This document shows, one piece after another, positions 1 to 32,000 of a stretch of DNA of 32,000 bases. Numbering within the stretch: position 1 is the first letter of the stretch; each line of letters begins with the position of its first letter. Source of the stretch: Nitrosococcus oceani ATCC 19707 (GTDB lineage: Bacteria > Pseudomonadota > Gammaproteobacteria > Nitrosococcales > Nitrosococcaceae); contig NC_007484.1 in the NCBI RefSeq assembly GCF_000012805.1, positions 2,580,001 to 2,612,000 on the forward strand, in the 5' to 3' direction. Both the position numbers and the translations under genes were made by a program. Under the pieces are notes generated by a model. It had not been told where the DNA came from. It made no database searches and saw only the letters and a list, made by a program, of their open reading frames with translations.

Positions 1-354
1 ATCAAAAGGTTCTTCTGAGCGATAATCTTCCGCCCGGCTTAATACTAACTCAATGTTTTTTAACCCTAATCTCTGAACTTTTTGGCGCGCAATCTTCAGA
101 TACTCCTCCCGCAGCTCCACGCCAACGACCTGGCAGCCTGGATAGCGACTAGCAATCGCTAACGTAGAAATGCCCGTCCCGCAAGCCAAGTCCAAGATAC
201 GGCTAGCGTTGGGGGGCATAAGATTAACCATCCTGCGCTTCCAAAGGCGATCGATACCAAAGGTCGCAAAATTAACCATAAAATCATAGCTCTTACCGGT
301 GCCAGCAAAAAACCGCTGGACTAGCATCAATCTTGGATCAAGCTGTTTCATCAT
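1..354 (-). CDS. class I SAM-dependent methyltransferase (UbiE/COQ5-like), N-terminal 118 codons; 3' end runs off the window
   Basis: Minus-strand frame is open from the ATG at 352-354 to the window edge, so it is absent from the ORF track (no stop in window). My translation is MMKQLDPRLMLVQRFFAGTGKSYDFMVNFATFGIDRLWKRRMVNLMPPNASRILDLACGTGISTLAIASRYPGCQVVGVELREEYLKIARQK..., which contains SAM-binding motif I (LDLACGTG). Confidence 0.7.
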   Translation of the reverse strand, partial: MMKQLDPRLMLVQRFFAGTGKSYDFMVNFATFGIDRLWKRRMVNLMPPNASRILDLACGTGISTLAIASRYPGCQVVGVELREEYLKIARQKVQRLGLKNIELVLSRAEDYRSEEPFD

Positions 355-486
355 TTATTCCTGATAATCCATAATCTCTAGTAGCTGCGCCTGACACTCT
401 ACCGGCCTAGGTCCAGACCTCTACCCATATACTATACTTAGACAGATGCAACTGTGGTTACTTTTCCTTGATAGGAAAAGGTTTAA

Positions 487-792
487 ATGTCAAAATTTAG
501 CAAATTGAGTATAGAGCAAAATATTATGAAGCACGATAAAGATACCTTCGAAAAATTACTGGACAATCTCAAGCAACAACGTGATGAATTACGTGTGCAA
601 GTGCATCTAGCAAAGCTTGAGGCCCAAGAAGAATGGGAAGAAGTAGAAAAAAAATGGGATAAATTAAAGCCCACGCTGGATGCGATCCGTGATGAGACCA
701 TTGAAAGTTCAAAAAATATTTTTGCTTCCTTAGGTTCTATCGCTGAAGAAATCGAAAGCGGATATAAACGGATTAAAAAACACTTGGAATAA
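487..792 (+). CDS. hypothetical small charged, probably coiled-coil protein (101 aa)
   Basis: ORF track. The protein is K/E/L-rich with heptad-like character. An AAGG Shine-Dalgarno (SD) lies 5 nt upstream. No family recognised. Confidence 0.45.
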   Translation: MSKFSKLSIEQNIMKHDKDTFEKLLDNLKQQRDELRVQVHLAKLEAQEEWEEVEKKWDKLKPTLDAIRDETIESSKNIFASLGSIAEEIESGYKRIKKHLE

Positions 793-1501
793 GCCCTAGT
801 GCTGACTTAAAAAGCCAGCCATCACGGCATAAACGCTTGACCAATGCGAAAGGAATAGCAGATACGCTTTTTATTTTAAGATGTGCCCCAGAATAATTCG
901 AGATTTTCCTAGAAAACAGCTAGTGATAGCCGAATAGCTACCTGGAGGATAAATGATAGGGTAAAGATTTTCCAGGCACAAAATTACGCGGGCTTCTTTT
1001 GATACTGCGCATTGTAGTGAGCTGATGTCTGATATCCAATGGAGGCATGGCGGGCTTGCTAAACGCTTAGACACGATCTAGCATGAGTTTAGTTTAACCA
1101 CCCGCACTTTCATTTCCGCTATATCGTGATTTACTTTCTTCTCCTGCATCACTACGCGCGCTCTTCTTGCTCTCTTTCTGACTTGAGTTCGTGCCTCCAA
1201 TAGATTATATAAGACCTCTTCAGAATACTTAAAACCTAAAGCCAAACAACCTTGGTCTTCTCTGCAGGTAAAAACCTAGATTAGGCTTCCGAATTGAAAA
1301 CACTAGCCATAAAACCAAGCATCTCACCCACTCCAACGAACAGTCGCTGTAAAAATATTCGGACTAAACTAAAACTATAACCAAAAATCCATTTTAGAGG
1401 AGGTATGATAAGGGCGCAATAATTTAAAAACCAACAGACCCTCCCTGCCCCGCGATGACAGGATACTCAAGAAAAGTCTACCACTAAAGGTAAAAAGTAT
1501 T

Positions 1502-2245
1502 ATGGAATGGATTGCCGATCCTCAAGCGTGGATAGCATTGGCAACGCTTACCGCACTTGAAGTTGTTCTCGGTATAGACAATATCATTTTTATTTCTATA
1601 CTTGTTTCCCGATTACCTCTTCAGCAACGGGACAAAGCAAGGATCGCTGGCCTATCATTGGCAATGGGCATGCGTATTGCTCTACTGCTCTCCCTTGCAT
1701 GGGTCATGGGCCTCACAACTCCTCTTTTTTCAATATTGGGAGAAGAAATAACAGGGCGAGAGATTATTCTCATTGGCGGCGGACTTTTCTTGTTAGCAAA
1801 AAGCACCATTGAAATTCACAATAGCCTTGAAGGAACGGAAGAGCACACTCAAAGCTCGCAAGCAGTAAGTTTCGGGGTAATTCTTGCTCAGATTGCCGTT
1901 TTAGACATCGTATTTTCCCTCGATTCAGTGATCACAGCTATTGGAATGGTAAGCCAAATCCCCGTCATGGTCATTGCCATCGTTATCGCGATTCTTATCA
2001 TGATGGTTGCCTCCAAATCCATTGGGGAATTTGTGGACACCCATCCTACTATAAAGATGCTTGCCTTAAGCTTTTTGGTATTAATCGGGGTCACTTTGAT
2101 TGCTGAAGGCTTTGAGCTGCATATTCCAAAAGGATATATTTACTTCTCCATGGCCTTCTCCGTAGCAGTGGAAATGCTCAACTTGCGTCGCCGGAAAAAA
2201 CAACAAGCAGCCAGATCTCCAATTAAACTCTATAGACGGTTGTAA
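1502..2245 (+). CDS. TerC family integral membrane protein
   Basis: 247 aa, multi-pass hydrophobic. The N-terminal LEVVLGIDNIIFISIL and later LDIVFSLDSVITAIGM motifs are the paired TerC-family signatures. Confidence 0.85.
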   Translation: MEWIADPQAWIALATLTALEVVLGIDNIIFISILVSRLPLQQRDKARIAGLSLAMGMRIALLLSLAWVMGLTTPLFSILGEEITGREIILIGGGLFLLAKSTIEIHNSLEGTEEHTQSSQAVSFGVILAQIAVLDIVFSLDSVITAIGMVSQIPVMVIAIVIAILIMMVASKSIGEFVDTHPTIKMLALSFLVLIGVTLIAEGFELHIPKGYIYFSMAFSVAVEMLNLRRRKKQQAARSPIKLYRRL

Positions 2246-2270
2246 GACAGATCGATATAAGGAAAAGTAG

Positions 2271-2591
2271 ATGGCGTGGACTCATCTTGTCGTCGCTGGA
2301 TTGCTAGAAATCGTCTGGGCCATTGGGCTAAAATATACTATGGGCTTCACCAAATTTTGGCCAAGCGTTTTTACTGTTATAGCGATGATCGCTAGCTTTT
2401 ATTTTCTTTCCCAAGCATTAAAAGTTATTCCTATAGGCACGGGATACGCTATGTGGACAGGAATCGGCGTCGCTGGCACGGCTGTCTTGGGGATTATTCT
2501 TTTCTCGGAATCGGCTGCGCTGCCTCGCTTAGCATGTATCGCCCTGATTGTAGCCGGCATTATTGGATTGAAACTTACCTCATCTGATTAG
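2271..2591 (+). CDS. sugE: SMR family small multidrug resistance / guanidinium exporter (SugE/Gdx-like)
   Basis: 106 aa with four TM segments. Contains the N-terminal AGLLEIVWAIGLKY with the conserved membrane Glu and the YAMWTGIG motif typical of the SugE/Gdx subgroup. Confidence 0.85.
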   Translation: MAWTHLVVAGLLEIVWAIGLKYTMGFTKFWPSVFTVIAMIASFYFLSQALKVIPIGTGYAMWTGIGVAGTAVLGIILFSESAALPRLACIALIVAGIIGLKLTSSD

Positions 2592-2651
2592 ATTTAAGTC
2601 AATATTAAGACACAATTGACTCGGCGATACATTTCTTCCTTGACTGGCTCA

Positions 2652-3665
2652 TTACTCTTCTGACCGCTTACTCTCTATATCTGTTTCTTTATCCCTACAG
2701 CCGTCTGAAGTGATTCTCCCAGCTGCTTCAGACGCCAACAACTTCTCAACAGCCACGCGTAACGCCAGATTTTGACGCTCGATTTTACGCCGCTCGTTCT
2801 GTAAGGAGCGCAGCAGCGACGCAACCATAAAAACCATCAATATCATAAAGGGAAAAGCAGCAATGATGGAAATCGTCATAGCAGCGATAATGAAGTCGGT
2901 GGGACCGGCGAAAAAAACGAATAATAATAGCCCAGCCGCCAGCAGCATATTCAAATCACTGACGTAACGCACCCCTTTTTCCAAGGGAGTCAAAGCGCTC
3001 AACAGGAACACCACGGCTATACCGGCAAGAATCGCCAATTGTTGAGGGACACCAAACGCTAGATCAGAAACCGTGATAAGGCCGCTGTTGATCTGAATGA
3101 CTCCCATCCCCACTGTGGTGGCTACCCCAAACACGGTAGAGACTACTGCCAGTATATCAATAGCCTTGCCTAAAAGCCCCTCAACCCGGCTGCCAAGACT
3201 ATCGCGGAAAGCCTCGCTAATCAGGGCGCCTCGGGAACAACGGAAGCGAACATAGGCAATGGCTAGCGCCACGACAGCAAAATTAGCCTACTGATGGAAA
3301 CCCCAGTGAAAAAGGGAGTAGCGCAGCCCTAAACTGGCAGCTTCCGGCATCCGCGCTGGCGCCTGGTGCAGGGGTGGGTCCACGTAGTGCGTCATGGGTT
3401 CAGCCACTCCCCAAAATACCAACCCTACCCCCATGCCAGCGGAGAAAATCATGTCTAGCCAGGTAGGGAAAGAGAATTCCGGCTCTTCTCCTTCGGCCCC
3501 AAGCCTCAACTTGCCATGATCACTGATAGCTACTCCCACGCAAAATACCAGAAAACCAGTAGTGACGAACAAATATAACCAGCCAAAATGCCGGGTGGTG
3601 AAATGCAATACGCCTTGAGACCATAGGGACAGATCGCCAGGCCAAAATATTCCTGCAAGCGAACA
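2652..3665 (-). pseudogene. BCCT (betaine/carnitine/choline) family transporter pseudogene
   Basis: ORFs 3288-3608 and 2652-3272 are in the same frame, separated only by an in-frame TAG at 3288-3290 (HWGFHQ*ANFAVVALAIAY, where BCCT proteins have a Trp). BCCT signatures are present: FSAGMGVGLVFWGVAEP and IDILAVVSTVFGVATTVGMG. Total length is far short of a full BCCT protein. After GPTDFI the sequence jumps to a C-terminal-like TM, implying an internal deletion. The N-terminus lacks an ATG and hits a stop near 3666. Confidence 0.8.
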
Positions 3666-3814
3666 TCAGTTTCTCAAAATTAATCGGCTTTCCATCTACC
3701 GTTTTGCCCGATACTATACTAGCAGCTTGTTTTTGATATGCCTCAACACAATCAAGCGGCTATGGACACAACATAAGATAAGACCAGAGATACTGTATCT
3801 AGCATATACTCGCC

Positions 3815-3868
3815 CACGATATAGCAACTCTTTCGGCATTACACGATATAGCAACTCTTTCGGCATTA
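3815..3868. repeat. perfect tandem duplication, 2 x 27 bp (CACGATATAGCAACTCTTTCGGCATTA)
   Basis: Units 3815-3841 and 3842-3868 are identical 27/27 and directly abutting. They lie 64 bp upstream of the amidotransferase start. Confidence 0.95.
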
Positions 3869-3931
3869 AAGGAGAAAAAAGAATAATTTTATGTAGAGTG
3901 TATTATTATTTACTCAAAAATAAATAAAGCA

Positions 3932-4633
3932 ATGCAAATTCATTACTTTCAACACGTACCCTTCGAGAAGCCCGCCAATATTGAAAAATGGGCAAGAGCT
4001 CATCACCATCCATTGTCGGCTACCCAATTTTATCGTGGCGATCCTCTACCCGACATCAAAGCTATTGATTGGCTGGTGGTGATAGGTGGCCCTATGAATG
4101 TTTACGAAGAAACTACCTACCCCTGGCTAGCACAGGAAAAAAAATTTATTGAACAAGCCATTAAAGAAGATAAAGTTGTGATTGGAATTTGTCTAGGAGC
4201 CCAATTAATTGCCGATGTGCTAGGCGCAAAAATATTTCCAAATCCATATAAGGAGATTGGCTGGTTTCCCGTCCAATTCACGGCGGAAGCCCATGCTTCA
4301 TCCTTGCTTAGCTTCTTACCCCGGGAGCTCAGAGTTTTTCACTGGCATGGGGATACTTTTGAATTACCATCGGGCGCTATCCGATTAGCCCGAAACGAAG
4401 CCTGTCATAACCAGGGATTTATTTATAATAAGAAAGTGCTAGCTTTACAGTTTCACCTTGAAGTCAGATTAGAGAATGTACAGCAAATCATCGCCCATTG
4501 TGGAAATGAACTTATAGAGGACAGGTATATCCAAAAACCAGAAGAGATGCTATCCCAGAGGGAAGATTTCAGAAAAATTAATGGTGCTATGAAAGGTATT
4601 TTAGACAGACTTTTCCAGCAAACTGCTTCTTAA
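3932..4633 (+). CDS. class I glutamine amidotransferase-like protein (GMP synthase-type GATase domain only)
   Basis: 233 aa. Has the nucleophile elbow GICLGAQLIA and a downstream FHWHGD/FHLE region typical of triad GATase domains. Confidence 0.8.
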   Translation: MQIHYFQHVPFEKPANIEKWARAHHHPLSATQFYRGDPLPDIKAIDWLVVIGGPMNVYEETTYPWLAQEKKFIEQAIKEDKVVIGICLGAQLIADVLGAKIFPNPYKEIGWFPVQFTAEAHASSLLSFLPRELRVFHWHGDTFELPSGAIRLARNEACHNQGFIYNKKVLALQFHLEVRLENVQQIIAHCGNELIEDRYIQKPEEMLSQREDFRKINGAMKGILDRLFQQTAS

Positions 4634-4796
4634 GTTCTGCAATATATCTATATATCTATGAATAAAATAACAAGGGTAAGATGGAGCGAGGGGGTACTCG
4701 TACTCGCCAGAGGAATCGTAGATGAGGGTCGTCTTTTCGGGTTCGGAGATGGGCGACCAGGTTAGTTCGTAGAAAAGAAGTTCCCGTGTTCCCGCC

Positions 4797-5081
4797 TTGG
4801 AGTCCTCTATAGATGGTGAACGCACCCCCCAGCGAGCGTGCGAAGCGTAGCGGCGCATCGAGCGCTAGTTTTACCATGAATTCCCGCGATGATTTTCTCG
4901 TTGCCACAAGCGCGACCTATCCTCGGGAGGAGGAGAAGTGATGCGCGTGGAGGGTGATACCCAACCGGGGGCCTTGCGCGCTAAGTCGTGGCCAGCCCAA
5001 GGCACCCATTGAAGCGCGAATTCTCCAGGCGGATGAGGTTTTGTAGGAACAAAATCGACATCAGTCATGGTGAAACTCCAA
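4797..5081 (-). repeat. dispersed repeat family, copy A (285 bp)
   Basis: The reverse complement starts TTGGAGTTTCACCATGACTGATGTCGATTTTG... and is near-identical to 24755-24960 over about 200 nt. It ends ...GGGGGGTGCGTTCACCATCTATAGAGGACTCCAA. Similarity to copies B and C stops at both boundaries. Confidence 0.75.
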
Positions 5082-5288
5082 GTTCCAGTAGCGGTACAGG
5101 CACAAGGTGCCCAGCTCATCAGAACAAATGACGGGGACAGGATGATATTCCGGCGCTATTGCGAGATTTTTAGGTGAGAGCGGGAGGAGGGTCAGATCTT
5201 TTGTGCTTTCCACAGTGACGTCGAGGCCCATGGCCTTGGCCAAATTCTCGACCAGTCCGAGGACATAGTCTGGTTGGAATTTGCCGTC

Positions 5289-5390
5289 TATTTTAAACTG
5301 GGGATGACTGCCGGCGATTGTCCAGCTATTCAAAAAACCGGCGCCGAAGGCACCATCATCGCCACCACCGGAAATAGCAAGGAATACCGC
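5289..5390 (-). pseudogene. patatin-like phospholipase gene fragment (oxyanion-hole region only)
   Basis: Inside ORF 5061-5522, the segment AVFLAISGGGDDGAFGAGFLNSWTIAGSHPQFKI matches the N-terminal GGGxxG(A)FGAG..L.GW block of patatin-like lipoproteins. No serine-hydrolase GxSxG follows. Confidence 0.45.
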
Positions 5391-5760
5391 GCGCAGTGGG
5401 AAACACGTTATCCTTATCACCCCACCCACGCCCCCGAGCAGGCGCTCGAGGACTATCGCCAATGCTGGCAAACGGAATGTCTGCTTGCGGTGATGAAGCT
5501 CCGGGGCTTCCCTCGAAGACACGCAAATATCACCGATCCAAACCGGGTCGCTCGATTGCTCGCGGTCATGACCTTGGCGCTGTGCTGGTGCTATAAGGTG
5601 GGGCTCTGGTTAGAGCGGCAACAACCCATTGAGATCAAAAAACATCAGCGCCGCGCTTGTAGTGGGGCCCGTTTGGGCCTGGATACGGTGCGCCAGGCTT
5701 TGCTCAATGGCGCTTCACAAGCACGCTTGATAGGCTACTGTATTCACTTCCTTTTCGATA
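5382..5760 (+). pseudogene. IS4-family DDE transposase C-terminal remnant
   Basis: Inside ORF 5274-5849, YRQCWQTECLLAVMKLRGF...ITDPNRVARLLAVMTLALCWCYKVGLW...IEIKKHQRRACSGARLGLD matches the Y-x2-R-x3-E-x6-K block and the following helix of IS4-type transposases. The N-terminal roughly two thirds of a transposase are absent. Confidence 0.6.
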
Positions 5761-5819
5761 AAAAGACCATCACATGGCAAACTCTTAGGAAAACGCTTTG
5801 TTTTTGTACCGTACTGAGG

Positions 5820-6356
5820 TTAATAGTTATGATTCAAGCGTTTTATTAGTTCTCCAGCTATTTCATTTGCTGTTTCGGAGAGGTTTTTTCTCATAACGCG
5901 ATCCATAACTGAACCACGCTGACCTCCCCAACCATTTTGCCACGTAATTGCAGCGATTATATGACCGCCCGAGGTGTTAGTAATGCGAACGCTAGCACTT
6001 TCTGGCGTGCCATCTTTGGCATCCACGGCTTTTGCCGCAGGAACAGCATCAATACCTTTTTCTTGTAGTGCTGCAAATCCTTGCGAGGAGGTAACCTCAA
6101 ATTCTTTTAATCCAGCCCGAGCTAAGATCGTAGTTGCTTCATTTGAATCAATAACTGTGAGGCCCCGGTTAAAAAGCTCTACACTAATAGCCTCACCAAG
6201 GACACCAGAACCAGGGGCAATCGCTATCCTTGAAATTGATTGGGGAGAGTGTGCTAACGGCTGGGTTAACGAGACCTTAGAACCCGCACAAGCAGTGAGA
6301 AAGAAGACGCCCACTAGAACAACAATTCCATTTCTAATTCTTCTATTATCTACCAA
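5820..6356 (-). CDS. hypothetical lipoprotein
   Basis: 178 aa. The N-terminus has a signal peptide with lipobox (VGVFFLTAC). No family recognised. Confidence 0.6.
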   Translation of the reverse strand: MVDNRRIRNGIVVLVGVFFLTACAGSKVSLTQPLAHSPQSISRIAIAPGSGVLGEAISVELFNRGLTVIDSNEATTILARAGLKEFEVTSSQGFAALQEKGIDAVPAAKAVDAKDGTPESASVRITNTSGGHIIAAITWQNGWGGQRGSVMDRVMRKNLSETANEIAGELIKRLNHNY

Positions 6357-6511
6357 CTCTTTAAACGCCCTTTTGATCTATATCCTATAAAGTAGGGTAT
6401 CGGCCTTTTGGTAAAAAGGCTAAGCGTAGATATATTTCGTCTGAAAGTAGCCCCAGGGTGGCCCCAAACTAAAAAGGCTCACGCCTAATTGGTGTAAGAC
6501 TTTGATTTTAC

Positions 6512-6560
6512 TGGTGGGCCATCAAGGACTCGAACCTTGAAGCAACTGATTAAGAGTCAG
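6512..6560 (-). repeat. 49-bp partial copy of the tRNA-Lys(CTT) 3' half (distal att-type direct repeat)
   Basis: 6512-6560 equals 13020-13068 at 48 of 49 positions (6542 G versus 13050 C). The copy covers the CCA end, T-arm, variable loop and anticodon loop, with no 5' half. Confidence 0.9.
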
Positions 6561-6715
6561 AATACCTTTCTTTTTACCTACCCTTACCTAGTTTTAACTT
6601 TTTTTAATACCCCTTTCCCATCATGGCGTTATCGTCTATATTAGTCCCTGCTATTTTTATTTAGTTTTATATAGCGTACTTACGAGGCGCTTACAGGGTT
6701 AAAAAGAGGTTGCCC

Positions 6716-7936
6716 ATGAAACCCGCACCACAGAGAACCAAGCTTACCAAGACGGTCGTTGATCGCCTGCCCGCGCCTACGAGGGGCCAAGCTTTCTATT
6801 GGGACAGCGCGCTACCCTGCTTTGGCGTGCGGGTATCGGCGGGAGGCGTGAAGTCATTTGTTATTCAAAAGCGCATTCAAGGCCGGGAGAAACGAATCAC
6901 GCTAGGCAAGTACGGCCATTTAACACTCATGCAGGCCCGCAAGGAGGCCGCGCGGCTGTTAGGGGAAATTGCCGTAGGACGCAACCCATTAGCTGAGAAG
7001 GCGCAAGCAAAACTACGGGCCGTGACGCTCGGCGAGGCGCTTGAGCACTATCTAACCTCAAGGCCACTGAAAGCGCGCACCATTCAGGGAACGCGGCACA
7101 CCATGGGAAAGTGCTTTAGTGACTGGATGAAGCGCCCCCTGACAAGCATTACCAGGGATAAAGTCGCCGCCAGGCATAAGCAGCTAGGCACCGCTAGCAA
7201 GTCCCACGCTAACTTAGCTATGCGGTATTTAAGGGCTGTCTTCAACTTCGCCATGGCGGACTATACCGATAACGAAGGCCGCCCTGTGATTGCGGATAAC
7301 CCCGTCAACCGCTTGTCCGAGGCTAGAACCTGGTTCCGGGTAGAGCGCAGGCGCACGGTGATAAAGTCCCACGAGTTAAAGCCCTGGATGCAGGCCGTAC
7401 AGAGGCTAGAGAATGGGGCAGCCCGTGACTACTTTATGTTGGTATTGCTAACGGGCCTTCGACGCACCGAGGCGCTTAATTTACGCTGGCAGAACGTGGA
7501 CTTAGTCGCTAACACCCTTACAGTCCAGGACACCAAGAACCACCAGGCCCACACCCTGCCCCTATCCGACTACCTGACGGAGATGCTAGCGGCACGGCTA
7601 GAGGATACCTATAGCGAGTATGTGTTCAGCACCTCCAGGGGACGGCTTTCCAACCTGAGAGGCCCGCTTGCTGAGGTAAGGAGCTATGCGGGTATATCGT
7701 TTTCTATCCATGACTTAAGGCGCACCTTCGCCACTGTGGCGGACTCCCTGGATGTGCCAGGCTACGCCGTTAAAGCACTCCTTAACCATAAGGCGGCTAA
7801 TGATGTGACGGCGGGCTATATCGTGGTGGATACGGAAAGGCTACGCGCCCCCATGCAGAAGATTACCGACTTTATGTTAAGGGCAGGCGGCTTATGGGAA
7901 GGGGGCGAAGTGGTGGAGCTTAGGCAGTACGGATGA
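6716..7936 (+). CDS. int: P4-type tyrosine integrase (DUF4102 arm-binding domain + phage integrase catalytic domain)
   Basis: N-terminus LTKTVVDRLPAP..FYWDSALPCFGVRVSAGGVKSFVIQKR is a DUF4102-type fold. The C-terminus has LLTGLRRTE, HDLRRTFAT and LNHK...TAGYI (R..HxxR..Y). I prefer the ATG at 6716 (AAGAGG SD 7 nt upstream) over the track's TTG at 6710. Confidence 0.9.
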   Translation: MKPAPQRTKLTKTVVDRLPAPTRGQAFYWDSALPCFGVRVSAGGVKSFVIQKRIQGREKRITLGKYGHLTLMQARKEAARLLGEIAVGRNPLAEKAQAKLRAVTLGEALEHYLTSRPLKARTIQGTRHTMGKCFSDWMKRPLTSITRDKVAARHKQLGTASKSHANLAMRYLRAVFNFAMADYTDNEGRPVIADNPVNRLSEARTWFRVERRRTVIKSHELKPWMQAVQRLENGAARDYFMLVLLTGLRRTEALNLRWQNVDLVANTLTVQDTKNHQAHTLPLSDYLTEMLAARLEDTYSEYVFSTSRGRLSNLRGPLAEVRSYAGISFSIHDLRRTFATVADSLDVPGYAVKALLNHKAANDVTAGYIVVDTERLRAPMQKITDFMLRAGGLWEGGEVVELRQYG

Positions 7937-8178
7937 CCAGGCGCGAGAAGTTGCTAGAGGCTATTTGCACCAATCCCAAAGCAGTCCGGTTTGAAGATGC
8001 CTGCCAGGCCGCTAAGCACTTAGGCTTTATTCATCATGGCGGGAAAGGCTCTCACAGGGCATTCAAACGAAAGGGGGAACCCGTGCAGCTTAACTTCCAA
8101 AACCGCCAAGGGACTATTCCACCTTATCAGGCGCGGCAATTGATAGCGATGATACGCAAGTACGGAGGCAACCGATGA
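7933..8178 (+). CDS. hicA: HicA-family type II toxin (mRNA interferase)
   Basis: 81 aa. Contains GGKGSHRAFKRKGEPVQLNFQNRQGTIPPYQARQLIAMI, the HicA/YcfA GSH motif and fold pattern. Its ATG overlaps the int stop (ATGA). Confidence 0.75.
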   Translation: MTRREKLLEAICTNPKAVRFEDACQAAKHLGFIHHGGKGSHRAFKRKGEPVQLNFQNRQGTIPPYQARQLIAMIRKYGGNR

Positions 8179-8384
8179 AGTATCTAATTGAGGTTTTCTG
8201 GAGCGATGAGGACAGCGGCTATATTGCGCTTGTACCCGACCTGCCAGGCTGTAGCGCATGGGGAGCAACGCCGGAGGAAGCTACACGGGAAATTCAGGAC
8301 GCTATGACCGCATGGCTAGAGGCTTGCCAGCAGTCGGGGGAGTCCATACCGAAGCCTGCCGCCAAAGCAAGGTACGTGGCTTAG
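8175..8384 (+). CDS. hicB: HicB-family antitoxin (short form, no appended DNA-binding domain)
   Basis: 69 aa. YIALVPDLPGCSAWGATPEEATREIQDAMTAWLEAC is the canonical HicB/UPF0150 core. Its ATG overlaps the hicA stop (ATGA). Confidence 0.8.
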   Translation: MKYLIEVFWSDEDSGYIALVPDLPGCSAWGATPEEATREIQDAMTAWLEACQQSGESIPKPAAKARYVA

Positions 8385-8649
8385 GACTTTATTTAACGGT
8401 TTTGGCTTTTTACCGATACACGGGCATAAGGGCTTAGCGGTTTTTAATTGCCCCCTGCGTTTTGCAGCAAAACACCCTATGTTGAGTATAGATAGGTTAA
8501 TTATTTTTAATTACCCGTCAACGGGTTTTGAAATTCACCGATAAGGGTATATGACAGGCGTTAAGTGGGCCTGTTTGACATGAAGCAGCCCTAGGAGTGT
8601 TGGCGCACTCACTAGGGCCTAACCATAGAACAATTGTGAGGCGCTCTAA

Positions 8650-8878
8650 ATGGCTACTTCTAATATTAGCAAAGAAACCCCTTCCTGTAATTCACCCCTT
8701 CAACTAGTAGGCGAGAGAGAAGCGGCCGCGATACTCTGCCGGTCGGTTTCTTATATGCAAATTTCCCGCTGGCGTGGTGACGCCCCCCTTCTACCGGATA
8801 GGCCGCGCCGTTAGGTACGACAAAAACGAACTCATTGAGTGGGTGAAGGCGCGGCGGTGTCAGTCCACATCACTATAA
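8650..8878 (+). pseudogene. AlpA/excisionase-family HTH gene interrupted by a frameshift in a C6 tract
   Basis: Frame 1 from the ATG at 8650 reads MATSNISKETPSCNSPLQLVGEREAAAILCRSVSYMQISRWRGDAP and stops at 8812-8814. After the C-run at 8783-8788, another frame reads FYRIGRAVRYDKNELIEWVKARRCQSTSL* and ends at 8878. Joined, the two give a typical HTH_17/AlpA pattern. Removing one C restores the frame. Confidence 0.6.
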
Positions 8879-8894
8879 CCCCCTAAACGCAGAA

Positions 8895-8917
8895 AAGCCC
8901 CGAGTTTACCGGGGCTT
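8895..8917 (+). terminator. terminator-like hairpin between the AlpA-like gene and the primase
   Basis: AAGCCCCG-agtttac-CGGGGCTT is an 8-bp GC-rich stem. It is followed by a T-containing tail (ccctattaatctttt), with no clean U-run. Confidence 0.35.
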
Positions 8918-8956
8918 CCCTATTAATCTTTTCCCTCTCCCAAAGGAATAGATAAC

Positions 8957-10063
8957 ATGAATTATAACACTTCTTCCGCACTTTTGCACCTCAATAAATC
9001 CACCGTCAAGGACGCCGCACGCGGCCAATGGAGGACTATCCTTTCACCCCTTGGCGTCCCCCTACCGAACCACGGCAGACACGCACCCTGCCCCACCTGC
9101 GGCGGGAAAGACCGTTTCCGGTTCACCGACAAGCACGGCAACGGAGAGTATTACTGTAATCACTGCCGCGGCGGCGATGGGTTGCAGTTACTCCAAAACT
9201 ACCACGGCTGGAGGTTTCAGGAAGCGATACAAAACGTTGCCGAATTGCTGAACCTGGAGGAAGAGACCTGCCAGCCTTTCGAGTTTGGCAAGTTCGACGC
9301 CGACAAAATCGCACCTAGCGGTAACCCTCAAACCCCGGCACCACGTCACCAGGAACCCGCAAAGCCGAAGCGCCCGCCCTCCAACATTCTCCAGCAGTGG
9401 CAAATGACGCGGCCAGCCAGCCCCGACCATACGTACCTGAAAATTAAACGAGTTCAGCTTTGCCCCGGTATCCGTCTGAGCCGAAATTACAGGCGGCTGG
9501 TCGTCCCTATGCGCTGCACAGAAAACCAATTATGGGGCATTCAAAATATTTCCCCGAATGGGAAGAAAACCGCCACTAAGGGCAGCGATAAGAAGGGGCA
9601 TTTTTTCCCCATCAAGGGCCAAGATGATCGCGCCTTGTTCATCGTTGAGGGGCTAGCCACCGGGCTAAGCGTGCATGAGGCTACCGGGTTTCCTGTGGTG
9701 GTGGCGTTCGACGCCAACAACTTGCTACCTGTGGCGGAAAACATCCGGGCCGCGTGTCCTGATTTGCCCCTGGTGATAGCGGCGGATAACGATGCCTGGA
9801 CGGACGGTAATCCAGGCATTACGGCAGCCATGGAGGCCGCCGAGGCTGTGGACGGGGCGATAGTATGGCCGGAGTTTGAGCCGGGGGCTGAAACAGTGGC
9901 GGGCAGACCCACCGATTTTAATGACTTGCAGCGTTTGTGTGGGGCTGAGGCTGTCCGGGACCGCATACGCGAATTATTGCCACGGGGCTTTGTTCCCGGA
10001 TGGATTCCAATCAGGGGGGAGAGGGTTACCGAGGCGGCCAGCCTGGCGGGAGGTGCGGCATGA
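8957..10063 (+). CDS. DNA primase, P4-alpha/T7-gp4-type Zn-ribbon + Toprim domain
   Basis: CPTCGGKDRFRFTDKHGNGEYYCNHCRGGDGLQLL is a primase-helicase zinc-binding domain. FIVEGLATGLSVHEATGFPVVVAFDANNL...LVIAADND is a Toprim domain. An AAGGAA SD lies upstream. Confidence 0.8.
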   Translation: MNYNTSSALLHLNKSTVKDAARGQWRTILSPLGVPLPNHGRHAPCPTCGGKDRFRFTDKHGNGEYYCNHCRGGDGLQLLQNYHGWRFQEAIQNVAELLNLEEETCQPFEFGKFDADKIAPSGNPQTPAPRHQEPAKPKRPPSNILQQWQMTRPASPDHTYLKIKRVQLCPGIRLSRNYRRLVVPMRCTENQLWGIQNISPNGKKTATKGSDKKGHFFPIKGQDDRALFIVEGLATGLSVHEATGFPVVVAFDANNLLPVAENIRAACPDLPLVIAADNDAWTDGNPGITAAMEAAEAVDGAIVWPEFEPGAETVAGRPTDFNDLQRLCGAEAVRDRIRELLPRGFVPGWIPIRGERVTEAASLAGGAA

Positions 10064-12036
10064 AGGCTAATAATGAGAAGGGAAACCTGCATAACCTATT
10101 CCTATTCCCAGAGGGCGAAACAGAAGCCCCAGGGGCCGCTTCCGGGAAGGCCACCAAGGCCAAGATACCATCAAGCGCCAAGCGTGCCCCGAAGGTTAAA
10201 GCGGATGCGGTGAACGACAAAGGGACCCCTGCCCCTTCCCTGAATGGAGAATCAAACCCTAAGACCCAGGCAGCCGAGACCACCCCGAAAGCTAAGGCCG
10301 ACAAGAAAAAGCAGGTTGATATTAGGCCGCCTTGTTTCGCGGTGCATGATGATTTTTGCCTAGTTAACGGACGTGAGACATGCCCCGGCGTTTGGCGGTA
10401 TGACGTGAAAGAGACCAAAGAGGGAACGGTCCTTGTTAGAGAGTGGGTAGCAACCCCCATTCATGTAAGAGCGATTACGCGCAACGAACAGGGCGAAAAT
10501 TACGGGTTTCTACTGGAGTTCCTGGACGATGATAAAAAATGGAAAACCTGGTCCATGCCTAGACGGATGTTAAGCGGTAGCGGCGAGGATGTGCGCAAGG
10601 CGCTATTAGATAGGGGTGCGCGCATAGCTCCAGGAAAGGGAGGTCTGTTGAATAGATATTTCATGAAGCAATTCCCCAAGCGCCGCGTCACTTCAACATC
10701 CCGTGTAGGCTGGACCGATGACGGGGAAACCTTTGTATTCCCAAGGGAGTGTATTAGCAGCCTAAGAGGCAAGGAAGCCATTTTTCAGGCTGAAATGCTG
10801 GCCGAGGCCGACTATCCGAAAAAAGGCACCCTGGAGGGATGGCGGCGAAACATCGGCCAGCTATGCGAGGGTAACCCCGTGCTAACCATGGCCGTATCGG
10901 CGGCGCTGGCCGGGCCACTGCTGTTAAAAACGGATAAAAGCGAGGGCGCAGGCATTCACTTCTTAGGCGACAGTTCCAAGGGGAAATCTACCGCGTTACA
11001 GGTAGCCGCTAGCGTCTGGGGCAATCATGAGTTTATGCAATCCTGGAACAGTACAGCCAATGGATTAGAGGGCATAGCGGCGGCCAGAAATGACACCTGT
11101 TTAATTATTGATGAGATAAGCGAGGGCAACCCCTATGAGCTGGGTAAAATTGCCTACATGATAGCCAACGGCAGAGGCAAGAGCCGGGCTAACCGCATAG
11201 GGGAAGCTAAGGGAATAAGACGCTGGCGGATTGTGGCGCTATCCACAGGAGAGAAAACCCTTTCCTCCATGCTGGAGTCCGTCAAAATCGATGCCAATTC
11301 CGGGCAGAATGTTCGCCTTCTAAACATCCCTTCCACCGGGTTTAGTTACGGCGCGTTTGACTGCCTCCATGGTTTCGCTAGTGGGCGGGAGCTGGCGGAT
11401 GCCCTCAAGCAAGCGCGCCACCATGACTACAGTCTAGTAGGTTACGCATTCATTGAAAACCTACTAAAGAGAAGGTCGCCAAACCTACCAAGCCGACTTA
11501 AGGACATTACCGACGAACTCAAGCCACTTGTTAACACGACCATAGAAGGGCGGGCAGCCGATACCATGGCCCTGTTCATCCTGGCCGGGGAACTGGGCAT
11601 TGAATACGGCCTATTACCCTGGAAGCCTGGCGCGGCCATGGAGGCGGGCAAAATCCTGTTTGAGCTATGGCGGGATAACCAGACCGGGGACGGGACCGAG
11701 GATAAGCAGATTCTTAAGAATGTTAAGGACTTTATCGACAGGCATGGAGATAGCCGCTTTCAATTCAGAGGCACGCAACCTGATAAGGATTTTGTGACTA
11801 TCAGGGATAGGGCCGGATGGTTTGAGATGAATGACGATAATGAAAGGGTTTACCTGTTTCACTCTAGCGGTCTGAAAGAGGCCGGGGGAGGGTTTGAACT
11901 TAAACGCGTTGCCCAGGCGCTAGATAGGGCGGGATGGGTAACCAAAAAAGGCAAAGGAAGGTTAAACCTTAGCTATGACTTTAGAGACTTCAAGGGCAGG
12001 CTTTACGCTATCAAGCCAGAATCGAATTTAGATTAA
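10060..12036 (+). CDS. DUF927-domain P-loop NTPase / replicative helicase, with a Lys/Ala/Pro-rich N-terminal tail
   Basis: SRVGWTDDGETFVFP is the DUF927 signature. Walker A is GDSSKGKST and Walker B is CLIIDEISE. I prefer the ATG at 10060, which overlaps the primase TGA (ATGA), over the track's 10000 start. Confidence 0.8.
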   Translation: MKANNEKGNLHNLFLFPEGETEAPGAASGKATKAKIPSSAKRAPKVKADAVNDKGTPAPSLNGESNPKTQAAETTPKAKADKKKQVDIRPPCFAVHDDFCLVNGRETCPGVWRYDVKETKEGTVLVREWVATPIHVRAITRNEQGENYGFLLEFLDDDKKWKTWSMPRRMLSGSGEDVRKALLDRGARIAPGKGGLLNRYFMKQFPKRRVTSTSRVGWTDDGETFVFPRECISSLRGKEAIFQAEMLAEADYPKKGTLEGWRRNIGQLCEGNPVLTMAVSAALAGPLLLKTDKSEGAGIHFLGDSSKGKSTALQVAASVWGNHEFMQSWNSTANGLEGIAAARNDTCLIIDEISEGNPYELGKIAYMIANGRGKSRANRIGEAKGIRRWRIVALSTGEKTLSSMLESVKIDANSGQNVRLLNIPSTGFSYGAFDCLHGFASGRELADALKQARHHDYSLVGYAFIENLLKRRSPNLPSRLKDITDELKPLVNTTIEGRAADTMALFILAGELGIEYGLLPWKPGAAMEAGKILFELWRDNQTGDGTEDKQILKNVKDFIDRHGDSRFQFRGTQPDKDFVTIRDRAGWFEMNDDNERVYLFHSSGLKEAGGGFELKRVAQALDRAGWVTKKGKGRLNLSYDFRDFKGRLYAIKPESNLD

Positions 12037-12047
12037 CGTTTTTGGAC

Positions 12048-12120
12048 TGGTGAGTGTGGTGAGAAATGTTAACCGCCTTACTCTCCCAAGGGTTTCGGCG
12101 CTTCCTCACCACACTCACCA
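12048..12120. repeat. perfect 16-bp inverted repeat with 41-nt spacer, just downstream of the helicase stop
   Basis: TGGTGAGTGTGGTGAG (12048-12063) and CTCACCACACTCACCA (12105-12120) are exact reverse complements. Confidence 0.85.
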
Positions 12121-12171
12121 CTAGAAAAACGCAACTTTGAATTTATTTTTTGAAAAAGGACTTTGCTTACC

Positions 12172-12303
12172 ATGAAAAAAGTTATCCACAATGATTTTCA
12201 AAACCCCACCTTCCGCAAGCACATGGACGATTATCTAGCCCTCAACGAAACCTTGGGGGATTCCCACCTGCGGATGGGGATATCAAAGCGGTGCATTGAT
12301 TGA
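12172..12303 (+). CDS. possible small ORF (43 aa), function unknown
   Basis: My translation is MKKVIHNDFQNPTFRKHMDDYLALNETLGDSHLRMGISKRCID*. Its stop lies 1 nt before the next ATG. It is below the track's length cutoff and has no recognisable family. Confidence 0.25.
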   Translation: MKKVIHNDFQNPTFRKHMDDYLALNETLGDSHLRMGISKRCID

Positions 12304-12304
12304 T

Positions 12305-12592
12305 ATGGAAATTAAACTGGTGCCGGTTCGAGAAGATGATATAGGCGGTACGCTCAATTGGGAGAACGGAGAGTTTACAGGGTTTCGCTCGGGGGTGGTG
12401 ACAGAAGAGGCCCAACATGCGCTCAAGCTCGGCTATGTCTCCTATACCCCGCTCGCCCTCTACAGCGACAAAAGCCCTTTTGAGGACAAGGAAGCCTTGG
12501 CCATTGTGTTGATTAAGATGGGTTACAAGCTGCCTGAAAACCTAGCCGAGAGCGTTACCTTTACCGACCGCCCTGAAGGAGTGATTTACTAA
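12305..12592 (+). CDS. hypothetical protein (95 aa from the ATG at 12305)
   Basis: From ORF track entry 12296-12592. ATG at 12305. The same frame stays open after the TAA at 12590-12592, through to 12706. No family recognised. Confidence 0.4.
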   Translation: MEIKLVPVREDDIGGTLNWENGEFTGFRSGVVTEEAQHALKLGYVSYTPLALYSDKSPFEDKEALAIVLIKMGYKLPENLAESVTFTDRPEGVIY

Positions 12593-12721
12593 AACCTGGA
12601 CGACCTGCCCGAGGGGATGGATGCTCAAACCATGGAGGACATTCTCTTAGCGACCGGGTTTAGCAAGAAGGAAGGCCGGTATACTTATACCTTGCCGGGC
12701 TGGTAATCCCCCATCAATAGG

Positions 12722-12746
12722 GGGCTGTCTCACCATGAGGCAGCCC
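12722..12746 (+). terminator. hairpin after the last island ORF
   Basis: GGGCTGTCTCA-cca-TGAGGCAGCCC is an 11-bp stem with one G-U pair, followed by TTCTGCTCC (weak U tract). It lies 16 nt after the stop at 12706. Confidence 0.35.
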
Positions 12747-13019
12747 TTCTGCTCCCTGAGAGAATTGAGTTTCGAATAACCTTATACTTTGTAGGGTTAA
12801 TCAAGCGATATAAAAGGCCACACCTTTACAAAGGGGAGCGCGTTTCCCTCTTCTTTGAGGGGGGGCAAACCGTTTGCAGCGCCTCCACGAAGCGAGCCCC
12901 CTTCCCCCTGGTTGGAATGCTCTTTCTTTTAGGGGCTCAATTTTCTTCTAACACTTACATAGCACTTACCCGGGCAATTTCCCTAAGCGGCTATCTTTCG
13001 GTAAGTCGCTGTTTTTAAA

Positions 13020-13095
<76 letters not shown>

Positions 13096-13176
13096 AAAAA
13101 GCCTGCTATAAATTTTACTCGTAATGTTGTTTCTTGCCCCTATTAGATTAAAGGTGTAGGAAACAATTGCTAAATT

Positions 13177-13253
13177 TGGGGTGAGCGATGGGATTTGAAC
13201 CCACGACCACAGGAGTCACAATCCTGCGCTCTACCAACTGAGCTACGCCCACC
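13177..13253 (-). tRNA. tRNA-His (anticodon GTG)
   Basis: The reverse complement is GGTGGGCGTAGCTCAGTTGGTAGAGCGCAGGATTGTGACTCCTGTGGTCGTGGGTTCAAATCCCATCGCTCACCCCA. It has the His-specific extra 5' G(-1), anticodon loop TTGTGAC, and closely parallels E. coli tRNA-His. Confidence 0.95.
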
Positions 13254-13312
13254 ATAAAAACCAATAATTATACCTCAGTTACGCGATAAAATGCAGTCTT
13301 TAACCGTATACA

Positions 13313-13372
13313 TGGTCCGCCTGGTAGGATTCGAACCTGCTGTCCTGGTGCTTAGAAATGCTTCGTTTCAAC
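13313..13372 (-). pseudogene. decayed tRNA-Arg-like 3' fragment (T-arm, acceptor 3' strand, CCA; no 5' half)
   Basis: TGGTCCGCCTGGTAGGATTCGAACCTGCTGTCCTGGTGCTTAGAAATGC aligns to the 3' half of tRNA-Arg(TCT) at 15836 (TGGCGCGCCCGGTAGGATTCGAACCTACTACCCTCGGCTTAGAAGGCC). There is a 16-nt identical core plus TTCTAA-type anticodon-loop remains. The T-stem and acceptor no longer pair, and no matching 5' acceptor strand follows. Confidence 0.6.
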
Positions 13373-14138
13373 CAGAAGAAATGCACCCACTACCCCCTTA
13401 CAACCAATAATAATCAATAGCTTATATTAAATTACCAAACCTTCTTAGTGCTATAACAAAAGCAAATTTGCACGACGATTGCTAATTTCAATTCGCCCAA
13501 CTCGCTTTTAATTATGGCAAAAATAAAAGGCTAAATATAGTCTTTCGTCGTACTTACGCAACCGAGCAGGATCACATGCCAGTTCATCAACCGCCGCTGC
13601 GGCTGTTTCCTCTAACCAAAACTCGCGAAACTTCTGACCTTTAGCCCAGGAAATACTTCGCCTCCAGCACCTGCTGCCAGGTCTACCCCATCTATTCAAA
13701 GGCAACTAGGCTCCTTCTCCCATTTCCGGAAGCCGTGGATACAGGTTCGGGCTGTCCCCCAACACCATCTTATGGCTACCCTCTGCTCTTTAAGTGGTGA
13801 GACGGTAGTTTCGGCTCTGGCTCGTTAGGCTGCGCTCAACGCCCAAACATGGAAGTCTTGTTCAGGGAAAAGCTCATAATATTCCACATCTATTCTCCTC
13901 TAATCTCAACTCACTAACCGCCCCTAGATTAGGCCATGTTATCAAGGTGTACATAAAGATTAAATTGAGAAGGGGGGCACTTCCTGTCCGGTCAATTTCC
14001 AAAATACCAAAAGGATATTTTAATTCCAACTTCTAAAGAGCGAAAAAAAGCTACCGATAAAGTATCAAAGTACGTATAAAAATTTAGGATAGAAAAACTC
14101 CTCCTTGTCAAAAAATAATACCATTAAAAAATCTTACA

Positions 14139-14474
14139 ATGTTTCGATTGATAGCGGCTTTAGCACTCTTCCTCTTTATAGTTAATGTAACTATCGCAGC
14201 CGAAAAACAAATAGTTTGCGCTAAATATAGAAAAGACTACGGTTGGTCTTCAGGATATAGAGTTGAGGCAACGATCATTAAGGGGGTAGAACTTAATAAA
14301 GCCACAGTAACCTTTAACTACAAACCGATTTCAACGTATGTCGTTATATTCTGGGATAAAGGGCAGGCTAGTATTATTGAGCTAGATTTCCCAATTTTAA
14401 CTGGGGTTGGTCAGCCTGGAGAAGATCAAAAGGGCAGAAAATGGAAAATATCCAAAAGTAGCATTTGCTTTTAG
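14139..14474 (+). CDS. small secreted protein (111 aa), unknown family
   Basis: N-terminal signal peptide MFRLIAALALFLFIVNVTIAAEK. The two Cys (residues 27 and 110) could form a disulfide. Its stop abuts the next ORF. No obvious SD. Confidence 0.5.
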   Translation: MFRLIAALALFLFIVNVTIAAEKQIVCAKYRKDYGWSSGYRVEATIIKGVELNKATVTFNYKPISTYVVIFWDKGQASIIELDFPILTGVGQPGEDQKGRKWKISKSSICF

Positions 14475-14489
14475 GTGGACGTTAGTTTA

Positions 14490-15293
14490 ATGAGTAGAGG
14501 ATACATCTATATATTAACCAATCCCTCTTATGAGAAAAATTTACTTAAAATTGGCAGAACTTCTCGCTCTCCCGAAATAAGAGCCGAAGAAATATATAAA
14601 AGAGCCACTGGCGTTCCTACCCCATTTAAAGTTTCTTTCAAGAGAAAAGTTTTAAATTGCAAGGAAGCTGAAAGACTTATACATACCCGTTTGAAAACCT
14701 ATAGACCTCATAACTCTAGGGAGTTTTTCAAATTATCTATAAATGAAGCCGTAAGTATTGTAAATCAGGTTTGTGAAGAGATAGATCACTTAAGTACTCC
14801 AAATCAAGAAAACGAGAAGTATAAACAAAATCCTCCCCGGAAGGTTTCAGTACCACAACGAATTCCTGGCTATTTCTATCTTTATAATAATTTTGGTAAA
14901 TTGAAATACGGACTTACAGTTAACAATCCTTTTGGGGATAGAAATTTAAACATATTGATTTGTTATAAAGTTTATGATGGCAAGGCTGTATCAGCAGTCC
15001 TAAAGAAGAATCGTAATATCGAAAAACAAGGAGGCAGTTGGATACTATCTTTCAGAGAAATTATTTCTATGTCTGGATCGAACTATAGTATTCTGAAAGA
15101 GCAAGAACCCAGTCCTAACGGGGATCAGGTAGAAACTAATTCTCCACCTAAATATAACACTCCAAAAAGCCAAACACCTGATTCAGAATCTAAAATAAAA
15201 TATCGGGAATCAAAGCCTAGCTGGCTTCAGTGGGTACTGTTTGTGTTAGCGAAAATAGCTTTAGTAGCCGGAAGCCAGGGTTATTTTGGCTAA
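14490..15293 (+). CDS. T5orf172 (GIY-YIG superfamily, MUG113-like) domain protein with a possible second degenerate GIY-like module and a C-terminal hydrophobic anchor
   Basis: GYIYILTNPSYEKNLLKIGRTSRSPEIRAEEI...PFKV...EAERLIHTRLKTYRPHNSREFFKL fits the T5orf172 pattern. A second GYFYLYNNFGKLKYGLT motif sits at about residue 130. The C-terminus WLQWVLFVLAKIALVAGSQGYFG is TM-like. I prefer the ATG at 14490; the track's GTG at 14475 is also possible. Confidence 0.65.
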   Translation: MSRGYIYILTNPSYEKNLLKIGRTSRSPEIRAEEIYKRATGVPTPFKVSFKRKVLNCKEAERLIHTRLKTYRPHNSREFFKLSINEAVSIVNQVCEEIDHLSTPNQENEKYKQNPPRKVSVPQRIPGYFYLYNNFGKLKYGLTVNNPFGDRNLNILICYKVYDGKAVSAVLKKNRNIEKQGGSWILSFREIISMSGSNYSILKEQEPSPNGDQVETNSPPKYNTPKSQTPDSESKIKYRESKPSWLQWVLFVLAKIALVAGSQGYFG

Positions 15294-15835
15294 GGCCGTT
15301 AATAATAATTTTAGAACACGATCTACTTTATTTCTAGTGCTAATCGCCTATACCTACCACAGTTTTTAGGTAAACTTATTTGTTTGCACCGGATTCCTGT
15401 GGGGGATGATTAATATTCCAGCCTATAAGGGCATGATTGATTGCTCGACTGATAAGAATAATTAGCAGTTTGATCGGCTTCAGTCTTTAGACAGTAATCT
15501 CTAAATTGGATGAGGCTTTAGGAGTTAATCCAGTCAGGCTGTATTTACCTAACCATTTTGGTTAGTTCTAGAAGGTACTTCTTTAGTATATCTATCAAGT
15601 ATTTCACCAAGTAAAGAATTTCTCTTTCAATCTCGCTCTCTAATTGTTTATTCAAACTAGAGCATTCTTCCTACCCTTCAATGATTTATTAACTAACGTA
15701 TGTCCTTTTACTCTGGCTTTTCTTACCGGCGATCCCTTCTTTTTCTAATTGTAGCTACTATTTATCCTTTTGTTGTAGCAAAATTGTGCCATAGATAATA
15801 GCTATACTCATTATAAATGATATCGTATATTAATA

Positions 15836-15912
15836 TGGCGCGCCCGGTAGGATTCGAACCTACTACCCTCGGCTTAGAAGGCCGATGCTCTATCCGAATG
15901 AGCTACGGGCGC
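15836..15912 (-). tRNA. tRNA-Arg (anticodon TCT)
   Basis: The reverse complement GCGCCCGTAGCTCATTCGGATAGAGCATCGGCCTTCTAAGCCGAGGGTAGTAGGTTCGAATCCTACCGGGCGCGCCA folds as a 77-nt cloverleaf with anticodon loop CTTCTAA. Confidence 0.95.
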
Positions 15913-15970
15913 ATGGAACGGCATCCCCACAACTCATGGGCTAACTAATATGCCGCCGCTACAAGTAAAC

Positions 15971-16047
15971 TGGTCGGGGTAGAGGGATTTGAACCCCCGA
16001 CCCTCTGCTCCCAAAGCAGATGCGCTACCAGGCTGCGCTATACCCCG
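15971..16047 (-). tRNA. tRNA-Pro (anticodon TGG)
   Basis: The reverse complement CGGGGTATAGCGCAGCCTGGTAGCGCATCTGCTTTGGGAGCAGAGGGTCGGGGGTTCAAATCCCTCTACCCCGACCA folds as a 77-nt cloverleaf with anticodon loop TTTGGGA. Confidence 0.95.
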
Positions 16048-16212
16048 AAACATGAAATATTAAGGTGAGCCGGCGAATGCGTCAATGTATTTTCTCTTCT
16101 CTTGCCGACTATCTGATTCTGGCCCCGCTTTTTTAGCAGTCTTTCCTCTCATGCAATTATAATAACAAATTATGCTCCCCATTACTGAACTATTAACAAT
16201 TAAGGATCATTC

Positions 16213-17067
16213 ATGAGCGCTAACATCCTTGACGGGAAAGCCATTGCCGCCAATATTCGGCGAAACATCAAAAAACGAGTTCAAGAAAGAATAACAGCCG
16301 GACTCCGCCCGCCAGGATTAGCAGTCATACTGCTTGGCAGTGATCCCGCCTCCCAAGTCTACGTTCGTAACAAGCGCCGCGCCTGCGAAGAAGTGGGTTT
16401 CAAATCCTTAGCTTATGATCTGCCGGCAGATACCACCCAGGCTAACCTACTCGCGCTCATCGACCAGTTAAACGCAGATTCAACCGTAGACGGGATTTTG
16501 GTCCAATTGCCTCTTGGAGGACATATTGATGCTGAGCAAGTGATCGAGCAAATTCGCCCCGATAAAGACGTGGACGGCTTCCATCCCTATAATATTGGGC
16601 GACTAACTTTGCGCCTTCCCCTGCTTAGACCCTGCACACCTCATGGCGTGATCACCCTTTTGCGCACCACGGGGCAAGACCTGAGAGGCTTGGAAGCGGT
16701 TGTAGTTGGGGCCTCTAATATCGTAGGACGGCCTATGATGCTAGAGCTGTTGCTGGCTGGTTGCACGGTAACTATTTGCCACCGTTGGACCCGTGACTTA
16801 CACAAGCCTATTTCAGAAGCCGATATCGTAGTTGCTGCCGTGGGTAAACCCCACTTAATCCAAGGAAAATGGATCAAGCCTGGCGCAACGGTTATTGACG
16901 TGGGTTTTACCCGGCAACCGGACGGTACCTTAACCGGTGACGTAGAATTCGAATCGGCCCGGCAGCGGGCCTTGTGGATCACGCCTGTGCCTGGCGGGGT
17001 AGGCCCCATGACCATTGCGACCTTGTTACAAAACACCCTTTACGCTACAGAAAAACTACACGAGTGA
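16213..17067 (+). CDS. folD: bifunctional methylenetetrahydrofolate dehydrogenase / methenyl-THF cyclohydrolase
   Basis: 284 aa. ILDGKAIA N-terminus, [31 protein letters not shown] and [10 protein letters not shown] motifs are all canonical FolD. Confidence 0.95.
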
Positions 17068-17099
17068 GGGTTTTGCTGGACCATAGGTGGGTTAAAATG

Positions 17100-18557
17100 C
17101 TAGCCTCGCCGCCAGAGAGTTCCTGCCGCTGTATCTTCCAAAGTAATGCCTTGGTCCTTCAGTATTCCACGAATACGATCCGCTTCAGCCCAGTCTTTAT
17201 TTTTACGGGCAACCGTCCGCTGGGCAACTAACTGCTCAATGCCGTCATGGGAAAGGACGGCTTCTTCCCCCGCCGCGGCAGTGTCAGGAATAGCGGCTAC
17301 CTGGCGGGAATCGCGCAGAAACTGCTCAGGCTCATGGGCCAGCAACCCTAAAATACCGCCCAAAGATCGTAGCAGCACAGCTAAAGATTGCCCCTTCTCG
17401 GTATCACCTGCCTCGCGAGCGCGGTTAAGGGCATGGCGGACTTCATTTAACAGGGCCAAGGCTTCAGGAGTATTAAAATCATCGTCCATAGCTTCCCGAA
17501 AGCGCAACACAAAAGGATCTCCCCCATCGGTAAATTCCCAGCTTAATCCTTGCGCGGATGCTCGGTCTTCGCCTCTTGGTATTCCCCGTAGCGCCGTATA
17601 TAAGCGGGTCATGGCGGCTTTAGCGGTATCCAGTTGCTGCTTGGTATAGTTCAAAGGGCTGCGGTAATGACTAGAGAGAATAAAATAGCGCAGCACTTCG
17701 GGATGATAGTGCTCCAAAACTTCACGCACGGTGAAAAAATTACCCAAGGACTTGGACATTTTCTCATCATTCAGCCGCACGAAGCCATTGTGCATCCAAT
17801 AGTTGACGAACTTACCGCCTGTCGCCGCCTCACTCTGGGCAATCTCGTTCTCATGGTGGGGAAACTGGAGATCCTGACCGCCACCATGAATATCAAAATG
17901 AGTCCCTAATTCCTGGATAGACATGGCCGAGCACTCAATGTGCCAGCCAGGGCGTCCTGGTCCCCAGGGCGATTCCCAAGCAGGCTCACCGGATTTGGCG
18001 GCTTTCCACAGGACAAAATCCAAGGGATCGGTTTTAGCCTCGTTCACTTGAACCCGTTCGCCAGCCCGCAAGTCTTCTAAGTGCCTGCCAGAAAGGGCGC
18101 CATAACCCTCGAAATGGCTGACATCATAGTAGATATCCCCATTTTCTCCTTGATAGGCATAACCTTGGTCCAGCAATTGCCGTACCATGGCCAGGATGGC
18201 CTCCATGGATTCTGTGGCTCGCGGTTCCCGATCCGGGGGCAGTATCTGAAGGCTTGCTTCATCCTCATGCAGGGCCTGAATGTAACGGGCGGTTAGGGTA
18301 TGAATACTTTCTCCCCTTTCATTGGCGCGGTGAATGATTTTATCGTCGATATCCGTGATGTTCCGCACATAGATCACTTCAAATCCACTGGCCCGTAGAT
18401 AGCGAACCACCATATCAAAGACGACCATAACGCGGGCATGGCCCACATGGCACAGATCGTAGACCGTCATGCCGCATACATACATGCGCACCTTGCCGGA
18501 TTCAATGGGAATAAATTCCTCTTTCCTCCGGGTTAAACTGTTATAGATACGCAACAT
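17100..18557 (-). CDS. cysS: cysteine--tRNA ligase
   Basis: 485 aa. Has [18 protein letters not shown] (HIGH-type motif), KMSKSLGN and the WHIECS zinc site. Confidence 0.95.
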
Positions 18558-18575
18558 AAACGAATTCCTGAAATT

Positions 18576-19994
18576 TTAATACGATTGGTCTACGCAGTTT
18601 TGGAGTCGCTGTCGAACCCGCGCTACCCCCATCAAAGGAAGCAAGCGAGCCAATTCTGGGCCATCTAACTCTCCAGTAAAGGCTGCCCGCAAAGGGAGAA
18701 AAAGCGACCGGCCTTTTGCGCCCGTAGTTTGCTTGAGTTGAGCAGCAAGCGCTTTAAAATCGGTACCAGAACCGTCAACAGCGGCTAATGCCTGGGTAAA
18801 GAATTGGGCGCCCGCCTCATGGATAATGGGTAAGATGCCGTCCTTGAGCACAAGCTCTTCGCTAAAGAGCACTTTCGCCCAATGAAGAGCATCTTCAGGT
18901 AAAACTACGTTAGGCCGAACAGTTTCGATAAAATCCTGATATTTATCGGCTGGTACCTGGGAAGCGGCTACCGGCGCTAGCCACCGCTCCAAGGTGTCAA
19001 GATCACAGCGAGCCAGGGCCTCCCGTTGCCAATGATGAAGTTGTTGTGGATCAAAGCGTGCCGGTGCCCTCCCCAGCCGCGCCAAGTCGAATTGAGCAGC
19101 CAGAGTATCCAAATCCAGAAAACCGCTATCTTCATAATGATGACCTAGCCGAGCCAGATAATTACATAATGCTTCTGGCAAATAGCCTGCCTCCCGTAAT
19201 TCCCGGACGCTGCGACTCCCGTGACGCTTGGAGAGGGGAGCGCCATCGCGGCCCACGATCATGGCAATATGTCCATAGCGAGGTATCGGCAGCCCCAAAG
19301 CCCGGAGTAACAGGATTTGGCGCGGGGTGTTGGTCAGATGATCCTCGCCCCTCAAGACATGAGTAACACCCATCAGGGCATCATCTAGAGCATTGCTAAA
19401 AAAGAACGCAGGTGAACCATCAGTACGCCGGATTATAAAATCACCGATATCTCCCGTTGCAAAACGCTGGGGACCCCGTACTAAATCCTCAAATTCGATA
19501 GTGGTAAGGGACGGCACACGAAACCGCAGAGCGGACTTAAAGCCTGCCGCTAATTTACCTTCTACTTCCTCGGGGCTGAGACGGGCACAGGTTCCCGGAT
19601 AGCGGGGGGCTTGGCCTGCAGCTAACTGCCGCTTGCGCACTCGCTCAAGTTCCTCCTGGGAACAAAAACAAGGATAGGCCAATTTTTCAGCCTCTAAACG
19701 CTGAAAATCAGCCTGGTAAACAGAACGCCGCTGGGATTGCCGGTAAGGCCCTGCTTCTCCTTCCACTTCCGGCCCCTCTTGCCATTCCAGAGCTAACCAG
19801 CGCAGATCTTCCATCAATGCCGTCACATATTCCTCGCTACTCCGTTCCTGATCTGTATCTTCAATCCGCAGCAGAAACAGGCCACGGCTGCGCCGGGCTA
19901 GCAGGGCATTAAACAAAGCGGTACGTATATTTCCCAGATGCAAGAGTCCACTGGGGCTTGGGGCAAAACGGGTCTTAAGCGCAGTTTTATTCAT
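18576..19994 (-). CDS. gltX: glutamate--tRNA ligase
   Basis: 472 aa. Has RFAPSPSGLLHLGNIRTALFN (HIGH-type) and LSKRHG (KMSKS-type). At full length it includes the anticodon-binding domain, so it is not the short GluQRS paralog. Confidence 0.9.
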   Translation of the reverse strand: MNKTALKTRFAPSPSGLLHLGNIRTALFNALLARRSRGLFLLRIEDTDQERSSEEYVTALMEDLRWLALEWQEGPEVEGEAGPYRQSQRRSVYQADFQRLEAEKLAYPCFCSQEELERVRKRQLAAGQAPRYPGTCARLSPEEVEGKLAAGFKSALRFRVPSLTTIEFEDLVRGPQRFATGDIGDFIIRRTDGSPAFFFSNALDDALMGVTHVLRGEDHLTNTPRQILLLRALGLPIPRYGHIAMIVGRDGAPLSKRHGSRSVRELREAGYLPEALCNYLARLGHHYEDSGFLDLDTLAAQFDLARLGRAPARFDPQQLHHWQREALARCDLDTLERWLAPVAASQVPADKYQDFIETVRPNVVLPEDALHWAKVLFSEELVLKDGILPIIHEAGAQFFTQALAAVDGSGTDFKALAAQLKQTTGAKGRSLFLPLRAAFTGELDGPELARLLPLMGVARVRQRLQNCVDQSY

Positions 19995-20166
19995 GGCTTA
20001 GCATAATAATAGAAAAATCAGCTAGTCACAAAAATTACTGGCTTAGAATTTTTCTCGTTGGGGCTAAAACATGGATGTTTAGCGACCCCCTAGTAAGGTT
20101 GCCTGCCTGTGCGTGTCCGCACGCAGACAGGCGAAGTGAAACGGCGCGCCGAACGGGAGGGCCGCA

Positions 20167-20319
20167 TTACTTGCGTTTTGCCATGAATTCCCGTTTCACG
20201 GCCTCCGAGAGAAGGGTCTCCGTCATATTTGCAATCGACCTGTTTTGTTGTTTTGCCATCTCGACAATTTTGGCGCGTAGCTCGGCATCTATCCGAAGGT
20301 TCAACGTTTCTTTTTTCAT
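20167..20319 (-). CDS. ribbon-helix-helix (CopG/Arc/MetJ-type) DNA-binding protein, 50 aa; solitary antitoxin-like
   Basis: My translation is MKKETLNLRIDAELRAKIVEMAKQQNRSIANMTETLLSEAVKREFMAKRK*. It shows a beta-strand (LNLRID) followed by two helices, the classic RHH layout. It is below the ORF-track length cutoff. There is no strong SD. Confidence 0.6.
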   Translation of the reverse strand: MKKETLNLRIDAELRAKIVEMAKQQNRSIANMTETLLSEAVKREFMAKRK

Positions 20320-20338
20320 TGCCGGAACAACCTGTTTG

Positions 20339-20362
20339 TGTTACATTCAATTTATGGTAACA
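20339..20362. promoter_or_regulatory. palindrome TGTTAC-N12-GTAACA, about 20 nt upstream of the RHH start (candidate operator)
   Basis: Exact 6-bp inverted arms around an AT-rich spacer, in the only plausible promoter region of the RHH ORF. Confidence 0.35.
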
Positions 20363-20617
20363 TAATGCGCCTACCCCTTCAGGTTCTACCCCACAACTGC
20401 GCAAAAGCGGCAATTGGCTATTGAGCTTAGCCCTGCCCGGTTTGTATGGAACTGGGCGTTGGAAACCCGAACGAAGGCGTACCAGGAAGACAAGGTGAGA
20501 AGGGACCGAACTGCTGTCAGTCATGGCGAAACTCCAAATAACGATATTCGCGTAATATAGCCAGTTTCAGAAATCTAATTGATAATCCTTAATCTCAATC
20601 AAAACAGGTTTACATTT

Positions 20618-21211
20618 ATGCACGCTTCCCCAAAAACACTTACTTTCCTTTTGCTTGGCATATTTAGCTTCGCGGCTGAAGCAGGCGGTGGAGCAGTATC
20701 TCCGGATCAGCCACAGGTTAAATTACAAACTACCCTGGGTGATATTGTGATCGCACTCAATCCGGAGAAAGCGCCCGTCACCGTAGAAAATTTTCTCCGC
20801 TATGTGAACGAAGGCTTCTACAACGGTACTTTGTTTCACCGGGTAATTGACAATTTTATGATTCAAGGCGGCGGCTTCGATACCGATTTTAACTCCAAAT
20901 CAACCCACGATCCCATACAGAATGAAGCAGATAACGGACTTAAGAACGAGGTAGGGACCATCGCCATGGCACGTACTTCTGATCCCCATTCAGCTACCGC
21001 TCAATTTTTCATTAACGTCGCCAACAACGCTTCTCTAAACCACCGGAACCAGGATCGCCAAGGCTGGGGTTATGCGGTTTTTGGCCAGGTCATCGAAGGC
21101 ATGGACGTGGTCGATGCCATCAAAAAAGTAAAGACAGGCAGCAAAGGGAATCACAGAGATGTCCCCTTAGAGCCTGTTATTATCGAGCAGGCCACCGTCG
21201 TGGAGAATTGA
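20618..21211 (+). CDS. ppiA: periplasmic cyclophilin-type peptidyl-prolyl cis-trans isomerase
   Basis: Signal peptide [22 protein letters not shown], then cyclophilin motifs [15 protein letters not shown] and [18 protein letters not shown] prefer the ATG at 20618 over the track start at 20579. Confidence 0.9.
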
Positions 21212-21226
21212 TGATAGCGGGACTCC

Positions 21227-21979
21227 ATGGCTACATTTTTCATCTCGGACCTTCACCTCGGAACAGGCAAAACTGAGATTCAGTTACGGGCTATCGAGTT
21301 CCTCTCCCAGGAGGCGCCTTATGGAGATGCCCTCTATATCCTGGGTGACCTGTTTGACTATTGGATCGGAGATGATGCGCCCACAGCGGAGGGCCTGGCC
21401 ATTATCACGGCCCTCCGCCGCCTGGCAGATGTCGGTGTAACTCTCCATTTCCTTTCTGGAAACCGGGATTTTCTGGTGGGTCAGGTGTTTTCTCAAGCAA
21501 GCGGCTGCCAAATTCTGTCCGATCCTGCCATCATTGACCTCTACGGAGTCCCCACCCTGTTAATGCATGGGGATACGCTTTGCACGGACGATGTGGCCTA
21601 TCAACGGGCCCGGGCCCGGCTACGCCGGCCAGCTATTCTCCGAACTTATCTGGCCCTACCAAAGTCCTGGCGCCGCGCTGTTGCCCAGCGCTTGCGCCGC
21701 CAGAGTCAGGCCCATGTTCAACACCAACCCCTAACAATCATGGACGTAAATCAAACCGCGGTTGAAACGGCCCTCCGAATTCATGGGGTCAAACAGCTCA
21801 TCCATGGCCATACCCACCGTCCAGCGGTACACCATTTTACCGTTGATGGCCACCCCAGACAACGGATTGTCCTTGGCGACTGGGATCGTGGAAAGAGCGC
21901 CCTTAGCTGCACTCCAGAGGGGTTTCATTTTTCCGATTCTCGGATATTAGAACCGCGCTTTGGCAACCTTCAGGGGTGA
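21227..21979 (+). CDS. lpxH: UDP-2,3-diacylglucosamine diphosphatase
   Basis: 250 aa. Has the FISDLHLG metallophosphoesterase N-terminus, GDLFDYWIGDD, GNRDFL and GHTHRP. Adjacency to the ppi gene matches E. coli. Confidence 0.9.
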   Translation: MATFFISDLHLGTGKTEIQLRAIEFLSQEAPYGDALYILGDLFDYWIGDDAPTAEGLAIITALRRLADVGVTLHFLSGNRDFLVGQVFSQASGCQILSDPAIIDLYGVPTLLMHGDTLCTDDVAYQRARARLRRPAILRTYLALPKSWRRAVAQRLRRQSQAHVQHQPLTIMDVNQTAVETALRIHGVKQLIHGHTHRPAVHHFTVDGHPRQRIVLGDWDRGKSALSCTPEGFHFSDSRILEPRFGNLQG

Positions 21980-22707
21980 GCCGCCACCTTTTGTTCCAAG
22001 AGATTAACGAGTGCTTGGGGACGGACTAGCCCTGGCAACACCGTACCATCTTCCAGCATCAGGGTCGGAGTAGCATTAACCCCCAAAGATTGACCGAGTT
22101 TAAACTGATCAGCCACGGGATTCTCGCACTTAGCAGTATCTTCAACCGATTTCCCTGCCTTGGCTTGAGTCATTGCCTGATGGGGGTCCTTAGCACACCA
22201 TACCTCTACCGCCTTGTCATAGGAGGAAGAGCCAATACCGGCACGGGGAAAGGCAAGATAACGGATTTTAAGCCCCAAAGCATTGTACTCTTCTATATGC
22301 TGGTGTAATTGGCGGCAGTAACCGCAATCAATATCGGTAAAGACATTCACGGTGTGTTTTGCCTGCTTTGGTCCAAACACAATCATATTCTGTTCATCTA
22401 GGTCGCTGATCGCCGCAGCCCGTATAACCTTGAGCCGCTCCTCGGTCAAATTAGTCCGGGTTGCCAAGTCGACCAACTGCCCTTGCACCATATAACGGCC
22501 ATCCTGGCTCAGATAAAACACTTGCCCTTCCAGCACCACTTCATAAATGCCAGGAATAGGCGCCGGTTTGATGCTTTGTGGCTCCACTCCCGGCACTAAT
22601 TTTTGCAGAGATGCCCGCACCGCCTTGATTTCCTCGTCTCCAACCACAGAAAATGAGAGCGTAACCAATCCCCCCGCCAATAGAAAACCCAGTAATTTCT
22701 TTCCCAT
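21970..22707 (-). CDS. dsbC: thiol:disulfide interchange protein DsbC
   Basis: 245 aa. Has a signal peptide, a dimerisation N-domain, and a thioredoxin fold with a CGYC active site (FTDIDCGYCRQLH). Adjacent to xerD, as in E. coli. Confidence 0.85.
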   Translation of the reverse strand: MGKKLLGFLLAGGLVTLSFSVVGDEEIKAVRASLQKLVPGVEPQSIKPAPIPGIYEVVLEGQVFYLSQDGRYMVQGQLVDLATRTNLTEERLKVIRAAAISDLDEQNMIVFGPKQAKHTVNVFTDIDCGYCRQLHQHIEEYNALGLKIRYLAFPRAGIGSSSYDKAVEVWCAKDPHQAMTQAKAGKSVEDTAKCENPVADQFKLGQSLGVNATPTLMLEDGTVLPGLVRPQALVNLLEQKVAAHP

Positions 22708-22722
22708 CGTTATGCCCTAATA

Positions 22723-23205
22723 TTAATCACGAAAGTTAATGTACTGCAGGGGTAAATCCAAATCGGCCTCCCGCAGCAAAGCAATCACTTGCTGTAAATC
22801 ATCCCGTTTTTTGCCTGAAATTCGCACTTGCTCTCCTTGAATAGCAGCTTGGACCTTGAGCTTGCTCTCCTTGATTATTTTGATGATTTTACGGGCGGTA
22901 TCCTTATCGATACCTTGCCGTACTTGAATGGACTGGCGGGCCCGCTTCCCTATGATTTCTGGCTCCTTAGCTTCTAGACAATCCACATCCACCCCCCGCT
23001 TAGCAAGCTTAGTATCCAGTATGGTTCGCATCTGTTGAAGCTGAAATTCACTCTCAGCAACCAATATGAGTTCTTCTTCTGACTTCTCAATATGAGCCTC
23101 GGTTCCACGAAAATCGAAGCGGGTACCGATTTCACGATTAACCTGGTCAATGGCGTTTTGTAGTTCATGCTTGTCAACTTCAGAAACCACATCGAATGTA
23201 GGCAT
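22723..23205 (-). CDS. yajQ: YajQ family cyclic-di-GMP/nucleotide-binding protein (UPF0234)
   Basis: 160 aa. MPTFDVVSEVDKHELQNAIDQVNREIGTRFDFRG is the invariant YajQ N-terminus. Confidence 0.9.
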   Translation of the reverse strand: MPTFDVVSEVDKHELQNAIDQVNREIGTRFDFRGTEAHIEKSEEELILVAESEFQLQQMRTILDTKLAKRGVDVDCLEAKEPEIIGKRARQSIQVRQGIDKDTARKIIKIIKESKLKVQAAIQGEQVRISGKKRDDLQQVIALLREADLDLPLQYINFRD

Positions 23206-23287
23206 TGCAAGGATCTCCTTAAACAGGGTGACGCTAAAAAGCTATAGCAGGACACGGGGAAATTTAAGCAGCCGTATCAAATATGCT

Positions 23288-24205
23288 TTAGCCGCGAGGA
23301 TGATGCTGCTGGTGAAGCTGTTGCAAACGAGCTCTAGCCACGTGCGTGTAAATTTGCGTAGTCGAAAGGTCTGCATGCCCAAGCAAAATTTGCACTACCC
23401 GCAGATCCGCCCCATGATTCAAAAGATGGGTGGCAAAAGCGTGGCGCAAAGTATGAGGTGAAAGGGCCTTTTGGATACCAGACTGGCGGGCATAACGCTT
23501 AATCAGATACCAGAAAGCTTGCCGACTCATGGCGCCGCCGCGCCGGGTCAGGAATAATATTTCATTAACCTGACTCCTAACTAATCCTAGACGGGCTTCA
23601 CGGCAATAACGGTCAAGCCAGCTCAGCGCAACTTCTCCTAAAGGCACCAAACGTTCTTTATTGCCTTTACCACTTAAATAGACTACTCCCTGCCGAGGAT
23701 TCAATTGAGGAAGAGTTAAATTAACTAATTCAGAAACCCGCAGTCCGGTAGCATATAAAGTTTCCAACATCGTTCGATCCCGTAGTCCCAGGCTATCCTC
23801 AGTCTTAGGGGCGGCTAATAAGGCTTCCACTTCCTCTTCACTCAATGACTCGGGCAAGAGCCTCCCAAGCCGAGGGGACTCCACACGATCACTGGGGTCG
23901 TTGTCGCGGATTTTCTCCCCCATGAGATAACGGTAAAAACGGCGTAGGCTAGAAACCGAACGGGCAACGCTTCTAGATTTGTCGCCCCCTTCCAAGCGGT
24001 GCGCTAGATAGGCCAGCAAATCTTCCCGTTGCGCCCCAATGAGGGTTCGTCCCTGGGAGTGCAGCCAGCGGGAAAATCTCTCTAAATCACGGCGATAAGC
24101 CGCTAGAGTATTCTCCGCCAGCCCTTCTTCTAACCATAAGGCATTCAGAAAGCGCTCCAGGTGCCCCTGATCGGCTGAGAAGCGAGCCTGTTCAGAGCTT
24201 ATCAT
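23288..24205 (-). CDS. xerD: site-specific tyrosine recombinase XerD
   Basis: 305 aa. Has LYATGLRVSELV, HTLRHAFATHLLNHGADLRVVQILLGHADLSTTQIYTHV and the C-terminal HHPRG typical of XerD. Confidence 0.9.
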   Translation of the reverse strand: MISSEQARFSADQGHLERFLNALWLEEGLAENTLAAYRRDLERFSRWLHSQGRTLIGAQREDLLAYLAHRLEGGDKSRSVARSVSSLRRFYRYLMGEKIRDNDPSDRVESPRLGRLLPESLSEEEVEALLAAPKTEDSLGLRDRTMLETLYATGLRVSELVNLTLPQLNPRQGVVYLSGKGNKERLVPLGEVALSWLDRYCREARLGLVRSQVNEILFLTRRGGAMSRQAFWYLIKRYARQSGIQKALSPHTLRHAFATHLLNHGADLRVVQILLGHADLSTTQIYTHVARARLQQLHQQHHPRG

Positions 24206-24678
24206 CCTCCCTCCGTCTCATGCCGCAACAGCCATGCCTTGATATCCAGGTAAGGCCCCTCCGTAGCGCCACTATAACCCCCCAAACCTTGGCTGGAAAT
24301 CACCCGATGGCAAGGGATAAAAATAGGTAAAGGATTGCTGCGACAGGCAGCGCCTATCGCTCGTGGGCTGGTTTTTAATTTCTTGGCAAGCTTGCCATAG
24401 GTGACCGTCGAACCTGGTGGTATAAGGCGCAAAGTATGCCAAACCCGCTTCTGAAATGCTGTTCCCTGTGGCAGGAGAGATAATGTAAACATGACTCTAG
24501 GATCGGCAAAATAAGCTTGAAGTTGAGCGAGCGCTACCCGCGCAGTGGAGTCTGAGGGAAAATATTCTGGAATATTAGGTGGCAAAAAATCCAGGCCGAT
24601 CAAAATATTTCCAGAAGTGGATAATCCCAACTTGCCTAGAGGGGTGGCTACAATCGCCCCATAAACGGAATGCACCAT
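24202..24678 (-). CDS. ogt: methylated-DNA--protein-cysteine methyltransferase
   Basis: 158 aa. Has the PCHRV active site and the TYGKLAK...SPRAIGAACRSNP helix-turn-wing region. Overlaps xerD by 4 nt. Confidence 0.85.
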   Translation of the reverse strand: MVHSVYGAIVATPLGKLGLSTSGNILIGLDFLPPNIPEYFPSDSTARVALAQLQAYFADPRVMFTLSLLPQGTAFQKRVWHTLRLIPPGSTVTYGKLAKKLKTSPRAIGAACRSNPLPIFIPCHRVISSQGLGGYSGATEGPYLDIKAWLLRHETEGG

Positions 24679-24754
24679 AGCCTTGCTCCAAAAACCAAAA
24701 AAGGCACTTCAATCTGAAGTGCCTTGGCTAGCCTTTATCTCATTTATTCAAATT

Positions 24755-25055
24755 TTGGAGTTTCGCCATGACTGATGTCGATTTTGTTCCTACAAAACCT
24801 CATCCGCCTGGAAAATTCGCGCTTCAACGGGTGCCTTGGGCTGGCCACGACTTAGCGCGCAAGGCCCTCAGTTTGGTATCACCCTCCACGCGCATCACTT
24901 CCCCTCCTCCCGAGGATAGGTCGCGCTTGTGGCAACGGGAAAATCATAGCGCGAATTCATGGCAAAATGCAAGTAACCTGGCCCTCGTGCTCGTAGCAAA
25001 GTTTCACTTCGCACGCTCGCTGAGGGGGTCGTTCACTATCCATGGAGAGCTCCAA
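24755..25055 (+). repeat. dispersed repeat family, copy C (301 bp)
   Basis: Starts TTGGAGTTTCGCCATGACTGATGTCG... and ends ...GGGGGTCGTTCACTATCCATGGAGAGCTCCAA. It is near-identical to copy A over about 200 nt and fills the ogt-rplS spacer. Confidence 0.75.
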
Positions 25056-25057
25056 CG

Positions 25058-25405
25058 TTAAATCTTTTCTTTAATACGGGCCGCCTTGCCTCTCCGCTCC
25101 CGCAGATAATAGAGTTTAGCACGGCGCACATCACCCCGGCGTTTAACCAGAATACTTTCTAAGGTAGGACTATGGGTCTGAAAAACCCGCTCAACCCCTT
25201 CCCCATGAGAAATTTTGCGCACGGTAAATGAAGAGTTGAGACCACGGTTACGCTTCGCAATCACAACCCCTTCAAAGGCCTGTAAACGTTCACGCGTGCC
25301 CTCTTTCACCCGAACCTGCACCTGAACCGTGTCTCCTGGACAAAATTCTGGTAAATCTTGCTTTAGCTGCTCTGATTCAATTGCCTTAATAATATTATTG
25401 CTCAT
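25058..25405 (-). CDS. rplS: 50S ribosomal protein L19
   Basis: 115 aa. Has the canonical L19 sequence ([29 protein letters not shown]) and is last in the rpsP-rimM-trmD-rplS operon. Confidence 0.95.
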
Positions 25406-26166
25406 CTCGGTTCCCTATGTTCCGCCTGATATTCCCGAATAAACTCAGCAAGTAAGTGTTGCTGCTCCAGATCTAATATCCGCCTACTCAATAAATCCGG
25501 CCGCTTAAGCCAGGTCCGACCCAGTGCTTGCTTTAACCGCCAGCGACGAATAGCTTTATGATCGCCGCTTAGTAACACAGGCGGCACTCTATAACCCTCA
25601 ATTACCTCCGGGCGCGTGTAGTGAGGACAGTCAAGCAAACCATTAACGAAGGAATCCTGCTGAGCGGACTCCGCTGCACCTAATACACCGGGTAGCAATC
25701 GCGCCAAACCGTCTATTATTACCATGGCCGCTAGTTCTCCACCGCTCAAGACATAATCGCCGATGGACCATTCTTCATCGACTTCCATTTCGATGAGACG
25801 CTCATCCACCCCTTCGTAGCGGCCTGCCACAAAAAGCAAGGATTCATTGCTAGCCAATGCCTCCAATCCCGCTTGATCTAGCCGTCGCCCCTGGGGAGAA
25901 AGATATAAGACTCGGCAACCTTTCCCTAACTCGGCGCGTCCCACGTGAATAGCATCGCGGAGAGGCTGAATTCCCATCACCATACCCGGCCCCCCACCAT
26001 AGGGCCGAGCATCTACGGTGCGGTGCCGATCATGGGCGAAATCTCTTGGATTCCAAAAATTTAATGATATTTTCCCTTGTTTTAAGGCACGCCCGACCAC
26101 CCCGGAGTCCCATAGCGCATCAAACATACCGGGAAACAGGGTGATCACGCCAAAGCGCATCTTCAA
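25402..26166 (-). CDS. trmD: tRNA (guanine37-N1)-methyltransferase
   Basis: 254 aa. Has [29 protein letters not shown] and [11 protein letters not shown] motifs. Confidence 0.95.
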
Positions 26167-26191
26167 CTCCCCTCCCAGGGTACTAGGAAAA

Positions 26192-26719
26192 CTAGAAATC
26201 CGGATCCCAATCGACAGTCAATAATCCTTGCTGGAGGTCTACTTGCTTAACGATCATTCCCATCAGGAAGGGGAGTAACCGCTCCCGCTCCCCTCGAACG
26301 ACAAGTACGTCATTTGCTCCCGTCTCCAGCAAACGGTCGACCTGGCCAAGCACCTCCCCTTGCAGAGTGATCACCTGCAGCCCAATGAGGTCACTCCAAT
26401 AATATTCGCCCTCTTGGGGAGGGGGCAGCTGATCCCGATGAACAGCAATTTCACAACCTACCCAGAGAGCCGCCACATCCCGCTCATCGATTCCTTCCAA
26501 GGCAACCACAATTCCCTTGCCTTGGACGCGTCCCTTCCTTAACCGACGCGCTTGCCAGGCTCCATTCTGCTGCAGGTACCAAGGCTCATAATCCAGAATA
26601 TTATTCCGGGGTTGGGTATAGGAATACACCCGAAGCCAGCCCTGTACGCCATATAACCCCGAGATACGTCCGACGAGGACATAACGCTTATCGTCAGTCG
26701 CTTCCTGCCCTAGCTCCAC
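26192..26719 (-). CDS. rimM: 16S rRNA processing protein RimM
   Basis: 175 aa. Has [15 protein letters not shown] and a PRC-barrel C-terminus. Its operon position is between rpsP and trmD. Confidence 0.9.
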
Positions 26720-26734
26720 TAAATAGAATTTTTT

Positions 26735-26977
26735 CTAGGCTGAATAAGATTTAAATAGCTGGGCGACCCGTTCGGAAGGCTGAGCCCCCTGAGATAACCA
26801 ATAGTTAGCCCGCTCCATATCAATTCGCAGAGGGACTTCTCCCCCCGCCGCAATAGGGTTAAAAAAGCCTAATTGTTCAATATAGCGCCCGTCACGCTTG
26901 CTGCGCTTATCGGCCACCACAATACTATAAAAAGGACGTTTTTTCGCCCCTCCTCTCGCCAAGCGGATTATTACCAT
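26735..26977 (-). CDS. rpsP: 30S ribosomal protein S16
   Basis: 80 aa. [41 protein letters not shown] is canonical S16. Confidence 0.95.
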
Positions 26978-27061
26978 TGCACCTCTTGCCTCGTTGCACT
27001 TTAATCTTTGTGAAAAACTAGCAGATTTTACGCGAAATTCTCAGGCTTGAGAAGCGTAGCC

Positions 27062-28423
27062 TCAGAAGGGCATCCCCGGCGGAAGCCCCCCTTTCATTCC
27101 CCTCATCAGCTTAGCCATCCCTCCTTTGCGCGACATCCGCTTCATCATCTTTTGCATCTGGGCAAACTGCTTAAGTAAACGGTTGACCTCCTGAACCTGA
27201 GTGCCCGACCCAGCCGCAATGCGCCGTTTGCGAGAACTTCTAATAATTTCCGGCCGTTGGCGCTCACGGGGAGTCATGGAATTGATAATCGCCCCAAGAC
27301 GGATCAATTCCCGATCATTAACCTGATCGGTCGCACCCGCAGGCAAGTTGATTCCCGGTAATTTATCAAGCAAGTTCGAAACTCCGCCCATTTCGCTCAT
27401 TTGCTGCAACTGCTGACGGAAATCTTCTAAATTGAAACCTTTTCCCTTCTTAAGCTTTTTGGCAAGCTTCTCCGCCTTATCTTTATCAAGCTTCTGCTCT
27501 ACCTCTTCCACCAGGCTTAACACATCGCCCATACCCAGTATGCGGGAAGCCAAGCGATCTGGATGAAAGAGTTCAAGGGCGGCGGTTTTCTCCCCAACGC
27601 CTAAAAATTTGATAGGCTTACCCGTGATCTGGCGGATAGACAAGGCTGCCCCACCGCGAGCATCGCCATCAACCTTGGTGAGAATAACCCCCGTCAGCGC
27701 TAGAGAATCATTAAAAGCCTGGGCCGTATTCGCGGCATCCTGCCCGGTCATACTATCCACCACGAATAAGGTCTCAACCGGCTTCACTGCGTCATGTAAG
27801 CGCTTGATCTCCGCCATCATCAAGTCGTCCACATGCAACCGACCCGCAGTATCAATAATAAGCACATCCAACACTTGGGTCCGGGCCTGCTGAATCGCCC
27901 CCTGGGCAATAGCAACCGGGTCTTCGGTAGGCTTGCTTGGGTAAAACTCTACCCCCACCTCGTTGGCGAGGGTTTCAAGCTGTTGAATCGCTGCTGGTCG
28001 GTAAACATCGGCACTAGTCACGAGCACCGACTTCTTTTGCTGTTCCTTCAGCCAACGGGCGAGTTTGGCTACCGTGGTTGTTTTACCAGAACCCTGTAAA
28101 CCCGCCATCAAGATTACGGCGGGAGGGCGGACATCCAACTTCAGTCCTTCCGCAGCCTCTCCCATAACCGCCATAAGCTCTTCATGGACGATTTTAATAA
28201 ACGCCTGGCCTGGCGTAAGACTGCGCAACACCTCCTGGCCAATCGCCCGCTCCCGAACCTTTGCGACAAAATCCCGCACCACTGGTAACGCAACATCCGC
28301 CTCCAGCAACGCAACGCGCACCTCACGCAAGGTATCTTTGATATTATCCTGAGTAAGGCGCGCTTGGCCCCGTAGCCGTTTTAGCGTGTGGCCAAGACGT
28401 TCCGTCAAGTTATCAAACATCAA
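27062..28423 (-). CDS. ffh: signal recognition particle protein Ffh
   Basis: 453 aa. Has the N-domain, a G-domain (GLQGSGKTTT, DTAGR, TKVDGDARGG) and a Met-rich M-domain C-terminus. Confidence 0.95.
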   Translation of the reverse strand: MMFDNLTERLGHTLKRLRGQARLTQDNIKDTLREVRVALLEADVALPVVRDFVAKVRERAIGQEVLRSLTPGQAFIKIVHEELMAVMGEAAEGLKLDVRPPAVILMAGLQGSGKTTTVAKLARWLKEQQKKSVLVTSADVYRPAAIQQLETLANEVGVEFYPSKPTEDPVAIAQGAIQQARTQVLDVLIIDTAGRLHVDDLMMAEIKRLHDAVKPVETLFVVDSMTGQDAANTAQAFNDSLALTGVILTKVDGDARGGAALSIRQITGKPIKFLGVGEKTAALELFHPDRLASRILGMGDVLSLVEEVEQKLDKDKAEKLAKKLKKGKGFNLEDFRQQLQQMSEMGGVSNLLDKLPGINLPAGATDQVNDRELIRLGAIINSMTPRERQRPEIIRSSRKRRIAAGSGTQVQEVNRLLKQFAQMQKMMKRMSRKGGMAKLMRGMKGGLPPGMPF

Positions 28424-28587
28424 CCAATCCCTTAAAAATCTTTATAAGAGCTTCAACATAGAACGTATAATTATAGCGTGAATAATATTCTCTACCCAAC
28501 AGGCGCATCTTCAGATTAGAGACTCAAGTTCTCTTTAATAAAGCCGGATGTTATGGGATGATGGGATTATACTTGAATAAATAAGCC

Positions 28588-29436
28588 ATGCTGAATATAT
28601 CGATTATGCCTCTAGAGAGTCTGCTTGGCATTGTTTGTTATTGTGCTGCCGGCATCGCTCTAGGCTGGTGCTTATTAAATGCCAATGCCAAAAAAGGCAA
28701 GCGGAGCGCCAGCAAACAACTCGCAGGCCTATTGGGGCTAGCGGGGGTAGTTTTTCATAGCTTCGTGCTAGCTAACCATCTTTTTACAACCTCTGGAATC
28801 AGCCTTAGCTTTACCGACGCGCTGTCCGCCGCGGCCTGGCTAATGGCCCTGCTCTTACTAGCCGCCAGCCTCAAAAAACCCATAGAAAATATGGGAATTG
28901 CCGTCTATCCCTTTGCGGCCATTGCGCTCGGGACGCAAGATTTATTTCCATCCCAGCATATCGTCGTTAAATTCAGCGCCGAATCCGGCGTGATGAAGCC
29001 TTTGGAAATTCACATTCTAATCTCTCTGGTAGCCTACAGCCTGCTCGCTTTGGCAGCCATGCATGCCCTCCTGCTGGCGGTCCAAAATCACCAGATCCGG
29101 AATAAGCATCCAGGCGGCTTTATCCGCGCCCTACCGCCCTTGCAGACCATGGAAACCCTTCTATTCCAGATTCTCACGGTGGGGTTTGTGCTGCTTTCAC
29201 TGAGTTTATTCAGCGGCATTCTCTTTCTAGAAGATATATTTGCCCAACACCTTGCCCATAAAACCGTATTCTCGATCGTTGCTTGGCTGGTGTTTGGGAT
29301 CTTGTTATGGGGGCGTTGGCGCTCCGGCTGGCGGGGGCGCACGGCAATCCACTGGACTCTATGCGGTTTTTTCTTCCTGATGTTAGCCTACTTCGGCACT
29401 AAATTGGTACTAGAAATTGTATTACAACGCACTTAG
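28588..29436 (+). CDS. ypjD: YpjD-like inner membrane protein (cytochrome c assembly / CcsA-related family)
   Basis: 282 aa polytopic membrane protein. It is divergent from ffh and followed by a CorC/YfjD homolog, the same synteny as E. coli ypjD-yfjD. Confidence 0.7.
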   Translation: MLNISIMPLESLLGIVCYCAAGIALGWCLLNANAKKGKRSASKQLAGLLGLAGVVFHSFVLANHLFTTSGISLSFTDALSAAAWLMALLLLAASLKKPIENMGIAVYPFAAIALGTQDLFPSQHIVVKFSAESGVMKPLEIHILISLVAYSLLALAAMHALLLAVQNHQIRNKHPGGFIRALPPLQTMETLLFQILTVGFVLLSLSLFSGILFLEDIFAQHLAHKTVFSIVAWLVFGILLWGRWRSGWRGRTAIHWTLCGFFFLMLAYFGTKLVLEIVLQRT

Positions 29437-29608
29437 CCTTATGATAACTTTATTTTTACGATACGGATCTATGTTGAGTGCTGCCCAAAGCTAGACCGAG
29501 TTGCCCACGATGGGCTGATATCCTTGCAAGCAATAAATATCGCCATCCCACACTGTTGCCTCCTGGTAGCACTTAGCTTCCCATGGCCGGTGCCGAGTTT
29601 CTTGGCAG

Positions 29609-30931
29609 ATGCTTGACGAAATTTCTCTAGAATTTTTGTTTGCTACGCTGGTCGCGTTATTAATCATCTCTGCCTGTTTTTCCAGTTCGGAAACAGCACT
29701 GATGAGCCTTAACCGCTATCGGCTGCGGCACTTAGAGCAAGCCCAGCATCCAGGGGCAATGCGTGCTGCTCGCCTGCTTCGCCGCCCTGATCGGCTCATT
29801 AGCCTTATACTTCTTGGTAATAACTTCGTCAATATTCTGGCCGCCTCGATAGCCACCGTCATTGCCGTACGGCTATTGGGGAATGAAGGGATCGCAGTTG
29901 CCTCCATTGTGCTCACAGTAGTAGTGCTATTGTTCGCCGAGGTAACTCCTAAGACCCTAGCGGCTTTGCATCCAGAACGGGTTGCCTTTCCCGCCGCTTA
30001 TGTCTTGGATCCTTTGCTAAAGCTTCTTTACCCCTTAGTGTGGCTTATTAATATCGTTGCCAACGCCTTGCTCGGTCTTTTTGGCGTTTACCCCCACCGG
30101 GGGTCCGCCACTACCCTGAGCCAGGAGGAATTGCGCGTAGTACTGAGCGAAACCGGGTTGTTAGTCCCCAAACGGCACCAGCGCATGCTACTGAGCATTC
30201 TCGACCTAGGGAAAGTAACGGTCAATGACGTCATGATTTCTCGCCATGAGATCGATGGCATCGATATTAACGACTCCATGGATAGTATTGTCACCCAGCT
30301 AACTCACTGTGCACACACCCGTTTATACGTCTACCAAGACAACATTGATCATGTCGTCGGTATTCTGCACTTGAGAAAAGCACTGCACCTTATCGCCAGT
30401 AATAATCTCCATAAAGAAAGCCTGCAAGCTATCATTAAGGAACCCTATTTCATCCCCGAAGAAACCCCCTTAAATCTTCAACTGTTAAATTTTCAGCGAT
30501 GCAAACGGCGGACTGGCTTAATCGTAGACGAGTATGGTGATATTTTGGGTATGGTTACGCTGGAAGACATCCTAGAAGAAATTGTGGGTGAATTCACCGC
30601 CGATGCCATTGATAGTGAAAGAGAGATACATCCGCAATCGGATGGCAGCTATTTAGTTGCCGGCAGCAGCAATATTCGGGAGTTAAACCGGATTATGCAA
30701 TGGGATCTCCCTATTACCGGCCCAAAAACCTTAAACGGCCTCATTATTGAGTACCTGGAATCTATTCCAAGCCCAGGTATCGGCTTGCGCCTCGGCCAGT
30801 ACCTTATCGAAATCGTTCAAACTAGCGGAAATGCCGTGCGCACAGCCCGCATACGGCCACCTGAAGATATAGAAGGCACTGGGATTGTAACTCCCGAACC
30901 ACCTGGTCTTCCCCCCCAAAATCAGTCATAG
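29609..30931 (+). CDS. CNNM/HlyC-CorC family transporter (DUF21 + CBS pair + CorC_HlyC domain)
   Basis: 440 aa. The N-terminus has four TM segments with SSSETALMSLNRYRL (DUF21), followed by a CBS pair (VNDVMISRHEI...) and a C-terminal transporter-associated domain (G.Y.V.G...I.ELN). Confidence 0.85.
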   Translation: MLDEISLEFLFATLVALLIISACFSSSETALMSLNRYRLRHLEQAQHPGAMRAARLLRRPDRLISLILLGNNFVNILAASIATVIAVRLLGNEGIAVASIVLTVVVLLFAEVTPKTLAALHPERVAFPAAYVLDPLLKLLYPLVWLINIVANALLGLFGVYPHRGSATTLSQEELRVVLSETGLLVPKRHQRMLLSILDLGKVTVNDVMISRHEIDGIDINDSMDSIVTQLTHCAHTRLYVYQDNIDHVVGILHLRKALHLIASNNLHKESLQAIIKEPYFIPEETPLNLQLLNFQRCKRRTGLIVDEYGDILGMVTLEDILEEIVGEFTADAIDSEREIHPQSDGSYLVAGSSNIRELNRIMQWDLPITGPKTLNGLIIEYLESIPSPGIGLRLGQYLIEIVQTSGNAVRTARIRPPEDIEGTGIVTPEPPGLPPQNQS

Positions 30932-31010
30932 ATCATCTCGTTTCCCACGTGAATCCTTTATGATTTCTCCTTCCAGCCTGAGCCAATCGAAAAATTTATA
31001 AACTCTACCC

Positions 31011-32000
31011 ATGGTGGATAGCAAATTTAATAAAAAGGGGGGAAAACCGCAGCGCACTGAACTTAACTTACATTCCGGAATCAAATCCAGCCTTGCCGCA
31101 ACGGACTCCTCCTGCCCATTTCTGCTCTCCACCTCCCCCTTGCTGGACTATGAAAATCCCCTCGTAGAGACCCGCGAGAGCAAAGTGAGGCAGTGGACCC
31201 GCAAACTGCCAGTGATGAATTTGTTCCAGTCCACCCAGGCCTTGCTAGATGTCTTGACTCTGTTCAACGAACAACCTCTCCAGGAAAAACACCGGGTTCA
31301 ACTGCTCGATATTTATCGCGTTCCCATTAACACCATGCTGCTTAGCTTTGATCCGTTGCATCTGCGCCAACTTCCCATCCCTCCAGCGCAGCGGGAACAG
31401 GTTGCTCAGAATATCGCCCGCCTTCCTCTCATGTTAGCGGATGGCTATAAAACCGTCATCAAGCAAGGGTATGCGCGGGGCCGCGAGCCAAAACAAGATA
31501 GTATACTGCTGCTAGCCGCCACCCGGGCTTGCGAGCAACTGGGCCATACTATGCTGCATCGCTATCGCCTATCCCACCCGATTCCCCCTCGGCTCTATCT
31601 TGAACTTCATCAACTCTACCGCTACGCTGAACACTATCAAGTGCTTGATTGTATACCCCACGCCACCAAACCGGTCGGCACCGAAAAAAATATCGCCATG
31701 ACCCATAAGGAACTGATGTTACTAGCCATTGTCGAGCCATCCCGACTAGCTAGTGACGAAATCATGCCGAGCTATGAGCTGCTGGGGAAATTACTGACCC
31801 ATGTGAGAATTGCCCCTCCCCAAGCTTCTTCTGGAAAAATGAACAGCTTTGTTATTGATCTCAGCAAGGATCATCCACCTAAGCCTTTCGCCTTTCTAGA
31901 GATTTCTTTGGAAAATGAGAATCTGCGTCTTTTTGATACCTCTTCCCTTCTCAAGAGATTGGGTGAATTACTGCATCAGCCCGAGAGTCCTTCAATCACA
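31011..32000 (+). CDS. hypothetical protein, N-terminal 330 codons of a larger ORF running off the window
   Basis: The frame is open from the ATG at 31011 to the window end, so it is absent from the track (no stop). My translation is MVDSKFNKKGGKPQRTELNLHSGIKSSL...VRQWTRKLPVMNLFQSTQALLDVLTLFNEQPL...LYLELHQLYRYAEHYQVLD.... Both antisense track ORFs here look spurious. No family confidently recognised. Confidence 0.55.
   Translation, partial: MVDSKFNKKGGKPQRTELNLHSGIKSSLAATDSSCPFLLSTSPLLDYENPLVETRESKVRQWTRKLPVMNLFQSTQALLDVLTLFNEQPLQEKHRVQLLDIYRVPINTMLLSFDPLHLRQLPIPPAQREQVAQNIARLPLMLADGYKTVIKQGYARGREPKQDSILLLAATRACEQLGHTMLHRYRLSHPIPPRLYLELHQLYRYAEHYQVLDCIPHATKPVGTEKNIAMTHKELMLLAIVEPSRLASDEIMPSYELLGKLLTHVRIAPPQASSGKMNSFVIDLSKDHPPKPFAFLEISLENENLRLFDTSSLLKRLGELLHQPESPSIT

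What the first reader, a model, noticed from the sequence alone, without database searches (positions are those of the whole stretch)
20058..20537. Repeat copy B carries an intact solitary RHH (antitoxin-like) ORF with its own palindromic operator candidate, upstream of gltX
Inside copy B there is an uninterrupted 50-codon ORF (20167-20319, minus strand) with a textbook ribbon-helix-helix layout (MKKETLNLRIDAELRAKIVEMAKQQNRSIANMTETLLSEAV...). A TGTTAC-N12-GTAACA palindrome precedes it by about 20 nt. No toxin-sized ORF lies on either side within the element, because the element ends about 60 nt before the gltX start. Copies A and C retain only a fossil of the ORF's last codons: copy C keeps seven codons plus the stop (GAATTCATGGCAAAATGCAAGTAA = EFMAKCK*), preceded by an in-frame TAG, and copy A only EFMVK with no stop. 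This suggests the A/C type derives from an RHH-bearing ancestor by interior replacement. B also has a roughly 30-nt GC-rich hairpin insertion (CTGCGTG-cgga-CACGCAG core) absent from A and C. A small regulator riding on a repeat element inserted in the gltX-cysS promoter region could rewire expression of two aminoacyl-tRNA synthetases.
Basis: partly seen in the sequence, partly recalled or inferred. Interest (0 to 1): 0.65.

Follow-up and report, generated by a model that had tools for sequence, protein, structure and literature searches.

The report
Decayed IS605-type transposon keeping its Arc repressor
The small "antitoxin-like" gene upstream of gltX is the leftover repressor gene (Arc-like ribbon-helix-helix protein) of a broken IS605-family transposon whose TnpB nuclease gene has been mostly deleted, a gene pairing already described in the literature, so the finding is real but ordinary.

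Summary

Copy B is not a solitary antitoxin cassette. It is an internally deleted IS200/IS605-family insertion sequence of the TnpA-less, IS1341-like type. The palindrome contains the start codon of a divergent tnpB gene. About 47 codons of it survive (Pfam HTH_OrfB_IS605, E=4e-14), with a stop at codon 4, fused to the last ~45 nt of the right end.

Full-length relatives occur in Nitrosococcus oceani C-27 and in metagenomes. They have the same left end, a 50-52-aa RHH gene, a ~30-nt gap holding the same palindrome, and an intact 384-aa tnpB.

Copies A and C are the complementary deletion products: left end plus an omega-RNA-like right end. They did not arise by "interior replacement".

The protein models as an Arc/CopG fold, and dN/dS is about 0.08. 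The "Arc" RHH of IS605-family transposons was reported in 2023-24. A September 2026 preprint shows it repressing the divergent tnpB promoter.

A close relative has an empty site, and both host core promoters lie outside the element. Nothing supports rewiring of gltX-cysS.

The parts
20060..20537 (.). Copy B: an internally deleted IS200/IS605-family (IS1341-like) arc-tnpB element. The left boundary is uncertain by 1-2 nt.
   Evidence: The empty site in a close relative reads GCTCGTC|ATAACGATATTC, against window ...CTCGTT[GGGG...CTCCAA]ATAACGATATTC. N. wardiae has only a 141-nt gltX-PPIase spacer, against 623 nt here. B aligns to the full-length element L092 in two blocks separated by about 1.07 kb in L092.
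20063..20083 (+). Left-end subterminal hairpin (GCTAAAACA-TGGA-TGTTTAGC).
   Evidence: The same position in relatives carries GTACA/TGTAC, ATACA/TGTAT or GTGCA/TGCAC, which are compensatory changes (alignment A6; fold).
20102..20131 (+). GC-rich hairpin inserted in the left end.
   Evidence: It is absent from A, C, L001, L092, L093 and L101. A related hairpin sits at the same position in L002 and L096-98.
20167..20319 (-). arc-like gene: a 50-aa ribbon-helix-helix protein.
   Evidence: ORF. The AlphaFold2 model has pLDDT 88.6 with a strand-helix-helix layout. Foldseek top hits are all RHH proteins, TM 0.69-0.89. The family profile matches CopG-family PDB chains at E=1.3e-4. dN/dS is 0.08.
20337..20364 (.). 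Candidate operator: TGTGTTAC-N12-GTAACATA, in the 34-nt gap between the arc and tnpB start codons. The right arm covers tnpB codons 2-4.
   Evidence: The arms are conserved in L007, L001, L093, L101 and L103 while the spacers vary from 12 to 14 nt. In L001 the left arm overlaps the -10 of a predicted tnpB-strand promoter, TTGTCA-17-TACTAT with an upstream TG.
20354..20497 (+). tnpB remnant: the first ~47 codons, with a TAA stop at codon 4 (20363-20365).
   Evidence: PF12323 at E=4e-14. It is in frame with, and 60% identical to, residues 1-68 of the L092 TnpB.
20498..20537 (+). Right-end remnant (...GACCGAACTGCTGTCAGTCATGGCGAAACTCCAA). The deletion junction lies somewhere in 20481-20497.
   Evidence: 85-90% identical to the right ends of L092, L093 and L096.
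4799..5081 (+). Copy A: a miniature derivative. It holds the left end, the last 5 arc codons, and about 200 nt of the tnpB 3' end plus the omega-RNA-like right end.
24755..25053 (-). Copy C: the same miniature type as A. It lies between the rplS stop codon and the operon terminator.
20003..20031 (-). Host gltX promoter-like site (TTGTGA-17-TATTAT), outside the element.
   Evidence: The same hexamers are present in the empty-site relative L100.
20558..20586 (+). Host PPIase promoter-like site (TAGCCA-17-GATAAT), outside the element.

Best explanation
Copy B is the immobile remnant of a TnpA-less IS200/IS605-family insertion sequence. The complete form reads: left end, arc (RHH, minus strand), a ~30-nt control region, tnpB (plus strand), an omega-RNA region, right end.

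An internal deletion of about 1.07 kb removed tnpB from about codon 47 onward and most of the omega-RNA scaffold. A later nonsense mutation hit tnpB codon 4. The 153-nt arc gene and its control region stayed intact.

The 50-aa product is an Arc-like ribbon-helix-helix repressor. By inference from characterised IS605 Arc proteins, two dimers bind the two 8-bp arms TGTGTTAC and GTAACAYA. The arm centres are 20-22 bp apart. The arms overlap the -10 element of the tnpB promoter and the tnpB start codon. Binding would shut off tnpB and probably arc itself.

In this genome the cis target is dead, so the protein is at most an autoregulated orphan. It might still act in trans on sibling elements that carry the same arms.

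Shown: the element's identity and architecture, the RHH fold, the operator conservation, and the insertion itself. Inferred: DNA binding, repression, and present-day expression.
For: - tnpB N-terminus: it lies next to the ORF and matches PF12323 at E=4e-14.
- Full-length relatives share the left end, arc, the palindrome and a divergent tnpB: L001; L092 in N. oceani C-27, with a 384-aa TnpB carrying D-E-D and a zinc finger; and L101.
- N. oceani paralogues: every RHH paralogue examined sits next to tnpB or its remnants.
- B aligns to both ends of L092.
- Empty site: found in L100 and in N. wardiae, with no target-site duplication.
- Left-end hairpin: shows compensatory changes.
- A/C interior: homologous to the tnpB 3' end and right end, with a conserved structure; 20 of 41 predicted pairs show double changes.
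- RHH fold. Of 43 relatives, 37 match RHH_5, 24 match RHH_1 and 4 match Arc.
- Purifying selection: dN/dS is 0.078-0.085.
- After the deletion: the orthologous copy in a 2.7%-divergent strain has 1 synonymous and 0 non-synonymous changes in arc, against 14 changes in 279 nt in the rest of the element (Fisher p=0.024).
- Operator: arms are conserved across loci whose Arc proteins are only ~50% identical. Loci with a different beta-strand (L092, L010) have different palindromes.
- Literature: Arc-like RHH ORFs in IS605/IStron elements (10.1101/2023.11.20.567912). Arc binds the divergent arc/tnpB promoter and represses tnpB, including in elements with arc and tnpB alone (10.64898/2026.09.24.754181).
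Against: - No transcription or binding data exist for this protein.
- The sigma-70 scan finds no promoter inside B at its threshold. By eye, the counterpart of the L001 tnpB promoter is degenerate here (TTGCCG-17-TACATT).
- Each arm pair in the window and in L007 carries one mismatch.
- The window protein alone stays below every Pfam and NCBIfam cut-off.
- Sequence relatedness to the experimentally tested Arc proteins (WP_094548610.1, WP_003367503.1) could not be checked.
- If the six clustered differences at 20348-20366 are counted as one event, such as a gene-conversion tract, the post-deletion conservation test weakens to p=0.11.
Confidence: 0.8

Rival explanations
1. Same origin, but the gene is now a functionless relic. 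The 153-nt ORF stays open only because it is a small mutational target, and it is neither expressed nor selected.
For: - tnpB is dead and the omega-RNA scaffold is gone.
- No consensus promoter is predicted inside B.
- The operator arms carry a mismatch.
- Copies A and C show that arc can be lost.
- The apparent excess of loci with intact arc and broken tnpB is biased, because those loci were found by searching for intact Arc proteins.
Against: Between the window and the L007 strain, which share the same deletion junction, arc has 1 synonymous and 0 non-synonymous changes in 153 nt. The rest of the element has 14 changes in 279 nt, and the PPIase gene has 13 in 593 nt. The numbers are small, with p between 0.024 and 0.11.
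Confidence: 0.35
2. The gene is an orphan type II antitoxin. Either a classical toxin has been lost, or TnpB itself was the toxin, as proposed for archaeal RHH/MazE-TnpB pairs. On this view the RHH neutralises a protein rather than mainly regulating a promoter.
For: - RHH domains are common antitoxins. Foldseek's best hits include CopA(SO), TacA and Rv0298.
- Altae-Tran et al. 2023 propose an RHH-TnpB toxin-antitoxin pair with direct RHH-TnpB contact (PMC10691335).
- The C-terminal tail KREFMAKRK is invariant among paralogues.
Against: - arc and tnpB are divergent, not an operon, in all full-length relatives.
- The protein is only 50 aa, with no toxin-binding extension beyond the RHH core.
- The related TnpBs keep a canonical D-E-D site, unlike the archaeal clade with its RuvC-III D-to-H change.
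- No toxin-like ORF lies in or beside B.
- The invariant tail overlaps conserved left-end DNA, which by itself explains its conservation.
Confidence: 0.07
3. The gene is a domesticated host regulator. The insertion places an RHH regulator, or its promoter, upstream of gltX-cysS and thereby changes expression of these aminoacyl-tRNA synthetase genes.
For: - arc points toward gltX, with 172 nt between the arc stop and the gltX start.
- No terminator-like site is predicted on that strand, so read-through is possible.
- The insertion is fixed in all N. oceani assemblies sampled.
Against: - The predicted gltX core promoter (20031-20003) lies outside the element, and its hexamers are also present in the empty-site relative.
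- The operator occurs once in 32 kb and not near either host promoter.
- An autorepressed arc promoter would contribute little read-through.
- IS605-type elements insert at short target motifs, not for host benefit.
Confidence: 0.07

Closest known systems
[quoted passage not shown]
   Same: - A protein of about 50 aa encoded inside an IS605-family element.
- It is transcribed divergently from tnpB across a short gap.
- Inverted sequence motifs in that gap overlap promoter elements.
- Elements carrying arc and tnpB alone, without tnpA, are among those the authors tested.
- The putative DNA-reading residues sit at beta-strand positions 5/7/9: T5/N7/R9 here, N5/N7/T9 in the P. xylanilyticum protein.
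   Different: - The host is a marine gammaproteobacterium (Nitrosococcus) rather than a Clostridium.
- tnpB is reduced to 47 codons, so the repressor is orphaned.
- The operator sequence is different, and its half-site centres are about two helical turns apart.
- Direct sequence relatedness to the published Arc set was not testable here.
IS200/IS605 family, IS1341 group (tnpB-only elements) and their non-autonomous miniature derivatives (PATE/MITE-like)
   Same: - No target-site duplication and no long terminal inverted repeats.
- A subterminal hairpin at the left end.
- In full-length relatives, a TnpB with HTH_OrfB_IS605, RuvC and zinc-finger parts.
- A structured RNA region overlapping the tnpB 3' end and the right end.
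- Short derivatives made of the left end plus the right end (copies A and C).
   Different: - The element carries an extra RHH gene in the position where IS605 proper carries tnpA.
- The target motif could not be fixed. All nine copies are preceded by C-N-T-T, but the empty site reads CGTC.
P22 Arc, Mnt and plasmid CopG repressors
   Same: They share the beta-alpha-alpha fold (Foldseek TM 0.67-0.72 to 1baz, 1par, 1b01 and 2cpg), small size, and a palindromic operator overlapping a promoter.
   Different: Sequence similarity is detectable only at profile level. The half-site spacing here is 20-22 bp centre to centre, against about 11 bp for Arc (the Arc figure is from general knowledge). The context is a transposon, not a phage or plasmid.
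Archaeal RHH/MazE-TnpB pairs proposed as toxin-antitoxin systems (Altae-Tran et al., PNAS 2023)
   Same: A small RHH protein genetically linked to TnpB.
   Different: In the archaeal pairs the RHH gene lies upstream of tnpB in the same orientation, the TnpB catalytic site is rearranged, and the loci are immobile. Here the genes are divergent, the catalytic site is canonical, and the pair sits inside a mobile element with defined ends.

Membership tests
Ribbon-helix-helix (Arc/MetJ/CopG) superfamily | Beta-strand, helix, helix topology in about 45 residues | tested here: met
   AlphaFold2 with a 43-sequence alignment gives pLDDT 88.6: an extended N-terminus (residues 1-11), then helices at 12-24 and 29-49. 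The best-ranked Foldseek PDB matches, including all of the top nine, are RHH proteins (6iya, 7ak7, 8u12, 3ft7, 1baz, 3qoq, 1b01...), with TM 0.67-0.89 and probability 0.9-1.0.
Ribbon-helix-helix (Arc/MetJ/CopG) superfamily | Significant sequence or profile match to RHH families | tested here: met
   The window protein alone gives only sub-threshold hits: DUF6364 1.5e-4, RHH_5 6.7e-4, HicB, Arc, and YlcI/YnfO 1.1e-5. The family profile A4 matches CopG-family chains 6iya and 7etr at E=1.3e-4 and 3.7e-4, and ORF56 at 1.8e-3. Of 43 relatives, 37 match RHH_5, 24 match RHH_1 and 4 match Arc.
Ribbon-helix-helix (Arc/MetJ/CopG) superfamily | Obligate homodimer that reads DNA with a two-stranded beta-sheet | not testable with these tools
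   Only monomer prediction was available. No binding assay was possible.
IS605-family Arc repressors (Zedaveinyte 2024; Moon 2026) | Encoded within the boundaries of an IS605-family element | tested here: met
   The ORF lies between a left end and a right end shared with full-length elements. The empty site defines the insertion.
IS605-family Arc repressors (Zedaveinyte 2024; Moon 2026) | Adjacent to and divergent from tnpB, with a short intergenic control region | tested here: met
   The gaps are 28-35 nt in L001, L092 and L101, where tnpB is intact. In the window the gap is 34 nt, next to the tnpB remnant.
IS605-family Arc repressors (Zedaveinyte 2024; Moon 2026) | Oppositely oriented binding motifs overlapping promoter elements, with binding and repression shown | tested here: inconclusive
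   Inverted arms are present and conserved. In L001 the left arm overlaps a predicted -10 element. No promoter passes the scan in the window, L092 or L101. Binding and repression cannot be tested here.
IS605-family Arc repressors (Zedaveinyte 2024; Moon 2026) | Sequence homology to the published Arc clade (seeds WP_003367503.1, WP_094548610.1) | not tested
   The seed sequences are not in the text held for either paper, and no supplement is held for the 2026 preprint. The only indirect evidence is the Pfam Arc hits in 4 of 43 relatives.
IS200/IS605 family (IS1341-like, tnpB only) | TnpB with an N-terminal HTH_OrfB_IS605 domain, a RuvC D-E-D site and a zinc finger | tested here: met
   The window fragment matches PF12323 at E=4e-14. 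The full-length relative L092 has PF12323, PF01385 and PF07282, with VGVDVG, CLEDL, HDRDINAA and CxxC motifs.
IS200/IS605 family (IS1341-like, tnpB only) | No target-site duplication and no long terminal inverted repeats | tested here: met
   Comparing the occupied and empty sites shows no duplicated bases. The ends share only TTGGRG/CTCCAA.
IS200/IS605 family (IS1341-like, tnpB only) | Subterminal hairpin at the left end | tested here: met
   A 5-bp stem shows compensatory changes across seven copies.
IS200/IS605 family (IS1341-like, tnpB only) | Structured guide-RNA (omega RNA) region overlapping the tnpB 3' end and the right end | tested here: inconclusive
   Conserved blocks and a consensus fold are present, and 20 of 41 predicted pairs keep pairing through double changes. 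There is no Rfam match and no RNA data. B retains only about 45 nt of this region.
IS200/IS605 family (IS1341-like, tnpB only) | Insertion 3' of a fixed short target motif (TAM) | tested here: inconclusive
   All nine copies are preceded by C-N-T-T, but the empty site reads CGTC and N. wardiae reads CACC.
IS200/IS605 family (IS1341-like, tnpB only) | Y1 transposase TnpA encoded in the element | tested here: not met
   No tnpA is present in L092, L101 or the window, which fits the non-autonomous IS1341 group. IS200/IS605 TnpA genes are reported elsewhere in N. oceani C-107 (PMC7285500).
Type II toxin-antitoxin antitoxin | Co-oriented adjacent toxin gene forming an operon | tested here: not met
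   No such ORF lies in or next to B. In the tnpB-linked relatives examined, the neighbouring gene is a divergent tnpB.
Type II toxin-antitoxin antitoxin | C-terminal toxin-neutralising extension beyond the DNA-binding domain | tested here: not met
   The protein is 50 aa, and helix 2 runs to residue 49.

The most novel reading that the evidence does not exclude
After its tnpB was destroyed, the orphan arc gene has been kept by selection, for one of two reasons. It may act as a trans-acting "immunity" repressor that silences sibling or incoming arc-tnpB elements carrying the same TGTGTTAC/GTAACACA operator; at least one other decayed copy in the same genome has these arms. Or it may be a regulator co-opted by the host. 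Either way, a broken transposon would be leaving behind a working repressor that polices its own family.
Probability: 0.2. Interest if true: 0.5.

Novelty: new member of a known kind. Interest (0 to 1): 0.25.

Why it matters
This explains three unexplained repeats and an unannotated micro-ORF in the Nitrosococcus oceani genome. All are decay products of one IS605-family arc-tnpB transposon.

It adds proteobacterial examples to the recently described Arc-tnpB regulatory module. These come with a clearly conserved operator (TGTGTTAC-N12-14-GTAACACA) and natural variants in which the beta-strand and the operator differ together, which could be used to study RHH specificity.

It removes the suggestion that gltX-cysS regulation has been rewired. 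It also flags a modest, testable hint that the repressor outlives its nuclease partner.

Tried and rejected
- Word-indexed protein search with the 50-aa ORF found only two close relatives.
- A JGI metagenome scan with the three-sequence alignment confirmed no relative.
- The first AlphaFold2 model, from a three-sequence alignment, gave meaningless Foldseek hits. The three-sequence profile matched no real PDB relative. Both problems were fixed by building a 43-sequence alignment from the exhaustive HMMER search.
- tblastn of the RHH against plasmids and phages gave only weak hits (E >= 0.09) in unrelated contexts, including upstream of DNA methylases, and none next to a tnpB.
- tblastn of related TnpB proteins against the window found only the fragment in B and nothing in A or C. 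The homology of A and C is visible only at the DNA and structure level.
- Rfam has no family for the right-end RNA.
- The sigma-70 scan found no promoter inside B, L092 or L101.
- I first read TTGRR as the target motif. I rejected this because the empty site lacks it.
- I considered that "arc intact, tnpB broken" in five or six loci shows selection for arc. I rejected this as ascertainment bias.
- The overlapping 144-aa and 96-aa ORFs in B were dismissed, having no Pfam match.
Full report
**1. Observation.**

The region lies between gltX (18576-19994, minus strand; cysS follows it) and a cyclophilin-type PPIase gene (ATG at 20618, plus strand).

- The 50-codon ORF at 20167-20319 (-) is intact.
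- The palindrome TGTTAC-N12-GTAACA sits at 20339-20362. It is the only match in the window, with 0.03 matches expected by chance. With one mismatch it extends to 8-nt arms.
- Copies A (about 4797-5081, +) and C (24755-25055, -) are 95% identical to each other. They share only their terminal ~60 nt with B.
- C retains REFMAKCK* after an in-frame TAG, and A retains EFMVK.
- B has an extra GC-rich hairpin at 20102-20131.

**2.

The + strand from 20354 reads MVT*CAYPFRFYPTTAQKRQLAIELSPARFVWNWALETRTKAYQEDKV. This is the N-terminus of an IS605-family TnpB: Pfam HTH_OrfB_IS605, E=4e-14, 52 bits against a cut-off of 21.

Its ATG lies inside the palindrome's spacer, next to the right arm. The arc and tnpB start codons are 34 nt apart and divergent.

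**3. Related loci.**

The ORF has only two close relatives among 5.8 billion proteins.

- L001, a metagenome contig, carries the same left end, an 86%-identical RHH gene, the perfect palindrome TGTGTTAC-N12-GTAACACA, and a divergent intact tnpB of at least 282 aa with RuvC-I and RuvC-II motifs.
- L002 is another deletion derivative.

A profile built from an exhaustive HMMER search gave 356 representatives at E<=1e-3, and the follow-up profile search gave 825 hits. These include paralogues in N. oceani, N. halophilus, N. watsonii and N. wardiae. Their contexts are:

- P0165 (70% identical, N. oceani C-27) lies 34 nt from a divergent intact 384-aa TnpB with D-E-D and a zinc finger.
- P0161 lies 35 nt from a 385-aa TnpB.
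- P0178, P0184 and the N. halophilus copy P0169 lie beside frameshifted or internally deleted tnpB genes.
- One relative, P0156, has no detectable tnpB.

The window protein, P0178 and P0184 each occur on a 3,481,691-bp contig. Other contigs that carry the window protein come from N. oceani assemblies. I infer that the window comes from N. oceani and that this genome holds at least three arc copies, each beside a decayed tnpB.

**4. Anatomy of B, A and C.**

B aligns to the full-length L092 element in two blocks:

- left end, arc and tnpB 5' end: 361 nt at 70.6% identity;
- right end: 53 nt at 85% identity.

The blocks are about 1.07 kb apart in L092. B is therefore an internal-deletion derivative.

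The interior of A and C aligns with the 3' end of tnpB and the right end of the N. oceani elements and of more distant TnpB loci. The shared features are the blocks TGCGCGTGGAGGG and GTTGAAGCGCGAA and the terminus A[CT]TCCAA. The consensus fold keeps 20 of 41 pairs through double changes. This is where TnpB guide (omega) RNAs are encoded, which I state from general knowledge of TnpB systems.

So A and C consist of the left end plus an omega-RNA-like right end, and B consists of the left end, arc, the tnpB 5' end and the right-end tip. They are complementary deletions of one architecture, not an "interior replacement".

The "fossil" arc codons in A and C have a simple explanation. The last arc codons overlap conserved left-end DNA. 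The tail KREFMAKRK is invariant among paralogues that are otherwise about 50% identical.

**5. It is an insertion.**

- A strain whose PPIase is 95% identical has the empty site GCTCGTC|ATAACGATATTC.
- N. wardiae has a 141-nt spacer in place of 623 nt.
- There is no target-site duplication and no long terminal inverted repeat.
- The left-end hairpin shows compensatory changes: AAACA/TGTTT, GTACA/TGTAC, ATACA/TGTAT and GTGCA/TGCAC.

These are IS200/IS605 hallmarks. No tnpA lies in the element, which fits the IS1341-like group. IS200/IS605 TnpA genes are reported elsewhere in N. oceani (PMC7285500).

The target motif stays unresolved. All nine copies are preceded by C-N-T-T, but the empty site reads CGTC.

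**6. The protein.**

- With a 43-sequence alignment, AlphaFold2 gives pLDDT 88.6: an extended N-terminal strand segment, then helices at 12-24 and 29-49.
- The best Foldseek PDB matches are RHH proteins (CopA(SO), TacA, Rv0298, ORF56, Arc, AmrZ, CopG) at TM 0.67-0.89.
- The family profile matches CopG-family chains at E=1.3e-4.
- Of 43 relatives, 37 match Pfam RHH_5.
- dN/dS is 0.078 for window versus L001, and 0.085 for L001 versus L002.

**7. The operator.**

Six loci keep the arms TGT(G/A)TTAC and (G/T)TAAC(A/G)CA while the 12-14-nt spacers and the adjoining 17 nt differ: window, L007, L001, L093, L101 and L103. Their Arc proteins are as little as about 50% identical but share the beta-strand pattern x-N-x-R-I/V-D.

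Loci with a different beta-strand carry different perfect palindromes at the same place:

- L092, beta-strand SLRIN: TCATGTATAC-N13-GTATACATGA.
- L010, beta-strand VVTIRLT: ATCGTACTA-N7-TAGTACGAT.

In L001 the left arm overlaps the -10 of a predicted tnpB-strand promoter (TTGTCA-17-TACTAT with an upstream TG). That position would give a nearly leaderless tnpB mRNA.

In the window the equivalent hexamers are weaker, and no promoter passes the scan.

**8. Literature.**

- Arc-like RHH ORFs associated with TnpB were reported by Zedaveinyte et al..
- Moon et al. (bioRxiv, September 2026) show by ChIP-seq and reporter assays that Arc binds oppositely oriented motifs in the divergent arc/tnpB promoter and represses tnpB. 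Their test set includes elements with arc and tnpB alone. They also note that some Arc proteins are <=50-aa microproteins missing from annotations.
- Altae-Tran et al. 2023 proposed a toxin-antitoxin role for archaeal, co-oriented RHH-TnpB pairs. That architecture does not fit here.

**9. Is the orphan still under selection?**

L007, a strain 2.7% divergent over 1195 nt, has the same deletion junction. The comparison therefore covers time after arc was orphaned.

| Region | Changes | Length (nt) |
|---|---|---|
| arc | 1 (synonymous) | 153 |
| Rest of the element | 14 | 279 |
| PPIase gene | 13 | 593 |

For arc against the rest of the element, Fisher p=0.024. Six of the 14 differences cluster at 20348-20366. 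If they are one event, p=0.11. This is a hint, not proof.

L007 also lacks the TAA at tnpB codon 4, so that stop codon is recent.

**10. Effect on gltX.**

The predicted gltX promoter (20031-20003) and PPIase promoter (20558-20586) both lie outside the element. The gltX hexamers are unchanged in the empty-site strain.

Read-through from arc into gltX is possible, because no terminator is predicted, but nothing supports it.

**11. Verdict.**

The finding is a real feature, correctly described but incompletely interpreted. It is a decayed IS605-family arc-tnpB element whose Arc-like repressor gene survives.

This is a new member of a known kind. Its interest is low to moderate and rests mainly on the possible retention of the orphan repressor.

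Noticed in passing
window 24700-25060 (minus strand): Copy C lies 2-4 nt after the rplS stop codon (25058) and before the operon's intrinsic terminator (GGCACTTCAGATTGAAGTGCC followed by a T run, at about 24700-24735). Its omega-RNA-like right end should therefore be co-transcribed as the 3' UTR of a highly expressed ribosomal-protein operon.
   Followed up: partly
window 20102-20131; L002 310-356; L096 1896-1914 and 3169-3187: A GC-rich palindrome of the type CCTGCCTG...CAGGCAGG occupies the same left-end position in B, L002 and L096-98, with a second copy in the right-end region of L096. It is absent from A, C, L001, L092, L093 and L101. It may be a small hairpin repeat that inserts site-specifically, or one that is repeatedly lost.
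   Followed up: partly
L007 790-993 (orthologue of window 20354-20557): In a 2.7%-divergent N. oceani-like strain the truncated tnpB remnant is still an open 67-codon ORF (MLTQRAYPFRFYPTAAQKRQLAIEFSSARFVWNWALETRTKAYQEDKVRRDRTAVSHGETPNNDIHVI). The stop at codon 4 in the window is therefore a recent change, with two C-to-T changes at 20363 and 20366.
   Followed up: yes
L103 (N. halophilus Nc4) 2080-3861: This is another arc copy with an intact ORF. Its tnpB has an internal deletion joining residues 1-17 to 304-384, and an IS630-like (DDE_3) element is inserted between arc and the outer part of the left end.
   Followed up: partly
L089-L091 (plasmids of Ca. Tenderia, Sphingobium, Citrobacter): Distant relatives of this RHH (38-40% identity, E about 0.1). 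In Sphingobium and Citrobacter they lie immediately upstream of DNA methylase or restriction-modification genes, not tnpB. This fits the report that Arc-like proteins regulate many kinds of neighbouring genes.
   Followed up: no
window 3815-3868: A perfect tandem duplication of a 27-nt unit (CACGATATAGCAACTCTTTCGGCATTA, two copies) lies about 65 nt upstream of the glutamine amidotransferase-like ORF at 3932.
   Followed up: no
window 12025-12143: A 42-nt inverted repeat (79% complementary, 35-nt loop) overlaps the last 12 nt of the ORF ending at 12036 and extends beyond it.
   Followed up: no
window 5061-5522 (minus strand): The mechanical ORF call (GTG start) overlaps the right end of copy A by about 20 nt and has no Pfam match. 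The true start of the neighbouring gene, if it is a gene, is probably further downstream.
   Followed up: no

Follow-up and report, generated by a model that had tools for sequence, protein, structure and literature searches.

Three copies of a repeat, one of them within the rplS operon

The window analyzed here (32,000 nt of Nitrosococcus oceani ATCC 19707 contig NC_007484.1) carries a repeat, copy C (24755–25055), flanked by the stop codon of rplS on one side and by the rplS operon's intrinsic terminator (24701–24725, minus strand) on the other. The repeat ends at 25055, 2 nt ahead of the rplS stop at 25058. The same terminator hairpin is found 40 nt past rplS in an empty site of a relative (locus L018). 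Copy C is in the sense orientation between stop codon and terminator, and the RNA that it encodes (an omegaRNA, see below) is therefore expected to form the 3' UTR in the transcript of a ribosomal-protein operon.

A first-pass annotation of the window had located two further copies, A (4797–5081) and B (20058–20537), and all three are confirmed. A and C are 95% identical over 213 nt (4869–5081 vs. 24755–24967) and 75% identical over 72 nt, and B and C are 79% identical over 63 nt (20131–20193 vs. 24950–25012) and 100% identical over 22 nt at the opposite end. The 21-mer TTGGAGTTTCRCCATGACTGA is present three times in the window, with a chance expectation of none, even if 3 mismatches are allowed. 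The complementarity between the termini (TTGGAG/CTCCAA, 6 nt) is real, and flanking DNA is unlike in every copy compared. The functional strand is the opposite of the one first read, and the sequence that B shares at its ‘first’ end is not limited to 21 nt, with ~45–48 nt there common to B and a member of another subfamily (10012–10312 at locus L015 of N. oceani AFC27).

On the minus strand, in omegaRNA orientation, the left end (LE) of copy C is at 25055 and its right end at 24755. The LE (24976–25055, minus strand), homologous to the LEs of tnpB elements in L015 and L043, opens with TTGGAG, which may be the TAM, and holds a weakly supported subterminal hairpin. It is followed by the remnant of an arc (RHH) gene on the plus strand (24953–24976), of which the last 8 codons and the stop remain (GAATTCATGGCAAAATGCAAGTAA); the gene is intact in copy B and L043. 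The 3'-terminal coding remnant of tnpB (24893–24947, minus strand; ..GRRGSDARGG, cf. TnpB ..GRTGSDARGGV) doubles as the 5' flank of an omegaRNA/reRNA scaffold with a RAGATH-18-like core (24816–24892, minus strand). The scaffold is completed by a 61-nt 3' flank with a conserved hairpin (24755–24815, minus strand), which ends at the right end, ...GGCGAAACTCCAA. By analogy with the architecture of TnpB reRNAs, the guide of C is predicted to be AAUUUGAAUAAAUGAGAUAA (24735–24754, minus strand), i.e., the flanking DNA just beyond the right end.

Copy A is a C-type mini-element on the plus strand (4797–5081), with its LE at 4797, core at 4944–5020 and 3' flank at 5021–5081. Relative to the C type it has a 17-nt deletion in the LE/arc tail, and its core is altered at conserved positions. 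Its predicted guide, placed by the same reasoning, is GUUCCAGUAGCGGUACAGGC (5082–5101, plus strand), antisense to the end of the ORF at 5061–5522.

Copy B (20058–20537, plus strand) is a separate deletion derivative without the omegaRNA core. A 29-nt palindrome (20102–20130) interrupts its LE (20058–20166, plus strand), which begins TTGGGG. An intact arc-like ribbon-helix-helix gene of 50 aa (20167–20319, minus strand) is divergent, across a 34-nt spacer, from a tnpB 5' remnant of ~45 codons (20354–20492, plus strand; MVT*CAYPFRFYPTTAQKRQLAIELSPARFVWNWALETRTKAYQEDK) that has a TAA at codon 4. The remnant matches Pfam HTH_OrfB_IS605 at 28.5 bits (cutoff 21) and TnpB amino acids 47–89 at 51% (tblastn, E 1.5e-7), and is joined to a right-end tail of ~45 nt (20493–20537, plus strand), a variant 3' flank ending ...GTCAGTCATGGCGAAACTCCAA. 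The arc-like protein, labelled CopG family in UniRef, scores below the cutoffs of Pfam RHH_5 (19.8 bits, cutoff 26) and Arc (14.1 bits, cutoff 20.4) and of NCBIfam YlcI/YnfO (25.4 bits, cutoff 30), with HicB also weak; CopG structures in the PDB are matched only at E 0.39 and 1.1. A tblastn search of plasmids with this protein found no match.

Full-length elements related to the repeats

Sequence comparison shows that both ends of the repeats, as well as their coding remnants, are homologous to parts of full-length elements. At L015 of N. oceani AFC27, a homologous LE (11188–11275), to which the mini-elements are 75–92% identical over 44–71 nt, is followed by an intact tnpB (11276–12559). The encoded protein scores 317 bits against NCBIfam guided_TnpB (cutoff 100), contains the Pfam domains HTH_OrfB_IS605, OrfB_IS605 and Cas12f1-like_TNB, and reaches 355 bits with the IS200/IS605 model of NCBIfam vs. 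177 bits with IS607_TnpB (cutoff 350). Its closest solved structure is ISDra2 TnpB (8H1J/8EXA, E 1e-70 along the entire protein), and the D/E/D triad and zinc-finger cysteines are present. The right end common to the mini-elements and the tnpB element is GAAGTGATGCGCGTGGAGGG...GCGCGAA...AAACTCCAA. Judged from sequence, the L015 element is a sister lineage rather than the direct parent, its ends being 75–92% identical over only 30–70 nt.

The arc-type parent is known only from L043, a 1.4-kb contig from a metagenome run that lacks the 3' half of the element. Its LE is homologous to those of the mini-elements, and its arc gene (875–1033, plus strand), 86% identical to that of copy B, is divergent from tnpB (846–1, minus strand). 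The N-terminus of the L043 TnpB, ..ARFVWNWALETRTKTY, matches the remnant in copy B, and B and L043 are 77% identical over 359 nt.

In the full-length relatives the termini are at least 1.4 kb apart, flanking tnpB, and the RNA is confined to ~190 nt beside one end. The suggestion that the termini represent TIRs or the closing helix of an RNA is not upheld by this arrangement. No tnpA or tnpB adjoins a mini-element at any copy, nor was a resolvase-type gene found adjoining the copies. At least five full-length tnpB paralogues occur in N. oceani, with the RuvC triad intact, and an IS200/IS605 tnpA (WP_002810279.1) has been reported in this species (PMC7285500).

The guide-RNA scaffold

The RAGATH-18 motif forms the core of TnpB reRNAs, in which a ~37–50-nt 5' flank, the core and a ~60–64-nt 3' flank precede the guide (Ren et al. 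2024; PMC11061315). RAGATH-18 (RF03064) is the best Rfam match on the minus strand of copy C, covering the full model (1–71) at 36.2 bits (E 7.5e-6), and also the top match of the tnpB-linked L015 copy (12516–12580, 28.1 bits), where it overlaps the tnpB stop; both scores are below the gathering threshold of 44.9, and copy A has no Rfam match at E ≤ 1. At gathering thresholds, the whole window yields four tRNAs only. The core of C lies 61 nt from the terminus, and the spacing is the same in the tnpB-linked copy at L015, which ends ...GCAAACTCCAA. Rfam scans by E-value of 3.2 kb of L015 and 11 kb of L034, L021 and L027 returned nothing; these scans missed L034 even though its core is identical to that of C, and absence from such wide scans is thus uninformative.

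The cmscan alignments of C and L015 contain the P1 and P2 helices of RAGATH-18 and its conserved GGAG, AUA..AAAC and UGAAG loops. We aligned 14 omegaRNA regions from three lineages, two of them tnpB-linked (alignment A1), and RNAalifold recovered P1, P2 and the flanking hairpins. Paired cells make up 91% of this alignment vs. 31–50% after sliding the partners, with P1 96% and P2 95% paired. The covariation score (0.396 vs. 0.224 in shuffles) was reached by none of 500 shuffles and derives partly from the comparison among few deep lineages; double changes occur in only 8 pairs, a number that 122 of 500 shuffles reach. The hairpin predicted in the LE has little covariation. Among the mini-elements, the core averages 95% pairwise identity, its flanks 84–85%, and the LE and arc tail 72–75%.

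Distribution and insertion sites

The family is not limited to the three copies first described. At least 12 copies are present in N. oceani, with more in N. watsonii and N. halophilus, and 19 ORF-bearing copies were found in public Nitrosococcus data. At L018, where DsbC is 84% identical, B and C are both missing from their sites: rplS and ogt are separated by 84 nt, and ppiB and gltX by 148 nt, compared to ~380 and ~620 nt here. These empty sites bear out the sharp ends reported for the repeats. Insertion is precise and, as had been claimed, there is no target-site duplication, neither in the flanks of ~10 copies nor at the empty-site loci. No 4–5-mer outside the repeat unit that might serve as a TAM is common to the flanks compared; the first bases, TTGRRR, differ between subfamilies, and the TAM could be this motif at the left end itself. 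Perfect terminal inverted repeats of 6 nt are atypical for IS200/IS605 elements.

A genome collection scanned with the 21-mer gave only two chance-like matches, in MAGs of a betaproteobacterium and of a member of the Gemmataceae. Since N. oceani NS58 and N. halophilus both contain the 21-mer without mismatch, this collection evidently lacks or masks Nitrosococcus and is silent on copy number. The 21-mer found no match in metagenomes, where a scan with GAARTGATGCGCGTGGAGGG gave 23 loci; 17 of these represent one unrelated conserved protein-coding gene (other metagenomes), 2 more are chance matches, and only L021, L027, L031 and L034 are relevant. Copies C and B had no blastn match on plasmids.

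Origin of the repeats

We conclude that the repeats are very probably internally deleted, non-autonomous derivatives of a Nitrosococcus arc-tnpB element of the IS200/IS605 family, with an ISDra2-like TnpB. The earlier view of a non-autonomous mobile-element family with defined ends, no target duplication and a structured RNA inside is supported. The same annotation had described the repeats as unrecognized and without IS or ncRNA match; both their termini and the sequence between them show homology to tnpB-carrying elements from this species, and RAGATH-18 is the top Rfam match of the interior. It had also named beforehand a match identifying the element as what would overturn novelty, and such a match has in substance been found.

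In this history, A and C have retained, in order, ~80 nt of the LE, the last 8 codons of arc in antisense, the last ~17 codons of tnpB and the guide-RNA scaffold, the latter comprising a 5' hairpin, the RAGATH-18-like core and the 61-nt 3' flank up to the right end ...AAACTCCAA; their guide would be the next ~20 nt of host DNA. Copy B derives from the same parent by another deletion that kept the LE, the whole arc repressor gene and the bidirectional promoter region, lost the guide-RNA core, and fused 45 dead tnpB codons to the terminal ~45 nt of the right end. The description of the interiors as ‘swappable’ is not upheld: a single arc-tnpB parent gave rise to A/C and to B through two independent internal deletions.

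By what has been published on IS200/IS605 elements, the mini-elements would have been moved in trans by a Y1 TnpA, and their omegaRNAs could be loaded onto TnpB made elsewhere. A TnpB-omegaRNA complex would then cut an emptied site and elicit repair from a filled copy (homing/retention). We doubt that the guide RNAs of these gutted elements are still in use, although a core kept at 95% identity amid the decay of the remainder, and the position of copy C in the rplS transcript ahead of the terminator, would fit such use.

Alternative explanations

The alternative closest to this derivation assumes the same elements but holds that the host has co-opted the solo guide RNAs, which would be retained, expressed from its operons and used with TnpB or a nuclease-dead TnpB-like repressor on neighboring genes, instead of being transposon relics only. 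The 95% conservation of the core beside ends that have drifted to 72% would fit such a role, but recent spread or gene conversion also gives high core identity. Copy C lies within the rplS operon transcript, upstream of the terminator, and in copy A, L013 and L014 the predicted guide runs antisense to the 3' end of the gene next to it; however, any DNA beside the right end becomes the guide, as in every IS605 element, and the sites are not shared among species (empty in L018). RNA-guided repressors derived from TnpB are known, as cited in a preprint (10.64898/2026.09.24.754181), but the TnpB paralogues seen here have an intact nuclease triad. The core of copy A, moreover, has changed at conserved positions and lost its Rfam match. 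We regard co-option as quite improbable.

Classical MITEs moved by a DDE transposase (e.g., IS630 or IS5) would share the perfect TTGGAG/CTCCAA complementarity, the length of ~300 nt and the multicopy, intergenic distribution, and IS5 and IS630 transposases have been reported in the N. oceani genome (PMC7285500). Against this, no TSD is present at ~10 copies or at the two sites with empty alleles, the terminal complementarity extends over just 6 nt, and homology to tnpB elements covers the interior as well as both ends, with tnpB and arc coding remnants included. This reading is largely refuted, and we give it very little weight.

A structured ncRNA on the strand first read, closed by its complementary termini, would also accommodate the upstream genes that run into the element at L013, L014 and copy A; it is scarcely credible, with the RNA-family match, the conserved helices and the tnpB frame remnants all on the other strand, the termini more than 1.4 kb apart in full-length relatives, and the conserved core wholly absent from B. 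Equally hard to credit is a family of small protein genes (65–115-aa hypothetical proteins, e.g., WP_036497447.1, Noc_2064 and Noc_0307), for although an ORF is called in most copies and 19 ‘homologous proteins’ turned up, the substitutions are distributed evenly across codon positions 1, 2 and 3 (66/79/75), copies differ by 1–2-nt indels (P0018 shifts frame and returns), the C-terminus is different in each copy, no Pfam domain is present, and the ORF is antisense to the conserved RNA structure. By the pattern of these substitutions and indels, the annotated 97-aa ORFs are spurious and non-coding.

Further candidates were rejected. An IS607 element was considered because of the RAGATH-18 match; there is no serine recombinase near the copies, the right end CTCCAA is without GG, and the IS607_TnpB score is well short of its cutoff (177 vs. 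350 bits). The 21-mer is neither a conserved protein C-terminus (LEFRHD*) nor a toxin-antitoxin overlap, as the upstream gene, and the frame in which it runs into the 21-mer, vary between copies. An integron-like cassette array, suggested by the genes of JGI contig P0015, rich in TA modules and integrase fragments, was dropped on finding the tnpB homology.

Comparison with known systems

PATEs were reportedly described by Dyall-Smith et al. in 2011. PATE-like mini IS200/IS605 elements that retain the omegaRNA are known (Meers et al. 2023; PMC10055086), and like them the Nitrosococcus mini-elements keep both ends, carry no transposase or nuclease gene, have a scaffold that abuts the right end, are multicopy without target duplication, and need TnpA and TnpB in trans. 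Unlike the PATE-like elements, the Nitrosococcus copies bear readable deletion scars (arc tail, tnpB tail), include a second derivative that keeps arc instead of the RNA, and have termini that form a 6-nt inverted repeat with no external TAM evident. The Nitrosococcus repeats belong to a known kind of element (PATE-like mini-IS605).

The ISDra2 TnpB-reRNA complex (8H1J, 8EXA) shares with the Nitrosococcus system the intact RuvC triad, the zinc finger and an reRNA that overlaps the 3' end of tnpB and reaches the right end. The TAM of ISDra2 is TTGAT, which resembles the TTGRR that opens the Nitrosococcus left end. Protein identity to ISDra2 is ~40–45%; the Nitrosococcus RNA differs in having a RAGATH-18-like core, and some of the lineages have arc in place of tnpA.

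ISFba1 (IS607; PMC11061315) has the same RNA layout (5' flank, ~73-nt RAGATH-18 core, ~60–64-nt 3' flank, guide), with the same P1/P2 helices and conserved GGAG...UGAAG loops, and its TAM, AGGAG, resembles TGGAG at the Nitrosococcus left end. In contrast to ISFba1, the Nitrosococcus TnpB scores as IS200/IS605-type, there is no serine-recombinase tnpA, the right end has no GG core, the host is a gammaproteobacterium, of a phylum outside the list in PMC11061315, and the Rfam scores are sub-threshold.

In arc-containing IS605 elements, tnpB is divergent from arc and Arc represses the promoter (Moon et al. 2026 preprint, 10.64898/2026.09.24.754181). The small RHH gene inside the Nitrosococcus elements is likewise divergent from tnpB over a short promoter region (L043; relic in copy B). 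It differs from those elements in that arc is found without tnpA, that the Pfam Arc/RHH matches are sub-threshold, and that the repressor role is assumed. Correia/NEMIS, ERIC and REP/BIME repeats are also short, multicopy, intergenic, situated beside housekeeping genes and often co-transcribed, but they have long TIRs and TSDs or are simple palindromes, with no tnpB or arc remnants and no TnpB guide scaffold.

Implications

These results leave the current understanding of TnpB systems unchanged. For Nitrosococcus, at least a dozen spurious genes for ‘hypothetical proteins’ can be removed from the annotation, and the repeats explain assembly breaks at their positions. Two deletion products of one arc-tnpB parent, 4 kb apart, provide a clean natural example of the decay of TnpB elements, in which the guide-RNA module is the best-preserved part, and copy C places a predicted TnpB guide RNA within the transcript of a ribosomal-protein operon. 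The data also hint that the RAGATH-18 RNA architecture is not limited to IS607-type TnpBs or to Firmicutes; a scaffold of RAGATH-18 type serving an ISDra2-like, IS200/IS605-type TnpB of a gammaproteobacterium would broaden the range of a motif that has been reported only with IS607 TnpBs. Were the guides of the gutted elements in use after all, they would be orphan guides loaded in trans by intact TnpB paralogues, policing occupied sites or acting on adjoining genes.

Structure of the repeat copies

A repeat search within the window recovered the three copies located by the first-pass annotation, A (4797-5081), B (20058-20537) and C (24755-25055), which share the 21-mer TTGGAGTTTCRCCATGACTGA (3 occurrences in the window; 0 expected). 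A matches C over 213 nt at 95% and a further 72 nt at 75%; B matches C over 63 nt at 79% and, at the opposite end, in an identical 22-mer. The informative strand is opposite to the one previously read, and the anatomy is described in that orientation.

Copies A and C comprise a left end (~80 nt), an antisense remnant of a ribbon-helix-helix (RHH, or arc) gene consisting of its last eight codons and stop (GAATTCATGGCAAAATGCAAGTAA; 24953-24976 in C), the final tnpB codons (..GRRGSDARGG, compare ..GRTGSDARGGV), a RAGATH-18-like core and a 61-nt 3' flank that ends at the right end. The 213-nt A/C block is, to within a few bases, the guide-RNA scaffold. Copy B has a left end broken by a 29-nt palindrome, an entire RHH gene (20167-20319, minus strand), a divergent intergenic region of 34 nt, a tnpB remnant of 45 codons with TAA at codon 4 (20354-20492; Pfam HTH_OrfB_IS605, 28.5 bits; 51% identical to TnpB residues 47-89) and the terminal ~45 nt of the right end. 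RHH ("Arc") genes have been described inside IS605-family elements, where they are divergent from tnpB and repress the element promoter (Moon et al. 2026, preprint, 10.64898/2026.09.24.754181).

The repeats descend from such arc-tnpB IS elements. Their interiors had been regarded as swappable; because A and C keep the arc tail, tnpB tail and scaffold, and B keeps the whole RHH gene and 5' codons of tnpB, all parts of one arc-tnpB parent, the interiors are two independent internal deletions and not exchangeable cassettes. Among these internally deleted, non-autonomous copies (minis), mean pairwise identity is 95% in the core, 84-85% in the 5' and 3' flanks, 75% in the arc tail and 72% in the left end.

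The 29-nt palindrome (CTGTCTGCGTGCGGACACGCACAGGCAGG) occurs inside the left end of copy B (20102-20130) and of the copy in comparison locus L013 (~10248-10277), and at another position in the N. watsonii copy behind protein P0014 (peptide CLRADTRRQ). The palindrome appears to be a small REP-like hairpin that can insert independently.

Full-length relatives

An intact tnpB (427 aa) lies 1 kb from a mini copy in N. oceani AFC27 (locus L015). Its product scores 317 bits against NCBIfam guided_TnpB (cutoff 100), 355 against IS200_TnpB and 177 against IS607_TnpB, and has the Pfam domains HTH_OrfB_IS605, OrfB_IS605 and Cas12f1-like_TNB. On its 5' side is a reversed homologue of the "3' block" of the first-pass annotation (TTGAAGGAATACAGGGATGTACGACGACCCCCCCCAGCGAGCGTGCGAA...GAGGGCCGCAT), and its 3' end and downstream stretch read GAAGTGATGCGCGTGGAGGGG...GAAACGCGAATT...GCAAACTCCAA. 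A more distant tnpB (36% identical) in metagenomic locus L027 has the same 20-mer and layout, with the terminus GGATTCCAA. Contig L043 has the same left end and an RHH gene, 86% identical to that of copy B, divergent from an intact tnpB (start, MVTQRAYKFRLYPTPQQKKQLAIEFGHARFVWNWALETRTKTY); known solely as a truncated 1.4-kb contig, it represents the type of element from which the window copies derive. N. oceani has five or more full-length tnpB paralogues, all in one 90% cluster. In the paralogue examined, the D/E/D residues of RuvC and the cysteines of the zinc finger are present, and its alignment to ISDra2 TnpB (E 1e-70) spans the full length.

In L015, two minis and one full-length tnpB element (10012-10312, 11188-12641, 18100-18407) fall within 8.4 kb and adjoin a PEP-utilizers_C gene fragment. 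With three copies in this stretch and three in the 32-kb window, copies appear to be clustered.

Guide-RNA scaffold

The repeat had earlier been matched to no named ncRNA family. With permissive settings, Rfam returned one clear match for copy C, RAGATH-18 (RF03064; 24892 to 24816, minus strand), which spans the complete model (1-71) and scores 36.2 bits (E 7.5e-6), below the Rfam gathering score of 44.9; the sequence is formally outside the family, though the helices and loops of the motif are kept. The guide RNA (reRNA or omegaRNA) of TnpB nucleases has RAGATH-18 as its core; a ~37-50-nt flank, the core and a ~60-64-nt flank precede a ~20-nt guide whose sequence comes from the DNA immediately beyond the transposon right end (Ren et al. 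2024, PMC11061315). Exactly 61 nt separate the core end from the element end in copy C. Downstream of the L015 tnpB, RAGATH-18 is again the best Rfam match (12516-12580, 28.1 bits), overlapping the tnpB stop and lying 61 nt from the element end, as in copy C. The guide-RNA module has been retained in A and C, and the DNA past the right end differs from copy to copy, as guides would.

Alignment A1 contains 14 scaffold regions (8 Nitrosococcus-type minis, the N. halophilus copy, the tnpB-linked copy of L015 and 4 of the L027 lineage), from which RNAalifold recovered P1 and P2 of RAGATH-18 plus a 5' and a 3' hairpin. Standard pairs fill 91% of cells on this structure and 31-50% with partners offset by 1-3 columns. 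Covariation scored 0.396 versus 0.224 ± 0.022 in shuffles (reached by 0/500), and the 8 double-change pairs were not exceptional (count reached by 122/500). Covariation thus backs conserved helices as support rather than proof, because the A1 sequences fall into few lineages.

Insertion sites

Locus L018 (DsbC 84% identical) has the same gene order, with an rplS-ogt spacer of 84 nt and a ppiB-gltX spacer of 148 nt; given these short spacers, both sites are empty in this relative. Insertion was precise: the right-end junction of copy B is exact (...GAATATCGTTAT before the element versus ...GAATATCCCTAT before GGTGAG in L018). The termini are partly complementary, as first described (TTGGAG and CTCCAA; CCCCAA in B), and target-site duplications were likewise absent from the flanks of every copy examined. 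The DNA outside the left end has no motif common to the copies.

Subfamilies differ in the six opening bases (TTGGAG, TCGGAG, TTGGAA, TTGGGG, TTGAAG, TTGAAA). The target-adjacent motif (TAM) of ISDra2 is TTGAT. That of RAGATH-18-type TnpBs is AGGAG (Ren et al. 2024, PMC11061315). Because the six bases resemble both motifs, they may be a TAM and not part of the transposon, the sole empty-site comparator (L018) being diverged.

Upstream genes run into the element right end in L013 (9039-10004), in comparison locus L014 (9093-10004) and in the window (5061-5522, minus strand). They comprise a NUDIX/ThiE fusion, a TonB_C protein and one unassigned ORF, and take their stop codon inside the element (CCATGA or GACTGA, in different frames), so these insertions replaced native gene ends. 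The predicted guides there are antisense to the 3' ends of these genes.

Copy C was confirmed to end 2 nt before the rplS stop codon; it lies between this codon and the intrinsic terminator of the operon (24725-24701; 11-bp stem and T run), and the same hairpin is found 40 nt past rplS at the empty site of L018. Since the omegaRNA is in sense orientation to the operon, ahead of the terminator, we infer that scaffold and guide should form the 3' UTR of the rpsP-rimM-trmD-rplS transcript. In locus L019 (5597-5940; DsbC 78% identical), the slot between rplS stop and terminator is filled by ~300 nt of unrelated sequence, which suggests a recurrent insertion hotspot.

Family extent and annotated ORFs

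The 97-aa ORF called on copy C has 19 relatives (N. oceani, 11 distinct; N. watsonii, 3; N. halophilus, 1; metagenomes and other sources, 4). Further copies were examined as DNA in L013, L014, L015 (two) and comparison loci L017 and L034 (two in the latter), and several short-read contigs break off inside the element, as expected of a repeat. ORFs at 24768-25061 (plus strand) and equivalent positions are "hypothetical proteins" in RefSeq/GenBank (WP_036497447.1, Noc_2064, Noc_0307 and about 15 others), and the shared ends could have been those of a small protein family. Substitutions relative to C are, however, spread evenly over codon positions 1/2/3 (66/79/75; seven copies), indels of 1-2 nt distinguish the copies, the frame of one N. 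watsonii copy shifts and then returns, and no two C-termini are alike. The ORFs are therefore non-coding, and the annotated proteins are artefacts, read-throughs antisense to the guide RNA.

Outside the element, the 20-mer GAAATGATGCGCGTGGAGGG is found within a conserved, unrelated protein-coding gene (reading ...FEMMRVEGFGFDPELLFLIERQGG...) on 17 contigs that come from other metagenomes (L020, L022-L025, L029, L030, L032, L033, L035-L042); these matches are coincidental and were rejected as element copies.

Other features of the window

Two copies of the 3' half of a tRNA gene (6506-6560 and 13014-13068, 95%) bracket a tyrosine integrase (6710-7936), a primase-like Zn-ribbon/Toprim protein (8957-10063) and a DUF927 protein (10000-12036). 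Positions 6506-13095 resemble a small island or satellite integrated into the tRNA gene 13023-13095. Directly past the DUF927 gene, on the right side of the island, is a 42-nt inverted repeat (12025-12143; 79% complementary, 35-nt loop). ORF 2652-3272 (minus strand) covers just 142-274 of the 485 positions in the BCCT transporter profile and is a gene fragment or pseudogene. The repeat search also found the 27-mer CACGATATAGCAACTCTTTCGGCATTA in exact tandem duplication (3815-3868).

Classification and proposed mechanism

The element failed the tests for a classical MITE and for the IS607 family; on the features tested, it is a PATE-like non-autonomous IS200/IS605-family element, PATE-like mini elements being the comparison class (Meers et al. 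2023, PMC10055086). The family itself appears to be undescribed, and a comparative-genomics paper on Nitrosococcus (PMC7285500) makes no mention of MITEs, TnpB guide RNAs or this repeat, yet its kind is already known.

Following the published biology of the family, minis would be moved in trans by Y1 TnpA (N. oceani reportedly carries IS200/IS605 tnpA genes; PMC7285500), and their RNAs would be bound in trans by TnpB, the complex then cutting the emptied site for repair from a filled copy. Copy B is incapable of making a guide RNA but may still be a source of Arc repressor.

Of modest interest are the insertion within a ribosomal-protein operon transcript and the joining of a RAGATH-18-type scaffold to an ISDra2-like TnpB in a gammaproteobacterium, RAGATH-18 having been reported only with IS607 TnpBs, with Proteobacteria not listed (Ren et al. 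2024, PMC11061315).
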